A DNA stretch of 64,000 bases. It comes from an uncultured Gammaproteobacteria bacterium. Lineage in GTDB: Bacteria; Patescibacteriota; Microgenomatia; JAMCZE01. The translations under genes were made by a program, and so were the position numbers. Where the stretch lies: the NCBI GenBank assembly GCA_964576435.1, contig CAZNUP010000002.1:107302-171301 (forward strand), written 5' to 3'. How positions within the stretch are numbered: the stretch's first letter is position 1; each line of letters starts with the position of its first letter. Below are positions 1-64,000 of this stretch, in pieces. The notes under the pieces were generated by a model. It was not told the DNA's origin, searched no databases, and saw nothing but the letters and a program-made list of their open reading frames with translations.

Positions 1-311
1 CTACCATCTGATTCAAAAAGACCAATGATGCCTTGATAGTTTTTGCCGTCAATGGTTTCTTGCTTTCCCACAATATGGCAAACCTCAACTATGCCACTGG
101 GACTCATTTCGACCCGGCGTCTCCAAATAAGTCTTTGTCCTTTTTTAAACCTTAGGAAAAAGAGTCTATTTCCTCCCTCCCACATTTCAAAAGCCGCCAG
201 TTTATTCCGGTCAATGTTTTTGTAGGCGTTTAAGGTGCCATCGGGTTCGATTTGACTTAAGGAAGACCCATCTTCATACTTTGCTACCCAGTGATATCTT
301 TGTCCTGGCAT
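1..311 (-). CDS. Hypothetical protein, 3'-truncated by the window edge. N-terminus MPGQRYHWVAKYEDGSS...; the ATG at 309-311 overlaps the stop of the upstream gene.
   Basis: Manual translation of the minus strand gives an open frame from ATG 309-311 to position 1 with no stop. It is directly coupled to the 312..566 ORF. It is absent from the ORF track because it is partial. Confidence 0.35.
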   Translation of the reverse strand, partial: MPGQRYHWVAKYEDGSSLSQIEPDGTLNAYKNIDRNKLAAFEMWEGGNRLFFLRFKKGQRLIWRRRVEMSPSGIVEVCHIVGKQETIDGKNYQGIIGLFESDG

Positions 312-566
312 TTAGATGGCAATTATTTCTACATTATCTTCACGAGTCCACCAGCCTTTGCCGACAGTAATGCCTCTCGTGGGGTCAGTTTTCTCCTCGA
401 CCAATTTGTCTAGAGAGTGGGCATAATCTGTGAAGTGTTCAAGTTCAATGCCTAGAGTTTTTCCAGGAACGTTTTGAACCACTTTGACGATCCCTTCGGT
501 AGGGACTCCGCCTGGAGGATCAATTATTATCTTTACTTTTTGGCCAGTAGTTAGTTTTTGAGCCAT
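312..566 (-). CDS. Small hypothetical protein (84 aa). Possibly a KOW/Tudor-like small beta-barrel.
   Basis: ORF track. GQKVKIIIDPPGG...GIVKVV pattern. Tightly packed with flanking minus-strand ORFs. Confidence 0.35.
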   Translation of the reverse strand: MAQKLTTGQKVKIIIDPPGGVPTEGIVKVVQNVPGKTLGIELEHFTDYAHSLDKLVEEKTDPTRGITVGKGWWTREDNVEIIAI

Positions 567-571
567 AGGTT

Positions 572-1129
572 TTAAGCACTAGTGTCATCGTATTTCCAGG
601 TAAATGTTTCTTGAGCTGTAGCTCCACTTTGAGCACTACTTCCAACCTCTATCTGATAAACCATGAAATTGCCGATATCTCCAGTTGTTGAAGCGCTTCC
701 TGGAATTGATTTCGGGGAAGAGGAGGTAAAAGAAAATACATCTACTGGTGTGCCACTTAGACTAGGATATGTTCCTTGAGTTAACTGAGTTCCTGTTTGA
801 CCTGGGGTGCCAGTTGCTTGGACATAGGCGGAAGCTGTATTTCCAATACAAGTTACGCCAGTTCCAAAATTATTTGTACCATCGGTGTACCAGCGTAAAT
901 TATCAACTGTGCCTTGGTTTATCGCAGTTATGCCTAGCCTCGTTGAGACCCAGTAGGAATAGTTGAAGCCAACAGCTGGGACCAAAATAGAGTTTGTTGT
1001 GCCTGACAGAGAGTGCACATCTTCGGCATTAGCTCTTGTATTTATGCCAGTAATGTTGGTTTTGGTTGGACTGGCGCCATTTCCTGTCCAACGCATGATT
1101 ATCACAGATGCTGCCATACGTTTAATCAA
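572..1129 (-). CDS. Hypothetical Gly/Thr/Ser-rich protein (185 aa). Fibre- or surface-like composition.
   Basis: ORF track. Low-complexity T/G/S-rich sequence. First gene of a three-gene minus-strand string. Confidence 0.4.
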   Translation of the reverse strand: MIKRMAASVIIMRWTGNGASPTKTNITGINTRANAEDVHSLSGTTNSILVPAVGFNYSYWVSTRLGITAINQGTVDNLRWYTDGTNNFGTGVTCIGNTASAYVQATGTPGQTGTQLTQGTYPSLSGTPVDVFSFTSSSPKSIPGSASTTGDIGNFMVYQIEVGSSAQSGATAQETFTWKYDDTSA

Positions 1130-1170
1130 TGTAATTTACAGGTTAATACCTTGTCAAGAGGAAAAGACCA

Positions 1171-1192
1171 TTTTGGGGTTGAACCCCTAAAA
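1171..1192. repeat. Perfect hairpin ttttGGGGTTgAACCCCtaaaa, 25 nt upstream of the IS200-like tnpA. Candidate subterminal IS200/IS605 end or REP-like hairpin.
   Basis: Palindrome read directly from the sequence. IS200/IS605 ends and REP elements are hairpins recognised by Y1 transposases. Confidence 0.35.
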
Positions 1193-1216
1193 TAGATTGT
1201 ATAGAATGGTATTTCT

Positions 1217-1843
1217 ATGCCACTCAAATTTGTAACTCGAAATCTTAAAAGTAACGCTTATTACCATGTTTATAACCAAGGACTTGGGAAAAGGGAGATT
1301 TTTCTTGATTCAGAGGATTACAAGATGTTTTTGTACTATTTAGATATATATACGAGTAGTTTAGTGGAAGTGGAGGCGAGGTATCCGGAGTTACCTCATA
1401 GACTTAAGAGTAATAATTTGAGCTCCGAAATTAAATTAATTGCATACTGCTTGATGCCAGATCACTTTCATTTGCTTGTTAAACAACAAACTCCAGATGC
1501 ACTTCCTAAACTTATGAAGCAGATTACGAATGGGTACACAACTTACTTTAATGCAAAATATAAACGGGCTGGGGGAGTTGTGCAGGGAAGATACCGTGCT
1601 GTTATTATTGAAAGTGAATTCTTGGTTTTGGAGATGGTTAGATTTGTACATTTAAATCCGCAAGCTTCTGGGCTTTCTTCTGACCCCCGAAACTATACGT
1701 GGTCTAGTATGAATAACCATGGACCATCTAACGAGCTTTTAAATAGGTTTGGATCAGTTGAAGAGTGGGAGAGGTTTCATTTAGACCGTGAGAGCTATGA
1801 ACGAGGAAAAGAAAAGATAAAACACTTGATGATTGAGATTTAA
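1217..1843 (+). CDS. tnpA: IS200/IS605-family Y1 (HUH) transposase, TnpA/RAYT-like
   Basis: YHVYNQG N-terminal motif. HUH motif HFHLLV. Tyr-containing helix GYTTYFNAKYKR. Transposase_17-like length of about 200 aa. Confidence 0.7.
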   Translation: MPLKFVTRNLKSNAYYHVYNQGLGKREIFLDSEDYKMFLYYLDIYTSSLVEVEARYPELPHRLKSNNLSSEIKLIAYCLMPDHFHLLVKQQTPDALPKLMKQITNGYTTYFNAKYKRAGGVVQGRYRAVIIESEFLVLEMVRFVHLNPQASGLSSDPRNYTWSSMNNHGPSNELLNRFGSVEEWERFHLDRESYERGKEKIKHLMIEI

Positions 1844-1856
1844 AAGGTAAGACCTC

Positions 1857-2642
1857 TTAGAAGGCAGAATCGTATAGTCCGTAGACAAGGTTGGCTCTAT
1901 TTTTCCAATTCTTAGTGAAGTTTTCTTCGCCTCTTGCGTAGCGGAAAGATCCCGTGTCAGTTTCTTTCATAATGTACCACCTACCGGTTCTATCTATATA
2001 GCCAAAGTAAGTGGGATTAGAGTCATCAATTTCTGAAATCTTATAGCCTAGTGTGGAGTCACTAACAGCAGTGGCTGCATTTTGGGTTGTTCCTTCAGGG
2101 AGGGCTCCAACATTTGCGTTTCCAAAGAAGGTGTTTTCTACCTTTTTAGTAAAGAGTGAGAGAAAAAAGACGCCAACTCCAACTGAACCAACAAGTTTGA
2201 TAAATGTTCTTCTGTCCATGTCGAAGTCTTTTTCGATGGTTGGTTCTTCTTTAGTTTCTGATACAACTTCTGGTGCTTTTTCTTCAGTTTTAGCCTCGAC
2301 AAAATCCTGATCAAGTTTTTTACCCCTTTTTGGGAGAACAAGTATCCAGAAATATGCAGCAAGGGGAATAAAAAGAGCTGCACTAATTAGTTCTGCTGTG
2401 TTTGTGGCTCCAAGAAACCCAGATATTGCCATGATATTTACAATAATGAAATCGTAGTAGAGAAGTAGCTTGTGACCCTTATTGGGACGAAAAACCACTA
2501 AGCCAAAATGAATGACGACTGGTAGGAAGAGGAGGAAGACGAGTGGATTACCAGTTTCAAGTGTTTGACTAGCAGCTCCAATAGTAATAAAGATGGAGAG
2601 TAGAGAAACGTAGAACAATAATATGATGCGGGCAATTCTCAT
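1857..2642 (-). CDS. Hypothetical membrane protein (N-terminal multi-TM, C-terminal soluble domain)
   Basis: ORF track. Hydrophobic N-terminal half. Confidence 0.4.
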   Translation of the reverse strand: MRIARIILLFYVSLLSIFITIGAASQTLETGNPLVFLLFLPVVIHFGLVVFRPNKGHKLLLYYDFIIVNIMAISGFLGATNTAELISAALFIPLAAYFWILVLPKRGKKLDQDFVEAKTEEKAPEVVSETKEEPTIEKDFDMDRRTFIKLVGSVGVGVFFLSLFTKKVENTFFGNANVGALPEGTTQNAATAVSDSTLGYKISEIDDSNPTYFGYIDRTGRWYIMKETDTGSFRYARGEENFTKNWKNRANLVYGLYDSAF

Positions 2643-2651
2643 TTATGGAAT

Positions 2652-3290
2652 TTAATATAAGACCTCTTTGACCATAGAACTTTCAATATAGCCTTCTTTG
2701 TTGTTTTCGTAGACTAGATACCAACTATCATCTTTGCTTAGGAATATATAAGGTTTGCCAAATTCTGCGGTTCCTACTACTTCTGAAGATGTGCTTTTCT
2801 CTTTATAGATGTTGACTGGAGTAGTTTCAGGTTTTTCTTTTAAAGTAATTGTATTTATCTTTTGATCGCTTTGACCTAAAATGGCCTTGGCTGGTACCGG
2901 TTGAACAGGTTTAGTGGACAATTTTTCTACTTCTTGTGTGAGATTGTCTAGTCTCTGAGTAACTCTATCACTCGAATATTCTGTTTGGATTGTCTTTACT
3001 TGTTTTTGGGATTTGTTTGAATAGGAAATCACGCCGGAATAGATGAGCGCACTAAGTGAACTAGCCAAAAGCGCCATTAAGAAAAATGGCACAGTTTTAG
3101 TCATGTTGTCTTTTGAAAAGTCAGCTTTAATGATTCCAGCGGCAGTTGCCCAGAAATATATGCCGCAAGGGATAAAAAGGAGAGCTACAAGAAAGCTTTC
3201 TGGTCTGGAACTTACAAAGATAGCCCAAATTAGAAGTGCTGTTGAAACAATTAATGTGTAATAAGCAAGAATGATCTGAAATTTCTTCAT
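2652..3290 (-). CDS. Hypothetical membrane protein
   Basis: ORF track. Several predicted TM helices. Confidence 0.4.
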   Translation of the reverse strand: MKKFQIILAYYTLIVSTALLIWAIFVSSRPESFLVALLFIPCGIYFWATAAGIIKADFSKDNMTKTVPFFLMALLASSLSALIYSGVISYSNKSQKQVKTIQTEYSSDRVTQRLDNLTQEVEKLSTKPVQPVPAKAILGQSDQKINTITLKEKPETTPVNIYKEKSTSSEVVGTAEFGKPYIFLSKDDSWYLVYENNKEGYIESSMVKEVLY

Positions 3291-3365
3291 ATGTGTCTAA
3301 CTATTCAGTATAGCAAAAATTATTGCTTGACAAGGATATAATTATGTTATAACATATGTACTAAC

Positions 3366-3608
3366 ATGATGTTAACAATTTTTAGAGCTGGGAATAGTGA
3401 TGTTGTTGCTTTAAATCCTATTTTGAAAGAGAAATACGGGTTTAAAACTGGTGTAAAAATTATTCAAGAAGATTCGGAAAACGGAATCTTAATTAGACCA
3501 CTTAAACCTAAAACAAAAAAAAAGGAAAGTAAGGTCAATAAAGATTTTAATAACTGGCTTAAGGGAGCTTTGGAAGAGGATAGCCTTTTATTAGATGAAC
3601 TAAAGTAA
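3366..3608 (+). CDS. Phd/AbrB(SpoVT)-like antitoxin partnered with Doc
   Basis: 80 aa. Stop is 2 nt before the doc start. Small swapped-hairpin-like N-terminus and a basic C-terminus. Confidence 0.5.
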   Translation: MMLTIFRAGNSDVVALNPILKEKYGFKTGVKIIQEDSENGILIRPLKPKTKKKESKVNKDFNNWLKGALEEDSLLLDELK

Positions 3609-3610
3609 AA

Positions 3611-3997
3611 GTGACAAAATTTGTTCCAATTGAAGAAGTTTATGAGATCCACGAAGCAATAATTAAACAAGTTGGAACGAAGGCTTCAGTTAGGGATTTT
3701 ACACTTCTACATTCAGCAGTTGAAAGACCAAAGGCTACATTTGATGGAAAAGATCTCTATCCTACAATTTTTACTAAAGCAGCAGCTCTTCTTCAATCGA
3801 TTTGTTTAAATCACCCTTTTACAGATGGGAATAAACGTTCTGCTTGGTTATCTACCAAAAGGTTCCTATTTATTAACGGGTATCATTTAAGAGCTGAACC
3901 CAAGGAGGGAGCTAATTTCATGGTTTATGTGGATAATAGTAAGCCGGAACTCTTGGAAATTGCTCGTTGGCTTAAAGATCACTCCAAAAAGAACTAA
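3611..3997 (+). CDS. doc: Doc (death-on-curing) toxin, Fic-fold kinase
   Basis: Diagnostic Doc/Fic motif HPFTDGNKRSA. 128 aa. Immediately follows the small antitoxin ORF. Confidence 0.8.
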   Translation: MTKFVPIEEVYEIHEAIIKQVGTKASVRDFTLLHSAVERPKATFDGKDLYPTIFTKAAALLQSICLNHPFTDGNKRSAWLSTKRFLFINGYHLRAEPKEGANFMVYVDNSKPELLEIARWLKDHSKKN

Positions 3998-4028
3998 AAA
4001 ACCCGCTTGCGCGGGGTTTTAGTTTTAA
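3996..4028. terminator. Bidirectional rho-independent terminator shared by doc (+) and rplL (-)
   Basis: aaaaaaCCCGCttgcGCGGGgtttt: a GC stem flanked by an A-run and a T-run. Confidence 0.5.
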
Positions 4029-4042
4029 ACTTAAGTTTAAAG

Positions 4043-4429
4043 TTATTTGAGTTCAACTTTAGCTCCTGCAGCTTCAAGCTTTTTCTTTGCTTCTTCTGCG
4101 GTTGCCTTGTTTGCTCCAGTTAGAACTTCTTTAGGAGCGGATTCGACGAGAGTTTTGGCTTCGGCGAGTCCAAGAGTTGGAACGACTTCACGAACGGCTT
4201 TAATTACACCGATCTTGTTGTCTCCGGCTGCGGCGATTACTACGTTAAAAGAAGTTTGTTCTTCTTTTGGACCTTCATCGGCTGCGGCTGCGGCTTGTGG
4301 AGCTGCTTGTGCCATTGGGGCTGCAGAAACTCCAAACTTTTCTTCCAAAGCTTTAACGAGTTCAGAAAGTTCCAATACGGAAAGTTCTGAAATTGCGTCA
4401 ATTAATTCGTCTTTTGTCATTTTTGCCAT
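4043..4429 (-). CDS. rplL: 50S ribosomal protein L7/L12
   Basis: [34 protein letters not shown]...; Ala-rich hinge; typical C-terminal domain. Confidence 0.9.
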
Positions 4430-4447
4430 TAGTACTCACCTCCAATT

Positions 4448-4936
4448 TTAGTCTTTCTTAATTTGAGAAAGCACATAAACTAATTTGTTGAGATTTGCAT
4501 TTAGTGTGTAAACAAGTCCGTAGATTGGTCCATTGAGGCGGCCAACTACCATTCCTTGTAATTCTTGTTTTCCAGGAAGTTTTGACATTGCCTCAGTTTG
4601 TTTATCGTCATATCTGACTCCAGAAAACATACTGAATTTTATTTTTGGAAGGGAAGTGGTTTTTGCGAATTTAGCTAGATCCTTAAGTGGGGCTAGTTCG
4701 TCTTCATAGGCAAGAAGAATAGCTGTTGGACCAGTTGATTCAATGCCATCAGAGGCAATTTTTAGGAGAGAATTTTTGACAACCATGTATTCGCCGCCAG
4801 ATAACTTGACTGTTTTGTGAAGATCTTCGGCTTGTTTGTGAGTTAGACCTTGATAGTCGGTAACGACAATGGATTTGGACTTTGCGACTTTGTCTTTTAA
4901 CTCAGAAACTACGGTAATGTTTTTTGTTTTTGGCAT
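4448..4936 (-). CDS. rplJ: 50S ribosomal protein L10
   Basis: MPKTKNITVVSELKDK...SIVVTDYQGLTHKQAEDL. The track ORF starts at an upstream TTG at 4972; the ATG at 4936 (MPKTKN) is preferred. Confidence 0.8.
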   Translation of the reverse strand: MPKTKNITVVSELKDKVAKSKSIVVTDYQGLTHKQAEDLHKTVKLSGGEYMVVKNSLLKIASDGIESTGPTAILLAYEDELAPLKDLAKFAKTTSLPKIKFSMFSGVRYDDKQTEAMSKLPGKQELQGMVVGRLNGPIYGLVYTLNANLNKLVYVLSQIKKD

Positions 4937-4940
4937 ATTT

Positions 4941-4970
4941 TTAAAATAAAAAAACTCGCCAAAGCGAGTC
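4941..4970 (-). terminator. Hairpin plus U-tract on the minus strand between ORF 5082..5483 and rplJ. Terminator or attenuator immediately 5' of the rplJ start.
   Basis: CTCGC-caaa-GCGAG stem followed (minus sense) by TTTTTTTATTTT. No Shine-Dalgarno (SD) sequence precedes rplJ. Confidence 0.35.
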
Positions 4971-5081
4971 AAAATAAGAAAATCTATTTTTGCCTCGGTA
5001 GGTCTTTTGCTATTTCTAGCTGCCTACTGTCTTTGGTGGATTTATTATAAATGATTCGAAATGGGTTTGCAACAGGTTGTG

Positions 5082-5483
5082 TTACTGCAAAGAAGAGATG
5101 ATTAACCCACATGCAGCCATTCCTAGGCCAGATATCGTAAGCCAGAATATCGTCTTTTGCGTCACTGAAATCCTAGGTGGGTTGTTTTCGAAATTTATCA
5201 TGTCATATTTTATACCAGTGGTTCGAGCGATGTCTAAGCCCATTCCACTAGTTTCCTCAAGACGGTTCAAAACATCTGAAACCATTTGTTTGGTTGCGTG
5301 CGGATCATCCGCTAGCAGTTTTAATTGCTCTAAAGATGCCCTTGAAGCTTCATAAGAAGTGGATTCATACCCTCTGGGAACATCATTTCCGTCTAATACT
5401 GGAGGGTTTGCACCTAGTCTGAGACTTTCTCTTTCTGCTTTGTTGAATGGTCCTTCTCCTCGAAAAATTGTTTTTAATGACAT
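5082..5483 (-). CDS. Hypothetical tail-anchored protein (C-terminal TM), inserted between rplA and rplJ
   Basis: ORF track. Single C-terminal hydrophobic segment. Confidence 0.35.
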   Translation of the reverse strand: MSLKTIFRGEGPFNKAERESLRLGANPPVLDGNDVPRGYESTSYEASRASLEQLKLLADDPHATKQMVSDVLNRLEETSGMGLDIARTTGIKYDMINFENNPPRISVTQKTIFWLTISGLGMAACGLIISSLQ

Positions 5484-5532
5484 GTTTTATATTATAGGGT
5501 ATTATGTCTTAAAACGCAAGCTTGAAATTTTA

Positions 5533-6375
5533 TTAGAGGGAGATTTTGATGGAGGGACCCATGGTTGCTTTTGTAAATGCTGATTTCACTCTGTCTTTAC
5601 CAATTGATTTAAAGAGAGCTTGGTAGTTTTCTTCAAGTTTCTTTGTATCAAAACTCACTTTTCCAATGATTGTATGGATAATTGGGAGGTCGTTTTGAGT
5701 TTTCCATTGAACTTGACCTTGGGAAAGATCTTTAACTAGTTTGTCTGTGTCAGTTCCAATTGTGCCTGTTTTTGGATTTGGCATTAGTCCTTTTGGACCT
5801 AGGATTTTTGCTACTTTAGCGAGTTTTGGCATCATTGATGGATCGGCTACTAAGATGTCGAAATTTATACCGCCACCAGAACTAATTGAGCTAATTAATT
5901 CGTCAGTTGCAACTACGACTCGAACTTGTTTTCCGGTTCCATGGGGGAGAGCTACTGTGCCTCTAATGCCTTTTTCAGTGACATTTAAATGAAGTTCAAC
6001 GGAGCCGTCAAATTTGGAATAACTGGTTTTTTTGACGAGTTCAAGTGCATCCTTAAGTGAATAACTCTTATTTTTATCAACCATTTCACTTGAAGCGGTG
6101 GCCTTTTTACCAGTTTCAAAGTGATATTGATCATTTAAGGAAGTCTTTTTTGATTTGGATTTCTTTTTGCCGGTTTCTTTTTCACCTTCAAGATCGCCAT
6201 CATCAATGATTGGGTGAGTAGCTACTTCTTCAACGGTTGCGGAAGGATTAGTGTCTTCTTTATGTTTAGTAGCTTCTTTTTGAGCTTTCTTTTGCTCACG
6301 TTTAATTTCAGCCTTTTTCTTGGCTGCTTCTTCCGCTATTTCATCTCCGATGACTACTGTTTTAACTTTTCCCAT
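5533..6375 (-). CDS. rplA: 50S ribosomal protein L1 with a Lys/Glu-rich N-terminal extension of about 90 aa
   Basis: The L1 core (...VELHLNVTEKGIRGTVALPHGTGKQVRVVV...GLMPNPKTGT...) begins near residue 100. The start sits 6 nt after the rplK stop. Confidence 0.8.
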   Translation of the reverse strand: MGKVKTVVIGDEIAEEAAKKKAEIKREQKKAQKEATKHKEDTNPSATVEEVATHPIIDDGDLEGEKETGKKKSKSKKTSLNDQYHFETGKKATASSEMVDKNKSYSLKDALELVKKTSYSKFDGSVELHLNVTEKGIRGTVALPHGTGKQVRVVVATDELISSISSGGGINFDILVADPSMMPKLAKVAKILGPKGLMPNPKTGTIGTDTDKLVKDLSQGQVQWKTQNDLPIIHTIIGKVSFDTKKLEENYQALFKSIGKDRVKSAFTKATMGPSIKISL

Positions 6376-6381
6376 ATATTT

Positions 6382-6807
6382 TTATTCAACTTTAACTCCC
6401 ATTGATCTTGCAGTCCCAGCGACTACTTTACTTGCGGCATCAATATCTCCGTTAGCATTTAAATCTGGCATCTTTGCTTCGGCGATTTTTTTGACTTGAT
6501 CTTTAGTTATGGTTCCAGCTGATTCGCGTCCTGGTTTTTGTGAACCCTTTTCAAGCTTAGCTTCTTTCTTGATAAGTTCAGATACAGGGGGAAGTTTGGT
6601 GATAAATGTAAAAGTTCTGTCTTCAAAAACAGTGATAACGGCAGGAATTACTTGGCCTTTTTGCGCAGCTGTCTTTTCGTTATAAGCCCTTACGAAGTCC
6701 ATGATAGGAATACCCTGAGGACCTAGTGCAGTGCCTACTGGTGGTGCTGGAGTTGCTTCACCTGCGGGGAGATTAATTTTAATGACTGTTTTGATCTTTT
6801 TTGCCAT
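6382..6807 (-). CDS. rplK: 50S ribosomal protein L11
   Basis: [33 protein letters not shown]... canonical L11. Confidence 0.9.
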
Positions 6808-6861
6808 ATGTTTCGTCAGTTAGACTCCCATTTATTCAATGGTACGGTGATTATAGCAAAA

Positions 6862-7056
6862 TTAAAGTTCTTCTGCAATCTCTGCAGTACGTAGAGGTGC
6901 TTTTTCTGTTACACCATTTAAAAGTGGATAACGACGTATAACAGGATTACCATCTAAGTCTGTTCCCTGAACTTCAAAGTATTCAACTGGTTTTGGTGCA
7001 GGGTTAGGTAAATTAATTGTTATTACTTCTATTTTTTCGGATTCGCTTTTAGCCAT
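6862..7056 (-). CDS. Small hypothetical protein (64 aa) inserted between nusG and rplK
   Basis: ORF track only. Confidence 0.35.
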   Translation of the reverse strand: MAKSESEKIEVITINLPNPAPKPVEYFEVQGTDLDGNPVIRRYPLLNGVTEKAPLRTAEIAEEL

Positions 7057-7102
7057 ATGAAAAGTTTAAATTGTCAACTTCTTACAAACAAGAGTTTTTC
7101 GT

Positions 7103-7684
7103 TTAGTCAAGCTGTGTAACTGTGACCTTGTCGTAGTGGACTGGTTGGGGAGAGTTTTGGGTTATAACTGCTGAAACTTTAAAACTAGATGAGTTACATA
7201 CTAAGGTCTGCTTTGTCCAATTTCTTTCAGTTTGGGGAACGGTAAATTTTTCGCTGCAGAGAGTATTGCCTTTATAGCCTAAAAGCTCCAGCGCCCCACG
7301 AGTTTCAGCTAAGGTTGAAGTTGGTTTTACCCACACTATTAATTTGAGGGGTTTTAGATCAGTGGTGTAGTTGTCCACATAGAAGAGGTGACTCCTAATA
7401 CTTACCGCTTTTGGACTTGTTGATTCAGGAACAGTTGTTTTGTTGGGTGTTAACTCCAAGGAATAGACACCATCTAATAGATCTTGTGAGCGTCTAATTT
7501 GTTTTTCAGGATTAGTTGCTTGAATTATTATCCAATCATTGGGTAGAAGAGAACCATTTTGGAGAGACCAAGATTCAAAGCTGTAATTTGATGGATAACT
7601 TTTTTCTTCAGGAGTAGCTATCGCTTGCTTTGGAAAGAAAGTTAAAAAAAGGAGCAGGAATAGTGGAATAAATAGTTTAACCAC
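7103..7684 (-). CDS. Hypothetical secreted protein (signal peptide) inserted between nusG and rplK
   Basis: N-terminal MVKLFIPLFLLLFLTFFPKQAIA. Confidence 0.45.
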   Translation of the reverse strand: MVKLFIPLFLLLFLTFFPKQAIATPEEKSYPSNYSFESWSLQNGSLLPNDWIIIQATNPEKQIRRSQDLLDGVYSLELTPNKTTVPESTSPKAVSIRSHLFYVDNYTTDLKPLKLIVWVKPTSTLAETRGALELLGYKGNTLCSEKFTVPQTERNWTKQTLVCNSSSFKVSAVITQNSPQPVHYDKVTVTQLD

Positions 7685-7696
7685 TAAGTTTGTAAA

Positions 7697-8278
7697 TTAT
7701 AGTTTGGATACTTGTAAGAAATCCAATTCGACCGGTGTTTCGCGACCAAAGATTGAAACGAGTACTTTTAGTTTACCGTGGGCTTCGTCAATTGAATCTA
7801 CAGTTCCTAAAAAGTCAGCAAATGGACCGTCAATGATCTTAACTGCTTCGCCATTTGAAAATGCAGCTTTGAATTTTGGCGCCTGTAATTGACTAAATTT
7901 AACAATTGCATCAACTTCTTTTTCAGAAAGGGGAGTTGGGCGGTTTCCAATGCCTACAAATGCTGTGACACCTGGTGTTGTTCTAACAACTAACCATGAA
8001 TCATCTTCTAAAACCATTTGGACAAGGATATATCCTGGGAAGATCTTTTCTTTGACATCTTCTTTTTTGCCTCTTTTGACAGTGACGGTGTCTCTAGTTG
8101 GAACAACGATTTCAAAGACTTTGCCACCAATATTCATGGCGTCAGCTCTTTGCCTAATAGCTGCAGCGACTTTGTTTTCGTGACCAGAGTAGGTGTGCAA
8201 GACAAACCACTTGGCATTATCTGGTGCTTTTGGAGTTTCTTCGATAACTGGTGTTTGTGCTTGTGCTTGGTCGTCCAT
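7697..8278 (-). CDS. nusG: Transcription termination/antitermination factor NusG
   Basis: [18 protein letters not shown] domain. C-terminal KOW ([18 protein letters not shown]). Confidence 0.85.
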
Positions 8279-8279
8279 A

Positions 8280-8516
8280 TTATTTTCTTGCTAAAACTAA
8301 TTCAATTGCTTTTGCGAAAATTAAATCTAAAGCGCCTAAATAGAGTCCAACTAAAGCTGAGACTGCTATTACTACTATTGTATATTTAACAACGTCGCTT
8401 CTTGTTGGCCATGTAACTTTTTTAAGTTCAACTCTAACTTCTTTGAAGAAGTTAACTGGATTTTTACCAAAATCTGGTGCTGTAAATTGAAATGAACTTG
8501 TTTGTTCGTCGGCCAT
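8280..8516 (-). CDS. secE: Preprotein translocase subunit SecE
   Basis: 78 aa. [17 protein letters not shown] followed by one TM helix. Canonical position upstream of nusG. Confidence 0.75.
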
Positions 8517-8600
8517 AATTTACTTAGTATAAAGGTTCTTTCCAACAAAAAACAGTCTCTTTGCGGACTGTCAAGTCTTTTTACTATATCAGATTTGACA

Positions 8601-9059
8601 TCATCTGTAAAGACCCTTTTCTACAGGGCTTCTTTGGTCTTTTTTGCAAGCTCTTAGATTGAAACCTTGTTTGTCTGTTAGGAATATGATTTCTCCACCG
8701 GTTCGACTTTGATCAAGGATAGTTTTTCCATCTGGGTCGTTTTCTGTATAGAGGAGTGTGGTTATTCCTGTTCTTGAGGTCCCAAACCTGTCTGCTTTGA
8801 CACAGCCATCTTTGGGTTTTTCAGTGGGTGCGGTTGGCTTGGTTTCAAGAGGTTTTGTGTTTTCTTGTGTTAGACCTGGAAGACTTATTGGTATACCGCC
8901 TATTGGCGGTAGGTCAAGATTAATGCCTCTGAAAGTCATTTCAGGTTGGACTATGGTTGTAATCATACAAGCAGGAACTATACAAGCAGTAACTAGTAGA
9001 CCGCTAATTAGGACACTTCTTCCGCTAATTTTATATGTTGGTTTGGCTTTTTCTGACAT
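8601..9059 (-). CDS. Hypothetical membrane-anchored protein
   Basis: ORF track. N-terminal TM, Pro-rich linker. Confidence 0.35.
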   Translation of the reverse strand: MSEKAKPTYKISGRSVLISGLLVTACIVPACMITTIVQPEMTFRGINLDLPPIGGIPISLPGLTQENTKPLETKPTAPTEKPKDGCVKADRFGTSRTGITTLLYTENDPDGKTILDQSRTGGEIIFLTDKQGFNLRACKKDQRSPVEKGLYR

Positions 9060-9105
9060 GAATTTGTGATTTTAGATTTTTGAAATAAATTGTCAACAAG
9101 CTTTA

Positions 9106-9927
9106 TTAATCTGCTTTAGATTTGGAATTTTGGAGGGACATATTTACCCAAGCATTTTTAGCACTTAGTAATAGAGCTGCATCACGGCTATTTAGAGTTA
9201 AATAATTAGTGGCTTCTTCAAACGTTACTCCGATAGAAAGAGTTGGAATAAATCCCGTATATTTGAAATTCATGTGTATAGTAGTCAGTCCAGTTAATGA
9301 GTTTGCTTCTGCGGAAAGATTTTGAGAATTGGTTGTTGGTTCTTTCTCGATGCCATGCGATTCGATACCTAGCCCGTTATCATTTAATTCTGTAAGAGTT
9401 TTAAAACGAGAGCCAGGGAATCCATATTTTAGTGCAGTATGGAAATCATGAAGCCTATGATCATTTGTAACATTTGATGGCTCCCATAGAAGACCAAAGG
9501 CATTGGCTAATATTTTCCCGTCATTAGAAACTTTTTGATCTGGAACAAGCAAAAACTTGGTTTCACTTTTGTTGAAAAAAATCACTGATTGATCTTGTTG
9601 AGGCATTCTTAGCCAGTCAGAGTCGTTAAATTCTGAGACCTTATTAAAAGTGAGTGTGCCTGTAGGAATAGGCTCATTAAAAGCGTCGTGGTTATACGAG
9701 TCAATTATTATGCCCTGAAGACCGGGTTTTATAGAGATAATTCCAAAACTATTGTTTTGAGGGCTGTTTTCAGATGTGCCACAGGCTGAAAGTGCAAAAA
9801 TTCCTAAAATTCCTACGCCCGCATTAAGACTGTGTTTTAAAAAATCTCGCCTGCTAAGAGGTTGCGAATCCCAAAGACTTGTTGGATCTTTTATTAGATT
9901 TGATAACTCTAAGTTTGTTGATTGCAT
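9106..9927 (-). CDS. Hypothetical exported protein with a twin-arginine (Tat)-like signal
   Basis: SRRDFLKHSLNAGVGILGIFALSAC: an RR motif with a lipobox-like Cys. Confidence 0.5.
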   Translation of the reverse strand: MQSTNLELSNLIKDPTSLWDSQPLSRRDFLKHSLNAGVGILGIFALSACGTSENSPQNNSFGIISIKPGLQGIIIDSYNHDAFNEPIPTGTLTFNKVSEFNDSDWLRMPQQDQSVIFFNKSETKFLLVPDQKVSNDGKILANAFGLLWEPSNVTNDHRLHDFHTALKYGFPGSRFKTLTELNDNGLGIESHGIEKEPTTNSQNLSAEANSLTGLTTIHMNFKYTGFIPTLSIGVTFEEATNYLTLNSRDAALLLSAKNAWVNMSLQNSKSKAD

Positions 9928-9979
9928 AGTCTATATTATAGGATAATAAGTTAAGAAATTCAAAGCAATTATACTAACC

Positions 9980-10519
9980 TTATGGGCAATTTGGATTGGC
10001 TTGGTATGAACCGTCCTTTTGTCTGTAAAGGCCAAATTGACCTTCCTGACCTTTTTTATAGGCAGCTTCTAGAGCATGTTTGACTAATGACATACGTGAA
10101 CCCTTTTTGTCTTTAGGTACTTGAATGTCTAAAAGGTATTCAAGTGGCTTGTTGGTATCTACATCAATGCAAAACTCATAGGTTCCACTCAAGCTTTCCT
10201 TCTTTTGTTCAGAAGATTGGGGAGTAAAAATACCGGTGGAATAGATTGCGGCCAGTACAATTATTCCGGAAGCAACTAGAAGTGTGTTTCTAAGTGGAAA
10301 TCCAGATTCATAAATATATTTTTTGTATTCTTCTTTTTTCGGTCGGAATCTTTTTCGATATTCTGGGTGATATGATAACCATATAAAGTAAGCAGCATCG
10401 TCTTTTGATACTCTTTGAGAGCGCAAATTTTTAAAGATGGATTTGTCGGACTGGCCGCTGTCCCGGGCCTCTATAACGCTTGCTGCTGTTTCTTTGTCTA
10501 ACCTGGTGCCTTGTGACAT
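9980..10519 (-). CDS. Hypothetical protein with a central TM segment
   Basis: ORF track. Confidence 0.35.
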   Translation of the reverse strand: MSQGTRLDKETAASVIEARDSGQSDKSIFKNLRSQRVSKDDAAYFIWLSYHPEYRKRFRPKKEEYKKYIYESGFPLRNTLLVASGIIVLAAIYSTGIFTPQSSEQKKESLSGTYEFCIDVDTNKPLEYLLDIQVPKDKKGSRMSLVKHALEAAYKKGQEGQFGLYRQKDGSYQANPNCP

Positions 10520-10560
10520 AATAAACCATTATATCTTATAGTATTAATATAATCAATTTT

Positions 10561-11208
10561 ATGATCAGAAGAAAGAAAACCTTACCGAGTTTTGAGTTTG
10601 AGATGTCTTTAGATGATGGTTTTGTGGTGATTGGGGTTGATGAAGTTGGTAGGGGTGCTTTGGCAGGGCCTGTTGTAGCTGGGGCGGTTTGCTTATTGGG
10701 TGACCGTGGTTTTTGGTTAAAACAGGGGATTGATGACTCAAAAAGATTATCAGCTATAAGGCGTGAAGAATTGTCTAAAATTATTTGGAAAAATGCAGCG
10801 TGTGGGATCGGAGGGGTGAGTGTTGCATATATAAATAGTCATGGAATTGTTAAGGCAACTGAGAAAGCAATGCGCCAAGCAATAAAAGCAGTGCAAGGAA
10901 AAATAGCTAGTAATCAAGGTCAATTTTTGCTTATTGATGCCTTTAATTTAATGTTTGTGCCTAAAATAGGACTCAAACAACAAAAAGCGATTATAAAAGG
11001 TGATCAGAAGTCGATATCTATTGCTGCTGCTTCAATAATTGCAAAAGTTTATAGGGACAAACTGATGGATGAGTTAGCTTATAAACAGACGAGGTATGGT
11101 TTAGATGGAAATAAAGGGTATGGCACGAAATTACATATAGAGGCTATCAAACATCATGGAGTTTCTAAAATTCACAGGAAACTTTTTGTCAGAGGTTTCA
11201 TTATTTGA
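10561..11208 (+). CDS. rnhB: Ribonuclease HII
   Basis: VIGVDEVGRGALAGPVVAGAV...DDSKRLS...GDQKSISIAAASIIAKVYRD. The true start may be the internal Met at 10603. Confidence 0.85.
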   Translation: MIRRKKTLPSFEFEMSLDDGFVVIGVDEVGRGALAGPVVAGAVCLLGDRGFWLKQGIDDSKRLSAIRREELSKIIWKNAACGIGGVSVAYINSHGIVKATEKAMRQAIKAVQGKIASNQGQFLLIDAFNLMFVPKIGLKQQKAIIKGDQKSISIAAASIIAKVYRDKLMDELAYKQTRYGLDGNKGYGTKLHIEAIKHHGVSKIHRKLFVRGFII

Positions 11209-11306
11209 CAAACATTGATATACTGTTTTTAGTGTTAAAAAAGCTTTTCGAGTTTGGTCTTTTGGGAAGATGGCCAAGCCTAGTTGGTTTGGATTGAGTT
11301 TATATT

Positions 11307-11330
11307 AACTCCGCAAAAGCGGAGTTTTTT
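11307..11330 (+). terminator. Rho-independent terminator after rnhB
   Basis: aaCTCCGCaaaaGCGGAGtttttt. Confidence 0.55.
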
Positions 11331-11379
11331 GTGGGTGGTTGAGTTTGACAAACCTATAGTTAGTTGATAGAATGAAATT

Positions 11380-12627
11380 ATGAGCTTAGTTACTAAAGAT
11401 AACGAGCGCGGCATCGGAGTTGAACCGGTTAATTCTGTTGTGCTGGAGGGCCTAACAGGTAGACAATATAAAAAATTGGGAATTACACTTTTGGCAATCA
11501 TTGCTGCAAGTTGTAGTAGTGCCCCCCGAACTACTAATGCTATGGAGCCGGATCGGGAATTGGGTATTTCAAATTCGCCAGCAGAGTTAGTTACGCAAAC
11601 TCCTGCAGCTCATTATGGGGTAGATTATTCTAATAAAAATTTGATGCCGGTTGTAGGAATACAGGTTCCTACTGGGTCTGCGTTGGAGACTGTCGTGGCA
11701 ATAGAAACTAGGGGCATACCCGGTTTACCTACTGCAACACCTGAATCTACAAAAACTCCAGAGCCTAGTGTGACACCATTTCCCACAGAGACAGTTGCTC
11801 CCACTGAAACAGATTTGCCTACTAATACGCCTACCTTAGAGGTGACAGCCACTGATGTGCCAACTGATACTGCTGTGGTAGTGGCATCTCCTACAGATGT
11901 TCCACAACCAACGGAGATAGCAACCGCAACAGATATTCCAACTGTAGTTTTAGAACCAACCGTGGTTTCAACTTCCACGCCCGATATTCCACCCACAGTG
12001 GTTTCTCCTGATGCAAAATTTGAAGCTATCGCAAATTCAGTGGAGATGAGATTTGCAAATCCAGATGATGCTGCAAAAGTAAGAAAAGCTATAGTAGAAA
12101 TAGGCAAAAAGGGACCTCATAAGGATTGGGTAGTTGATGATTTTGATCCTGAATTTCAAGCTAAATGGGCAGAAAATTTCCCAACTATTCCTCTTGAAAT
12201 CGCTGTTAAAACAATTAATGAAGATGTGATGAAACTTTTGGTTGGAAAAGACTCCGCTACTGGTGTGAAGTGGGTAAGTTATATTGGTGACAGAGTAACT
12301 TGTTCAGCAACTTGCTTTTCTATAGATTCTTCCAAAGGAATAAATTTCATCGAGATCGATAGATCTTATCTGGACGGAGCTAATATGAAGAAACCTGAAA
12401 TCGGGCTAGAAAGTGCTATCCAAAAGGAAACACAGGCTTTTCCAATCGTGTTTGGTCTATGGCGTCATAACTCTACATTAAGTGCAGAGCAACTTGGCAG
12501 GGCGGCTGATACTTTGGGGTTGATGCAGTCTTATTACTACATTTTGAATTACAGCCCTGAAGATACAGAAGCTGCAAACTTTTTAAGGCAGCGAGCTCTG
12601 GAAGGTGGATCACTTGCATCTAATTAA
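11380..12627 (+). CDS. Hypothetical lipoprotein-like surface protein with a Pro/Thr-rich linker
   Basis: N-terminal TM/lipobox-like AASCSS. Then about 120 aa of PT/VPT repeats. Then a globular C-terminal domain. Confidence 0.45.
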   Translation: MSLVTKDNERGIGVEPVNSVVLEGLTGRQYKKLGITLLAIIAASCSSAPRTTNAMEPDRELGISNSPAELVTQTPAAHYGVDYSNKNLMPVVGIQVPTGSALETVVAIETRGIPGLPTATPESTKTPEPSVTPFPTETVAPTETDLPTNTPTLEVTATDVPTDTAVVVASPTDVPQPTEIATATDIPTVVLEPTVVSTSTPDIPPTVVSPDAKFEAIANSVEMRFANPDDAAKVRKAIVEIGKKGPHKDWVVDDFDPEFQAKWAENFPTIPLEIAVKTINEDVMKLLVGKDSATGVKWVSYIGDRVTCSATCFSIDSSKGINFIEIDRSYLDGANMKKPEIGLESAIQKETQAFPIVFGLWRHNSTLSAEQLGRAADTLGLMQSYYYILNYSPEDTEAANFLRQRALEGGSLASN

Positions 12628-12694
12628 GTAACAATAGTCGAGTCTTCTCTTCCCCTAATTGCTTTAAGACATAACATCCAGTTATCATGATTGA

Positions 12695-13105
12695 ATGTCC
12701 AAGTTGGATTCTCGTCAAAAAAGAAAAAAAATAATAACTATTTGCTTAGTGCTTCTGTTATTGGCTGCTGGAGTGGTAATAAAATCTAAACCTCTTTTTT
12801 CTGATGTACCTAAGCAGGAGATTCGAGGTCCGAGAGGGCAAATAATAAACAATGGACTTAATATTTATGTCAGGGAACCAATTGATGGGGCGGTTGTAAT
12901 ACACAATCAGGTTGTTATAAGTGGGGAGATATCTGAACCGACCGATTTTAAGATTAACGGTAAGTCTTATAACACAAATGCGGCGGGTATTTTCAAAGAA
13001 ATTATTGAGCTAAGCCCTGGATTAAATTCTGTTGATATTGTTGCGTCTAAGGGTGGAAGGAGTGGTATTAAAAAAATGTCAATTACATACGAACCGATCA
13101 ATTGA
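12695..13105 (+). CDS. Hypothetical membrane-anchored protein
   Basis: ORF track. N-terminal TM. Confidence 0.35.
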   Translation: MSKLDSRQKRKKIITICLVLLLLAAGVVIKSKPLFSDVPKQEIRGPRGQIINNGLNIYVREPIDGAVVIHNQVVISGEISEPTDFKINGKSYNTNAAGIFKEIIELSPGLNSVDIVASKGGRSGIKKMSITYEPIN

Positions 13106-13146
13106 CTTGATTCTCAAGACTAATGTGAACTATATTTAAAAGACAG

Positions 13147-15171
13147 GTGAAAAAATATTTTTTTGGTTTTGCTATTTTTATAGCAATTAATATTATTGGG
13201 GCTATTATTGTTCAAAACTTTAATGTTGCTTATGCTGGGTGTGAGCCTAGGGAGTGTTCGAGCGCCAGTCAATGTGGTGGAGGTGGGTGGAAATGCCAAT
13301 CTTTTTGTTGTGTACCACCTGCTCCGTCTGGTGGTGGTGGGGGAACAGCTAGTCTTCCTCCATCGACATCGGGTACTCAGCCCAATGTTCCACAGACTAA
13401 TGCATGTCAAGGGTGTGGATGTTGTAATAATTCTGGAACAGGATGTGCTGCGTGTGCTGGTGGGGGACCTGGGATAATTAGAAGAATTGTACATATTAAC
13501 TATCCTGGCCCAAGTGGTGCCTTTACAATTGGAGATTCGCCGGCGTGTGGTAATTATATTTTTGATTATGGATTTTCTGTTAATATGCCAGGTGCAACTG
13601 TGGAAGGGGGATGCGGGACATATACAATTACGGTTGCGACTCCTCCTGTTGGAGAAACGATTAATTGGAATTTCACAGTTACAGCTCCTTCAGGATATGA
13701 ATTTCCTACAGTTAATGCATATAGTGATAACTTTGGAACCCCGTTTGGAACCAGGAACTATCAAGATACTTCGACTGTAAACTACACATATAGTACTATT
13801 CAGGATGGTAATACATCTTTTGTTTTATATTTACCAACATTTGTTTGTAAGAACACTAAGACGAAAGTGTATTACAAAACATCAAGTACAAGTACTAATT
13901 GGACGGAAGTAACTTCCAATGATCAAGTAGTTGTGGACCCAAATGGTTCACCGATTTTTGTTGCAGCAACAGTGACAAATTCAAGTAACCAAAATTTACA
14001 TCCCACTGATATTGCTGACTATATCAATGGGAATATATCCATTGTCAGAGACGCTTCAACACCTGTTTCAGGACTTACAAATATTAATGCAGATACAAGC
14101 TATTTGTGGGAATATAATTTTACGGGTCCACGAACTTATCGAGCAGTTTTTACCAAAGCATCAAATAATCATCCATGGTGTTCATCTTCTAGTTTTAGAT
14201 TTATTCTAAGCCCAGCTGTAGTATCTCCAAGTCCAAGTCCAAGTCCTTCCCCAAGTCCAAGTCCTTTGCCAACTCCTTCTTCCGTAAATACAAGTTATTT
14301 CAAAACCTTTGGGGGTGGAGTGGTTGCTGCTGGCATAACTGGTAAGGTGGTTGATGCTAAATTGCCATTTATTACGGATTTTATTTCGGCCAATTTATCA
14401 GGAGCACAAACGACAAGTGCTGGGCCAGTTTCTGCTAAATCCGATATTCAGAGTGGTACTGGAAAATTTTCTCAGCAACCAAATGGCAGCTTATCTAAAG
14501 GGTGGAATCTTCTTGGATATCAGACTGGGAGCTCGGCTCTTGGTGGGGGCGACTATGTGAAATTCAAGGAATCATTTTTCAAACTTGGTAATGTCTCAGA
14601 CATTAACTATTGTGACACAACTGGTCCACTTTCTGGGGGTCAAACATTTAAAGTCTTCTGTTACACAAATGGAGGTACAAGTTTACGCGCCACAATTAGC
14701 AATGCTTTAACTGATTCATCAGGGGCGCAATTTGTTGTTTTGTTGCCTGATCCACTGATGACTAATTTTAGTACTGCAAGCCTTGGTGTTCCTGTTGGCG
14801 GAGTTAACGGTAAGCACCTCTTAGCTTTTTTACCTATGGGTTTAACAATCACCAACGACGTGTTGGTTAGTTCTTCAACTAATTCTACGGCAACATTTAT
14901 CGTAGATGGAAATATTGATGTTGCTCCTTCTGTTGGAGTAGTGGATGGGGCTTATTTACTTAGTGGGAACTTTAATACGGGAATTAACACGTCAGCGGTT
15001 ACAGGTCGAGGAATGGTATTTGCCATTAGTGATAGCTCACAAATAAACTTCCAGAGAAGTCCAACTAACGCTATTGGTGAGAGTTGGTTATATGAACCCA
15101 AATATTTGTCTGTTTTGTCAAGAATGCTTACCAAACCTGCAGTCCAGTGGAGTGAGCTTGCTCCTAAATAA
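13147..15171 (+). CDS. Large secreted/surface protein (674 aa) with a Cys-rich N-terminal module and an (SP)n linker
   Basis: Signal/TM at the N-terminus. CEPRECSSASQCGGGGWKCQSFCC...CQGCGCC. SPSPSPSPSPSPSP encoded by a hexanucleotide repeat. Confidence 0.5.
   Translation: MKKYFFGFAIFIAINIIGAIIVQNFNVAYAGCEPRECSSASQCGGGGWKCQSFCCVPPAPSGGGGGTASLPPSTSGTQPNVPQTNACQGCGCCNNSGTGCAACAGGGPGIIRRIVHINYPGPSGAFTIGDSPACGNYIFDYGFSVNMPGATVEGGCGTYTITVATPPVGETINWNFTVTAPSGYEFPTVNAYSDNFGTPFGTRNYQDTSTVNYTYSTIQDGNTSFVLYLPTFVCKNTKTKVYYKTSSTSTNWTEVTSNDQVVVDPNGSPIFVAATVTNSSNQNLHPTDIADYINGNISIVRDASTPVSGLTNINADTSYLWEYNFTGPRTYRAVFTKASNNHPWCSSSSFRFILSPAVVSPSPSPSPSPSPSPLPTPSSVNTSYFKTFGGGVVAAGITGKVVDAKLPFITDFISANLSGAQTTSAGPVSAKSDIQSGTGKFSQQPNGSLSKGWNLLGYQTGSSALGGGDYVKFKESFFKLGNVSDINYCDTTGPLSGGQTFKVFCYTNGGTSLRATISNALTDSSGAQFVVLLPDPLMTNFSTASLGVPVGGVNGKHLLAFLPMGLTITNDVLVSSSTNSTATFIVDGNIDVAPSVGVVDGAYLLSGNFNTGINTSAVTGRGMVFAISDSSQINFQRSPTNAIGESWLYEPKYLSVLSRMLTKPAVQWSELAPK
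14225..14266 (+). repeat. Hexanucleotide tandem repeat (agtcca/agtcct, about 7 units) encoding the (SP)n linker
   Basis: ccaagtccaagtccaagtccttccccaagtccaagtcc read directly from the sequence. Confidence 0.5.
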
Positions 15172-15225
15172 AATGGGTGTTTCAGGTTGTTGCAATTTAT
15201 TTAGATTTTGATTTAAACTTCAAGT

Positions 15226-16524
15226 ATGGCCTTTGGAAAAAGACAGATAATTGCGGCTTTTTTAGAAAAAGATAATGTCAAACTTCTTGCGTTTGAAATC
15301 TCTGGTAAAAGTGTATCAAGAATTTTTGGAGGCCAGGTAAGTTTTGGAGAAGATACTTTAAGAGATGCTTTTATTGCCGATCCAGTTAAGTTTTCTACTC
15401 AAGTTAAGGGGGTTCTAGCTCAAAAACCGCCACTATCAGAAATAACTGAAGGATATCTATTTTTGCATCCTGATAAGACTTTCATTAAAGCTTTACCACC
15501 AGCTGAATCAGTTGATGCGTTTGTTAGGTCATTACCTTTTTTCAAAGAAGAATTAGTTATTCAGGAACCGGCAGTTCAAACTGGAGCTCCTGTTTCAGGT
15601 CAAGTTAATTATGTGGCTTTTGAAAAAAAGCTAGTTGAAGATTTTGAGAGACCATTTCTTGAATCTGGGAAAAAGATTTTAACTGTTAATTCGGCAGTTA
15701 GCCTTCTTGTTAAGAAGTTTCCGCAGACAGGAAGGTATCTTTTGGTTTTGCCATTTGAGAAGGATGTTTGTGTTGCGGCTTGTCAGGACGGAGTAATCTT
15801 GGACATTGCAACATTTCCAAAAGATGTGTGGGTGGGAAGACTTAATGAATTTAGAATGGGGAAGGGTTTTTCAGATATATCCAATGTGTTTGTAGTAGGA
15901 GCTTTGGAAATGGGTGCGGGGGATAAATTGCGAAATGAGCAACACTTAAACGTTACTGAAAATATTCCAGGAGATGTTTACGACCTGTCAGTTCAATCTG
16001 TGCTTTTGGGAACTGGTGCAACACCAAGTGCTACTGGTTCAGGTCCAAAATTTCAGATGCCAAAGATTCCTGGTGGAAAATTTGTGTTTCTGATTTTGGC
16101 AGCGATCATTGGTTTTGTTTTAGCGTTTCTTATTCTTAAGAGTCTGCTTGGTGGAAAGATTCCAGGTACGCCGATTGGTCAAACGCCAAGTCCAACACCA
16201 AGCATGCAAGAACCAACTCCATCTCCTACACCAGAAGCAAAGCCTGCCGACTTTAAGGTGATAGTTTTAAATGGAACTACAGTTCCTGGAGAGGCAGGAG
16301 CCCTTGGAGAGACTTTGACTGGACTTGGGTATGATGTTATTGAAACTGCAAACGCAACAACGTCGGGATTTGTGGCAACGAGATTGAGAGTTACGCAAGA
16401 TGTTCCAGAAAGCATAATTACACAGCTTAAAGAAACTATTCTTGAGACATACAAAGAAGTGACGCAAGAAGAACTTACTGACAGTGATGCGCAGGTTGAG
16501 ATAATTATTGGAGAGAAGAAATAG
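15226..16524 (+). CDS. Membrane protein with a C-terminal LytR_C-like domain
   Basis: Central TM. The C-terminal FKVIVLNGTTVPGEAGALGETLTGLGYDV resembles the LytR C-terminal domain. Confidence 0.4.
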   Translation: MAFGKRQIIAAFLEKDNVKLLAFEISGKSVSRIFGGQVSFGEDTLRDAFIADPVKFSTQVKGVLAQKPPLSEITEGYLFLHPDKTFIKALPPAESVDAFVRSLPFFKEELVIQEPAVQTGAPVSGQVNYVAFEKKLVEDFERPFLESGKKILTVNSAVSLLVKKFPQTGRYLLVLPFEKDVCVAACQDGVILDIATFPKDVWVGRLNEFRMGKGFSDISNVFVVGALEMGAGDKLRNEQHLNVTENIPGDVYDLSVQSVLLGTGATPSATGSGPKFQMPKIPGGKFVFLILAAIIGFVLAFLILKSLLGGKIPGTPIGQTPSPTPSMQEPTPSPTPEAKPADFKVIVLNGTTVPGEAGALGETLTGLGYDVIETANATTSGFVATRLRVTQDVPESIITQLKETILETYKEVTQEELTDSDAQVEIIIGEKK

Positions 16525-16551
16525 TTTGCTTCTAGTTAAATTTGATCCATC

Positions 16552-16587
16552 AAAAAACCCCAGGCTTCCCTGAGGTTTTTTGTTTTT
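16552..16587. terminator. Hairpin terminator between convergent genes
   Basis: aaaaaaCCCCAGGcttcCCTGAGGttttttgttttt. Confidence 0.45.
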
Positions 16588-16600
16588 CTAAGGTCTAGAT

Positions 16601-17413
16601 TTAGAAATTAGAATTTTGTGCAAAGTAGGCTTTTGGAAGCAAATTGAAATCTGCTCCATTTGCTACATAAACATACCCTGGTTTGGAAGTAATTGGGTTA
16701 TTAGCCCCTATTTTCCTCCAGTTAGTTTGAATGTTTGGTTTGTTTGTTTCTTTTGGATAGAAACATTGTAAAACCTTAGCTTTTCTATCTTCATCTGCGC
16801 CAATGAAATAGACATAGTCAGCACCTTCTCTAAGTTTTGGTTGTCCAGCGATCCAGTGAGTTCCTGTTGGATGACTCACATCGGGAGTTTTACCATCCCA
16901 TCTTTTTCCTGGTGCATTAAGCGCAGCACCTGGAGTTGGGCATGGGGCATAACCATCATCACAGTCACTTCCTGTGTAAGCAAAACCCCAGAAAGCGCCT
17001 TGAGTTGATCCATCAGTTAAATCTTTAACGTGGAAATCGACTTGTGCTGTTCCGCAGTCTTCTCTAGGAGTGTTTTGTGAAAGGGTTCTTGTAATTGACT
17101 CCTTGGGTTTAAGTGTCAATTTTTCAGTTCCTGATTTTTGGTTATTTCTGTTATTGCTGCATGGTTTTGCAACTTCACCGTAATCGCAAGTAAAAGCACC
17201 TTTTCCGATTTCGATATTTTTATTCACAGAACTTGTGTTCTTTACTTTGATTGTGGTTTCTGCCACGGTACCGATGTAACCAGAAAGGGTGGGGTAGCCG
17301 TTTTTGAGTCCGCTCCATTCGACCTTAATGTCACTTGCGGCGGAAACTTGTGAAGCTCCAAAAGTTAATGCTATAGCAAAAACAGTTAGTGTTAAGAGTG
17401 ATTTTTTAAACAT
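16601..17413 (-). CDS. Hypothetical secreted protein
   Basis: Signal peptide MFKKSLLTLTVFAIALTFGASQVSA. Confidence 0.45.
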   Translation of the reverse strand: MFKKSLLTLTVFAIALTFGASQVSAASDIKVEWSGLKNGYPTLSGYIGTVAETTIKVKNTSSVNKNIEIGKGAFTCDYGEVAKPCSNNRNNQKSGTEKLTLKPKESITRTLSQNTPREDCGTAQVDFHVKDLTDGSTQGAFWGFAYTGSDCDDGYAPCPTPGAALNAPGKRWDGKTPDVSHPTGTHWIAGQPKLREGADYVYFIGADEDRKAKVLQCFYPKETNKPNIQTNWRKIGANNPITSKPGYVYVANGADFNLLPKAYFAQNSNF

Positions 17414-17458
17414 TAATTTTCACCTCCTAAACGTATTGGATTTTGTTAGTGTATAACA

Positions 17459-18067
17459 ATGGATCTAATTATATCATATATTGAGTTGTTTTTTGCTTGT
17501 AGATATACTGAAATTATGGATATTCCACTGTCTGCATATTTAATGATGGACCTTAGAGGCTATACAAAATTTTTGATGCATGAAGATTTAAAAAATGTGC
17601 TTAGCAACGTGCATACTTACTACACAGAATTTGATAAGTGCGTGGAAAGAGGAGGGGGAGTGTTTTGTTCAGTGCTTGGTGATGCGGTGGGTGCAGTATT
17701 TCATGGAGAAGGTTGTGCTGATCGCGCTCTTAGAGCGGCTGGTGAGACCCTAGAGAGACTTAGGGAAATAGAATTTAGGTTTAAGGCAAATGCGGGGATA
17801 GATGTTGGACAAGTCATTGTAGATGGTTACAAATATTCGAAAGCTGAATTTATTTACCCTGTAGGAAAACCCGTTGTAATTGCATACAGACTTGAAGATT
17901 TAGCAGCTGACGTGGGAAGCGATGTGTTAATTACTGAGACTACGCTTGGAAAGTTGTCTGAAAAATTTAAGAAAAAATTTATTTCTGTGGGTGCTTTTCC
18001 AATAAAAGGCGTTGACGGAAATATTAATGTGTGGGGTGCTCAAGCAAGTGCTTTGATAACGGCCTAA
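17459..18067 (+). CDS. Class III nucleotidyl (adenylate/guanylate) cyclase catalytic domain protein, standalone
   Basis: MMDLRGYTKF (metal-binding Asp). GDAVGAVF (second Asp). GGG...RAL...Rxx pattern typical of cyclase homology (CHD) domains. The true start is probably the Met at about 17516. Confidence 0.5.
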   Translation: MDLIISYIELFFACRYTEIMDIPLSAYLMMDLRGYTKFLMHEDLKNVLSNVHTYYTEFDKCVERGGGVFCSVLGDAVGAVFHGEGCADRALRAAGETLERLREIEFRFKANAGIDVGQVIVDGYKYSKAEFIYPVGKPVVIAYRLEDLAADVGSDVLITETTLGKLSEKFKKKFISVGAFPIKGVDGNINVWGAQASALITA

Positions 18068-18070
18068 ATT

Positions 18071-18619
18071 TTAAGAAGTCCAGTTAGCGACATTCCACCA
18101 ATTTTTTATATAGTCAGCGCGAACGTTTTTGTATTTTAAATAGTAGGCGTGCTCCCAAACGTCTAAACCTGTAATTATGGACACTTTTGGATTTCTCATT
18201 AGCGGATTGTCCTGATTGGGAGTTGTTTCAATTTTAATTACACCATCTTCTTCAATTAACCATGCCCACCCGGAACCAAAAATACTTAGAGCTGCTGCAT
18301 TAAATGGTTCAATAAATTCTTGATATTTTTGTGGAACTTCCTCTTTGGCGGGGGACATTAAAGTCCAAAATAGGGAATGATTAAAGTGTCCGCCGGCATT
18401 GTTTCTGACTTTTTGTCTTATGTCTTCTGGAACTTGATCAAGACTTGTTACAAGTTTTGAAATATCCATATTTAAAAGCGTGTCGTTCCCAGCTAGTAGT
18501 TTATTTAGATTATCTACATAAGTTTGGTGATGTTTGTCGTGATGGAGATGCATAGTTTCTTCATCAATCCATGGTTCTAAAGCGTTATATGCGTAGGGAA
18601 GTGGGGGAAGAGTAAACAT
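18071..18619 (-). CDS. sodA: Superoxide dismutase (Fe/Mn)
   Basis: LPYAYNALEPWIDEETMHLHHDKHHQTYV...DVWEHAYYLKYKNVRADYI. Confidence 0.9.
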   Translation of the reverse strand: MFTLPPLPYAYNALEPWIDEETMHLHHDKHHQTYVDNLNKLLAGNDTLLNMDISKLVTSLDQVPEDIRQKVRNNAGGHFNHSLFWTLMSPAKEEVPQKYQEFIEPFNAAALSIFGSGWAWLIEEDGVIKIETTPNQDNPLMRNPKVSIITGLDVWEHAYYLKYKNVRADYIKNWWNVANWTS

Positions 18620-18666
18620 GGTTTTAATATAGTACTTTTTAAACCTCAGTCAAGTGTGTTGTTGGT

Positions 18667-19254
18667 TTACTTCTTAATAAATTTGTCGTCACGGTCTGTG
18701 TAGTAACCATTTCTTTTTGTTAAATCTTTCATTTGTTCTTCTAGCCAATCTGAAAAGTCTGAGAGATTTAGGGAGTTTTTATTTAGTGACTTTTTTAGTT
18801 CCTCAGATGGGCTACCGGGATTGATTAATCTTCTTGCTACGACTATATCAAAGTTGTCGCCCACACTACGTTTTAGCTGGTCGCCTTTTTTTGCCATGTC
18901 TGTTAGGTCTAGCCTTTTGTGATTGTAAAATTCTTCAGTTCCGTGCGTTTGTTTTCCAATATCGATTCCGGTTACTTTTGCGCCATAGTATGAGGCTGCT
19001 AGGGCAAATGCTGGTAAGGCCTCCTGTTCAAAAATAAAAGCAGTATCAGCAGTATCTGTCCCACCACAACCTATATCAAGGATTTTTTTATTTTTTATTT
19101 TTGATAGAGAACCATTACCGCCATTTAACTGATCAATTGATTGAAGTGTATTAATTGCAGCCAACCAATTGGAAAATGGAATCTCCAAATCTTCGTAAAT
19201 ATTTGGGATTTCCAAGAAATTTCCAATATCGTCGGACAAGCTAATTTCTGGCAT
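18667..19254 (-). CDS. Putative SAM-dependent methyltransferase-like protein
   Basis: ILDIGCGGTDTAD glycine-rich motif I, followed by acidic motif II-like GIDIG. Confidence 0.35.
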   Translation of the reverse strand: MPEISLSDDIGNFLEIPNIYEDLEIPFSNWLAAINTLQSIDQLNGGNGSLSKIKNKKILDIGCGGTDTADTAFIFEQEALPAFALAASYYGAKVTGIDIGKQTHGTEEFYNHKRLDLTDMAKKGDQLKRSVGDNFDIVVARRLINPGSPSEELKKSLNKNSLNLSDFSDWLEEQMKDLTKRNGYYTDRDDKFIKK

Positions 19255-19301
19255 ACGGTCAAAGTATATATGTTCATCTAAAAATTTGATACGATAAATT
19301 T

Positions 19302-19847
19302 ATGTCTGCCCAAAAAGGATTTACTAAGATCGAGATTTTGATTGTGATTCTACTTGTTGGTGTTTTGATTGGAGTTTTAGTTTATGGATCTGGGACAATT
19401 CAAAAGAGACTTGGCGATGATCAACGGGTGAGATTTATGAAGGAGATTACAGTAGCTTTAGAAACTTATAGGGATGAGTTTGGGCATTATCCATATACAG
19501 GAGACAAGATTCCTAGTGGGACTGTAGTCTCTGGCAATGATAGTTTTAAGTCAATGATGACCGCTCTTGGTCAGGGGGGATTTTTGGAGGTGTCTAAACT
19601 TGTGGATCCCTCTTATGGGTCACTTTTTACGGAATTTGATGGGGTTGACTCATACGGGGATGGAGCCAAATTTAGTGAAGCAAATGGGCGATGTGATGGA
19701 AACAACGTGCTTGTTCAGAAGGTAAATAAGGGAGATGTTTTTTACGCATACTTTAGTCCTGACGGAAGAACTTATGTGATGTGTGTTGGTAAGGAAAATG
19801 GGGAAACTGGCGTATTTGTGAGTCCAAAATTTGACAAGCTTAATTAA
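19302..19847 (+). CDS. Type IV pilin-like / pseudopilin (prepilin N-terminal methylation motif)
   Basis: MSAQKGFTKIEILIVILLVGVLIGVL: G-F-T-x-I-E followed by a hydrophobic helix. Confidence 0.65.
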   Translation: MSAQKGFTKIEILIVILLVGVLIGVLVYGSGTIQKRLGDDQRVRFMKEITVALETYRDEFGHYPYTGDKIPSGTVVSGNDSFKSMMTALGQGGFLEVSKLVDPSYGSLFTEFDGVDSYGDGAKFSEANGRCDGNNVLVQKVNKGDVFYAYFSPDGRTYVMCVGKENGETGVFVSPKFDKLN

Positions 19848-19865
19848 ATTTTAGAAACTGGATAT

Positions 19866-20216
19866 ATGAAGATTGTTAGTTTGCTTTCGATGGTAATGAT
19901 TGTTGGGATTTTAGGGATGGCTGTGTTTTTTGTATCTAATAGACAGACCAGTGTTGGACTGAATGTTAAGGCGTCTCCGAGCGTAACTATTACAGGAACA
20001 GTTGTTTCAAGTGATCCACAAGGGTGCGCGAAGAATTTTTACCTTGGGTGCTATGTGTTATTTGCTTCTAAGGGAGAGAAATATTTCTTAGTTGAAGAAT
20101 CGGTGCCTGTTAATTTGTCCACGTTGGTTGGTAAAGAGGTTCAACTTACGGGGAAGGTCGCTGCACTTAAGGGTAGGGATGTGTTGATGGTTGGATCGGT
20201 GAAGTCTGTCCGCTAA
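19866..20216 (+). CDS. Hypothetical membrane-anchored protein
   Basis: ORF track. N-terminal TM. Confidence 0.35.
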   Translation: MKIVSLLSMVMIVGILGMAVFFVSNRQTSVGLNVKASPSVTITGTVVSSDPQGCAKNFYLGCYVLFASKGEKYFLVEESVPVNLSTLVGKEVQLTGKVAALKGRDVLMVGSVKSVR

Positions 20217-20376
20217 CTTAACTGTTTGTAGTTTACTTTTCTGCTGACTAAATAGCTCTTCCACTAATTCCGTGCTAATAGCTTATCGACATAGTAAAAA
20301 AGTTTTATGGACTTTTATTTCTAAAACTAAAGTTCTATTATTGTAATTAGAAAATATGTTTCTGAGGAGGTGAATT

Positions 20377-20760
20377 ATGACAGGTTTTGTTGGGAACATA
20401 GAGCAATTAACTTTATCCAACAACGACTTCCGACGGGTTTTGTTTACAGGTCAACATGCTCAATTAGTTTTGATGAGTCTTTTACCCAACGAAGAGATTG
20501 GTCTAGAGGTTCATGAAATCGTGGACCAGTTTTTAAGGATTGAGAAGGGGAAAGCTAAAGTTATTATGAATGATGAAGAGTATGTTGTTAATGATGGCGA
20601 TGCGTTTTTAGTTCCTGCCGGGACAAAACATAACGTCGTTAATCTTTCTAATACGGAAACGTTGAAGCTCTATACAGTTTATTCACCGCCTCATCACAGA
20701 GATGATACAGTTCACAAAACTAAGGGTGATGCGGAAATTGATAAGGCGGACCATCTCTAG
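20377..20760 (+). CDS. Cupin-domain protein
   Basis: G(x)5HxH-like EVHEI... and later P-G-x2-H-x3-N (PAGTKHNVVN). Strong SD GAGGAGGTG 5 nt upstream of the ATG. Confidence 0.6.
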   Translation: MTGFVGNIEQLTLSNNDFRRVLFTGQHAQLVLMSLLPNEEIGLEVHEIVDQFLRIEKGKAKVIMNDEEYVVNDGDAFLVPAGTKHNVVNLSNTETLKLYTVYSPPHHRDDTVHKTKGDAEIDKADHL

Positions 20761-20763
20761 TTC

Positions 20764-21234
20764 TTAGTTAAGAAGGACAATTGCTAAATTAAGAATGCTT
20801 GCAAAGCTTACCCACAACAGGTAGGGGATGAGGAGAAGAGATGCGGTTTTAGATATAGGGCGAAATTTTTTGATTGTAAAAAAAATGGCTAGCCATAGAA
20901 TAAAAATTTCTATGAGCGCTAATGTCGGTAAATGAAGATAGAAAAATAGAAATGACCATAAAAAGTTAAGAAGAAGTTGAATGCCAAAGAAAGTTATAGC
21001 CACCCTGGTTTTTTTAGTTTGTTTTTCTCTCCAAACAAGGAAAAGTGAGATCCCCATTAAAGAATAAAGTAATAGCCATACTGGACCAAATATCCAATTA
21101 GGAGGATTAAATGAAGGTTTCGTTAAAGCTTGATACCATGAATTTATCGAGGGAGTGGTGATTACAGAACCAGCAAAAGCGACCAAAAAACAAAAGCTAA
21201 GAGAAATGACCAGTTTTAACCATGATGATTTCAT
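20764..21234 (-). CDS. tspO: TspO/MBR tryptophan-rich sensory protein
   Basis: WYQALTKPSFNPPNWIFGPVWLLLYSLMG; five TM helices, Trp-rich. Confidence 0.75.
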   Translation of the reverse strand: MKSSWLKLVISLSFCFLVAFAGSVITTPSINSWYQALTKPSFNPPNWIFGPVWLLLYSLMGISLFLVWREKQTKKTRVAITFFGIQLLLNFLWSFLFFYLHLPTLALIEIFILWLAIFFTIKKFRPISKTASLLLIPYLLWVSFASILNLAIVLLN

Positions 21235-21489
21235 TAATATTTAGTATAACATTAAAAATATCTATTATTTCTGCACTATGATAAACGGGCCTAGTGAGTT
21301 GTTAAACATTCAAAGAGCTGCTGCATATTATTTATTTCCAGGTTATCGAGAAAAGATTCAGAAACACGGGTTTTTAGGAATTAAATTAGTAGACCCTAAA
21401 TTGTTATAAAAAATTAGTCAAAAAGTTTTATTTTTGGACGCATGATTTTGGGGCATTTTATGCTAAATATTAGCTATTTATAAGAATTT

Positions 21490-21515
21490 AAAACTCCGGC
21501 TTATGCCGGAGTTTT
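21490..21515. terminator. Hairpin terminator downstream of hsp20 (minus), possibly bidirectional
   Basis: aaaaCTCCGGCttatGCCGGAGtttt. Confidence 0.5.
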
Positions 21516-21529
21516 GGAATAGATCCAGT

Positions 21530-21940
21530 TCAACTTGTCTTTACTAAAATTTCCTTCGGCTTTTCCTCGGGAACCTTGTCAAAAGAGACTTCAATCATGC
21601 CATTTTTAAATTTTGCTGACGGATCTTTGGACAAGTTGATTTCGCCAGGAACAGCAATTTTATAATAGTAGTTTTGATATGACTTTTGATAATATTTCTT
21701 ATCTTTGTCTTCTTCTTGCTCTTCGGCGGCAATTGTCAAAACGCCTTTGTGAAATGTGACTTTAACTTTTGAAGGGTCAATTCCAGCAACGTTGGCATTA
21801 ACAACAACTGAATCGTCGGTTTCATAGACGTCTAGTGATTGGCTGGAACCTGAGAAATCCTCATCCAGAAGACTTGGCCAGCGAAGAATGCTTGGCATTT
21901 GAGAAAAAGGCTCGTATCTGATTATAGCCATTTTTGTCAC
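21530..21940 (-). CDS. Hsp20/alpha-crystallin family small heat-shock protein
   Basis: DVYETDDSVVVNANVAGIDPSKVKV...GVLTI: alpha-crystallin domain. Confidence 0.8.
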   Translation of the reverse strand: MTKMAIIRYEPFSQMPSILRWPSLLDEDFSGSSQSLDVYETDDSVVVNANVAGIDPSKVKVTFHKGVLTIAAEEQEEDKDKKYYQKSYQNYYYKIAVPGEINLSKDPSAKFKNGMIEVSFDKVPEEKPKEILVKTS

Positions 21941-21997
21941 CTCCTTTCAAAATTTATTAGCACTGTTGTATCACGAGTGCTAATTTATGTCAAGGGG

Positions 21998-23683
21998 TTA
22001 TATGCTTTTACTTCTGAGGATTGAAATTAACAGCAAAAAGGTGAGGACGAGGGATAGGATGAAGCCGATTGCTGCAAATGTTGGAATGCCATAAAGTTTT
22101 GATGTGTCGACATCTCGCAGCAGAAGGGAAGTGCCAAGGATTACCGACGATAAAAGAAGTGCATATATTATTCTGTTTGAAATCGTTTCAAGCTTTTTGA
22201 AAATGTAGTCAATGTGTAATCTTAAATCAGATAGGTTAGCGTTGACTGTGAATTTGCCTTGTTGCAAAAGTTGAAGCAGGCTTCTTAGTTCTCCCGGAAA
22301 CTCTTTAATCAAGTTGATGGCATCACTTGATGACATGTATAGTTCTTTGGCGAAATTGACTGGCGAGAGATTTTTTTGAATTAGGGTTGTTGCATATTTT
22401 TTCGCGTTGGTGGCAAGTTCAAAATCCGGATTTAGGTGTCTGCCGATGCCCTCAAAGCTGGTGACGGTTTTGATTAGAAGATAGATATTAGAGGGAAGAC
22501 TTATATTATATTTATTGAGAAATCCTAGAATGTTTGTCAGCAACTCGCTAATTTTTATGTCTTTCAGGTTTTTGTCGTAATAGGTGGCCATGAGACTGGC
22601 TACATCAAACTCAAGGTAATTTGCGTCAATAACGGTGTCTTTTGCTGTCATGTTTTGTATTATTCTGGTGATTTTTTGGGCGTTTTGTTGCGAAAAAGCG
22701 ATGACAAGTTCATTGAAATTTTTTTGTTGTTTGGCTGTCATGTAGCCCATGAGCCCAAAGTCAATAAAGCATATTCTTCCATCTGCAAGGAGCAAGATGT
22801 TTCCGGGGTGGGCGTCACCATGGAAGAAGTTGTGTTCAAATATTTGTCTGAAGCCAACCTCAAGTAAGTCATCCGCGACTTTGACGGGATCGAAACCAGC
22901 TCTGATTATTTTTTCTTTGTCAGTTATTTTGATGCCCTCAACAAAGTCCATAACAAGAACTTTTCGAGTGCTAAAGTCGGGGTAGACAGTTGGAACATAG
23001 ACCTTTTTTTCTTGCTTGAAGTTGCTTTTGAAACGCAGAATGTTTCTTTCTTCATTTTTAAGATCCACTTCTTTTTCAAGTTCTTGGCGGAGTTCCTTGA
23101 TGGGGTTTCTGTCTTTGAATTGTTTTTTAAACTTAGTGAATTTTGAGATGTGACTTGAGGCATAAACTAGGACGTCAAAGTCTATTTTTATTTGTTCTTC
23201 AATATCAGGGCGCTGGATTTTTATAACAACAGGCGTGAGGTCGGCAAGCACTGCCCGGTGGACTTGTGCAATTGACCCGGAGGCTAGGGGCTCTGGGTCA
23301 AACATAAGAAAGACGTCTTTTAATTTGCAGTCTAATTCTGTTTCAATAATTTCGACTGCCTGTTCGGACGAGAATGGGGGAATGTTGTCCTGAAGTTTTT
23401 CGAGTTCTTTAATAATATCTTCAGGAAGAAGATCGGGGCGGTTACTTAAAAGTTGACCAATTTTAACAAATGCCCCACCCATGTCTTCAAGAGCTAGTCT
23501 GATTCTTTCTCCTCTGGTCAGAGTGGTGATGGGATCTTTCTTGAGTTTAAATCTGTTTATCAGGGGGATGCCTTGAAATCGTTTAATGCTTAAGACTTCA
23601 TCAAAACCGTATTTGCTGATGGTTGATAGGAGAAGTTTGTACCTGTTTCGATGTGCTCGTCCTAGTAAATGAAGGCTGTCCAT
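21998..23683 (-). CDS. ubiB: UbiB/ABC1 family atypical protein kinase
   Basis: MGGAFVKIGQLLSNRPDLLPEDIIKELEKLQD. Kinase core HGDAHPGNIL, DFG. Two C-terminal TM helices. Confidence 0.8.
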   Translation of the reverse strand: MDSLHLLGRAHRNRYKLLLSTISKYGFDEVLSIKRFQGIPLINRFKLKKDPITTLTRGERIRLALEDMGGAFVKIGQLLSNRPDLLPEDIIKELEKLQDNIPPFSSEQAVEIIETELDCKLKDVFLMFDPEPLASGSIAQVHRAVLADLTPVVIKIQRPDIEEQIKIDFDVLVYASSHISKFTKFKKQFKDRNPIKELRQELEKEVDLKNEERNILRFKSNFKQEKKVYVPTVYPDFSTRKVLVMDFVEGIKITDKEKIIRAGFDPVKVADDLLEVGFRQIFEHNFFHGDAHPGNILLLADGRICFIDFGLMGYMTAKQQKNFNELVIAFSQQNAQKITRIIQNMTAKDTVIDANYLEFDVASLMATYYDKNLKDIKISELLTNILGFLNKYNISLPSNIYLLIKTVTSFEGIGRHLNPDFELATNAKKYATTLIQKNLSPVNFAKELYMSSSDAINLIKEFPGELRSLLQLLQQGKFTVNANLSDLRLHIDYIFKKLETISNRIIYALLLSSVILGTSLLLRDVDTSKLYGIPTFAAIGFILSLVLTFLLLISILRSKSI

Positions 23684-23706
23684 TTTTATATATTTTGGAC
23701 AGTTAT

Positions 23707-24033
23707 TTAGATCGCCTTGGTCTTTTTGGTGGCGGATTTAGGAGTGGGGTCTTTGTCGATATCAGATTCCTTAATTATTAACACTTCTAGATCTTTTTTA
23801 GTGACAATATCCATTTCGTCGAGTGATTCTTTAACCAAGGTTTTGATTTTTGCGTTCAGCTTTGCTTTAGATTCTTCAGATTGGAGAAGGAGGTCGTCGA
23901 CGAGCTTTTTGCCCTCATCTTCGGATAGTTTGCTTTCCTCAGCGATTTTTTTGCCAATGCGTCTTATAGAATTAGCACTCATGGCGGCGAGGCCGAGACT
24001 GACAAAGGCTGACTTTTTTACAAGTTCTAACAT
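23707..24033 (-). CDS. Phasin-like coiled-coil protein (PHA-granule/regulator-like, COG3937-like)
   Basis: LVKKSAFVSLGLAAMSANSIRRI...EEGKKLVDDLL: pattern typical of small phasin-like proteins. Confidence 0.4.
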   Translation of the reverse strand: MLELVKKSAFVSLGLAAMSANSIRRIGKKIAEESKLSEDEGKKLVDDLLLQSEESKAKLNAKIKTLVKESLDEMDIVTKKDLEVLIIKESDIDKDPTPKSATKKTKAI

Positions 24034-24167
24034 AAGGTTATGGGTACTATAACATAGTTAAGTGTAGAGTCAAGTTATAGGATGATTTCAAAGCCCTGAT
24101 GGAAGTTTACCCCGATATCCATCGGGGACGTTTGAACTTTTTATGCTCAAAATTCATAAATGGTCTA

Positions 24168-24202
24168 TTGACAAGTGTTTTTGCTAATGGTGATATTAAT
24201 AT
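24168..24202 (+). promoter_or_regulatory. Candidate sigma-70 promoter for ORF 24203 (TTGACA-17-TGATAT). It ends 6 nt before the ATG, so the mRNA would be leaderless.
   Basis: ttgacaagtgtttttgctaatggtgatattaatatATG. Confidence 0.3.
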
Positions 24203-24544
24203 ATGTTCGATCCAGTTAAAAACGCAAAGGTTGTTGGATTCTTAATTGTTTTATTAACATTGCTTGGGGTTGCTGCAATTTATGGTTTTGGTGAGGGAGT
24301 ATCGTTTACACCTTTAGCAATCGTACTTACTTTGGCTAGTTTAGTAGTTGCCTATGGTTTGATTAAAACTAAGTTATGGGGAGTTTATGGCCTTGGATTA
24401 TTGGGATTAATTTCGTTAGTGCAAATGCTAATATCATTTTCTTCAGGAGAACAGGTAACAGTTGGTTCATGGGTGACATTAGCTTTTTATGCAGCGTTAT
24501 TTTTTTGGTTCTTCTCTTCAAGAAACAAATTTTCAAAGAAGTAG
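24203..24544 (+). CDS. Hypothetical small membrane protein (3-4 TM)
   Basis: ORF track. Hydrophobic throughout. Confidence 0.4.
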   Translation: MFDPVKNAKVVGFLIVLLTLLGVAAIYGFGEGVSFTPLAIVLTLASLVVAYGLIKTKLWGVYGLGLLGLISLVQMLISFSSGEQVTVGSWVTLAFYAALFFWFFSSRNKFSKK

Positions 24545-24584
24545 TTTCTAGGTGCTGTAATTTGTTCAATATAACTTTGCAGGG

Positions 24585-24640
24585 GCGGGTGCGTGGCGCG
24601 CCGCCAAATCCCGTTCCTCTTTCTCTTCAAGTGCAGGAAG
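24585..24640 (+). repeat. Short GC-rich copy of the 3' part of repeat B' (see 28712..28827)
   Basis: gggcgggtgcgtGGCGCGCCGCCaaatcccgttcctctttctcttcaaGTGCAG. Compare gcgcgcggatcGCCGCCccttcttgtgagtctgtgtctctctGTGCAG at 28775-28826 and the tRNA-Tyr copy. Confidence 0.4.
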
Positions 24641-24688
24641 CCGTAAGTGATGTTAAAACTTTTTACGTTTAAAAAAGTTCAAGTTATA

Positions 24689-25426
24689 TTAACTACTTAA
24701 AGATTTGAAAAATCTGGCCCAATCATAAGCGATCAGTGGAACTAAAAACGGAAGTGAGTTGAGGATTATATGAGCGCTGATTGGATAAAAGATATTTTTT
24801 GTTTTTAAATAGATCCATCCAAGAAATAAACCTAAAACAAATGTATTAATTATAAGTACAGGATAAACATGTCCCAGTGCAAACAGGCATGAGCTAATAA
24901 CTAGTCCTGGAATTATTCCCAGCTTTGCTTTGAAGCTGTTTAAAAGTATCCCCCTTGCGAAAAGCTCCTCGATAATCGGAACTAAAAAAACAATCGTTAT
25001 TAAAGAAATAATATATTGGCTCCAGGTGTTACCTGTTCCCAGACTAAGGTATTTGGTTTGCTCATTAAATGCAGATGTTTGGTTTACGGAGTTAAATATA
25101 AGCCCTGATACAGCTGTCGCAATTAGACTGATAAGAATAACAATTGGAATAATTATTAGAATAATTTTAAAGTTGAATCTTTTGTGATTTAGTTTGGCAA
25201 ATGTTTTTTTAATGTAAAGATTAAAAATAATTATTAATAGACTAAGACTTACTAGGTTTTGGAGTAAAAAAATTATTTCCGGATAAACTTTTGGGTTAAG
25301 GAGAGTTGTTACTTTGCCGATGAGGAAGAAAGAAAATAATTGAGCCAGAAAATAAATAATGATTTTCCTTAAAAGAGGTTTATTGAAAGGTTTGTCTGGA
25401 TCGAAAGTTTCCGAGGTTTTTAACAT
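24689..25426 (-). CDS. CPBP (CAAX) family intramembrane metalloprotease
   Basis: EELFARG (EExxxR) and FALGH (FxxxH) motifs; multi-TM. Confidence 0.7.
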   Translation of the reverse strand: MLKTSETFDPDKPFNKPLLRKIIIYFLAQLFSFFLIGKVTTLLNPKVYPEIIFLLQNLVSLSLLIIIFNLYIKKTFAKLNHKRFNFKIILIIIPIVILISLIATAVSGLIFNSVNQTSAFNEQTKYLSLGTGNTWSQYIISLITIVFLVPIIEELFARGILLNSFKAKLGIIPGLVISSCLFALGHVYPVLIINTFVLGLFLGWIYLKTKNIFYPISAHIILNSLPFLVPLIAYDWARFFKSLSS

Positions 25427-25499
25427 TAGATTAGTTTATCAAAATTCGACTCATGTCAGAGGAGAAGACGATTAATAGAGTAGTAATACTGGAGAATTT

Positions 25500-25613
25500 A
25501 TGCAGAGGTTTACCAACAAATTCGAACGTGTTTTCGTAGAAAATGTCTTTATGTTGGCTCGCTCCGCTCGCCTCTATCTTAGTGTCGACCCGCTGCGGCG
25601 GGGGCCTCCGCTT
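25500..25613 (+). repeat. Repeat A, left arm of inverted-repeat pair A/A' (about 113 bp, GC-rich)
   Basis: The reverse complement at 27045..27156 matches with a handful of mismatches and one 2-nt indel, as read by eye. Confidence 0.6.
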
Positions 25614-25763
25614 TAACGAATTTTTTGCGCGCGCGACACAGCACAGGAGCTTCCCGGCCAATTTGGGCGAAATTGGCCGCAATCGGCCGGAATGGTGGTA
25701 TTCGGCCGCTTGGGTTCATTGTGTGATTGCACAACAGGGATTTTGGTTTAGTGAAGTCATGTT

Positions 25764-25813
25764 AGCATAGTGCTATGCTGTAATGCGAGTATTCGTTCCA
25801 CAAATGTTATAAT
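25764..25813 (+). promoter_or_regulatory. Perfect palindrome AGCATAGtgCTATGCT (25764-25779), a candidate operator, plus an extended -10 TGtTATAAT (25805-25813) 9 nt before the ATG of ORF 25823
   Basis: Read directly from the sequence. Upstream are GC-rich hairpins: CGGCCAATTTgggcgAAATTGGCCG and CGGCCGGAAT...ATTCGGCCG. Confidence 0.35.
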
Positions 25814-25822
25814 TGAAGCGTT

Positions 25823-26227
25823 ATGGCAACACCTGAAGAAAAGCTACTTAATTGGGCTAGGGAAAGGGAAGCTAATCCTCCTTCTCCATCTGTTCCAAAA
25901 CCTCCACTTGGTCAAGCCAAGGACGTTTTGATGCATTTTTTGGGAGGCTCGATTGGTTCCAGGAAGGTTACTTTAAGCGAAGGAAAGCCAACTTCAAAGA
26001 CTGCGGATGAGTTGAGGACAGAATTAAAAGAGGCACTTGGAGAATTTGACACGACAACTTTACCGGAAGATCGAGCTAGACAATATCAACAGATTGTTGG
26101 AGAACTAGATGGAAATCTGGATGATTTAACTCATTTGAATTTGATTGTAAAACACTATCACAATTTTGCCGCAGATCGTCCCCTGGATGCTCCTGAAATT
26201 AAAAAAGTGCGAAGAAAGCAAAAATAA
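25823..26227 (+). CDS. Hypothetical protein (134 aa), cargo of the A/A' segment
   Basis: ORF track. No family recognised by eye. Confidence 0.4.
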   Translation: MATPEEKLLNWAREREANPPSPSVPKPPLGQAKDVLMHFLGGSIGSRKVTLSEGKPTSKTADELRTELKEALGEFDTTTLPEDRARQYQQIVGELDGNLDDLTHLNLIVKHYHNFAADRPLDAPEIKKVRRKQK

Positions 26228-26237
26228 TATGTATTTC

Positions 26238-26903
26238 TCATGTTGTCACTTTTCTAGCGCGGTATGCTTCAATTCGTTTTGGAAGATCGTATAAATATTC
26301 GAGCAAGTAGTCTAGAAATTCAGTAATGTCGTTTGCGTCTTTAGGGTCGACACCGGAATCATTTGGGTCAGAGTGAGTTGCCTCATTCCCCAACAATCTA
26401 ACTTCATTGGACCAGTCAATCATTAGTGGGGGTAATAAACCCTGTTTTCCTAGATATTCAATTTCCTCCAAAAGATTTGCGCCTTTTGCCTTTTTATCTC
26501 GAAGCGCTGATTGCATCGAACTACGTGCCATTACCGAAGCTGCATCCCAATTCTCGTCAGTGAGGGATTTATGAGCTTGTAGCCAGTTTCTGCCAACGGC
26601 CGGTGGCCAGTGATCGGGGGATTTCGTGTATTTTAATGGAAAAGGAAGGACGCGATAATCATGGAGACTGTGACTACCACTGTATTCGCTTGATGACCAT
26701 AACACCATCACATAGCCAGCACAATTGCCGCATTTTAATGTGTCAAAATTAAGAACCTTACGGTTATTTGATTTTTTCTTTTCAGAATGATGTGCTGTTG
26801 AAAAATTACCTCTTTCCCCACAGAATGCGCATTCAATTCGATATATTGCAAGCGAGTCACCGGATTCTCCAATATGTTCACCGAGATCCCACCAACTGTT
26901 CAT
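26238..26903 (-). CDS. Zinc-ribbon protein with a C-terminal DUF4145-like domain, cargo of the A/A' segment
   Basis: CAFCGERGNF...CGNCAGY Cys pairs at the N-terminus. C-terminal LLGNEATH...LLEYLYDLP fits the DUF4145 GNxxAH pattern as recalled. Confidence 0.45.
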   Translation of the reverse strand: MNSWWDLGEHIGESGDSLAIYRIECAFCGERGNFSTAHHSEKKKSNNRKVLNFDTLKCGNCAGYVMVLWSSSEYSGSHSLHDYRVLPFPLKYTKSPDHWPPAVGRNWLQAHKSLTDENWDAASVMARSSMQSALRDKKAKGANLLEEIEYLGKQGLLPPLMIDWSNEVRLLGNEATHSDPNDSGVDPKDANDITEFLDYLLEYLYDLPKRIEAYRARKVTT

Positions 26904-27044
26904 AGCGGCATTTTACCAGAATTTTTGTGTCGGTTTGTATTGTTTTGTCTTCTTGAAAACTTCTTGACTTAAGACGACACTGAAAAAAAATCGCGAAAAT
27001 TTTTGCGTTTTCTTTCACACACAGGATTCGAGCCGACCTTTTTC

Positions 27045-27156
27045 AAAGCGGAGGCCCGCCGCAGCGGGCCGACACTAAGATGACGGCGAGCGGAGCGAGC
27101 CAACATAAAGACATTTTCTACGAAAACACGTTCGAATTTGTTGGTAAACCTCTGCA
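27045..27156 (-). repeat. Repeat A', right arm, inverted copy of A. Similarity to the tRNA-Tyr locus copy extends left to about 27020.
   Basis: Reverse complement of 25500..25613. 27022-27038 cgagccgaccttttt is the reverse complement of aaaaaggtcggctcg found in B' and at 40878. Confidence 0.6.
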
Positions 27157-27257
27157 CAGAGAGACACAGACTCACAAGAAGGGGCGGCGATCCGCGCGCC
27201 CGCAACCGCGCGGAGCGCCGCAAAGGGCTGTTTCAAAACCGCGCTGAGCTGCCGATT
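27152..27257 (+). repeat. Repeat B, left arm of pair B/B'. It overlaps the end of A' by 5 nt (ctgca).
   Basis: ctgcacagagagacacagactcacaagaaggggcggcgatccgcgcgcccgcaaccgcgcggagcgccgcaaagggctgtttcaaaaccgcgctgagctgccgatt. Its reverse complement lies at 28712..28827. Confidence 0.6.
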
Positions 27258-27329
27258 AGAAAATTAAAAAGCAGGAAAGAAAACGCAAAAATTTATTTAG
27301 GAACAGGAAAGTTACTCAAAACTGCACAA

Positions 27330-28949
27330 ATGAAATATATTGGCTATTGCCGAAAATCAACAGACGAAAAAGACAGACAGGTTTTGTCGATTGACGCACA
27401 AATTGCAGAACTCAAAGAATTTGCTCAGCGTGAACGCTTAGATGTTGTGGATTTTGTTGTTGAGGCAAAGACTGCCAAAGAACCGGGCAGGGAAAAATTT
27501 GCCGAAGTCTTGAAAAGAATTGAAAAAGACGAAGCACAAGGTATCCTTAGCTGGCATCCAGACAGACTTGCAAGGAATTCCGTGGATGGTGGGAGAGTGA
27601 TCTATCTTTTGGACACCGGGAAACTTTTGGATCTCAAATTTCCTTCATTTTGGTTCCAGAACACCCCTCAAGGCAAATTCATGCTCGGAATGGCCTTCAA
27701 TCAGAGCAAATATTATGTGGATTCCTTATCTGAAAATGTCAAAAGGGGAATCAGACAAAAACTTCGGCAGGGAATTTGGCCCAAACAAGCGCCGCTTGGC
27801 TACAAAAACAATCCCAAGACTAAAGGAATTGACATTGACTCCGAAACTGCACCTGTTGTCAAAAGAGCTTTCGCTCTTTTTGCCCAAGGCAACAAATCTT
27901 TCACTGAAATTGCCGATTTTTTCTTGAAGCATGGGATCACAGGAAAAACCGGGAAGAGATTACATTTGTCCGAAACCAAGAGACTACTGGGGAAAACTTT
28001 CTATATTGGCCATTTCAAATTTGGTGGTGAGCTTTATCAAGGAAGCCATAAGTGTTTTATCTCAAAATCCACTTTTCAAAAAGTTCAAGAGAGGCTGAAG
28101 AAAATTGAGCGACCAAGAAGGAAAGGCCACAATTTTCCTCTCGTTGGAATCGCTAAGTGTGGAGAATGTGGTGGTGCAATAACTGCCGAATCTCATCCCA
28201 GATTCTATCCCCGAACGGGAAGAAAAGTGGATTTTGTCTATTACCGCTGCACGAAAAAATTTGGCACATGCTCTCAGCGCTACACTCCGGCAGTAGATTT
28301 TGAGTCACAACTTGAAGAGTTGTTGTTTTCTGCATCTCTGCCAAATTCCTGGCAGAAAAAATGGAAAGATTGGTTGGATCGGGATGAAAAACTGGCGAAA
28401 GAATCCGCAGAGAAAAACCTGGCTGGTTATCAAGTCAGGATTGCTGACTTAGACAAAAAACAAAATCTACTGCTAGATACTTTCTTAGAGGGGACAATTG
28501 ATGAGGGAATGTTCAAAACGAAAAAGAACGAAATGTTTGAGAGAAAACAGAAACTTGAAGAAGAACTTTTGCAAGTGAAAGCTAGTGGCGCAGGTTGGCT
28601 CGAACCAATGAAAGACTTCATGGAAACGGCTTCACAGCTGGAAAAAATCGCGCGCGCAAAAAATTCCAGCGAAGATTTGCGAAACTTCGCCAAAAAGGTC
28701 GGCTCGAACTACTTTTTACAGGATCAGCAGCTCAGCGCGGTTTTGAAACAGCCCTTTGCGGCGCTCCGCGCGGTTGCGGGCGCGCGGATCGCCGCCCCTT
28801 CTTGTGAGTCTGTGTCTCTCTGTGCAGGGGCGGAAAGAATCGAACTTTCGTTGCGGGTTTTGGAGACTCGCGTCCTACCACTGAACGACGCCCCTTTATC
28901 CTGTTATTTTATCATTTTTATATGTTGGTGGTATAATCTATTTGTTTAA
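27330..28949 (+). CDS. Large serine recombinase (resolvase/invertase N-domain, recombinase domain and zinc ribbon)
   Basis: MKYIGYCRKSTDEKDRQVLSIDAQ (catalytic Ser region). ...ILSWHPDRLARN. Zinc ribbon CGECGG...YYRC. The track ORF opens at 27138 (no upstream stop); the Met at 27330 is preferred. The last ~80 codons read through repeat B' and the antisense tRNA-Trp before the first stop at 28950. Confidence 0.8.
   Translation: MKYIGYCRKSTDEKDRQVLSIDAQIAELKEFAQRERLDVVDFVVEAKTAKEPGREKFAEVLKRIEKDEAQGILSWHPDRLARNSVDGGRVIYLLDTGKLLDLKFPSFWFQNTPQGKFMLGMAFNQSKYYVDSLSENVKRGIRQKLRQGIWPKQAPLGYKNNPKTKGIDIDSETAPVVKRAFALFAQGNKSFTEIADFFLKHGITGKTGKRLHLSETKRLLGKTFYIGHFKFGGELYQGSHKCFISKSTFQKVQERLKKIERPRRKGHNFPLVGIAKCGECGGAITAESHPRFYPRTGRKVDFVYYRCTKKFGTCSQRYTPAVDFESQLEELLFSASLPNSWQKKWKDWLDRDEKLAKESAEKNLAGYQVRIADLDKKQNLLLDTFLEGTIDEGMFKTKKNEMFERKQKLEEELLQVKASGAGWLEPMKDFMETASQLEKIARAKNSSEDLRNFAKKVGSNYFLQDQQLSAVLKQPFAALRAVAGARIAAPSCESVSLCAGAERIELSLRVLETRVLPLNDAPLSCYFIIFICWWYNLFV
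28712..28827 (-). repeat. Repeat B', inverted copy of B. It ends 3 nt inside the 3' end of tRNA-Trp.
   Basis: Reverse complement of 27152..27257 at about 95% identity by eye. Direct similarity to the tRNA-Tyr flank (40878..41011) starts at 28684. Confidence 0.6.
28825..28895 (-). tRNA. tRNA-Trp (anticodon CCA)
   Basis: Manual fold. Acceptor AGGGGCG/CGCCCCT. D-stem GTTC/GGAC. Anticodon loop CU-CCA-AA. T-arm GAAAG-TTCGATT-CTTTC. No encoded CCA. Confidence 0.8.
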
Positions 28950-28997
28950 TAGAAAGAGAAAGTAAGCTTCTTTTAAATTTTTACTTCTTTTGAATAT

Positions 28998-29804
28998 ATG
29001 GATAGTGGAAAAGTTTCAGCAGAACTTTTTGTTCCTGTTGATGGAAATGAAATTTTAAAACAAACGCTTGAGAGAGTTAATACTTCTGTTGAAGTTAAGA
29101 CTTTATGGCGAATCATGAATGTCAATGCAATTGAAAGACTAGGGATGACAGATCATGGTCAGGTGCATTTTCAAATTGTTGCTAATTCAGCCCTTCGAAT
29201 TTTAAGACTTCTTAGGAACCACCACATAGAAGCATCAATAACAAAGAATTTTGAGCTTGATTTTAGATATGCCGAGGTCGTAGTCTTTCTTGCTAGTGTT
29301 TGCCATGATCTGGGGATGTCTGTTTCAAGAGAGGGACATGAAGAATTTAGTCTTTTTTTGACAAATGAGATTTTACACAAACTTTTGGATTTTTTACCAG
29401 AAGAAGAAAGAACAATTGTGATTTCAGAAACACTGCATGCAATTATTTCTCATAGAGCAGGGGGCAGGCCTTTGACAATTGAAGCTGGGGTGGTTCGGAT
29501 TGCTGACTCACTTGATATGACAAAGGGTAGGACAAGAGTATCTTATGAAGCCGGGAAATTTGATATTCATAGTGTGTCAGCTAATGCGATTGAACAAGTT
29601 GATATTGGGGAAGGGAAAGAATTTCCGATTGAAATTAAAATTATGATGACAAATCCAGCGGGGATTTTTCAAGTGGATGAGCTGATGGGATCAAAACTTG
29701 CTAAGAGTGGAATTGAGAGCTATGTGCATGTAAATGTATTTTTGGAAAACGATGGGAAGAGGAAATTGTTTAAGAGTTATGGTGATCCTGTATCGCCAGC
29801 TTAA
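28998..29804 (+). CDS. HD-domain phosphohydrolase family protein
   Basis: HGQVHFQIV ... CHDLGM ... (H..HD..D pattern). Confidence 0.55.
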   Translation: MDSGKVSAELFVPVDGNEILKQTLERVNTSVEVKTLWRIMNVNAIERLGMTDHGQVHFQIVANSALRILRLLRNHHIEASITKNFELDFRYAEVVVFLASVCHDLGMSVSREGHEEFSLFLTNEILHKLLDFLPEEERTIVISETLHAIISHRAGGRPLTIEAGVVRIADSLDMTKGRTRVSYEAGKFDIHSVSANAIEQVDIGEGKEFPIEIKIMMTNPAGIFQVDELMGSKLAKSGIESYVHVNVFLENDGKRKLFKSYGDPVSPA

Positions 29805-30792
29805 TCAATTCGTCTACTAGTTTCTCTTGTGATAGACCACTTGCTTCCCAAAGTTTTGGATACATGCTGGAGTTTGTGAACCCAGGGATTGTATTTAATT
29901 CATTTACTAATATTTTCCCATTTGGAGTTAGGAAGAAATCAACTCTCGCCATTCCTTCACAGCACAGGACTTTGAAGACTTTAATCGCAAGGTTCTGAAA
30001 TTCCTTTATTTTTTCTTTAGATAACTTTGCAGCAGGAATATCTATTTTTAGACTTTTACCGTCAATATATTTAGCTTCATAGTCATACCAATCGTGGGAG
30101 GTTATGACCTCCCCAGGAAGTGAGGCCTTAGGGTCTTTATTGCCCACGACTGAAACTTCAATTTCTCGACCTTTGATTTCCTCTTCAATAATTATTTTTC
30201 GATCATAGGAAAAAGCCGATTTTAAAGCTGAATTTAGCTCTTTTATATCTTCCACTTTAGAAACACCGACTGACGAACCCATGTTGGCTGGTTTAACAAA
30301 AATAGGGAAGGGTATATTAATTTTTTCTTTTATATGTGTTATTGTTTGGAATTTGGCAATTGGTAAACCAGCTTCTTTTAAAAGACGTTTTTGGACATCT
30401 TTATCCATTCCAATAGCAGATCCCAGGACACCTGCTCCCACAAATGGGATACCTGTGAGTTTTAGGAGGCCTTGAACAGTTCCATCTTCGCCATTCGGAC
30501 CATGGAGTATTGGAAAAACTACATCAACAGCAGCACCTTTTTTAGATGACAACTCTTGGGGATCGAATTTTAGTGAATTTGAAGTTACCACTGCTTTGAA
30601 GTCGGATTTTTGCTCTAGTAACTTTGAGGAGTCCAATTTGTGCCATGATCCAGATTTATCAATTCCTATAAGAGTGATTTCATATTTATCTTTTCTTAAG
30701 GAAAAAAAGATATTTTTCGCTGATTGGATAGATACTTCGTGCTCTGCTGATTTGCCACCAAAGAGAAGTGCCACTTTGATTTTTGACTTCAC
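29770..30792 (-). CDS. ddl: D-alanine--D-alanine ligase
   Basis: VALLFGGKSAEHEVSIQSA...ILHGPNGEDGTVQGLL...ATP-grasp...NELNTIPGFT. The 3' end overlaps the convergent HD gene by 35 nt. Confidence 0.85.
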   Translation of the reverse strand: MKSKIKVALLFGGKSAEHEVSIQSAKNIFFSLRKDKYEITLIGIDKSGSWHKLDSSKLLEQKSDFKAVVTSNSLKFDPQELSSKKGAAVDVVFPILHGPNGEDGTVQGLLKLTGIPFVGAGVLGSAIGMDKDVQKRLLKEAGLPIAKFQTITHIKEKINIPFPIFVKPANMGSSVGVSKVEDIKELNSALKSAFSYDRKIIIEEEIKGREIEVSVVGNKDPKASLPGEVITSHDWYDYEAKYIDGKSLKIDIPAAKLSKEKIKEFQNLAIKVFKVLCCEGMARVDFFLTPNGKILVNELNTIPGFTNSSMYPKLWEASGLSQEKLVDELIKLAIQDHHNS

Positions 30793-30829
30793 AGAGAGAA
30801 AGTATAGCGCTTTTGCTAGAATTGAACAA

Positions 30830-32008
30830 ATGAAGAAATTTGGAATGAAATTGCTTTTGGGCTATCTCAGGCTTTTATCTGATTTTCAGCTTTGGAAGAT
30901 GGACCATAAACATATAATTGGAATTACTGGATCAGCGGGGAAGTCATCTGCAAGGGAAGCAATTTATGCTGTTTTAAAAGATAAGTATAAAGTTAAGTCT
31001 GGTCACAAAAGTTTAAATACGGAAATTGGATTACCGACTGATGTTCTGGGATTTGATGAATTTTCCTGGAAGGTTGTTATTTTTGCCCCATTTAAAATTC
31101 TCTTCGATTGGAAAAAATATGATGTGTATATAGCTGAAATGGGAGTTGATAAGCCAGGGGATATGGATTATTTGATTTCAATTGTGCTTCCAGATATTGG
31201 AGTGTTTTTGAATGTCTTACCTGTGCACACTTTTAATTTTCCAGATGGTCTTTCTGGAATCTCCAAAGAGAAAGGGAAACTTGTTATGGCATCTAAGATT
31301 GATGTTTTAAATGCCGACGATCCAAACGTAATTAAGTTTAAGGATAGTCATTCGATTACGTTTGGTAAACAGGGTCAAATTAAGCCGTTTGTAATTAAAA
31401 AAGATGGCTTTTTATTTACTGAAGATTATGGATACACCTTTGCGGCTGCGGCTGCGGTAGGTGAGATTCTTGGAATAAGTTTTGAACAATCTAAAAAGAA
31501 CTTAGAAAAAAATTTGGTCTTGCCTCCTGGTCGGATGAGTGTTTTTGAAGGAATCAATGGGAGTACAATTATTGACTCAACATATAACTCTAGTAGGGTG
31601 CCAGCAATTGCTGCTTTGAAGGCTCTTAAAAAGTATCCTGGGAAGCGGAAAATAGCAGTTCTTGGGGATATGAGGGAGCTTGGGGATTTAGCGGAAGAGG
31701 AGCACAAACTGGTTATAAAAGAAGCACTTTTGGATGCTGATTTAATTTATAGTTTTGGGCCGCTTACAGAAAAATATTTCCCTTTGAATGAAAAAATAAA
31801 GAAGTTTAATAAGATGGGAGAGTTAATTGAAGAAGTAAAACAGCAAGTAAAAGATGGAGATGTAATTTTAGTTAAGGGGTCGCAAAATACAATATTTTTA
31901 GAAAGATTGGTGGAGGCACTTTTAAAAGATAGGGAAGATGAGAAAAGACTAGCAAGAAGGGGTAAGTTTTGGGAAGAAAAAAGAAATCAAACTCCTAAAG
32001 TCCTATAG
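30830..32008 (+). CDS. murF: UDP-N-acetylmuramoyl-tripeptide--D-alanyl-D-alanine ligase (MurF)
   Basis: GITGSAGKSS P-loop, NTEIGLP, Mur ligase C-domain. The Met at 30830 (MKKFGM...) is preferred over the track start at 30596, which would overlap ddl. Divergent from ddl. Confidence 0.8.
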   Translation: MKKFGMKLLLGYLRLLSDFQLWKMDHKHIIGITGSAGKSSAREAIYAVLKDKYKVKSGHKSLNTEIGLPTDVLGFDEFSWKVVIFAPFKILFDWKKYDVYIAEMGVDKPGDMDYLISIVLPDIGVFLNVLPVHTFNFPDGLSGISKEKGKLVMASKIDVLNADDPNVIKFKDSHSITFGKQGQIKPFVIKKDGFLFTEDYGYTFAAAAAVGEILGISFEQSKKNLEKNLVLPPGRMSVFEGINGSTIIDSTYNSSRVPAIAALKALKKYPGKRKIAVLGDMRELGDLAEEEHKLVIKEALLDADLIYSFGPLTEKYFPLNEKIKKFNKMGELIEEVKQQVKDGDVILVKGSQNTIFLERLVEALLKDREDEKRLARRGKFWEEKRNQTPKVL

Positions 32009-32034
32009 TTAGGTTAATTTGATATAATCACTTC

Positions 32035-32454
32035 ATGAAATATATTCCTGGTCCAGAGATGGCTGTTTTTTATGATTCTAGCTATTCTACAATTTGTTAC
32101 GGTTCTTTTTCCTTGGGTTCCGGGACAGAGGAGAGAGAAGTTAAGTTTTTTCCGGAATCCAGACGATTGGTTGTTTGGGGTGGAGGAACAGTTGAGGGGG
32201 ATATTGTTGATCAGAACGGAGCGGTTAGTGATAGGGTTATCCTAGAAGATCGAAAAGAAAAGCCTCGAAAAGAGCAAAGGGAACATGGATTGGTCCGCTT
32301 AAATACTAATCCTTATAATGGACAGGGATTGAATAATCCTGGTGTATGGGAGGAATGTTCATTTCTTCCTGGGGTACGTGTCATGTGGTTACCTAATGGT
32401 GAATTCGATAAAAATAAGATTGACGGATATTTTGATAGCGAGAGGTTTATTTGA
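32035..32454 (+). CDS. Hypothetical protein
   Basis: ORF track. Confidence 0.3.
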   Translation: MKYIPGPEMAVFYDSSYSTICYGSFSLGSGTEEREVKFFPESRRLVVWGGGTVEGDIVDQNGAVSDRVILEDRKEKPRKEQREHGLVRLNTNPYNGQGLNNPGVWEECSFLPGVRVMWLPNGEFDKNKIDGYFDSERFI

Positions 32455-32470
32455 GATCAAGAGAAGTGGG

Positions 32471-32644
32471 CTATTTAAGCTTTTCGTTTTCTTTGTGTTC
32501 AGTGTGCTTTTTGCAGTGTTTGCAATACTTCTTGCGAGTTAGTTTGTCCTTATTCTCAATCTTATTTTTAGTCGTGACATAATTGCGGTTTCCACAAACC
32601 GTGCAGATGAAGCCAAACTTGATTGTCGCGTCTTTTGCTGCCAT
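32471..32644 (-). CDS. rpmG: 50S ribosomal protein L33
   Basis: [28 protein letters not shown]...[15 protein letters not shown] (C4 zinc ribbon). The start is taken at the internal Met (MAAKD...). Confidence 0.8.
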
Positions 32645-32692
32645 GTGACTTGAATTATACCTGATTATGGTCCGGAAATCAAAGATGGTAAA

Positions 32693-33148
32693 ATGCGTCC
32701 CATGACGCATTTGACTAATCTAAGAGTAAACTTGGAAACTGAAAAAAATCGCCTTTTGCAGAAACTTAAACAGGAAGAAGAAATTCGGGATTCGGCTCCT
32801 TCAGCCATGGAATCACATTCCGATACGACAAGGCACAGATATGAGGAGTCTGTGCGCAATCTAAAAAATAAAATTGATGAAATAGACCAGTGTTTAAAGA
32901 TTGTTCCGAAGAGTATTCACTCTAATGCTGTCGCTGTTCTTTGGAGTAAAGTAATTTTGGAAACTAATAATCAAAGACAGGAATTTATTCTGGTACCAGA
33001 TGGTATTGGAGGAAGAAAACTTGATAATGGCATTGTTCTTCTTTCAACCTCATCTCCACTTGGAAAGGTGGTATTAGATAAACGATTAGGTGACACATTT
33101 ACTTTTAATCAGAAGAAATTCACTGTACTAGCGGTGACTGATGAATGA
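32693..33148 (+). CDS. GreA/GreB-family-like protein (coiled-coil N-terminus, FKBP-like C-domain)
   Basis: C-terminal [22 protein letters not shown] matches the GreA C-domain motif S.SPlGkALlGk..GD. Confidence 0.5.
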
Positions 33149-33839
33149 TTTCTTCGGTAATTGAGCTGGCTAAAGAATCCATGTATTGACCTATTTTTTC
33201 TCGAGGCATACTTTCAATTTGTAATTCGTGCCAGTTAATACTGCGTCCATATGCTTGTTTGAGTTTGTTTACTGTTTTTATATAACAATTAATCCTGGTT
33301 TCGTTTGCAGCGACTGTCTTTGGGTCATTGGTCGAATCAAGTCCTCTTTTTATAAGTCTAGCATGTAAATCTTCTGCTGAGGATTTAAGGACTATTTGAT
33401 TTCTTGGGATTACATTTGCATTAAGCACTCCTGATAATATTAATCTTTCTGTCATTTCATAAACTTTGCTCGATCTTTCGGCTAAACAAAAAGCGATTGG
33501 GCGTATTTGAGACGAATTCATGATAACCCATTTACCTTCCTGAAGTGCTGGAAGAATTATTTCTGAAAAGTTTCTTCTGAAAGCTCCGAGATAGAACTTG
33601 TTTATAATTTCAGGGTCAAGTGAGTATCCACCTATTTTTTTGAACCTATCATAAAGATTCCCAGCACTATGACTGGTTTCGAATAAATTTGGAGCACATA
33701 CGACAACCCTCTCGTTTGTTTTGTACTGTAGGTTTCTTGCTAAGTGTGTTGATAAAGTGTCTTTTCCGGACCCATCGGGTCCATCGATACCAATTAATTT
33801 ATTATGGGGATAAACCGAAATTTCCGCTGTTGTGTTCAT
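33120..33839 (-). CDS. P-loop nucleoside/nucleotide kinase (deoxynucleoside kinase / dTMP-kinase-like)
   Basis: LIGIDGPDGSGKDTLS Walker A in the dNK/Tmk style. The ATG overlaps the stop of the upstream radical-SAM gene (ATGA). Confidence 0.5.
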   Translation of the reverse strand: MNTTAEISVYPHNKLIGIDGPDGSGKDTLSTHLARNLQYKTNERVVVCAPNLFETSHSAGNLYDRFKKIGGYSLDPEIINKFYLGAFRRNFSEIILPALQEGKWVIMNSSQIRPIAFCLAERSSKVYEMTERLILSGVLNANVIPRNQIVLKSSAEDLHARLIKRGLDSTNDPKTVAANETRINCYIKTVNKLKQAYGRSINWHELQIESMPREKIGQYMDSLASSITEEIIHQSPLVQ

Positions 33840-34927
33840 GGGTAAATATTGGTGGACATGTTTTTATATGATTGAGATATTTCATGTGGGACGCTGCCAG
33901 GTTTATCGGTCAAGAGAAGGAACTCGTCGATGGAAAATCTCGTTTTTCCCTCAGTGGCTACATCTAAACATGTTCCAACCTGGCCGTTTTCGATTCGTAG
34001 TCCGTAGAATTTCTCTCGACACTCATCGGTCCCTTTTAATGGGCATTGATCGCACATGTTTGGTATATAAATCTCTCCGAACTCTTTCACTCTAAAATTG
34101 CCGAAATTTGATATATAATTTTTTCCAGAGCCACTGCTGTCGCCGATGGCTTTGTCTATTGAAATGAGTTGTGCTCCTGACCGTGTTATTACTTCACCAA
34201 GGACTATGTCAGAGGCATCTTTGTGATTCAAATTTCTTTGTAGGCGGCATTTTATACCTAGTTTGTGACATAGTTTTATGATGTTGATTGTTGTATCTGC
34301 ATCGCGTACGACGGTATTGGCTGCTATTTTTAGTGAGGATGTCGCGCTGTATTCTGCAGCTGCTTCTAGATTCGTTTGCTTGTTTTTTAAGCGGGTAGCT
34401 GCATAATTAAGTGCAATATCATGTGAGTTATTTCTAGCTAGCCCTTGAGCAATCAAGTCCATTGCTAAATATTCTTCACACGTTAATGCGTGTAAGGAAA
34501 AGTTGATTTTATCGATACCGGAGGTCATGATATTTTTGAATATTTTGGGGGCAATTTCTCCGTTAGTTGTCATCCCTACAACAACACCAGATTGCTTAAA
34601 TGCCGAAATTATTTCGACAATTTCAGGATGAATGGTTGGTTCACCTCCAGTCAAATGAACATGTGAGTTTCCTATTTTTTTAGCAACCTCAGCCACTTTT
34701 GGTACATCAGTAACTCTGAAGGGGTGGGTCAAGCGTTCAACAAGGGGAAGACTTTTGGATCTTTTCATCCAATCACTGAGAATGGGATTTAGGGTTCCAT
34801 CTTTATCTTTTGCTGTGTTGCCTTCAAGATGACAAAAGTCGCATCCAGATTGGCAGGATGTTGTCATGATGAGTCTAATATCTCCGCCGGATTTGTACCG
34901 CATTGTGGGATTGAATTCGGCATTCAT
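33836..34927 (-). CDS. Radical SAM enzyme, MoaA-like architecture (CxxxCxxC plus a C-terminal auxiliary Cys cluster)
   Basis: TTSCQSGCDFCH. HLTGGEPTIHPEI. MTTNGE. GIDKINFSLHAL. C-terminal CDQC...C...C. Confidence 0.7.
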   Translation of the reverse strand: MNAEFNPTMRYKSGGDIRLIMTTSCQSGCDFCHLEGNTAKDKDGTLNPILSDWMKRSKSLPLVERLTHPFRVTDVPKVAEVAKKIGNSHVHLTGGEPTIHPEIVEIISAFKQSGVVVGMTTNGEIAPKIFKNIMTSGIDKINFSLHALTCEEYLAMDLIAQGLARNNSHDIALNYAATRLKNKQTNLEAAAEYSATSSLKIAANTVVRDADTTINIIKLCHKLGIKCRLQRNLNHKDASDIVLGEVITRSGAQLISIDKAIGDSSGSGKNYISNFGNFRVKEFGEIYIPNMCDQCPLKGTDECREKFYGLRIENGQVGTCLDVATEGKTRFSIDEFLLLTDKPGSVPHEISQSYKNMSTNIYP

Positions 34928-34963
34928 ATAAATATAATATCCTATAGTTTTAAATATGTCAAT

Positions 34964-35413
34964 TTATTCTACTTTTAGAATTTTGATCTTTTTATCCGGG
35001 ATTATGTCTCCTTGCTTTTTCCCCTGGATGGCTTTACCTATAGGTGATTCAGGGGTGACAAGTGTAATGCCGTGAAGATCGACCATTGTATTTGTAAAGT
35101 AGAATGTGAGGGTGTCTCTATCTTTCCCAATACCTTGTTCAATTTCAACATAACAGATGGGTGAAACTGTTTCTGAGACCTCGTCAGTAGTGGCATCTAA
35201 AGAAGTATGGAGGAGCTGTAAGCGTTTATGTCTTGCCTCATTTAATGCAGCATGAAGCTCTGTTGATTCTCGGTCGCCAGAAGAAGATTTAGAGGTGGAA
35301 GCTGCATTAGAAAATTCATTAGCTTCTAGGCGTGCTCGGGTCGACCCAGTTGATGACCTGTCAAGTGCAGCCGCCACTATCCTTTGTAAAGTTTTTTTCC
35401 TTTCTGAATCCAT
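34964..35413 (-). CDS. GreA-family-like protein, second paralog
   Basis: C-terminal ITLVTPESPIGKAIQGKKQGDII...KILKV matches the GreA C-domain. Confidence 0.5.
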   Translation of the reverse strand: MDSERKKTLQRIVAAALDRSSTGSTRARLEANEFSNAASTSKSSSGDRESTELHAALNEARHKRLQLLHTSLDATTDEVSETVSPICYVEIEQGIGKDRDTLTFYFTNTMVDLHGITLVTPESPIGKAIQGKKQGDIIPDKKIKILKVE

Positions 35414-35504
35414 AAGAAGAGAAATTATATAAACTTTTATTTAAAAAGACTAGTTTTAATAAAATATCAACCTTTAGTCCGTAGTCACTTTTTTTGCACA
35501 ATAA

Positions 35505-35521
35505 AGCCCGGTTTCCCGGGC
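35505..35521 (-). terminator. Hairpin AGCCCGG-ttt-CCGGGCT immediately after the stop of ORF 35527..35742
   Basis: Read directly from the sequence. The following U-tract is weak. Confidence 0.3.
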
Positions 35522-35526
35522 TAAGT

Positions 35527-35742
35527 TTAGCTATTTCTTCTCAACCTAGATCTTCGGGGAGTATGCTCATTGTCTTTCCTTTGATGTGTAGCCTTGTGAA
35601 TGGCCCTGTCGGCTAGTAGTGCTCGATCAAAAACACCAACTCTTCTACGAGGAGTGTTTTGCGTTGTAATTCGATCTTTATCTTCAGATCGAACAGTCGT
35701 GGTTGGAGTTGCTCCGCTTCTTTCGCGAGTGAAATTAAACAT
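35527..35742 (-). CDS. Small Arg-rich basic protein (71 aa), hypothetical
   Basis: SD AGGGTGGTGA 6-8 nt upstream. Hairpin after the stop. Composition like a nucleic-acid-binding or ribosomal-type protein, but no family recognised. Confidence 0.3.
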   Translation of the reverse strand: MFNFTRERSGATPTTTVRSEDKDRITTQNTPRRRVGVFDRALLADRAIHKATHQRKDNEHTPRRSRLRRNS

Positions 35743-35890
35743 TACTTATCTCACCACCCTTCTGAAATAATAAAAAAACCGTAAAGTTTTTACGATTTTA
35801 TCGACATGTTTTACAAGTCGAACTTATTAGTTTAACTATGGGGAGTTTAGACCCTGAGAAGAATATGTGTCAAGGCTTAAATCAAAATAA

Positions 35891-35965
35891 TGGAGCCTGA
35901 GAAGGGAATCGGACCCTTGACCTCTTCCTTACCAAGGAAGCGTTCTGCCACTGAACTACCCAGGC
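35891..35965 (-). tRNA. tRNA-Thr (anticodon GGT), CCA encoded
   Basis: Manual fold. Acceptor GCCTGGG/CTCAGGC. Anticodon arm CTTCC-TTGGTAA-GGAAG. T-arm AAGGG-TCCGATT-CCCTT, with C at position 55. Confidence 0.8.
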
Positions 35966-35993
35966 GTTTAATGCACATTATCTGGGAAAGTCA

Positions 35994-36395
35994 TTACTTT
36001 GGCAAGGTAGCTTGACGAGGTAACGCTGTTTCGGGGTGATCAAGGATTCTAGAGATGACTATTTCTGTTAGCTTGTCTTGAAATTGATAAGGAGAGTGGT
36101 CAGTTATAGCTCTCCCCAATAGTGTTTTATATGCATAATCTTTTGGATGGAGTGCAATATATTCAGTCGAGTTCTCGGGTGGCGCTTTATTTTCTGGACA
36201 CAGGAAATATTTTTTAATGCCTAATATCGAACCTGAAGTAGGGTCAATTATTGTTAATTCAATAAAGTCTCCAGGTTTTATTTCAAGAGAACGGTTAACA
36301 TCTGCTTTAATATCTGGGGGTCCATCATTCTTAACCCCTCCGGAGGCTATTAGTTTGGCACGTCTTTCTGACTCACTAAGTCGTCTACGTGGCAT
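35994..36395 (-). CDS. Hypothetical protein (possibly a third, divergent Gre-like paralog)
   Basis: ORF track. Weak resemblance (IALHPKDYAYKTLLGRAITD) to the Gre C-domain. Confidence 0.3.
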   Translation of the reverse strand: MPRRRLSESERRAKLIASGGVKNDGPPDIKADVNRSLEIKPGDFIELTIIDPTSGSILGIKKYFLCPENKAPPENSTEYIALHPKDYAYKTLLGRAITDHSPYQFQDKLTEIVISRILDHPETALPRQATLPK

Positions 36396-36457
36396 TTATT
36401 TTTACTTACATAATTATACCTCTTTGGGTCAAGAGATTTTTCAGGTAGAATTAGAGC

Positions 36458-38209
36458 ATGGATATTAAAACTGAGTGGAATTTGAATTTAATTTTGAAAC
36501 CGGATCAATTTGCTTCGGAAAAAGATAGAGTTATTTCTGAATCTTATAAATTCATTGATAAGTGGAAAAATAGAGAAGACTATTTAACTGACCCAAAAGT
36601 TTTAGCAGAAGCTTTGTTTGAATACCAAGAATGGGAAAGGGGAACAGGACTTGCTGGAAGACTGTGGTATTTTTGGAGCTTATCCAGTTCTTTAGATCAA
36701 ACTAATCCAGAAATTAAAGCCAAGCTTAATCAAGTAATTGAACTTTCAAATAAAATTCAAAATGATATTCAATTCTTCGAGCACAAGGTGTCTCGGATGA
36801 AACCAATTGAAGCGCCTGAACTTCTTCCTTATAAACACTATCTAGAGAGATTGTGGGCAAATGCTAAATACCTTCTTTCTGAACCAGAAGAAAAACTGAT
36901 GAATTTGAAAGCCGATTCTTCTTATGGAGCGTGGGAAAGAATGACATCGGGACTAATTTCCAAAGAAGAAAGAGAGGTCATGGGTCGGAAAAAGAATTTC
37001 TCAGAGATTTATAACATGATTAATGATCCTGATAAGAAAACTCGTGATAGTGCAGCTCTTGCTATGAATGAAGTTCTTTCTAGGTGGGTTGATGTCGGGG
37101 AGGCGGAAATGAATGCAATCCTAAATGATAAAAAAGTTAATGATGAACTGCGGGGAATGAAAAGACCTGATGAAGGACGACATGTGAGTGATGATGTAAG
37201 TTCTCCTATAGTTGATGCGTTAACAAAAACTGTTTCCGAAAATTTCAAACTACCAGCTAGATTTTTTGAACTTAAAGCAAAACTTTTAGGACTTCCTAAA
37301 CTCGAATACTATGAGCGGGCAGTGCCTTATGGGAAACTTGATAAGAAATATAGTCTGGATGAAGCTGTTAGTTTAGTGGCTGGGGTTTTTGAAAAACTGG
37401 GTCCAGAATTTAAAGAAATTTTTGAAAGACTTCTTTTAAATGGACAGGTTGATGTCTATCCAAAAAAGGGGAAGCGGGGAGGGGCATTTTGTTCACACAA
37501 CCTTGTTGTAGAACCAACATATGTGCTTATGAACTTTAATGACAAATTGGAATCAGTTTTAACACTTGCTCATGAATTTGGTCATGCAATTAATAATGAA
37601 CTAATGAGAGGGCAAAGTGCATTCTATTTCCATACAAGTTTAGCGACAGCTGAAGTAGCTAGTACTTTTTTCGAAGGATTTGTTCTTTCTGAACTTTTAA
37701 AAGAAGCTGATGATGAATTACGACTTGCCTTAATGGTCAAACAACTTGACGACGATATGGGAACAATCTTTAGACAAGTTGCGATGTACAACTTTGAAAA
37801 AGAACTCCACAATGCCTTTAAAGAAAAGGGGTATTTAGCAAAAGAAGAAATTGGAAAGATGTGGCTTGATAATGCGATTTCTTCAATGGGGCCATTTGTG
37901 AATGCAACGCCGGGATCTGAAAATTGGTGGCTATATGTTCCTCACATTAGAGACTTTTTTTATGTCTATTCTTATGCATCTGGTCAACTAATTTCTAAGG
38001 CAATGCAAAAGAAGGTTAAAGAGAAACCGGAATTTATATTGAAAGTAAAAGAATTTTTAGCATCAGGTACATCTAAGTCACCAAAAGATCTTTTTATGGA
38101 CATGGGAATAGATGTTTCGGATCAAAAGTTTTGGGAAGAGGGAATTATGGAGATAGAAAATGAACTAGGTCAGATTGAAGAGTTGGCCAAAAATATGGGA
38201 AAGATTTAA
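36458..38209 (+). CDS. pepF: Oligoendopeptidase F (M3B family metallopeptidase)
   Basis: HEFGHAINNE (HExxH) with a downstream Glu. About 580 aa, typical of PepF. Confidence 0.85.
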   Translation: MDIKTEWNLNLILKPDQFASEKDRVISESYKFIDKWKNREDYLTDPKVLAEALFEYQEWERGTGLAGRLWYFWSLSSSLDQTNPEIKAKLNQVIELSNKIQNDIQFFEHKVSRMKPIEAPELLPYKHYLERLWANAKYLLSEPEEKLMNLKADSSYGAWERMTSGLISKEEREVMGRKKNFSEIYNMINDPDKKTRDSAALAMNEVLSRWVDVGEAEMNAILNDKKVNDELRGMKRPDEGRHVSDDVSSPIVDALTKTVSENFKLPARFFELKAKLLGLPKLEYYERAVPYGKLDKKYSLDEAVSLVAGVFEKLGPEFKEIFERLLLNGQVDVYPKKGKRGGAFCSHNLVVEPTYVLMNFNDKLESVLTLAHEFGHAINNELMRGQSAFYFHTSLATAEVASTFFEGFVLSELLKEADDELRLALMVKQLDDDMGTIFRQVAMYNFEKELHNAFKEKGYLAKEEIGKMWLDNAISSMGPFVNATPGSENWWLYVPHIRDFFYVYSYASGQLISKAMQKKVKEKPEFILKVKEFLASGTSKSPKDLFMDMGIDVSDQKFWEEGIMEIENELGQIEELAKNMGKI

Positions 38210-38506
38210 TCTTGGCGAAGACTCGGCATCTTCTACAGTTAAAATTGTTCTAACGGTAAATTGCTCGGCCCCCTCTGGATAAAATATTTGAGTTTTAGGC
38301 TTATTTGTTAGAGGGTCAACTTGTCCTCTTACAGTCAAACATTTATCTCCACCAAGAAGAAAAAATGCTCCATGTTCGTTATTAGCTAATATCACTCTGG
38401 TGCCAATACCAATTGCTTTTGCAGTGTCTTGTTCACTGTTATTTGGGAAGATGGCATATCCAAATGGTACCCCGCCTCGGGTTATTTCAACTAATCCTGA
38501 ATTCAT
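38165..38506 (-). CDS. Hypothetical protein (113 aa)
   Basis: ORF track. Overlaps the 3' end of pepF by 45 nt. Confidence 0.3.
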   Translation of the reverse strand: MNSGLVEITRGGVPFGYAIFPNNSEQDTAKAIGIGTRVILANNEHGAFFLLGGDKCLTVRGQVDPLTNKPKTQIFYPEGAEQFTVRTILTVEDAESSPRLNLSHIFGQLFNLT

Positions 38507-38531
38507 AATATGGTAATTATACTATTTAAGG

Positions 38532-39998
38532 TTATTTATTGTATTTTTCAAGAAGTTTTTTCAACTTTTCTTGTTGTTCTGTTTGCTGATAGAGGTTTGC
38601 TAGCGATTGTGCGGAAAAAAAGAAATTAGGATTTACCTCTAGGGCTTTTAAATAGTTTTTTTCTGCTTCTTCAACATTCCCTCTTGCTACTTCTGCATTT
38701 GCTAGATTGTGATAAAGATTTGGAACTGTCGGGTCTATCTTTATGCCTTTTTGGTAAGTTGAAATAGAATTATCTATATCACCATTTTCTGCATATGCCA
38801 TGCCTAGACCGTTAATAATTCTAATTGATTTGGGGGCGTGAATTAGTGTTTGGGTATAAAACCTAACTGAGTCGTTCCAATCAAATTGGCGGATAAAATT
38901 TCTTAGACTGAAAAGTATTAAAACTACATAAATTGTGTAAAGCACATATTTATTCTTTAGGTATTTTTCAGCCAAAATTAAAAGGAAAGCGAAGAAGAAA
39001 ACTAGTGGCAAATATAGGAAGTGTTCATAGAAAATACCGTTAATTAATAGAATTCCTGTATATGGAATAAAACAGATGAAGAAACCCAGGAAACAGAATA
39101 TTAAATTATTAAAATTTTCTTTACCCTTTTGTTTATAGAGAAGGAGTCCAATTAACGCTAAGAAAATAATAAAACCAAAAAGATATGGATTTAGAAAATT
39201 GGTTTGAATACTAATTGTGAAATCTCGTTCCATAAAAAGTTCAGCTGGGAAAAGCATGAGGGCAAAATAGAGATAAAGATTTTGAATAAAAGTTAGGAGC
39301 CTAACAATTAGTGAATTGGCATAAGGATTGTTTCCCCAAGCTGATTTAATATCAAATGAATTAATGCTTGTGAAGTGAAACCAAAGATAAAGTAACGATA
39401 TAGTTAATTGTGACCATAGCGTCTTCCAACTCTTATTTAAAATCCCCAAAACAATTAAAAGCGGTAGGAAAACTAGCCCCGTCTCTTTAGATAAAATTGA
39501 AAGAGTAAAAAATCCTAAACTCCACCAATTTTTTTTCTTTAGAAAAAAGATTAAAGATAAAAAACCAAATAAAACAAACATGGGGTCAGAAAGACCTGAG
39601 ATATAGCTAACTGCTTCTGTTTGGACTGGGTGAACTAGAAATACTAGAGATGTTAGGAGGGCAATGGTCTGGTTTTTTGTTAGCAGGTAGAAAAAATAGA
39701 ATATTGCACAAGCTGCTCCAATGTGGAATGCGATATTTAACAGGTGATACCAGAAAGGGGTGAAACCAAAAACTGCATGGGTTGTGGCATATGCAATTTG
39801 TGGGAGAGGGCGATAATAGTTGGAGTTTTTGTCTCTACCTGCGGTTTGAGATTCTGTAAAGAATTTGTCAACTCTAAATTCGGCTACATATTTATTGGCG
39901 TAAACAAAATCTTCGTCATCCCAAAGAAATGGGCCAAAAAGGGAGGGTAGATAAAGAATAATTCCAGCAAAAAAGAGTATGAGAAAATATTTCTTCAC
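38532..39998 (-). CDS. Polytopic membrane protein with C-terminal TPR repeats (putative glycosyltransferase-like)
   Basis: Ten or more TM helices followed by TPR-like repeats (YQKGIKIDPT..., AEKNYLKALEVNPN...). Confidence 0.5.
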   Translation of the reverse strand: MKKYFLILFFAGIILYLPSLFGPFLWDDEDFVYANKYVAEFRVDKFFTESQTAGRDKNSNYYRPLPQIAYATTHAVFGFTPFWYHLLNIAFHIGAACAIFYFFYLLTKNQTIALLTSLVFLVHPVQTEAVSYISGLSDPMFVLFGFLSLIFFLKKKNWWSLGFFTLSILSKETGLVFLPLLIVLGILNKSWKTLWSQLTISLLYLWFHFTSINSFDIKSAWGNNPYANSLIVRLLTFIQNLYLYFALMLFPAELFMERDFTISIQTNFLNPYLFGFIIFLALIGLLLYKQKGKENFNNLIFCFLGFFICFIPYTGILLINGIFYEHFLYLPLVFFFAFLLILAEKYLKNKYVLYTIYVVLILFSLRNFIRQFDWNDSVRFYTQTLIHAPKSIRIINGLGMAYAENGDIDNSISTYQKGIKIDPTVPNLYHNLANAEVARGNVEEAEKNYLKALEVNPNFFFSAQSLANLYQQTEQQEKLKKLLEKYNK

Positions 39999-40145
39999 AA
40001 TCTAATTATACCCCGGGATTTTAATATTCTGATATATGAAAATCTTTGGTTTTTAAGAATTTCTTGAAGAGTTGAAGATAGTCTCCTAGTATTCCAATTG
40101 GCTTTTTGTGCAGATTAGTTGATTATATTGGAACTTACTTTAAAT

Positions 40146-40712
40146 CTATTTTATGAATTTGAAAGTTTGTAGTAAACTTTCAAAAGTGTCAAACATATCT
40201 GAGTCTTGGTTGTGCATAAGGCTAAGCCAGTAATAAGTTCCATTTCTGAATAAGTCGACTCTAGAAATGCGAACGGTAATGGGCGGATTGTAAACATTTC
40301 CTCTTTCCTCACTTATTTTTTCTTTAAGTTCGCACTTTTTTGCAGGAACAGAATCAAGTTGAATATCTTTACACGAAGTAAAACCTGGCAAGTTCATAGG
40401 TTTTTTGTTGGTAGTTTCTATCCAAATTTGATCTTCATTTGGTCCTCCATCGCTGAAGAGAACTCCATTTTCAAATGGCACGCCATACGGCAGAGGTTCT
40501 GGTTTAAGTTGTTCAGGATATTTTACAGAAAAATCATTTGTCCTGTCTGAATAGGTTTTCCAGTCAGATGTTACCGCTTCAAATGGGTTAATTTGGTTTT
40601 GCTGCTTTTTAGATTTAAAGATAAGATATACGTTGGCCGTTAATGAAAGCACTAGAAGTAGGACTAAGAAAGTAATTAAAATGTGGACAAATTTTTTGTT
40701 TTTCACCGTCAA
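40146..40712 (-). CDS. Hypothetical membrane-anchored exported protein
   Basis: ORF track. N-terminal TM. Confidence 0.35.
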   Translation of the reverse strand: MTVKNKKFVHILITFLVLLLVLSLTANVYLIFKSKKQQNQINPFEAVTSDWKTYSDRTNDFSVKYPEQLKPEPLPYGVPFENGVLFSDGGPNEDQIWIETTNKKPMNLPGFTSCKDIQLDSVPAKKCELKEKISEERGNVYNPPITVRISRVDLFRNGTYYWLSLMHNQDSDMFDTFESLLQTFKFIK

Positions 40713-40794
40713 ATTGTACGTTGATCATACCAAAACGTCAAAAATCGGTTCCAACGACGTTTTTAGTTTAAAGTCGAATCTAATTTCGTTGGTG

Positions 40795-41011
40795 CGGTGT
40801 TACGAACAAGCTAGAACGTTATGTCGCAGCTCGCTCCGCTCGCTGCTTTTATAGCGTCGGCCTGCGGTCTCTGCGTTGGAAAAGGTCGGCTCGATCTTCT
40901 TTTTGAAGGACCGGCAGCTAGCCGTCGAATATACTCAGGAATTCGCGGCGCTCCGAGCGGTTGCGGGCGCTTGGCGCGCCGCTACCAATTCTTCTGAAAA
41001 ATCCCTGTCTG
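40795..41011 (+). repeat. Degenerate composite copy (A-like + aaaaggtcggctcga + B'-like) of the tRNA-Trp element repeats, immediately 3' of tRNA-Tyr
   Basis: 40878-41011 aligns with 28684-28826, including gcggcgctccgAgcggttgcgggcgc versus ...cgCgcgg.... 40795-40877 aligns with repeat A (gctcgctccgctcgc...). Confidence 0.5.
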
Positions 41012-41096
41012 TGCTGAGACCTGGATTCGAACCAGGGTAGCTCTTTCGAGCACGAGATTTACAGTCTCGCTCATTTGTCCACTCTGATATCTCAGC
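41012..41096 (-). tRNA. tRNA-Tyr (anticodon GTA) with a long variable arm
   Basis: Manual fold. Acceptor GCTGAGA/TCTCAGC. Anticodon loop CU-GTA-AA. Variable arm GTGCTCGAAAGAGCTAC. T-arm CCTGG-TTCGAAT-CCAGG. Confidence 0.85.
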
Positions 41097-41691
41097 TAAT
41101 CAACTCAGATGATATTATACCAATGTCCGATAAAATCTGTTCAAGAAGTCTTTTGTCGTTGTATCTTACGTGTATAAGGCCGTGCGGCATTTTATCAACT
41201 TTTTTTTCATCGAAGTCTGTTCGTGTATAAGGTTTGGTAAAATTTGATTTTGAAATTTTTAATTTTTTAGACCAGAAATCTACCAGACTAGAGGCATTTT
41301 GATTTGAATAGCAATACAAAAATGCTCTTAGTCGCTTTTCGTCTATTTTATATATTTGTCTTAGTAATTTTGTGAAAATTACTACCATATTTTCATTTGA
41401 ATTGGCAAAATCCACAATTCCATGTGGGGCTTTTGCTCCTTCTGCCCAGTACAACATTAACCCGGCCTGTAATAGCATTTTCTCGCTTTTTGTTGTTGGT
41501 GTTTTCTTTTGATAGGAGAGTGGAGTTTTATTAAATCTTAATTTTAAGGAGAGCGCTATTTTTCTCCTTGGAATATTAAATTTCTTCATTATCGACAAAA
41601 CCTGCCATTGGCTGATTTTAAGAGTGTGAGCTATCTCACGGGTATTTAGTTGTTGGTTACAATAAAGATCTCTTATCTTGTCAATGTCCAT
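41092..41691 (-). CDS. Hypothetical HTH-containing protein inserted between tRNA-Thr(TGT) and tRNA-Tyr
   Basis: N-terminal LNTREIAHTLKISQWQVLSIMKKF looks like an HTH. The stop overlaps the tRNA-Tyr 5' end by 5 nt. Confidence 0.4.
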   Translation of the reverse strand: MDIDKIRDLYCNQQLNTREIAHTLKISQWQVLSIMKKFNIPRRKIALSLKLRFNKTPLSYQKKTPTTKSEKMLLQAGLMLYWAEGAKAPHGIVDFANSNENMVVIFTKLLRQIYKIDEKRLRAFLYCYSNQNASSLVDFWSKKLKISKSNFTKPYTRTDFDEKKVDKMPHGLIHVRYNDKRLLEQILSDIGIISSELIS

Positions 41692-41745
41692 GCATACTTA
41701 GTATATTACTTTTGTTGAAGAATTCTAGAAGAGAAATTTTATTTG

Positions 41746-41817
41746 AGCCACCTCTCGGATTTGGACCGAGGACCTTCGCTTTACAAAAGCGTTGCTCTAC
41801 CACTGAGCTAAGGTGGC
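41746..41817 (-). tRNA. tRNA-Thr (anticodon TGT)
   Basis: Manual fold. Acceptor GCCACCT/AGGTGGC. D-arm GCTC-AGTGGTA-GAGC. Anticodon loop UU-TGT-AA. T-arm CTCGG-TCCAAAT-CCGAG, with C at position 55. Confidence 0.8.
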
Positions 41818-41821
41818 TTGT

Positions 41822-41860
41822 TAAAGGATATTATACAGGAGTTGTTGGGGACAAATAAAG
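41822..41860 (-). promoter_or_regulatory. Candidate promoter for the tRNA-Thr / ORF / tRNA-Tyr transcript. A -10 TATAAT (plus-strand 41827-41832) lies about 10 nt upstream of the tRNA 5' end.
   Basis: Minus strand: ...gctttatttgtccccaacaactcctgTATAATatcctttaa-[tRNA]. Confidence 0.3.
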
Positions 41861-42056
41861 CTCCCCAAGGAACTGGCAGAAAAGAAGCGTTTTCCCCGAA
41901 ATATTTGGGTCCCGAAAAGTTTCTGACTTTAGCTTGTGGCATGGCCAAAAAACATTTCGATGTGGTTAGCCCTTTCAAGTAGAACGCTGTCAGGGAAAAA
42001 TACTCCTTTTGCCAATGTTCTTCAGGGAACCTATGTGTATATTATAAACCCTTTCG

Positions 42057-42656
42057 TCAATGGATCAAAAAGGAAGTTATGTTGAAAATTATTGGATCAA
42101 TTATGCCAAAAATCAGAGGGCGAAAGAGATATATTGCACCAAAAACGAGAAGAAAACTAAATCTTTCGAGAGACAAATAGATTCTACTTATGTTGTCTGG
42201 TAAAACTCCCGCCAAGATTTTTGAACCATCAAGTGGAGGAATTGGTAAAAGGTTGAAAATAGCTAATGTTACATTTAAATAGATACCACTTGTTAGGATA
42301 TTTGTGACAATTGGTCCAAGATTTAGAAAGAGGAGGAGTGAGAAAAGTCCGGCAATTAAGAGATTGGTTGCTGGACCAGCTAATGAAACTATTGCCATAT
42401 CTCGTTTTGGATCCTTCAAATTAAACGGATCTACTGGCACTGGCTTAGCGGCTCCAAAGATAACGCCGGCATTTAAGATGAATAGAATTAGGGGAAGGGC
42501 GATAGTCATAATAGGGTCAATATGGGGGATAGGATTTAGGGTCAAACGTCCGTGGACTCTGGCTGTTGGGTCTCCTAATTTGTCGGCTACATAGCCATGA
42601 GCAATCTCGTGGAGGATGATTGAATAGATCAGAACTAGAAAATCGACAACAAACAT
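42057..42656 (-). CDS. Site-2 protease (M50) family zinc metalloprotease
   Basis: HEIAHGYVADKLGD (HExxH in a TM helix); multi-TM. Confidence 0.65.
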   Translation of the reverse strand: MFVVDFLVLIYSIILHEIAHGYVADKLGDPTARVHGRLTLNPIPHIDPIMTIALPLILFILNAGVIFGAAKPVPVDPFNLKDPKRDMAIVSLAGPATNLLIAGLFSLLLFLNLGPIVTNILTSGIYLNVTLAIFNLLPIPPLDGSKILAGVLPDNISRIYLSLERFSFLLVFGAIYLFRPLIFGIIDPIIFNITSFLIH

Positions 42657-42672
42657 GGTAAAATTCTAACAT

Positions 42673-42903
42673 ATGACTCAATGTGACATTTGCGGAAAAG
42701 GCGTTATGGTTGGCCACAATGTGCGCCATACTCATTCTGGGCAATGGGAAAAAAGAGCAACAAAAACTCGCAGAGTCTTTTTGCCAAACGTTCAAACCGG
42801 TAAAGTAATGATCAACGGCGTTTCTAAAAGGGTTAAGGCTTGTGCATCATGTCTTGCGATGTACAAAGTGAAATACACTCCAAAAGCTGCTACACTGGCT
42901 TAA
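42673..42903 (+). CDS. rpmB: 50S ribosomal protein L28-like
   Basis: 76 aa. HNVRHTHSGQWEKRATKTRRVFLPNVQ matches the L28 core pattern (N.SHA....R.F.PN). Extra Cys residues. Confidence 0.65.
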   Translation: MTQCDICGKGVMVGHNVRHTHSGQWEKRATKTRRVFLPNVQTGKVMINGVSKRVKACASCLAMYKVKYTPKAATLA

Positions 42904-43160
42904 TGAGCCAACAAGGATACGTGTCTCCGCTATTTGTAATTATCTCAGGGGTTTTTATCATTGTCTTAGTGGCGACTGTAGCTTTGAACGCAAAATCACT
43001 GGACTTTGGTTCAAGAGCTAGCGAGACAGTCAAAAAAGTTAACTTATTACCCTCTGAAAACGTAGATATTTCTTGTGGAAATGGGGGAAAACTTAAGGTT
43101 GTAAAAAGTGGAGATTCCGCTTATCAACTTAGCTGTACCGGGTTTTTGCCTTCAAATTGA
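42840..43160 (+). CDS. Hypothetical membrane-anchored protein
   Basis: ORF track. One TM. Confidence 0.3.
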   Translation: MCIMSCDVQSEIHSKSCYTGLMSQQGYVSPLFVIISGVFIIVLVATVALNAKSLDFGSRASETVKKVNLLPSENVDISCGNGGKLKVVKSGDSAYQLSCTGFLPSN

Positions 43161-43894
43161 ACGATATCCAGGACTAGTTTTTCATTTTCTAAATGACATT
43201 TTCTAATTAGCATCCGTTTTCCTTCTTTTATGGTCCAAAGACCTGGCCAGGGAGTCATTGCCCTATATTTGTTATATGTCTCAACTTTTTCTAAATCCTC
43301 GTATTTTACAAAACCATCATCTTTAGTGAGCATTTTGGTAAAGGTGGCTTTTTGGTGGTCTTGGGGGGTCAGTTTGCCTGAAAAGTCAATATTGGGCAGT
43401 TCTTTGGCGACTTCTATAAACAATCTTGTATAAAGAGTGTTTGTGGTGTCATCTGGAAAGATAGGGTAATCTTTTTGCCAGAGGATTGGACCAGTGTCCA
43501 AGGTTTTTTCGAGCTTAAAAATGGTGACCGAGGTTTTATTCCTGCCTTCTAGTAAAGCATATTGGACAGGGGAGGCGCCTCTTAATTCTGGTAGCTTGGA
43601 AAAGTGGATATTAAAAGTGCCGATTTTAGCTCTGTTAAAGACATCTTCTTTAATGATCTCTCCAAAATCGGCAACGATTCCTAAATCATAATCTAAGTCA
43701 TTTAACTCTTTAATAGTTTTTACTAAAATTTTGTGTTCATTTGCCCATGTTTTGGTTGCTGAAGGAGTCAAAACTTTTTTTCTCCCCACTGGCTTATCAG
43801 GGCGAGTTACTACCATTTTTAGGTCGAAATTGACCTTTAATGATTCTAAGATTGGTATGCAGTAGTTGGATGTGCCGAAAAAGATTGTTGTCAT
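43124..43894 (-). CDS. fmt: Methionyl-tRNA formyltransferase (short form)
   Basis: MTTIFFGTSNYCIPILESL...VVTRPDKPVGRKK...HFSKLPELRGASPVQYALLEG. C-terminal domain shortened. Confidence 0.75.
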   Translation of the reverse strand: MTTIFFGTSNYCIPILESLKVNFDLKMVVTRPDKPVGRKKVLTPSATKTWANEHKILVKTIKELNDLDYDLGIVADFGEIIKEDVFNRAKIGTFNIHFSKLPELRGASPVQYALLEGRNKTSVTIFKLEKTLDTGPILWQKDYPIFPDDTTNTLYTRLFIEVAKELPNIDFSGKLTPQDHQKATFTKMLTKDDGFVKYEDLEKVETYNKYRAMTPWPGLWTIKEGKRMLIRKCHLENEKLVLDIVQFEGKNPVQLS

Positions 43895-43953
43895 ATTTTC
43901 TATTCTAACATTTCAGACTTGACATTTTTATATTTTGCCTTATAATTAATACT

Positions 43954-44139
43954 ATGAGTGATCGTAATGAACAGTCAAAAGTTTCCATTGGGGACGTTTC
44001 ACCAGAATTGGCTAAAATATTAGCGAAATTTGCAGCTAGGGGTCAAACACCGGATGCTGATACAGTTGCAATGTTTTTAAAAGCTGCAGCACCAAGGGCG
44101 GTCGAGCTTCTAGATAAGAAGGGTAAAAAACAGGGTTAA
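43954..44139 (+). CDS. Small hypothetical protein (61 aa)
   Basis: ORF track only. Confidence 0.25.
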   Translation: MSDRNEQSKVSIGDVSPELAKILAKFAARGQTPDADTVAMFLKAAAPRAVELLDKKGKKQG

Positions 44140-44681
44140 ATTTCTACCTCATCCCACTCTTCTTCACTTTTGTTTTTCGTGATTTTATAGAGTTTTCCCT
44201 GCTGTTCTAGAATTCTTTCAATAAAAAGTTTACCGTCTAGATGGTCCATCTCGTGCTGAATCACAGTTGCTGCAAAGCCTTCAAATGTTTCTTCTTTTGT
44301 TTCTCCGGTTTCTGTTTGGTATTTTAGTTTCAAATTGGTCCATCTTTTAACTACACCGTAATAGTCGGGTTTTGACAAGCAACCTTCGAGAGGGGATTTC
44401 TTGGTTGTTTTATTTGGTTGAAGTTCTTCACTATGACTTAATATTTGAGGGTTAATAAAAACACGGACCTCGTCTGTTTTTTTTGTTCCAAATCTGGCCA
44501 CAAATATTTTCCATGGGAGATTTACTTGATTTGCAGCAAGACCAACCCCTTCTGGATCCTTTTGAGCAAGCATTGTTTCAATCATTTCTGAAACGATTTT
44601 TTTAAGTTTATCGTCAAAGAAATAGACATCTGTGGCGCTAGTTCTCAATATTTCATTTGGCGCTTGAACAATAGTGTACAT
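44136..44681 (-). CDS. def: Peptide deformylase
   Basis: GVGLAANQV, EGCLS and HEMDHLDG motifs. Confidence 0.85.
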   Translation of the reverse strand: MYTIVQAPNEILRTSATDVYFFDDKLKKIVSEMIETMLAQKDPEGVGLAANQVNLPWKIFVARFGTKKTDEVRVFINPQILSHSEELQPNKTTKKSPLEGCLSKPDYYGVVKRWTNLKLKYQTETGETKEETFEGFAATVIQHEMDHLDGKLFIERILEQQGKLYKITKNKSEEEWDEVEI

Positions 44682-44703
44682 ATGTTAATTATACCGTATA
44701 TAA

Positions 44704-45405
44704 TTGACTTTCATGACAAAAGATACTCCGAAACATATTGCGATTATTATGGATGGTAACCGGAGGTGGGCTAAGAAAAAAGGGCTTCCTTCCTCAGAAG
44801 GACATAAAGCAGGGTCTGATGCTTTGGAAAATATTGTGGAATCAGCCTCCAAACTAGGGGTTAGAACAGTTACAGTTTATGCGCTTTCTACTGAAAACTT
44901 GCATGAGAGGACGAAAGGTGAAATCTCTTCGATCTTTGAAATTATTAAAATGAGCTTTGAAGTTAAATTTTCAAGGATGATGAAAAATGGAGTCAAAATT
45001 GAAATTCTTGGAGAGCTTGATGGACTTCCAAGGTTTATTCGAAATATTATCGCAAAGACAAACAGATTCGATGTTGATAACGAGAAAATTAAATTGAATG
45101 TAGCATTCAATTATGGGGGGAAAAAGGAAATAATTGTTGCAATTCAAAAACTTCTTAAAGATGGAATTACTGCGGAGGCAGTTACTGAAGAAGAGATAAG
45201 GCAGAGATTATATGCTGGAAATTGTGATGACCCTGATCTTGTTATAAGGACAGGCGGAAAGATGAGACTTTCAAATTTTCTTTTGTGGCAAACAGCTTAT
45301 TCAGAGCTATATTTTTCAAAAAAGATGTGGCCCGACTTTAAAGATAAAGACTTGAAAGAGGCGGTGTCCTGGTTTCAAAAACAAAAGAGGAACTTTGGAA
45401 GATAG
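44704..45405 (+). CDS. uppS: Undecaprenyl (isoprenyl) diphosphate synthase
   Basis: HIAIIMDGNRRWAKKKGL...RTGG..RLSNFLLWQTAYSELYF. Confidence 0.85.
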   Translation: MTFMTKDTPKHIAIIMDGNRRWAKKKGLPSSEGHKAGSDALENIVESASKLGVRTVTVYALSTENLHERTKGEISSIFEIIKMSFEVKFSRMMKNGVKIEILGELDGLPRFIRNIIAKTNRFDVDNEKIKLNVAFNYGGKKEIIVAIQKLLKDGITAEAVTEEEIRQRLYAGNCDDPDLVIRTGGKMRLSNFLLWQTAYSELYFSKKMWPDFKDKDLKEAVSWFQKQKRNFGR

Positions 45406-45408
45406 ACC

Positions 45409-46095
45409 TCAATTTACCCCTGGCCATCCGAAAATTGCAAGAGCTAAAAGCATGTAAATTATTGGCAGTGCAAATCCGGCTGTTAACTCTTTTGGGGTGT
45501 GTAGTTTCAGGTGCCACCTTGCCCAACCAATAGGAATTAAAAGTAGGAACAGCCAGAGGAAAGTTAAACCAAAAAGTAAATTTATATAGGCAAACGTAAT
45601 CGTAGCAACCGCCATGTGGCCACTAATTTTAAAATCAAATATAACCCAGATTGCTGACATTGTAAGTAAGATTGCAGACAGAAGTAGACCAAGGTGAAAA
45701 ATTGTCCAGTTTGTCAGAAAATATGTTAAGACGTTTAAAATAATTAGGGCAACAATGGTAAGGGGTAAAAGATACTTTTTCCTGTCATCAATATTTTTCC
45801 ATTCGATATCTGGAACGCGTTTTGTGGCATGAAGGAAAAGTGTAATTAAAAGAGGAATCAAAATTGTGGTAAAAAAAATAATCGGATAAACAACTAATGC
45901 CTTCCAAAAGCCAATCCCAGATGTTAGTGCAGTTAGAAGCCAGATAATTATTCCCATTGGGAGGGGGCCGAAAATTCGGGAAATTAGAAACGCTAATTTG
46001 TCTTCATTAGTTTTCAGTTCAATCTCTGCCTTGGTGTCCCTAAAAGCTAATAGTTTTTTTATGGAAGTAAATTTATTGGTTGGGTGAGAGCCCAT
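45409..46095 (-). CDS. Hypothetical polytopic membrane protein
   Basis: ORF track. 6-7 TM helices. The start overlaps the end of the UbiA-like gene. Confidence 0.4.
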   Translation of the reverse strand: MGSHPTNKFTSIKKLLAFRDTKAEIELKTNEDKLAFLISRIFGPLPMGIIIWLLTALTSGIGFWKALVVYPIIFFTTILIPLLITLFLHATKRVPDIEWKNIDDRKKYLLPLTIVALIILNVLTYFLTNWTIFHLGLLLSAILLTMSAIWVIFDFKISGHMAVATITFAYINLLFGLTFLWLFLLLIPIGWARWHLKLHTPKELTAGFALPIIYMLLALAIFGWPGVN

Positions 46096-46940
46096 ATCTG
46101 AAAAATCATTATGGCAATTAACATCATTGCTCCAATTGGAAATGAACGTTTGCCGATGCTATGTAATCGTTTTAAATCTGGTTGATAAATAGCAGCTCTT
46201 GCGTAACCAATAACAAGAAGTTGATATGCAAGAATAATAATTGTTGGATAAAGCCACCAGCTTTCGTGTCTATAGACCATGTAGGCAAAAGCAAGAAGCC
46301 CTAGGATCGCAACTTTATCAAGAATTCTTAGAAAATTGTGATAACCAAGGACTGTGGCCCAAGTGTTAAGCCCTGCCTTTTTATCAGCTTCAGCATCAGC
46401 TAATTCGTGGATTCCTTGGAAACAAAAGCCAAGACAAGCAAGAACAATAAAACCGCTTGTGAGCATGACGTCGTAAGGTAAATTGTTTAAATTAAACCCA
46501 AGAGAATAGGGGACAAAACCGGCAGCAATTAGATTTGCTACCATGTCCCACGGGAAACGTCCCTTGAATCTGACTGGTGGAATTGAATAGAGGAAGCCAA
46601 AAATAAGAAGCAGAATTAGAGCGACAAAAAGCTCGTAATAGATAAAGATTAAACCACCCATTATTCCAAAAAATGTGGCAATTCCTAAAATTGGTAGCTT
46701 GTATTTTTTGAAATCTAAAGGTGCTTTGTTTCGGTCATTTTCAGAATCTGTGTCGAAAGAATCTATATATTCATTTACCATAAAGGCGCTAATTCCAAGA
46801 AAAACGAGGCCAAGTCCTACATAAAAAATCGTTTGGTAGTCTCTAAAATTAGAAGCGAGGATACCAAAGAGATATGGGACAATATAGATCACCTGTTCGG
46901 GAATTCTCATTATTCCTATGAAACCTTTTAATGTTTTCAT
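46059..46940 (-). CDS. UbiA-family prenyltransferase
   Basis: NEYIDSFDTD (NxxxDxxxD-like) and HELADAEADKKAG second Asp-rich motif; multi-TM. Confidence 0.6.
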   Translation of the reverse strand: MKTLKGFIGIMRIPEQVIYIVPYLFGILASNFRDYQTIFYVGLGLVFLGISAFMVNEYIDSFDTDSENDRNKAPLDFKKYKLPILGIATFFGIMGGLIFIYYELFVALILLLIFGFLYSIPPVRFKGRFPWDMVANLIAAGFVPYSLGFNLNNLPYDVMLTSGFIVLACLGFCFQGIHELADAEADKKAGLNTWATVLGYHNFLRILDKVAILGLLAFAYMVYRHESWWLYPTIIILAYQLLVIGYARAAIYQPDLKRLHSIGKRSFPIGAMMLIAIMIFQIWALTQPINLLP

Positions 46941-48013
46941 TAGACGTCTCTATTTACCATGTACTCTGCAATTCCTTGAATATAGTCGATTGAATCGACA
47001 TTTAGTCCTCTAATGTCTCGAAGCTTTGAAGCTGTCATTGCAGCATTTTTGGCAAGGCTAACTGCAGTTTTTTTAGAATAGTCGTAGGAGCCTGAATCTT
47101 TAATCGCTTGTTTAGCGTCGTCCAGTTCTTCTTTTGTGGCATTTAAGTTTCCCCACACCTTTTTTAATGATTCTTTTTGTTTTTGTGTGCCGTTTTCTAA
47201 CAGATATAAAATTAAGAGAGTGCATTTGCCCTGCTTTATGTCAGAGTCGGCTGATTTTCCAGTTTTTTCCGGAGTCCCAAAGATGCCTAATATATCATCT
47301 TGAAGTTGGAAGGCAACTCCACCATCCATGGAGTAGCTGTCTAGAATATCGTAAACTTTTTTATCTTCAATTCCAGCTAAATAGGCGCCGACGAAGAGTG
47401 GATTTTTATATGTGTAGATGGCGGTTTTTGCTTTATGAAGAGTCATGACATCGTCTTCGGTCCACTTGGTAAAAAATTCAAGGGTGACATCATAGGATTG
47501 ACCAAAGGCAGTATGGGATATGCCCCTAAGCATCTGTTCGGACGCTTTGATGCTCCCTGTTTTAATAAGGAGTTCTAATCCTAAGAAAATAGCAAGGTCA
47601 CCCGCGTTTATTGCCATAGAGTGGCCAAAGTGTTCACTTTGTTCATACTTTTTTTCAAAAAATTTATGTGTTGTTGGAGCACCTCTTCTGGTTTCGTCTC
47701 TATCCATAAAGTCGTCGTGAATTAATAACCCAGTATGGACTAGTTCCACACCAAGAGCTGCATTCCATACTTTCTCAGTTACTTTTTCTCCGGTTAACAT
47801 ATAGGCATAGTTAACAAATGAACCACGAAGCCTCTTTGACGGTCTTAGGTTGTGTTCTTTGGTATGTTCTAATATGACCTTCACCATATCTTTTTGGCGT
47901 TGGTTATAACCAAAGTTTTGGTTTATTTCCTGATCCCAATATTTGGAAAGTTTTGGGTCGATTTCTAAAACATAGTCAGTCAGGTTCTTTTTTGCTTTTA
48001 ATCCAAGATCCAT
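46940..48013 (-). CDS. Polyprenyl (e.g. geranylgeranyl) diphosphate synthase
   Basis: LLIHDDFMD (first DDxxD) and FQLQDDILG (second DDxxD). Confidence 0.8.
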   Translation of the reverse strand: MDLGLKAKKNLTDYVLEIDPKLSKYWDQEINQNFGYNQRQKDMVKVILEHTKEHNLRPSKRLRGSFVNYAYMLTGEKVTEKVWNAALGVELVHTGLLIHDDFMDRDETRRGAPTTHKFFEKKYEQSEHFGHSMAINAGDLAIFLGLELLIKTGSIKASEQMLRGISHTAFGQSYDVTLEFFTKWTEDDVMTLHKAKTAIYTYKNPLFVGAYLAGIEDKKVYDILDSYSMDGGVAFQLQDDILGIFGTPEKTGKSADSDIKQGKCTLLILYLLENGTQKQKESLKKVWGNLNATKEELDDAKQAIKDSGSYDYSKKTAVSLAKNAAMTASKLRDIRGLNVDSIDYIQGIAEYMVNRDV

Positions 48014-48021
48014 AAGTTAAA

Positions 48022-48984
48022 TTATAGCCTATTGGTAACATAATCGCAGGAGTTTTTGAGATGAACTTGAGCAGTGCTTAAGACTTTGTTTCTTAAAAGG
48101 TTGATTTTTCCTACAGCTAGAGCTGTGTGTAAATAGGCGAGAATGTGTTCCTTTTTACCAATTGCACCATGTACTTCTAATGTAATTTTGTGGGAATAGT
48201 CTTTCTCGTATAAGAAATTAATGAAGTCAACAATTTTTGGATCGTTTACTTCCATCGCGTCATCTATGAAACCAATTTTATTGGTCGCAAGGTGTACATG
48301 AATTATTTGATCATAAATTGGCTTTATACTTTCCAAAATATCTAGGTCGGCACACATAAGCGATGCAGTGTCAAAACAAATACCAAATTTTTTCCTTGGA
48401 AGCAAGGCGCTCAGTGCCTGTGACATTATTTTGGGATTTATTAGCCAATCATAGGAGCCTTGATATTTTTGATAAAAAACACCCTTTTTTAATGATTTGT
48501 AGATATAAGGAGCATCGTGTTCAATTGCGATTGGGATTTTGTAATGACTTTCAAGTTTTGCAAATTGCTCTAGTTGTTTTTGTAAATTGTGGTGATCAAA
48601 AAACGTTATATGAGAGATAATGACTCTAGCTCCAATTTTTTTGGCAAAAATTAATGATTCTTCGGTCCGTTTAATTAAATCGTTAGAAAGTTCACGTTTT
48701 TTTAAAAGAAAAAAGTTAGCTGGGCCCTTTATTACCTTTGGTAGGGAAGCTGTGGGGATGAAAGTTTGCCAAGGTGAGTGGAGTACATATATTTTATCTG
48801 CCAAAACAGTGGAATTTATATCATTAAAATTTTGACCAAGAATGTAAAAATATTCGAAACCCTTAATTCCTAATTCATTCCTAGTATTTTCATAGATTTT
48901 GAAGTCCTCCAGATTAATTGTAGGAGGGAGAAAGCCAACTGGAAGGAGAGTGCGATCTAGAAACCAGGTTTGTTTTTTGCTCAT
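48022..48984 (-). CDS. TIM-barrel protein (xylose-isomerase-like / AP-endonuclease-2-like fold), uncertain
   Basis: Weak motif resemblance (HSPW..., IAIEHD...). Confidence 0.3.
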   Translation of the reverse strand: MSKKQTWFLDRTLLPVGFLPPTINLEDFKIYENTRNELGIKGFEYFYILGQNFNDINSTVLADKIYVLHSPWQTFIPTASLPKVIKGPANFFLLKKRELSNDLIKRTEESLIFAKKIGARVIISHITFFDHHNLQKQLEQFAKLESHYKIPIAIEHDAPYIYKSLKKGVFYQKYQGSYDWLINPKIMSQALSALLPRKKFGICFDTASLMCADLDILESIKPIYDQIIHVHLATNKIGFIDDAMEVNDPKIVDFINFLYEKDYSHKITLEVHGAIGKKEHILAYLHTALAVGKINLLRNKVLSTAQVHLKNSCDYVTNRL

Positions 48985-49013
48985 GGATTTTTATTATATA
49001 CTGAATTTAGGAC

Positions 49014-49946
49014 ATGATTAACAACTTACAGAAATTTTTCTTCAGGCATAATTATGTGGAAATTGTTGTCGGATTGATTTTTTTTGTTTTAATGACGATA
49101 TGGGCTGTCTTTTTTAACTTCCCGTATTTTTACAGTGTCTTTGTCGTTGGTCTTTTTTTAATTTTTGATGGTTTGGAGCACAGGCTTAAAAAGTTTTCTA
49201 ATTTAGATGGGGTAGTCAGCAAGTTTAATCCAAGAAGAATATTTGTCGTTCTGGTGTTTATTTTGGTTACAGATTTAATCGCCGGACAGATTGTTTTTAA
49301 AGTATGGTATTACCCCTATTACAATAGTATTTTTAATTGGATATTACTTTATCTCGTAATATATCCGATTGGAGGTCTTTCTCTTCTTGTAATGTTTAGG
49401 GTTTTTAAAATAATTATTGATAATCAGATAGAGGATCAAAGATTTTATATCGTCAAAAATCCCATGAGATGGGAAAAGATTTTAATTCATATAACTTTTT
49501 GGACTTTGCCTATTTCCATTGTTGTTCCCTTGCTACTTTTTGCCACTGGCAATTTGGAAATTGTTATGAGATCAAGGATTTTATATTCAATTTTGGCTTT
49601 GTTTCTTTTGTACCAATGGGTATTTTGTTTTGATATAGTAACTTTTGCTTATCATGGCAAAACTTTAATGTATGACTTTCTGAGGGGAGAAAAGAAGACT
49701 ATTATTGCGCTTGTTATTACTGGTCTTGTGGGGGCTTCGTTGCATGAAATTGTAAACACCTTTGCTTACGAATGGAGATATGTTCCCGAGAGATTACCGT
49801 TTAGCAGTGAGGGTATTTTGGGAGTTCCGTTTACAATTTTCTTGGGATGGATTTTTATGACAGCTGTTTGTGTGGCTGCTTATAGAATGTTTAAGGCAGT
49901 TTACAGTCATCACGTAAATAGAGCTCTGGAAAAAGAATATTTTTAA
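49014..49946 (+). CDS. Hypothetical polytopic membrane protein
   Basis: ORF track. Eight or more TM helices. Confidence 0.4.
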   Translation: MINNLQKFFFRHNYVEIVVGLIFFVLMTIWAVFFNFPYFYSVFVVGLFLIFDGLEHRLKKFSNLDGVVSKFNPRRIFVVLVFILVTDLIAGQIVFKVWYYPYYNSIFNWILLYLVIYPIGGLSLLVMFRVFKIIIDNQIEDQRFYIVKNPMRWEKILIHITFWTLPISIVVPLLLFATGNLEIVMRSRILYSILALFLLYQWVFCFDIVTFAYHGKTLMYDFLRGEKKTIIALVITGLVGASLHEIVNTFAYEWRYVPERLPFSSEGILGVPFTIFLGWIFMTAVCVAAYRMFKAVYSHHVNRALEKEYF

Positions 49947-52018
49947 AGAGTTTGTTTGTTTTCTTCAAGCCATTTTTTGGCACGATCGTCATTCCCAATT
50001 TTATTTAGCATGTATTCCATTTCTGCTCTTGCCTTTTCTTTATCTCCCTTTTGGTCATAATAGGTACCGAGTGCAAAATGGGCGTCAGCATAATCAGGTT
50101 TCATTTGAGTGACTCTTTTGAGAACTACGATGCCGCCATTTATGTCACCTGTTTGACCTAGGAGAAGGCCGTAGTTATAGTTAACTTTGGCGTCAGTTGG
50201 AGCAAGTTCGGCTGCTTTTTTAATTGAGTTTAAAGCTTCAAAAAGATATCTTTTGTCGATATTTGCTAGATTGTAAAAGAGTCTCGTCCTTGTTTTCCAG
50301 AACGAGAGAATACTTGGGGAAGAGCTTACTACTTCGTTACTGTTTTTAATTGCCTCATCTGTTAAGAATTTTGCTTCAGCTGAAGTTGAGGACTGCCCAA
50401 AATAGGCGAGAGCTAAGACAGATTCATTGTAGGCAAGTTCGTCACGATAGGTGGGTTCACCTGGACTAGTTTCTACAGCTTCTGCAAGGTATTTATAGCC
50501 TGCTTGGTATTGCTGAACACCGTCTAAATTTTTACCATATGCATAGGATTTATCTGCTTGCCACATGCTCCAAAGTTTTAGGATCCCAATTAGGGCAACT
50601 ACTAAAACTATGCTAATAAAAACCCAAGACCAGAGGGTTAATGGTTTGGTTGGGTGAGTTTTAATTTCTTCTTCTGGTTCTTTCAAAATTAAGGAGAAAG
50701 CTGGAATTAAGAAGAAGAATAGACCAATGATGACTACACTAAAGCCAAAGAAGTTAGTTACTAATATAGTAGTCCAGCCAGCATACAGAGCAATAGTTAA
50801 AACATCTTTTTTAGATTTCAAGAACCACCAGGTGTAGACCCCCAGAATTGATAGGTAGGCGAGTGTGCCGACTAGACCAGTGGTAGCCAAGATATTTAAA
50901 TATTCGTTGTGTGCCTTGTTGTATAAAAAGTCCCATTCTGAGACTAAATTGTGTGCAACTGGGCGATCTTTGTAATAGGAATAGGCAAATGTTTCCACTC
51001 CTGAACCAAAGACTGGATATCTTTGCCAAACTTTTAGGGCACCTTCCCAAACAATGTTTCTAATGTCACCAGATTCAGTAATAGAAATGGTGGGGTCAAC
51101 AGTTTTTGTAACTGGTTGAATTGATTTTTGGGAGGTTATTCTTTCAAGGGACCAATTTTCTGTTTGAGCAAAGGGGAGGCCAAATAGGACAGTTAGAACT
51201 AAAAGTGCTCCTAGGACTATTAGGAGTGGTTTAGTCAGTAATTTTTTAAAGTTTAAGTCTTTACGATTTGTGTAAATATAGAAACCGGCAAAAACACCTA
51301 AACCTAGCATTAAACCTAAAATGCCAGATCTAGATCTGGTAAAAAGAAGGGCGGCAAAAAAGAGCGGGGTAAATATTAAAAAGTATGGTTTTACCTTTTT
51401 GGCTTGTACTATGAGTCCTAATGATATGAGAATTAGCACATCTAGATAGGCTGCCATCCAATTTGGTTGGCCAAGAGTGGCAAAGACACGGGATTTAACA
51501 TCTTGGATCCAGCAATCAACTCCGCCACTGCCTGTTATGAACCAACAGGAAGGGGAACTACCAAAGTGTTCAAGAATTCCCCAGAGTGAAACAATTGTTC
51601 CCGATGCTAGGGAGACGTAGAAAATACGCATGATGTCTTGTTTTTTGAGATTGGAGACAACAGCAAAATAGAGAATTAAGTAGCAAGTTGTTGCTACTAG
51701 TCCTTCATGGAACCTCGAATAGTATCCCCAAATTGATGTTTGGACATCAATACTGAAGATGGTTGAAAGAATATGGGAACCTAGATAGAGAGCCAGTGGA
51801 ATTATTAGGTAAGTTTTTTGGAAGTTAATTTTGTGGTTTACTACAATTTTAATTAGCCAGGCTGCCCCTACAACTAAGGTGAGTGCATAAGTTAACATCA
51901 TCTTGTTGTATTCAAAAAGCTCAAAGGAACCTGAGAAGAAAATTAAAGGAACAAAGAAAAAAAGAAGATAGAAACTCCAACGAATTATGAGATCTGCCCA
52001 CTTAGCCATGTGTTTCAT
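49943..52018 (-). CDS. O-antigen-ligase-like (Wzy_C) membrane protein with C-terminal TPR repeats
   Basis: Polytopic N-terminal part with a TRSRSGILGL loop. C-terminal TPR-like repeats. Confidence 0.5.
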   Translation of the reverse strand: MKHMAKWADLIIRWSFYLLFFFVPLIFFSGSFELFEYNKMMLTYALTLVVGAAWLIKIVVNHKINFQKTYLIIPLALYLGSHILSTIFSIDVQTSIWGYYSRFHEGLVATTCYLILYFAVVSNLKKQDIMRIFYVSLASGTIVSLWGILEHFGSSPSCWFITGSGGVDCWIQDVKSRVFATLGQPNWMAAYLDVLILISLGLIVQAKKVKPYFLIFTPLFFAALLFTRSRSGILGLMLGLGVFAGFYIYTNRKDLNFKKLLTKPLLIVLGALLVLTVLFGLPFAQTENWSLERITSQKSIQPVTKTVDPTISITESGDIRNIVWEGALKVWQRYPVFGSGVETFAYSYYKDRPVAHNLVSEWDFLYNKAHNEYLNILATTGLVGTLAYLSILGVYTWWFLKSKKDVLTIALYAGWTTILVTNFFGFSVVIIGLFFFLIPAFSLILKEPEEEIKTHPTKPLTLWSWVFISIVLVVALIGILKLWSMWQADKSYAYGKNLDGVQQYQAGYKYLAEAVETSPGEPTYRDELAYNESVLALAYFGQSSTSAEAKFLTDEAIKNSNEVVSSSPSILSFWKTRTRLFYNLANIDKRYLFEALNSIKKAAELAPTDAKVNYNYGLLLGQTGDINGGIVVLKRVTQMKPDYADAHFALGTYYDQKGDKEKARAEMEYMLNKIGNDDRAKKWLEENKQTL

Positions 52019-52050
52019 TCTATCAGGCTGATTGCTATACTTGCAAACGT

Positions 52051-53103
52051 ATGTTGGATTACCTTTTTGGCCTAGTCTCTCATGACATGGGAATTGATTT
52101 GGGCACAGCTAATACTCTTGTCTTTATAAAAGGCAAGGGGATTATGATCCGCGAACCTTCGGTTGTTGCGATGAATAAAAAAACTAAGGCAGTTGTTGCT
52201 GTTGGCGGGGAAGCTAAAAAAATGTACGGGAGAGCTCCTTTAAATCTTACAGTAGTTCGTCCGCTTCGTGATGGAGTTATTTCAGATTTTGATGCAACGG
52301 CTGCTATGCTTTCTCACTATGTTAAAGAAGTGCACCAAACACCAGGGATTATTCCTAAAATTCCAAAACCCAAAGTCGTTGTTGGAATTCCATCTGGGGT
52401 CACTGAAGTGGAAAGAAGAGCAGTTGCTGGAGCGGCTCTTGCGGCTGGAGCTCGGAAGGTTTACTTAATTGAAGAACCAATGGCTGCAGCAATTGGAATT
52501 GGGTTACCAATTGATGAATCTCATGGAAGTATTATTGTTGATATTGGCGGGGGCACAACTGAAATTGCAGTGGTGTCTTTGGGAGGGGTAGTTGTAAACA
52601 AATCGGTGCGAGTTGCGGGGGACGAACTGGATGAAGCAATTATTTCTTATGTCCGACTTAAATATAATGTTTTAATTGGTCAGCCAACAGCCGAAGAGGT
52701 CAAACTAACTATTGGGAATGCCCATCCATTTAATAATAATGAAGAAATGTACTCAGTTATTCGTGGACGGGATTTAGAGACAGGACTTCCACGGTCTTTA
52801 AAGATATCTTCGTCAGAAATTCGCGAAGCTTTGATGCCAGTTGTTCAGCAAATCATTGAAGCAATTAAAGACTTAATTGAAGAAACACCACCAGAACTTG
52901 TATCTGATATTTTAAATAGGGGAATTGCTCTTGCTGGAGGAGGCTCACTTCTTAAAAACATGGATAGAGCTGTCTCAGAAGCCACTAAAATGCCTGTGTG
53001 GGTAGCTGATGAACCACTTACTGCTGTTGTTCGGGGAACAGGGAAGGTTCTTTTGGATCCTAAGCTTCTTGATAGAGTTAAAGTGACTGGAGGTTTGAAA
53101 TAG
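52051..53103 (+). CDS. mreB: Rod-shape-determining protein MreB
   Basis: DMGIDLGTANTLVF...actin-fold ATPase...DEPLTAVVRGTG. Confidence 0.9.
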   Translation: MLDYLFGLVSHDMGIDLGTANTLVFIKGKGIMIREPSVVAMNKKTKAVVAVGGEAKKMYGRAPLNLTVVRPLRDGVISDFDATAAMLSHYVKEVHQTPGIIPKIPKPKVVVGIPSGVTEVERRAVAGAALAAGARKVYLIEEPMAAAIGIGLPIDESHGSIIVDIGGGTTEIAVVSLGGVVVNKSVRVAGDELDEAIISYVRLKYNVLIGQPTAEEVKLTIGNAHPFNNNEEMYSVIRGRDLETGLPRSLKISSSEIREALMPVVQQIIEAIKDLIEETPPELVSDILNRGIALAGGGSLLKNMDRAVSEATKMPVWVADEPLTAVVRGTGKVLLDPKLLDRVKVTGGLK

Positions 53104-54577
53104 GGATTAGGTTTGGTATTTCAGAAAAAAGCCTAACTTGAACTCTGGTTGAGATTTTTCCTTGTCTTTCACTAAACGACGTAATTTTTTCTCCTAATTC
53201 TTGCTCTGACAATTCTGGGTTGAAATAATTTATTGCATATCTTGAACTTATGTTTTCAGTCATTTTATTTATGCTTTCAAAATCCACAGAATGGAATTTG
53301 CCGTTTTTTAAGTATAAATGGTTTTTAGTAAACAATTGATTCCACAACCAATAATCAGCACTGCTATAAACACCTCCATAGGTTTTTATATCTTGTGGCT
53401 CGTTGTGAATATTTTTTAGTGATTCCAAGAGCTTTGCCATTACTGCATATGCTTCAGGATTTGGAATGCCCATTTTTCTTAAACATCTTGCGACAACCGA
53501 GACGGCTATAGCATCGGCCGCAATTTCTTCTATCGACTCATTTGTATTGGAAATAACTAGTCCCGTTTCTTCATCAAGTCCAGCCAAAAAATGTTTGATT
53601 TTTTTTGATCTGTCTCCCATCCCTAGATATATTAAATGCGCTGGCTCATGTGCAGCAAATAATAGCCAATTGGCGAGATCTAAGTAATTGGGATTAAGGG
53701 ATTTACCTACGGTAAAAGTGTCCAACCATATCTTAGATTGTTCCTCAAATCTTTTTCTGACTTGATTAATATTTACGATTGCAACCCGATCAGAACTTAT
53801 TCCTTGCGCACGAGAAACTATGCCGTAGCCTGCGGAACTTACTAGCATTTGCAAAATTATTTCTATTATTCTGCCGTTTGTATTGTCAATTGAATTTGAC
53901 TTTTCTCTTAATGTTGATCTAACCAATTCTTTAAGTGGAGCTAATTTTTTTATTTCTGGAGTAATTATTCCAAATAATATTTCTCCTATATCTTCATCTG
54001 TAAATCCAGATTTAACATATGGGTTTACTGTATCTTGGCTTGAAATATGGATCTGAAATGGGCTATCAATTTGTTTTCTTTCAACTTTTTGAAAATGTGA
54101 GAAAGTTTTTTTTCTCTCGTCATGATTTTTGGAACAAATATAAGCTCTTAAAGCATTTGAAATGTGGTGTAAACTAAGGCGGTCTTCTGATTGTTCAACT
54201 TGATTTGCTTGCAATGACTCTTCAATTGCTTCACTAATTAATAAAGACCTGTGTTTAAATTCTACTTGTACACTCTTAGGAGGATGAGTCGGTCCAAAAA
54301 GCATGGCCGATTTTTGGTATAAGACATTTTGATTAATTGCTTGTGTGGTTATTGTTGCGATGTCAAGAAAATTCGTTACGATTCTTGGTGATAGTCCCGA
54401 CTCCGTAATCCATGTTTCCCTTGTAGTTTTTGAGGTCAAATTTTCAATAGCTTGATCACTAGATAATTTGAGAATTTCTAGCCAATGTAACTTATCTCTA
54501 GTTGTGCCAGTTTCTAAATATTGATATATGCCAGCATTGCCAGAGGAAATTTCTTTAAATTCAGATGATGAAATCAT
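53078..54577 (-). CDS. Hypothetical 499-aa protein with an HExxH motif, encoded antisense between mreB and mreC
   Basis: AAHEPAHLIYLGMGD contains HEPAH. No signal peptide seen. Confidence 0.4.
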   Translation of the reverse strand: MISSSEFKEISSGNAGIYQYLETGTTRDKLHWLEILKLSSDQAIENLTSKTTRETWITESGLSPRIVTNFLDIATITTQAINQNVLYQKSAMLFGPTHPPKSVQVEFKHRSLLISEAIEESLQANQVEQSEDRLSLHHISNALRAYICSKNHDERKKTFSHFQKVERKQIDSPFQIHISSQDTVNPYVKSGFTDEDIGEILFGIITPEIKKLAPLKELVRSTLREKSNSIDNTNGRIIEIILQMLVSSAGYGIVSRAQGISSDRVAIVNINQVRKRFEEQSKIWLDTFTVGKSLNPNYLDLANWLLFAAHEPAHLIYLGMGDRSKKIKHFLAGLDEETGLVISNTNESIEEIAADAIAVSVVARCLRKMGIPNPEAYAVMAKLLESLKNIHNEPQDIKTYGGVYSSADYWLWNQLFTKNHLYLKNGKFHSVDFESINKMTENISSRYAINYFNPELSEQELGEKITSFSERQGKISTRVQVRLFSEIPNLIPISNLQSL

Positions 54578-54640
54578 AGAATTTGGATTTTAACATCTCT
54601 TGAATTTGAGTAGTGGAAATGTATACTGTTTCATTACAGT

Positions 54641-55420
54641 ATGGAGAAGGTTGGAATTAGGGTTTTTTTGGTATTCATTTTTTTAAGTCTCCTTTTTATG
54701 TTCTTAGATTCCCGGGGAAGTTTAGTGTTCTTAAGGAATGGTTCTAGTTATATTATTAGTCCTTTTGCGTCATTTTCTTCAAATGGAAGAACAGCTTTTA
54801 ATGAGACATTTTCATTTTTAACATTTTGGAAAAGTGGAGAGTCAAGAATCAGAAATTTGGAACAAATTAATTTGGAACTTCTTGTCAAAGCCGGAAGGAC
54901 TGATGCTCTTGAAAGAGAAAATAAGATACTTAGGCAACAACTGGGTGTGACTAGTTTAGTTGAGCACAAAATGTTGCCTGTTAGAGTTCTTGGGAGAGGG
55001 AGATTTTTGATTGTTGGGGCCGGGTCAAATGAAGGAGTTAAAGTTAATCAAAATGTGGTTTATAAAAATGGACTAGTTGGAAAGGTTAGTAAAGTTACTT
55101 CTAAACTTACTTATGTTTTACTGCCAACAGATCCAGATTCGAAGATTCCAGTTGTGGTTGGTCCTTCTGAAATGGTTCGAGGAATTGTTATTGGTCAATT
55201 TAATTCTTCGATTATATTAGATCAGATTGTTCAAACCGAGCATATCTCGTCAAATGAGTCGATTTTTACATCAGGGGAAAGTGAAGACTATTTGCAAGGA
55301 CTGTTAATTGGAAAAGTCGGAAAAACAATTTCGCAAGAAACTGATCTTTTTAAGAAGACGTCAGTTGTTCCAGTTTTTGATTACAACAAATTAACAACTG
55401 TTTTTATTGTTTTAGATTAA
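54641..55420 (+). CDS. mreC: Rod-shape-determining protein MreC
   Basis: N-terminal TM, coiled coil, then beta-rich LPVRVLGRG...GLVGKVSKVT...PTDPDSKIPVVV. Confidence 0.7.
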   Translation: MEKVGIRVFLVFIFLSLLFMFLDSRGSLVFLRNGSSYIISPFASFSSNGRTAFNETFSFLTFWKSGESRIRNLEQINLELLVKAGRTDALERENKILRQQLGVTSLVEHKMLPVRVLGRGRFLIVGAGSNEGVKVNQNVVYKNGLVGKVSKVTSKLTYVLLPTDPDSKIPVVVGPSEMVRGIVIGQFNSSIILDQIVQTEHISSNESIFTSGESEDYLQGLLIGKVGKTISQETDLFKKTSVVPVFDYNKLTTVFIVLD

Positions 55421-55423
55421 AAT

Positions 55424-55759
55424 ATGCAGAAGTTTTTATTTATCACCCTTTGGACTGTTGGAATAATTCTTCTTACGAGTATTGTGGGATTTGTTTTGTG
55501 GTCACTCATTGCAGTTTCCATTGTATTTTTGAAAGCTAAGAGTTTTTGGAGAGTATATGGGGCAGCGTTTGGGTTTGGGATTGTTAGTGATTTAGTGCTT
55601 GGATTTCCTTTGGGGTTTTCATCGCTTTTCCTGTTAGTCTTTTCGCTATGTCTTTTTGCATTGTCAGTCAGATTTAGAGCTGATCTTAGGATAGTTATTT
55701 TAACTGCACTGGCTTTTGAGGTGATGTATTTCTTGAGTTATTATCTTTTACCAATCTAG
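55424..55759 (+). CDS. mreD: MreD-like small membrane protein
   Basis: Position after mreC and before PBP2. 3-4 TM helices. Confidence 0.4.
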   Translation: MQKFLFITLWTVGIILLTSIVGFVLWSLIAVSIVFLKAKSFWRVYGAAFGFGIVSDLVLGFPLGFSSLFLLVFSLCLFALSVRFRADLRIVILTALAFEVMYFLSYYLLPI

Positions 55760-55766
55760 TCTGAAT

Positions 55767-57503
55767 ATGTCTATTGGAGATAATTTATCCGATTTTATTT
55801 CGAACCCAGTTTCTAAAACGAGGAGGAAATCTGGCGTTGATCTTAGTAAAAGGGATTTTTCTGTGCGCATGCTTTCTGTGAGACTAGTTGGACTTGGGGT
55901 GTTTTTTGTTCTTCTTGCTGGACTTGCAAGGACACAGGTTTTGGAAGGAGCTTATTATAGAGATTTATCTAATGGAAATAGGGTGCGAGAGGTTTTCCTT
56001 CCAGCTCCTAGGGGAATTATTTATGATCGGAATGGAAAACCATTAGTTTCTAATATTCCAGCATATAGATTAGTTCGGTGCACAGATCAGGGGAGAAAGT
56101 GTGAAGCTGATACAATTTCCCGTGACCAGGCGATTGACTTTCAAACCTCTTCACAAAACAGCAGTGAGAAAGTTGATTTGGTAGTCGATTCATCAAGAGA
56201 ATACTTGGAAAGGGAAGCCACAGCTCATGCTCTTGGATACGTAAGTGAAATCTCGGCCCAAGAACTAACTGATAATCCAGAATATGTTCCTGGAGATAAA
56301 ATAGGGCGTGGAGGGATTGAAGAGAGCTACGAGGTACCACTTCGTGGGGAACGAGGCAAGGAGCTTGTGGAAGTGGATGCGCTGGGTAGGAGACTTAAGG
56401 TGCTGTCTGCAGTTTTACCAAAACCCGGTAATAATTTAAAACTGGGGCTGGATATTAATTTACAAAAGACTGCTTATGAAGCAATTAAAGAAAAATCTGA
56501 GGGGGCGGCGATTATTGCTACAAATCCAAAAACGGGAGAGGTGTTAGCAGTTGCAAGCAATCCATCGTTCGATCCCAATATATTCACAGATTTTTCTATT
56601 GATTCAAGCGAAAGGAATAGAGTAATTAATTCTCTCTTTAGTGATAGTTCGAGGCCGTTATTTGATCGAGCAATTTCGGGAACTTACCCACCAGGGTCTA
56701 CGTTTAAAGTTATTACATCAACGGCGGGACTTGAGAATAAAAAGATTGATGAGGATTTTACGATTGAAGATACTGGGATTATTGTGATTGGTCCTTATAA
56801 GTTTGCAAACTGGAAGTTTTTACATGATGGAGGAACGCAAGGGGTTCTAAATGTGGTTGGGGCACTTAAGGTTAGTAATGATATTTTCTTTTATAAACTT
56901 GGGGAGAAAGTTGGGCTTGATGGTTTAGTTTCGTGGATGCAGAAGTATGGACTTGCTCGGAAAACAGGAATTGATTTACCGGGAGAGATGTCGGGGGTTG
57001 TGCCAACAAAAGATTGGAGATCAAAATTTGCCCCTGAGTGGTATTTAGGGGATACATTCCACTTAGCTATTGGACAAGGAAAACTTCTTGTTACTCCAGT
57101 TCAAATTAATGCGTGGACAAATGTGGTCGCTAATGGGGGAAAGTTGTGTAAGCCACATGTGGTTCAAGGAGTTTCAGATTGTTCAGATCTTGGAATTAGT
57201 AAAAAAACACTTGGACTTATAAAGGAAGGGCTTATTGAAGCTTGCTCAGCTGGTGGAACTGCTTATCCACTTTTTAACTTTAAAGATCCGAAAGACAAAG
57301 ATAAAACGATTCAAATTGCCTGCAAAACTGGAACTGCGGAAATAGGAGACTTAGATAATAAGACACATGCTTGGCTCACTGCTTATGCGCCCGCTAATAA
57401 TCCAGAAATTTCCGTTACTGTGCTTGTTGAAAAGGGGGGAGAAGGGTCTGATACGGCTGCACCAATTGTAAAAGATGTGTTGACTAAGTATTTCTCTCTT
57501 TGA
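55767..57503 (+). CDS. mrdA: Penicillin-binding protein 2 (class B transpeptidase)
   Basis: STFKVIT (SxxK), KVSND (SxN) and KTGTA motifs. N-terminal TM. Confidence 0.85.
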   Translation: MSIGDNLSDFISNPVSKTRRKSGVDLSKRDFSVRMLSVRLVGLGVFFVLLAGLARTQVLEGAYYRDLSNGNRVREVFLPAPRGIIYDRNGKPLVSNIPAYRLVRCTDQGRKCEADTISRDQAIDFQTSSQNSSEKVDLVVDSSREYLEREATAHALGYVSEISAQELTDNPEYVPGDKIGRGGIEESYEVPLRGERGKELVEVDALGRRLKVLSAVLPKPGNNLKLGLDINLQKTAYEAIKEKSEGAAIIATNPKTGEVLAVASNPSFDPNIFTDFSIDSSERNRVINSLFSDSSRPLFDRAISGTYPPGSTFKVITSTAGLENKKIDEDFTIEDTGIIVIGPYKFANWKFLHDGGTQGVLNVVGALKVSNDIFFYKLGEKVGLDGLVSWMQKYGLARKTGIDLPGEMSGVVPTKDWRSKFAPEWYLGDTFHLAIGQGKLLVTPVQINAWTNVVANGGKLCKPHVVQGVSDCSDLGISKKTLGLIKEGLIEACSAGGTAYPLFNFKDPKDKDKTIQIACKTGTAEIGDLDNKTHAWLTAYAPANNPEISVTVLVEKGGEGSDTAAPIVKDVLTKYFSL

Positions 57504-58126
57504 TGCAAAGTATTAAAACAATTAAAAGAGGAGACAAAGATTATCCAGAATCTTTAGAAAATATCTCTGATCCGCCAGAGATTTTATATTATTTGGGAAA
57601 TTTAAGTATACTTGGCAAAAATATTGGAGTTGTCGGAACAAGGCAAATTACAAAGTTTGGACAAGAGGTAACGGAAAAAATAACAAAGGAACTTGTTGAA
57701 GAGGGATTTGTGATTGTCTCAGGGATGGCGCTTGGTGTGGATGCGGTTGCTCATTGGACCGCGCTTAAGAATGGTGGAAAAACTGTGGCAGTACTTGGTG
57801 CTGGGGTCGATGTTATATATCCACGGGAAAATACCCACTTATATAATAGTATCCTTGAAGCCGGTGGGCTTATTATTTCTGAAGTGGCTCCCGGAAGAAC
57901 GGTTCAAAAAGAAATGTTTCCAGCAAGGAATAGAATAATTTCTGGGTTATCAGAAGCTGTTGTCGTTACAGAAGCTGCTTTAAAATCCGGAAGTTTAATT
58001 ACAGCGAGACTTGCTCTAGAACAAGGGAGAGAGGTGTTTGCAGTTCCTGGTTCACCTGGACCTGACTATTTGATTGAACAAGGTGCCAGTTTGATTCTAA
58101 AATCTGAAGATAAAATTTCTTTTTAA
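57500..58126 (+). CDS. dprA: DNA-processing protein DprA (Rossmann domain only)
   Basis: IGVVGTRQITKFG...VSGMALGVDAVAH...VLGAGVD..YPREN...VTEAALKSGSLITAR. Confidence 0.8.
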   Translation: MMQSIKTIKRGDKDYPESLENISDPPEILYYLGNLSILGKNIGVVGTRQITKFGQEVTEKITKELVEEGFVIVSGMALGVDAVAHWTALKNGGKTVAVLGAGVDVIYPRENTHLYNSILEAGGLIISEVAPGRTVQKEMFPARNRIISGLSEAVVVTEAALKSGSLITARLALEQGREVFAVPGSPGPDYLIEQGASLILKSEDKISF

Positions 58127-58581
58127 AAAAATAAATTACCCAGACTAGACAGTACTATTATTGCAGTTAGAGCTTCTAGCCTATTATTGTCATCTATAAA
58201 CTGGAACTCCGAGGCACTGATGCTCTTTAGTTTTGCAAGCTCATAGACTGCTAATCCACATTTTTGTTTTCCGTGCGTTGAATGCTCGTCAACATATCTT
58301 TCCACTAAGTAATCTGTCCCTGCAACTAGCTTTTGTACATTAGGATTATATTCACAACAGAATATGGAATTAGGTTCAAGTTCTGGGTTTCGTCTGGTAG
58401 CTATTCTATAGGTTCCTGTCTTTTTTAAGTAATCTAAATTGCGAATGGGAAACGCACTAAAAACATGACTCCCTTTAAGTAGAGATGGGTTTATTTGTTG
58501 GATGTTTTTAATCAGTAAATCGTCTGGGTCTCCATGTTGGTATTTGTCGACGTTTCTAAAACTTATTTCATACTCTTGCAT
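58123..58581 (-). CDS. Hypothetical protein (152 aa)
   Basis: ORF track. Confidence 0.3.
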   Translation of the reverse strand: MQEYEISFRNVDKYQHGDPDDLLIKNIQQINPSLLKGSHVFSAFPIRNLDYLKKTGTYRIATRRNPELEPNSIFCCEYNPNVQKLVAGTDYLVERYVDEHSTHGKQKCGLAVYELAKLKSISASEFQFIDDNNRLEALTAIIVLSSLGNLFF

Positions 58582-58670
58582 GGTTAAATTTTAAATCTAC
58601 ACAACCCTATAGTCAATATTTGACATTACTGATAGAATTGACGAGCAGTGTTTTTGATACACTGATAAAC

Positions 58671-60623
58671 ATGGACCTAATTATTGTTGAATCACCAACT
58701 AAAGCTAAAACATTGGCCAGATTTTTGGGCGATGAGTTCAAAATTGAGGCCTCAATGGGTCATATCCGAGATCTTCCTGAAAGGAAGATTGGTGTTGATG
58801 TTAAGCACGATTTTAAGCCTGACTATGAGGTTCCAGCTAAAAAAGCAGAAAAAGTTAAGGAACTTCAGGCTTTAGCTTCTAAAGCAGATAAGATTATTCT
58901 GGCGACTGATCCGGACCGAGAAGGGGAAGCAATTTCGTGGCATATAGCATCACTTCTTCCTGAAAAGAAAAGAATTGAACGAATTACATTCCATGAAATT
59001 ACAGAGTCAGCCATTAAAGAAGCTTTAGGAAAGCCTGGAAAAATTAATATGCAGCTTGTTGATGCGCAACAAGCAAGAAGAATTCTCGATAGATTAGTCG
59101 GTTATAAACTGTCACCCCTTCTTTGGAGGAAAATAAGAAAAGGACTTTCTGCGGGACGTGTTCAGTCGGTTGCAGTTCGCCTTATTGTTGAAAGGGAAAG
59201 AGAAATTGTGGCATTTAAACCTGTGGAATATTGGGAAATTCTTGCTGATCTTAAGGCAAAGGGTGGAGAATTTCAGGCAAAGCTTGTTAAAACAGAAGTT
59301 AATAACGGGGAGGAATCCTCTAAAATTGTATCGGAGCTTGAAAAGGCGAAATTTATAATTACTGATATTTCAAAGAGAGAAGTTAGAAGAAATCCATATC
59401 CTCCATTTACGACATCAACTCTTCAACAAGCCGCTTCTAATTTAATGGGATGGAGTGCAAAACGAACTATGCAGGTAGCTCAAAGTCTATATGAACAAGG
59501 TGCTATTACTTATCACCGAACTGATTCCACAAATCTTGCCACGGAAGCAATTAGTATGGTCAGAGGTTATATTAGTAATGTTTATGGAGCTAAATATTTG
59601 CCTTCTGAACCTAGACTTTTTAAGACTAAGTCAAAAGTTGCCCAGGAAGCACATGAAGCAATTAGACCAACAAGTGTTGAAAAAACACAAGGGTTTGGAC
59701 TAGATAGAGACCAGCAAAGACTCTACGATCTTATTTGGAAAAGGTTTGTTGCCTGCCAGATGACAGAAGCACTTTATGAACAAATGGGAGTTGACATCAA
59801 AGCTTCTGATTATGCACTTCGAGCTAATGGAAATAAGATGCTTTTTGATGGATGGAAGAATTTATATCAAAAGCTTGATGATAATAGTGATGATCAGGAG
59901 CAAAGTTTACCTGATTTAAGTGTTGGAGAGCCTTTGGACCTTTTAAAGATACTTCCGTCGCAGCACTTTACGGAGCCGCCGCCAAGATATACGGAAGCCG
60001 GACTTATTAAAGCGTTGGAGGAACATGGAATTGGTAGGCCATCAACGTATGCGCCAATTATTTCCACTATTCAAGAGAGACAATATGTTGAGAAGGCTGA
60101 TAAAAAATTAATTCCAACAAATCTCGGGTTTGCAGTTAATGATTTTTTGACTACAAACTTCCAAAAGGAATTTGACTATCAGTTTACAGCCAATATGGAA
60201 AATGAACTTGACGCGGTTGCTAACGGAGATAAACAGTGGGTGCCAGTAATTAGAGAATTTTATGATCCATTTTCAGCAATATTAGACAAAGTTCAAGAAA
60301 CATCCGCTCGGGTTAAGGTGGAAGTGGAAACAACTGATGAAGTCTGTCCAAATGATGGGTCACCACTTGTTGTGCGAATTGGAAAGTTTGGGAGATTTTT
60401 AGCTTGTTCAAAGTTTCCTGATTGTAAATTCACTAAACCATATCTTAAAAAGGTGGACGTTAAATGCCCAAAATGTTTAATTGGTGATGTCATACTTCGT
60501 AAAACTCGCAGTAAGAGAACGTTTTATGGATGTAGTAGATATCCAGAATGTGATTTTGCATCATGGACAAAACCTAAGGCTCCTGGGGAAATAACAGAAC
60601 CTACTCCAACTGCTACTGTTTGA
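58671..60623 (+). CDS. topA: DNA topoisomerase I
   Basis: MDLIIVESPTKAKTLARFLG (Toprim), ...GHIRDL. C-terminal C4 zinc ribbons (CPNDGSPL..C; CPKC...C..C). Start at the Met at 58671. Confidence 0.9.
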   Translation: MDLIIVESPTKAKTLARFLGDEFKIEASMGHIRDLPERKIGVDVKHDFKPDYEVPAKKAEKVKELQALASKADKIILATDPDREGEAISWHIASLLPEKKRIERITFHEITESAIKEALGKPGKINMQLVDAQQARRILDRLVGYKLSPLLWRKIRKGLSAGRVQSVAVRLIVEREREIVAFKPVEYWEILADLKAKGGEFQAKLVKTEVNNGEESSKIVSELEKAKFIITDISKREVRRNPYPPFTTSTLQQAASNLMGWSAKRTMQVAQSLYEQGAITYHRTDSTNLATEAISMVRGYISNVYGAKYLPSEPRLFKTKSKVAQEAHEAIRPTSVEKTQGFGLDRDQQRLYDLIWKRFVACQMTEALYEQMGVDIKASDYALRANGNKMLFDGWKNLYQKLDDNSDDQEQSLPDLSVGEPLDLLKILPSQHFTEPPPRYTEAGLIKALEEHGIGRPSTYAPIISTIQERQYVEKADKKLIPTNLGFAVNDFLTTNFQKEFDYQFTANMENELDAVANGDKQWVPVIREFYDPFSAILDKVQETSARVKVEVETTDEVCPNDGSPLVVRIGKFGRFLACSKFPDCKFTKPYLKKVDVKCPKCLIGDVILRKTRSKRTFYGCSRYPECDFASWTKPKAPGEITEPTPTATV

Positions 60624-60667
60624 TAGTCTTGTCACAGCTTCTTAGCTCTGTTAAGTTTTAAAACATT

Positions 60668-62335
60668 GTGAAGTTTATCTTTGTTTCAGGCGGAGTCATC
60701 TCCGGACTAGGTAAGGGAATTATTACAGCTTCGACGTCCCTACTTCTTAAAAATTTAGGAATTAAAGTTGCCCCAGTTAAAGTTGATATGTATTTAAATG
60801 TTGATGCTGGAACGATGCGCCCTCAGGAACACGGGGAAACATTTGTTATGACAACGGGTCTTGAAACTGATCAAGACATGGGCAATTACGAGAGATTTTT
60901 GGGAGAGGATTTACCATCTGTTAATTACATAACTGCTGGGCAAATCTACACTGAGGTAATTCGCAAGGAACGTGCTTTTGAATATGAAGGATCAACTGTT
61001 GAGGCTATACCACATGTGACTGATGAGATTGTTCGGAGAATCAAACTGGCTGGGGAGAGCTCTAAGGCTGACGTAGTAATTGTTGAGTTTGGCGGAACAA
61101 TTACTCTTCAGGAAATTCACAACCGTGTGTTTTTGGAAGCCGCCAGAATAATGAGACTTAAGAACCCCCAAGATGTTGTACATGTTCACGTAACATATTT
61201 ACCATTTGTTAAAAGTGTCGGGGAACTTAAAAGTAAACCGGCACAAACAAGTGTTTATATTTTAAATTCTTGGGGGATTCAACCTGATTTTGTGATTGCG
61301 AGAAGTGAAGTTCCAGTTGATAAAAAGCGGGCTGATAAAATTGCACTTTTTTGCAATATAAATCCTAATGAAATGGTTTTATCTCCGGATGTGGATTCAG
61401 TTTATAAAGTGCCAATGATTTTAGATGAGCAAGGATTTGCGGAGAAAATTGTAGATAGACTTGGACTTAAAAACAAAAGGAAAAATGGAGTTTTAAAGGA
61501 ATGGAAGAAAATGGTTGAAAAGTCTGGGAAAGCTAAAAAGGAGATAACAATTGGGATCGTTGCTAAATATTATAAATCTGGGGATTACGATCTTTCAGAT
61601 TCATACGTGTCTGTTTTAGAAGCAATTAAACATGCAAGTTCGGAACTAGGGATAAAAACAAATTTGAAATGGATTAATTCAGATGGACTGGAAGAGAGAA
61701 AAGATCTAGAAAAAGTTTTTGAGGGGATTTCAGGAATAATTGTTCCACAAGGTTGGGGAAGTCGGGGAGTGGAGGGAAAAATCAAAGCTATTCAATATGC
61801 GAGAGAAAACAAAGTTCCATATCTTGGACTTTGTTTTGGGATGCAAATGGCTGTTATTGAGTTTTCAAGAAATGTAGCCCTTATGAAAGGAGCTAATTCT
61901 GAAGAAGCAGATCCTAAAACAAAGTTTCCTGTAATCCACATAATGCCTGATCAAAAAGCATATCTTGCTAAGAAGCAATATGGGGGGACAATTAGACTTG
62001 GGCAGTGGCCGACAAAATTTTTGAAAAATTCTAAGATTGAGGAAATATATAAGAAATATAAAGATTTTGATAGTGGATACTTTGATGGAAAAGTGGCACT
62101 TGAAAGACATAGACACAGGTATGAAGTGAATAATAAACTTGTTAAACAGTTAGAAAAAAATGGAATGATTTTTTCCGGTGTTAGCCCTGACGGAAAACTT
62201 GTGGAAGCAATTGAACTTAAAGATCACCCATTTTTTGTGGGAACTCAATATCATCCCGAACTTCAATCAAGGCCATTAACACCACACCCGTTATTTATCA
62301 GTTTTTTGGAGGCAAGTTTGGATAAAAACAAATGA
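60668..62335 (+). CDS. pyrG: CTP synthase
   Basis: MKFIFVSGGVISGLGKGIITAS..., glutamine amidotransferase C-domain (GLCFGMQ). Confidence 0.9.
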   Translation: MKFIFVSGGVISGLGKGIITASTSLLLKNLGIKVAPVKVDMYLNVDAGTMRPQEHGETFVMTTGLETDQDMGNYERFLGEDLPSVNYITAGQIYTEVIRKERAFEYEGSTVEAIPHVTDEIVRRIKLAGESSKADVVIVEFGGTITLQEIHNRVFLEAARIMRLKNPQDVVHVHVTYLPFVKSVGELKSKPAQTSVYILNSWGIQPDFVIARSEVPVDKKRADKIALFCNINPNEMVLSPDVDSVYKVPMILDEQGFAEKIVDRLGLKNKRKNGVLKEWKKMVEKSGKAKKEITIGIVAKYYKSGDYDLSDSYVSVLEAIKHASSELGIKTNLKWINSDGLEERKDLEKVFEGISGIIVPQGWGSRGVEGKIKAIQYARENKVPYLGLCFGMQMAVIEFSRNVALMKGANSEEADPKTKFPVIHIMPDQKAYLAKKQYGGTIRLGQWPTKFLKNSKIEEIYKKYKDFDSGYFDGKVALERHRHRYEVNNKLVKQLEKNGMIFSGVSPDGKLVEAIELKDHPFFVGTQYHPELQSRPLTPHPLFISFLEASLDKNK

Positions 62336-62874
62336 TTATAGGAACAAAAATATTATTGGATCTAGTTAAAAAACAAAATTTGGTTTCAGATCTTTCAGAA
62401 AGGGAACTAACAAATCCTGAAGGAGCGGGTTTTGATTTGCGACTGGGTGAAGTTTATGAGCTTTCTGGTAAAGGTTTTTTAGGAATTGATGAAAGACAAA
62501 CTCCTAATGCAAAGTTAGTTGCAAGGTTTGACCCCAAAAAACGAAGTTCATTTATTTTCAAACCACATAAATATTACATTGTTAAGACCATTGAGAAAAT
62601 AAGTGTGCCAGATGATATGGCAGTGTTATTTAGAACAAGGGGGACTGTTTTTCGTTGTGGGGTGGCGATTTATACTGGCGTTGCGGATCCTGGATATTCG
62701 GGAGAATTAAATTTCGCGATGGTGAACCACAGTGAGCTAGATTTTGAAGTAGAACTGGGAGCCAGAATAGTTTTTGCAATGTTTTATGAAGTTAAAGGTG
62801 GAGTGGTTTCCAAATATCGAGGACAGTGGCAAGGTGGTCGCACGGATGCAAAGAAGAAAGAAAAGCAAGTTTAA
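62332..62874 (+). CDS. dcd: dCTP deaminase / dUTPase-superfamily protein, paralog 1
   Basis: ...GAGFDLRLGEVYE... beta-barrel dUTPase-like. The start overlaps the pyrG stop (ATGA). Confidence 0.55.
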   Translation: MIIGTKILLDLVKKQNLVSDLSERELTNPEGAGFDLRLGEVYELSGKGFLGIDERQTPNAKLVARFDPKKRSSFIFKPHKYYIVKTIEKISVPDDMAVLFRTRGTVFRCGVAIYTGVADPGYSGELNFAMVNHSELDFEVELGARIVFAMFYEVKGGVVSKYRGQWQGGRTDAKKKEKQV

Positions 62875-62897
62875 TTATTTAATGATGGGTTTATATT

Positions 62898-63608
62898 ATG
62901 GCAGTTTTATCCAAACCTCAGATTATTAAACATTTAAAAGCGGGCAATATTTTTATTGATCCATTTAATGAAGCGAATTTAGCCAACACTAGTTATGATG
63001 TAAGACTTGGAAAATATTTCTATCGCCAGTCTCCAATGGATCATACTCAAACTCTTAATCCTTTTTGGGAAAAGTCTGTGCGAAAAATGTATCCTCTCGT
63101 TGAGGAAGCTCAGTCTGTTAAAAGATATAAATCTGATAGAAATCCGTTTTATGGTTTAACTGAGAAAGACTTAATAATCTTAGTTGCCCCCGGTGAAACT
63201 ATCCTTGCTCATACAATTGAATTTATTGGCGGAAGAAATGGTGATAAAAAAAATAATTTGCCTGCAGTAACTACAGAAATGAGGGCTAGAAGTTCAATTG
63301 GAAGAATTGGTCTTGCTGTTTGCAAATGTGCTGGGTGGGGAGACATTGGTTATATAAATAGATGGACTATGGAAATAACAAACTTTAGTAGTTCAATTAT
63401 CCCGATTCCTGTTGGAATGAGAGTTGCACAGATTATCTTTCATGAAGCAGAACCAGTTGAAGAAGCTGATAAATATTACAAGAAGGGAAAATATCAAACT
63501 GCAGGGGATTTGAAAGAGTTAAAAAAACTCTGGAAGCCTGAACTTATGATACCGAAACTTTATAAAGACCCAGACCTTGGGAAATTTGAAAAATTTGCTA
63601 AAGAGTAA
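62898..63608 (+). CDS. dcd: dCTP deaminase-family protein, paralog 2
   Basis: LSKPQIIKHLKAGNIFIDPF...SYDVRLGKYFY...ARSSIGRIGL. Confidence 0.6.
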   Translation: MAVLSKPQIIKHLKAGNIFIDPFNEANLANTSYDVRLGKYFYRQSPMDHTQTLNPFWEKSVRKMYPLVEEAQSVKRYKSDRNPFYGLTEKDLIILVAPGETILAHTIEFIGGRNGDKKNNLPAVTTEMRARSSIGRIGLAVCKCAGWGDIGYINRWTMEITNFSSSIIPIPVGMRVAQIIFHEAEPVEEADKYYKKGKYQTAGDLKELKKLWKPELMIPKLYKDPDLGKFEKFAKE

Positions 63609-64000
63609 TGAAAAATAAAAAAGGAATTTATATTGTTTTTGAAGGAATGGTTGGTGTCGGTAAATCAATCCAGTCGGCTTTAGTTGTTGAAAGATTAAAA
63701 AAAGATTTTCCAAGAAAACTTGTAATATATACAAAAGAACCAGGTGGAACTGAGATCGCACAGGAAATTAGGCGTGTGGTTCAAGGTATGATTTTTAAGG
63801 AAGAGATGGATCCTATTTGTGAACAATACTTATATGCTTCCTCGAGAGCGCAGTCTTTAAGAATGATTGTAAAACCCACTTTGGCTAAAGGAGGGATAGT
63901 TTTATCTGACAGGTCTTTTGTAACCAGTTTGGCTTATCAAGGTTTTGGTAGGGGTTTAGGGATGCCTAAGGTTTTGGAAATCAATAAAGCTGCGGTAGAT
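63607..64000 (+). CDS. tmk: Thymidylate kinase, 3'-truncated by the window edge
   Basis: MKNKKGIYIVFEGMVGVGKSIQS (P-loop) ... DRSFVTSLAYQG. The start overlaps the stop of the preceding gene. No stop before the window end. Confidence 0.7.

Follow-up and report, generated by a model that had tools for sequence, protein, structure and literature searches.

A candidate gluzincin-like metallohydrolase encoded in the mreB/mreC junction of an uncultured Patescibacteria genome

Why should a long open reading frame (ORF) lie on the opposite strand between mreB and mreC, two genes expected to be neighbours, and what might it encode? The question arises in a 64,000-nt stretch of DNA (the window) from an uncultured member of the Patescibacteria, in which an ORF for a 499-aa protein, P0001, stands between mreB and a run of mreC, an MreD-like ORF and PBP2 (Table 1). 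The preliminary description of this locus placed the ORF, its strand and its length correctly, and offered two readings of the product: a lineage-specific morphogenesis-associated factor or a novel metallopeptidase.

Table 1. Features discussed in the text (P0002, the relative of P0001; L003, its locus in a second genome)
Feature	Position	Strand	Basis
PepF, M3B oligoendopeptidase F, 583 aa	36458..38209		
mreB	52051..53103	+	PF06723, E=4e-134
Gene for P0001, 499 aa	53078..54577	-	ORF list, coding potential, homolog P0002, synteny in L003
Convergent 3'-end overlap of mreB and the P0001 gene, 26 nt	53078..53103	.	coordinates
EIAAD, residues 351-355, candidate gluzincin ExxxD, Glu as putative third zinc ligand	53513..53527	-	translation, conservation in P0002
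HEPAH, residues 310-314, candidate zinc-binding/catalytic HExxH	53636..53650	-	translation, conservation in P0002
Divergent intergenic region, 63 bp, two back-to-back promoter-like elements	54578..54640	.	scan and reading by eye
mreC	54641..55420	+	PF04085, E=2e-27
MreD-like ORF (111 aa), then PBP2	after mreC		PBP2: PBP_dimer and Transpeptidase

A genuine gene with one known relative

The ORF begins with ATG and its translation includes LLFAAHEPAHLIYLGMGD. Apart from the short overlap with mreB, it occupies 1.5 kb of its own between mreB and mreC. The description of it as antisense is correct in that it runs opposite to the mre genes, but it is antisense to another gene only over the 26 nt shared with mreB. 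P0001 has no database annotation, name or Pfam domain, as might be expected of a chance ORF that codes for nothing in an AT-rich intergenic or degenerate region. Against this, its frame carries a coding signal like that of bona fide genes: the codon-usage log-odds is +0.187, compared with 0.10-0.40 for the window's genes and -0.20 to -0.82 in the five alternative frames at the locus. Its GC3 of 0.25 falls slightly below the window mean of 0.31, and its codon usage is typical of the genome.

The gene also has a homolog. An exhaustive phmmer search of 1.84 billion representative proteins returned a single relative, P0002, a protein of 533 aa with 27% identity (E=1.8e-45) whose match spans residues 19-483 of P0001, some 465 aligned residues. 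Its gene lies in a second Patescibacteria (Microgenomates-like) genome, in the same mreB/mreC slot and the same orientation, and both the frame and the N-terminus have been kept despite strongly diverged DNA. The N-termini of the two proteins align from Met1 (M1, F7, K8 and I10 are invariant), a point in favour of the annotated start. The ORF is a genuine gene, and the idea that it arose by chance is effectively refuted. The preliminary description would have abandoned its proposals had the ORF not been conserved; it is conserved, at the same locus.

The family is extremely small: about 15 billion proteins include just two members. Word-index searches for homologs, run with P0001, P0002 and their alignment, found nothing beyond the queries themselves, pattern-based scans of metagenome and viral contigs found no member, and tblastn against phages and plasmids found no relative; two Logan contigs (L001 and L002) are 100% identical to the window at the DNA level. 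Since the exhaustive search gave one relative, no deep alignment is possible, and conservation in the family is judged from two sequences only. Orphans of this sort are common in the genomes of CPR bacteria. The two genomes are closely related, with MreB proteins 91% identical, and nine neighbouring genes show 53-91% identity between the window and L003, compared with the 27% of P0001 and P0002. The P0001 gene is evolving 2-14 times faster than the surrounding mre genes, a pace that is unusual in a housekeeping enzyme. The overlap with mreB appears to be a lineage-specific and unconstrained extension, because about 10 residues at the C-terminus of P0001 are unmatched in P0002 and the corresponding genes in L003 do not overlap, being separated by a gap of 8 nt.

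P0001 has no signal peptide, as the preliminary description stated, and no conserved transmembrane segment: the Kyte-Doolittle 19-mer maximum is 1.62, and P0002 is polar where it aligns with this segment. This member of a two-protein orphan family is predicted to be soluble and mostly alpha-helical.

The P0001 gene and mreC diverge from a short intergenic region with a promoter-like element on each strand. The mreC element, TTGAAT (54600-54605)-16 nt-TATACT (54622-54627), is 13 nt upstream of the mreC ATG and came from a promoter scan, which by itself did not place it above chance. Its minus-strand counterpart, TGTTAAAAT (54595..54587), is found 9 nt ahead of the ATG of the P0001 gene, a distance at which the mRNA would be of the leaderless type. 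Both have equivalently placed counterparts in the otherwise diverged sequence of L003, where TTGAAA-16-TATACT, 11 nt before mreC, and TGCTAGAAT on the other strand, 7 nt before the P0002 ATG, were recognized by eye. Both elements may function as promoters. Taken as a whole, the gene looks expressed and appears to be lineage-restricted and accessory.

Conserved HExxH and ExxxD motifs

The HExxH motif noted at the outset is present as HEPAH and is paired with HELGH (residues 353-357) in P0002, so that H310, E311 and H314 are invariant. Only four His residues of P0001 are conserved, and two of them belong to this motif. It is preceded by a conserved helix-like stretch, P-x-x-LDLAN-x-x-L, and the block that contains it (residues 291-315, 40% identity) is one of four conservation peaks. 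A conserved HExxH is expected by chance with a frequency of 4.5e-4, as judged by column shuffling of the two-sequence alignment. The second motif, EIAAD, places E351 37 residues after His314; its counterpart in P0002, EILVD (E395-ILV-D399), lies 38 residues after the second His, and E350, E351, I352 and D355 are invariant. Gluzincins, or thermolysin-like proteinases, have EXXXD 20-60 residues past HEXXH (PMC3356374), an arrangement found at the sequence level in both P0001 and P0002. The joint chance of a conserved HExxH with ExxxD 20-60 residues downstream is 5.5e-6 in column shuffles. Conserved Tyr and His residues further along the chain (Y400, Y404 and H429) are candidates for transition-state stabilization.

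Conservation of HExxH among homologs, a mark of clan MA, thus holds for the two sequences available. The preliminary description had also let its case depend on conservation of the motif and of a downstream Glu/His ligand; because HExxH and ExxxD are both invariant in proteins that share 27% identity overall, a metallohydrolase reading is somewhat strengthened, and P0001 is plausibly a new gluzincin-like metallohydrolase. His310, His314 and Glu351 would be the Zn2+ ligands, and Glu311 the general base that activates the water molecule on the zinc; Asp355 would form a hydrogen bond with a ligand His, as happens in thermolysin-like enzymes. Metal binding, catalysis and a cytoplasmic location are what we infer from these features, and the likely substrates would be cytoplasmic peptides or proteins.

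The searches for a known family all came back empty. Neither P0001 nor P0002 matched anything in Pfam, NCBIfam, PHROGs or PADLOC. The Pfam and NCBIfam peptidase models, which cover M1, M2, M3, M4, M13, M32, M48, M56, M78 and others, gave no match at E<=1-10 with the full-length proteins or with a sub-domain of 205/206 aa. No zincin was found in the PDB by phmmer with P0001 or with the two-sequence profile (E<=10), the 167-aa motif cores of both proteins gave nothing by phmmer at E<=10, and the sub-domain PDB searches returned noise only, in the form of thioredoxin reductase and designed helical repeats. The significant similarity to a catalogued peptidase family or a solved structure that would place P0001 in clan MA was therefore not seen, and the earlier judgement that the protein is not assignable to a known peptidase family stands. 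The suggestion of a novel metallopeptidase has gained somewhat from the conservation of the motifs, but it falls short of proof, as no profile matches, the structure models are unusable and the motif lies in an atypical context.

The atypical context concerns proline. The PROSITE zincin pattern PS00142 fails as a regular expression on both P0001 (FAAHEPAHLI) and P0002 (YSGHELGHPD), at the Pro in motif position x1 of the former and at the Pro after the second His (HELGHP) of the latter. Many true zincins also fail this pattern, and a Pro within or beside HExxH is unusual for a continuous active-site helix. Structure prediction is of little help. AlphaFold2 runs with the single sequence and with the two-sequence alignment gave pLDDT values of 34.1 and 33.9 and a pTM of about 0.2. 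Both of these low-confidence models put E351-D355 in a helix (349-368) and make the residues leading to H310 helical, the arrangement to be expected of an active-site helix and a 'glutamate helix'; they are all-alpha, with no beta-sheet upstream of HExxH, and too poor (pLDDT 34) to count either way. In the zincin fold, the N-terminal subdomain comprises a mixed beta-sheet of at least three strands and the active-site helix, and the C-terminal subdomain carries the third ligand (PMC3890501).

A real accessory protein that is not a hydrolase is a possible, if more doubtful, alternative. The HExxH and ExxxD residues would then be kept for structural or other non-catalytic reasons, for example in a metal or ligand site or in a helix-helix contact of an all-alpha scaffold or regulatory protein, and the likeness to gluzincins would be convergent or coincidental. 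The lack of zincin homology at any threshold tried, the failure of PS00142 with its prolines in or beside the motif and the all-alpha models, at their low confidence, are in keeping with this, as are two further blocks, KNHxxRKxTFSxF at 141-165 (44% identity) and MAKLLxSL...YG at 381-405 (40%), which are equally conserved and have no catalytic-looking residues. It does not readily explain the joint conservation of five signature residues at canonical spacing, which the shuffles make so improbable and which fits the definition of gluzincins (PMC3356374).

A variable slot downstream of mreB

The genomic setting was compared with 58 related mreB loci obtained from MreB-anchored scans of contigs. 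The premise that the junction is normally contiguous proved half true in this lineage: mreB and mreC adjoin in some relatives (L005, L006, L014, L016 and L022), but unrelated genes lie between them in others. These are PaaX-like genes (PF20803) in L018, L020 and L007, an RNaseH-like gene (PF04308) in L015 and membrane ORFs in L034. The PaaX-like and RNaseH-like genes share with the P0001 gene the insertion point downstream of mreB and the Microgenomates-like hosts; they differ from it in sharing the strand of the mre genes and in being shorter, unrelated in sequence and members of known Pfam families. Neither BLASTP nor the family profile run through hmmsearch --max finds the P0001 family at any of the 58 loci, and no highly diverged HExxH ORF is hidden in the enlarged gaps downstream of mreB in L004, L007, L015, L018, L021, L026, L034, L042 and L046. 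The mreB-retaining loci that lack the gene often keep mreC and PBP2 as well.

The junction is thus a variable insertion slot in Microgenomates-like genomes, a lesson for annotation, and position there is therefore no ground for assigning a morphogenetic role. A factor coupled to the elongasome, such as a protease or regulator of MreB/MreC co-regulated with mreC through the 63-bp region, is decidedly improbable. It would account for the position and orientation kept in both gene-bearing genomes, and for the divergent arrangement with mreC, in which each strand has a conserved promoter-like box. Two genomes as close as these, though, would be expected by default to share gene order; 58 related loci retain mreB but lack the gene, unrelated genes occupy the same slot in other relatives, the opposite strand precludes co-transcription with the mre genes, and a rate several-fold above that of MreB, MreC, MreD and PBP2 speaks against close physical co-evolution with such conserved partners. 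Neither phyletic co-occurrence nor co-transcription with mreBCD-pbp2, the signs of an elongasome component, was found, and the first of the two original readings, that of a morphogenesis-associated factor, is not supported. One form of it, in which P0001 founds a new family of cytoplasmic zinc proteases found only in one small clade of ultra-small CPR bacteria, has a bidirectional promoter region in common with mreC and tunes the elongasome (MreB/MreC/PBP2) by proteolysis, is very improbable indeed; if it were true, cell shape in these episymbiotic bacteria would be under a regulator that is lineage-specific and evolves rapidly.

Rapid evolution in a variable locus also brings to mind genetic conflict: the product might be a protease that acts in phage defence or abortive infection, a toxin, or an effector aimed at the host of the episymbiont. 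The extreme divergence relative to the neighbouring genes, the patchy occurrence of only two members among so many proteins and the slightly low GC3 would suit such a role. It is nevertheless unlikely: PADLOC and PHROGs, which hold anti-phage defence and phage families, have no match for either protein, no relative occurs in phage, plasmid or viral-contig collections, the gene stands singly with no flanking repeats, mobility genes or partner genes, there is no secretion signal, and codon usage is genome-typical. An origin of the gene in a mobile element was rejected, as there are no meaningful direct or inverted flanking repeats and its codon usage is typical.

The reading we prefer, with a probability of about 0.45, is that of an inserted, lineage-restricted accessory gene for a soluble gluzincin-type zinc metallohydrolase, whose location beside the mre genes is incidental. 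The gene would have been inserted on the opposite strand into the variable slot in a small clade of Microgenomates-like Patescibacteria, separating mreC-mreD-PBP2 from mreB and leaving mreC with its own conserved promoter-like element. Its product would represent a new and very fast-evolving family with no detectable sequence relation to the catalogued peptidase families.

The finding is of modest importance, its function being a prediction. Patescibacteria genomes are small and full of unassigned genes, and the family is so far confined to two genomes of uncultured members. If the gluzincin reading is true, P0001 would define a new peptidase family, a branch of clan MA beyond the reach of sequence profiles, and provide one more enzymatic activity for organisms whose known proteolytic machinery is very limited. 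It would also exemplify a catalytic signature kept through near-saturating sequence divergence.

Comparison with known metallopeptidases

One candidate for comparison is in the window itself. PepF resembles P0001 in size class (583 versus 499 aa), in being all-alpha and cytoplasmic, as P0001 is predicted to be, in the position of HExxH about 62-64% along the chain and in local context, with P-x-Y...D....LL-x-AHExxH and a Glu-helix E-[VI]-A-[SA]. The M3B family has its Glu about 23-25 residues past HExxH. The His-to-Glu spacing differs, being 23 in PepF and 37 in P0001, and hhalign of the P0001 family against PepF gave a probability of 1.8% over 33 columns, confined to the HExxH helix. Homology to the genome's own M3B enzyme was rejected on these grounds and for want of a PF01432 match.

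In M56 and the related M48 (HtpX/Ste24) family, the active site sits among transmembrane helices; in BlaR1/MecR1 it occupies a cytoplasmic loop, and a penicillin-binding sensor domain is present at the C-terminus. P0001 differs from both in having no transmembrane segment and no Pfam M56 or M48 match; it also has no conserved hydrophobic segment and no match to PF05569 or to a transpeptidase, as BlaR1/MecR1 (M56) would require. The spacing from the second His to the Glu is nevertheless the same as in P0001, as the distance from HEXXH to EXXXD in BlaR1/MecR1 is exactly 37 (PMC3356374).

The gluzincins of clan MA(E), such as thermolysin (M4) and neprilysin (M13), differ from P0001 in that no sequence or profile similarity is detectable between them, and in the prolines at HExxH and the unmatched PS00142; P0001 is also probably cytoplasmic, with no pro-peptide or signal peptide. 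What P0001 shares with them is the order and spacing of the signature, HExxH followed by ExxxD in the 20-60 range, with the Glu motif in a helix that is predicted, in low-confidence models, for P0001 as well.

A real gene in the mreB-mreC junction

The 499-aa ORF is a real gene. As the preliminary description had it, it lies on the minus strand between mreB and mreC, contains HEPAH and encodes a protein (P0001) lacking a signal peptide; sequence analysis found no conserved hydrophobic segment either. 'Antisense', the term used there, fits the strand only, as nothing is encoded opposite the gene's own 1.5 kb save the final 26 nt of the convergent mreB. The divergent mreC lies 63 bp away and is followed by a 111-aa MreD-like ORF, PBP2, dprA and topA. 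The P0001 frame has a codon-usage log-odds of +0.187, inside the range for window genes (0.10-0.40), the five other frames scoring from -0.20 to -0.82.

Word-index homology searches with P0001 returned P0001 alone. An exhaustive phmmer search covering 1.84 billion cluster representatives (about 15 billion proteins in all) turned up a single relative, the 533-aa P0002 (27% identity; E=1.8e-45; alignment spanning residues 19-483). Its gene, on NCBI contig GCA_034680565.1 (locus L003), has matching position and orientation, the order there being the Wzy_C/TPR gene, mreB, P0002 (opposite strand), mreC, mreD, PBP2, dprA, topA and pyrG. The annotated P0001 start is supported because the two N-termini align from Met1. 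The P0001 gene is also on two Logan contigs whose DNA is 100% identical to the window; they represent the same strain and so add no variation. The family, with two known members, is very narrowly distributed and fast-evolving. CPR genomes often encode orphan proteins.

Identity between the window and L003 is 91% for MreB, 85% for PyrG, 80% for TopA, 71% for PBP2, 69% for the Wzy-like protein, 68% for DprA, 63% for MreC, 53% for MreD and 27% for P0001 against P0002; by a simple Poisson correction, P0001 has about 2-14x its neighbours' substitutions per site. The gene is strongly accelerated, but frame and length have been kept despite this, which argues for purifying selection at the protein level.

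The divergent spacer (63-68 bp) has mostly diverged between window and L003, with two elements kept. One, TTGAA(T/A)-16 nt-TATACT, also picked up in the window by a consensus scan, is promoter-like and suggests that mreC may have an independent promoter; lying 11-13 nt from the ATG, it would give a very short leader where the insertion uncouples mreC from mreB. The other, an extended -10-like box on the opposite strand, TGnTA(A/G)AAT, 7-9 nt upstream of the 499/533-aa gene's ATG, suggests a leaderless or near-leaderless orphan transcript.

Coordinates of the features discussed
Feature	Locus	Position	Strand	Remarks
P0001 gene	window	53078..54577	-	ATG start, 499 aa, includes LLFAAHEPAHLIYLGMGD (ORF listing)
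HEPAH, P0001 residues 310-314	window	53636..53650	-	translation
mreB, upstream	window	52051..53103	+	PF06723, E=4e-134
mreC, downstream	window	54641..55420	+	PF04085, E=2e-27
mreC promoter-like element	window	54600-54627	+	11-13 nt upstream of mreC ATG
mreC promoter-like element	L003	9933-10000 (reverse complement)		11-13 nt upstream of mreC ATG
M3B PepF, bona fide	window	36458..38209	+	PF01432; HEFGH
Short M50-family protein	window	42057-42656	-	HEIAH near N-terminus
Peptide deformylase	window	44136-44681	-	HEMDH
320-aa gene	window	48022-48984		
310-aa membrane ORF	window	49014-49946	+	no Pfam family
Wzy_C/TPR gene	window	49943-52018	-	roughly 690 aa
152-aa ORF	window	58123-58581	-	between dprA and topA
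453-aa gene	L003	2108-3469	-	no Pfam match
PaaX-like gene	L018	7299-8222	+	PF20803; L020 arranged alike
PaaX-like gene	L007	1903-2685	+	PF20803
RNaseH-like gene, 165 aa	L015	4172-4669	+	PF04308, E=3e-46
Split mreB	L017/L052	2490-3550		PBP2 also split, 4321-5737
Split mreB	L016	5550-6612		

Variable contents of the junction

Scanning GTDB species representatives and JGI metagenomes with MreB as the anchor added 58 loci for comparison (L004-L061; MreB 62-86% identical to the window's). The informative labels among them, Candidatus Amesbacteria, Candidatus Pacebacteria and Patescibacteria, put the window among Microgenomates-like Patescibacteria. No P0001 relative is encoded in any of these loci, whether sought with BLASTP or with a two-sequence profile under hmmsearch --max. 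The mreB/mreC pair, taken at the outset to be normally contiguous, is so in L005, L006, L014, L016 and L022 (4-nt overlap to 64-nt gap), but the junction is filled in others: by a same-strand PaaX-like gene (E=3e-22) in L018, L020 and L007, the closest relatives without the P0001 gene (MreB 76-86% identical), by an RNaseH-like gene in L015 and by a 218-aa membrane ORF in L034. A cytidylyltransferase-like ORF follows mreB in L004, and no convincing ORF was found in the 0.9-kb gap of L046. This lineage therefore has a variable slot at the junction, which explains the 'unusual' position of the P0001 gene; among the several occupants, which are unrelated to one another, that gene is the only one found on the opposite strand. 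Neither flanking repeats nor mobility genes were seen around it.

The PaaX-like gene also matches PaaX_C and Cas2 weakly. In many Amesbacteria-like loci (L008-L013, L019, L024-L033, L035-L039, L041, L044, L045, L047, L049 and L050) mreB leads directly to PBP2 and MreC is not BLAST-detectable (E<=1e-3), having been either lost, relocated or diverged past recognition in that clade. A 221-aa methyltransferase-looking ORF (L026/L058) or a 254-aa membrane ORF (L042) can lie between mreB and PBP2.

A role for P0001 in morphogenesis, one of two alternatives originally offered, is very improbable, since distribution, strand, junction variability and evolutionary rate all fail to support it. A role in conflict or defence is improbable too; PADLOC and PHROGs searches with both proteins gave no positive evidence for it.

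The 152-aa ORF, a second opposite-strand orphan, has no Pfam or PADLOC match and no counterpart in L003, whose dprA/topA junction holds different small ORFs; it repeats the P0001 pattern, a conserved backbone with lineage-specific genes set into it. The multi-pass 310-aa ORF, between the Wzy_C/TPR and 320-aa genes, is absent from L003, where these neighbours are adjacent. Another lineage-specific insertion is the 453-aa gene between pyrG and topA in L003, without a window counterpart, pyrG there directly following topA. The gene for the O-antigen-ligase-like Wzy_C protein (C-terminal TPR repeats) divergently adjoins mreB in almost every related locus (L003-L061), a pairing far better conserved than mreB-mreC. 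MAG records titled 'uncultured Gammaproteobacteria bacterium' (L004-L009, L013, L014, L016, L018) hold Microgenomates-type wzy-mreB-(mreC)-pbp2 loci with MreB 64-83% identical to the window's, and these labels look wrong. Where mreB or PBP2 is split into two overlapping ORFs, the cause may be a frameshift, a pseudogene or an assembly error; in L018 mreB is interrupted by a masked run of N.

A gluzincin-like signature and its context

Thermolysin-like proteinases, or gluzincins, are defined by HExxH and ExxxD, the Glu of the latter, 20-60 residues further along, supplying the third zinc ligand (PMC3356374). At the level of sequence P0001 carries a conserved signature of this type. H310, E311 and H314 are invariant (HEPAH in P0001, HELGH in P0002), as are E350, E351, I352 and D355 (IEEIAAD and LEEILVD), and ExxxD follows the second His by 37 and 38 residues, respectively. 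The preliminary description had staked its proposal on conservation of the ORF, the HExxH and a downstream Glu/His ligand, and the ORF, the HExxH and a downstream Glu are kept in P0002 at 27% identity. Four of 14 His are conserved, two of them inside the motif, and the alignment has four conservation peaks, one of them the HExxH block (40% identity). Of 2,000,000 shuffles of the alignment columns, a fraction of 4.5e-4 produced a conserved HExxH, and 5.5e-6 produced it together with a conserved ExxxD at 20-60 residues. The best-supported reading is that P0001 is a candidate zinc metallohydrolase, soluble and belonging to a new family that fits no existing class; the conserved Y400, Y404 and H429 downstream could act as transition-state stabilisers. 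We put the probability of this reading at about 0.45, because fold and activity are putative and the motif context is atypical.

That context bears on the main rival, a non-catalytic protein whose pair of conserved motifs is gluzincin-like by coincidence, which is a serious if somewhat doubtful possibility. Prolines fall within the motif in P0001 and immediately after the second His in P0002, and neither protein has the PROSITE zincin pattern. No peptidase match was obtained with Pfam, NCBIfam, PHROGs or PADLOC for either protein, with Pfam for the 205/206-aa motif-bearing sub-domains (E<=10), or in the PDB with phmmer (full-length P0001; the 167-aa motif core of each) or a profile from the two-sequence alignment. 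Thus no profile or sequence method links P0001 to any family; the novel metallopeptidase suggested at the outset keeps its signature and its lack of a family, but lacks an orthodox motif context. The defining zincin fold is a beta-sheet with an active-site helix and a ligand helix (PMC3890501); two AlphaFold2 runs gave mean pLDDT of 34.1 and 33.9 with pTM about 0.2, too low to interpret.

The window's other HExxH bearers are ordinary: its M50-family protein, peptide deformylase and the M3B oligoendopeptidase F, PepF. PepF resembles P0001 in overall proportions and in the local context of the HExxH and Glu helix, but hhalign aligns only 33 columns (probability 1.8%) and the His-to-Glu spacing is 23 in PepF. 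Among known gluzincins that spacing is 20 in thermolysin and 59 in neprilysin (PMC3356374), and in BlaR1/MecR1 it is 37, the same as in P0001.
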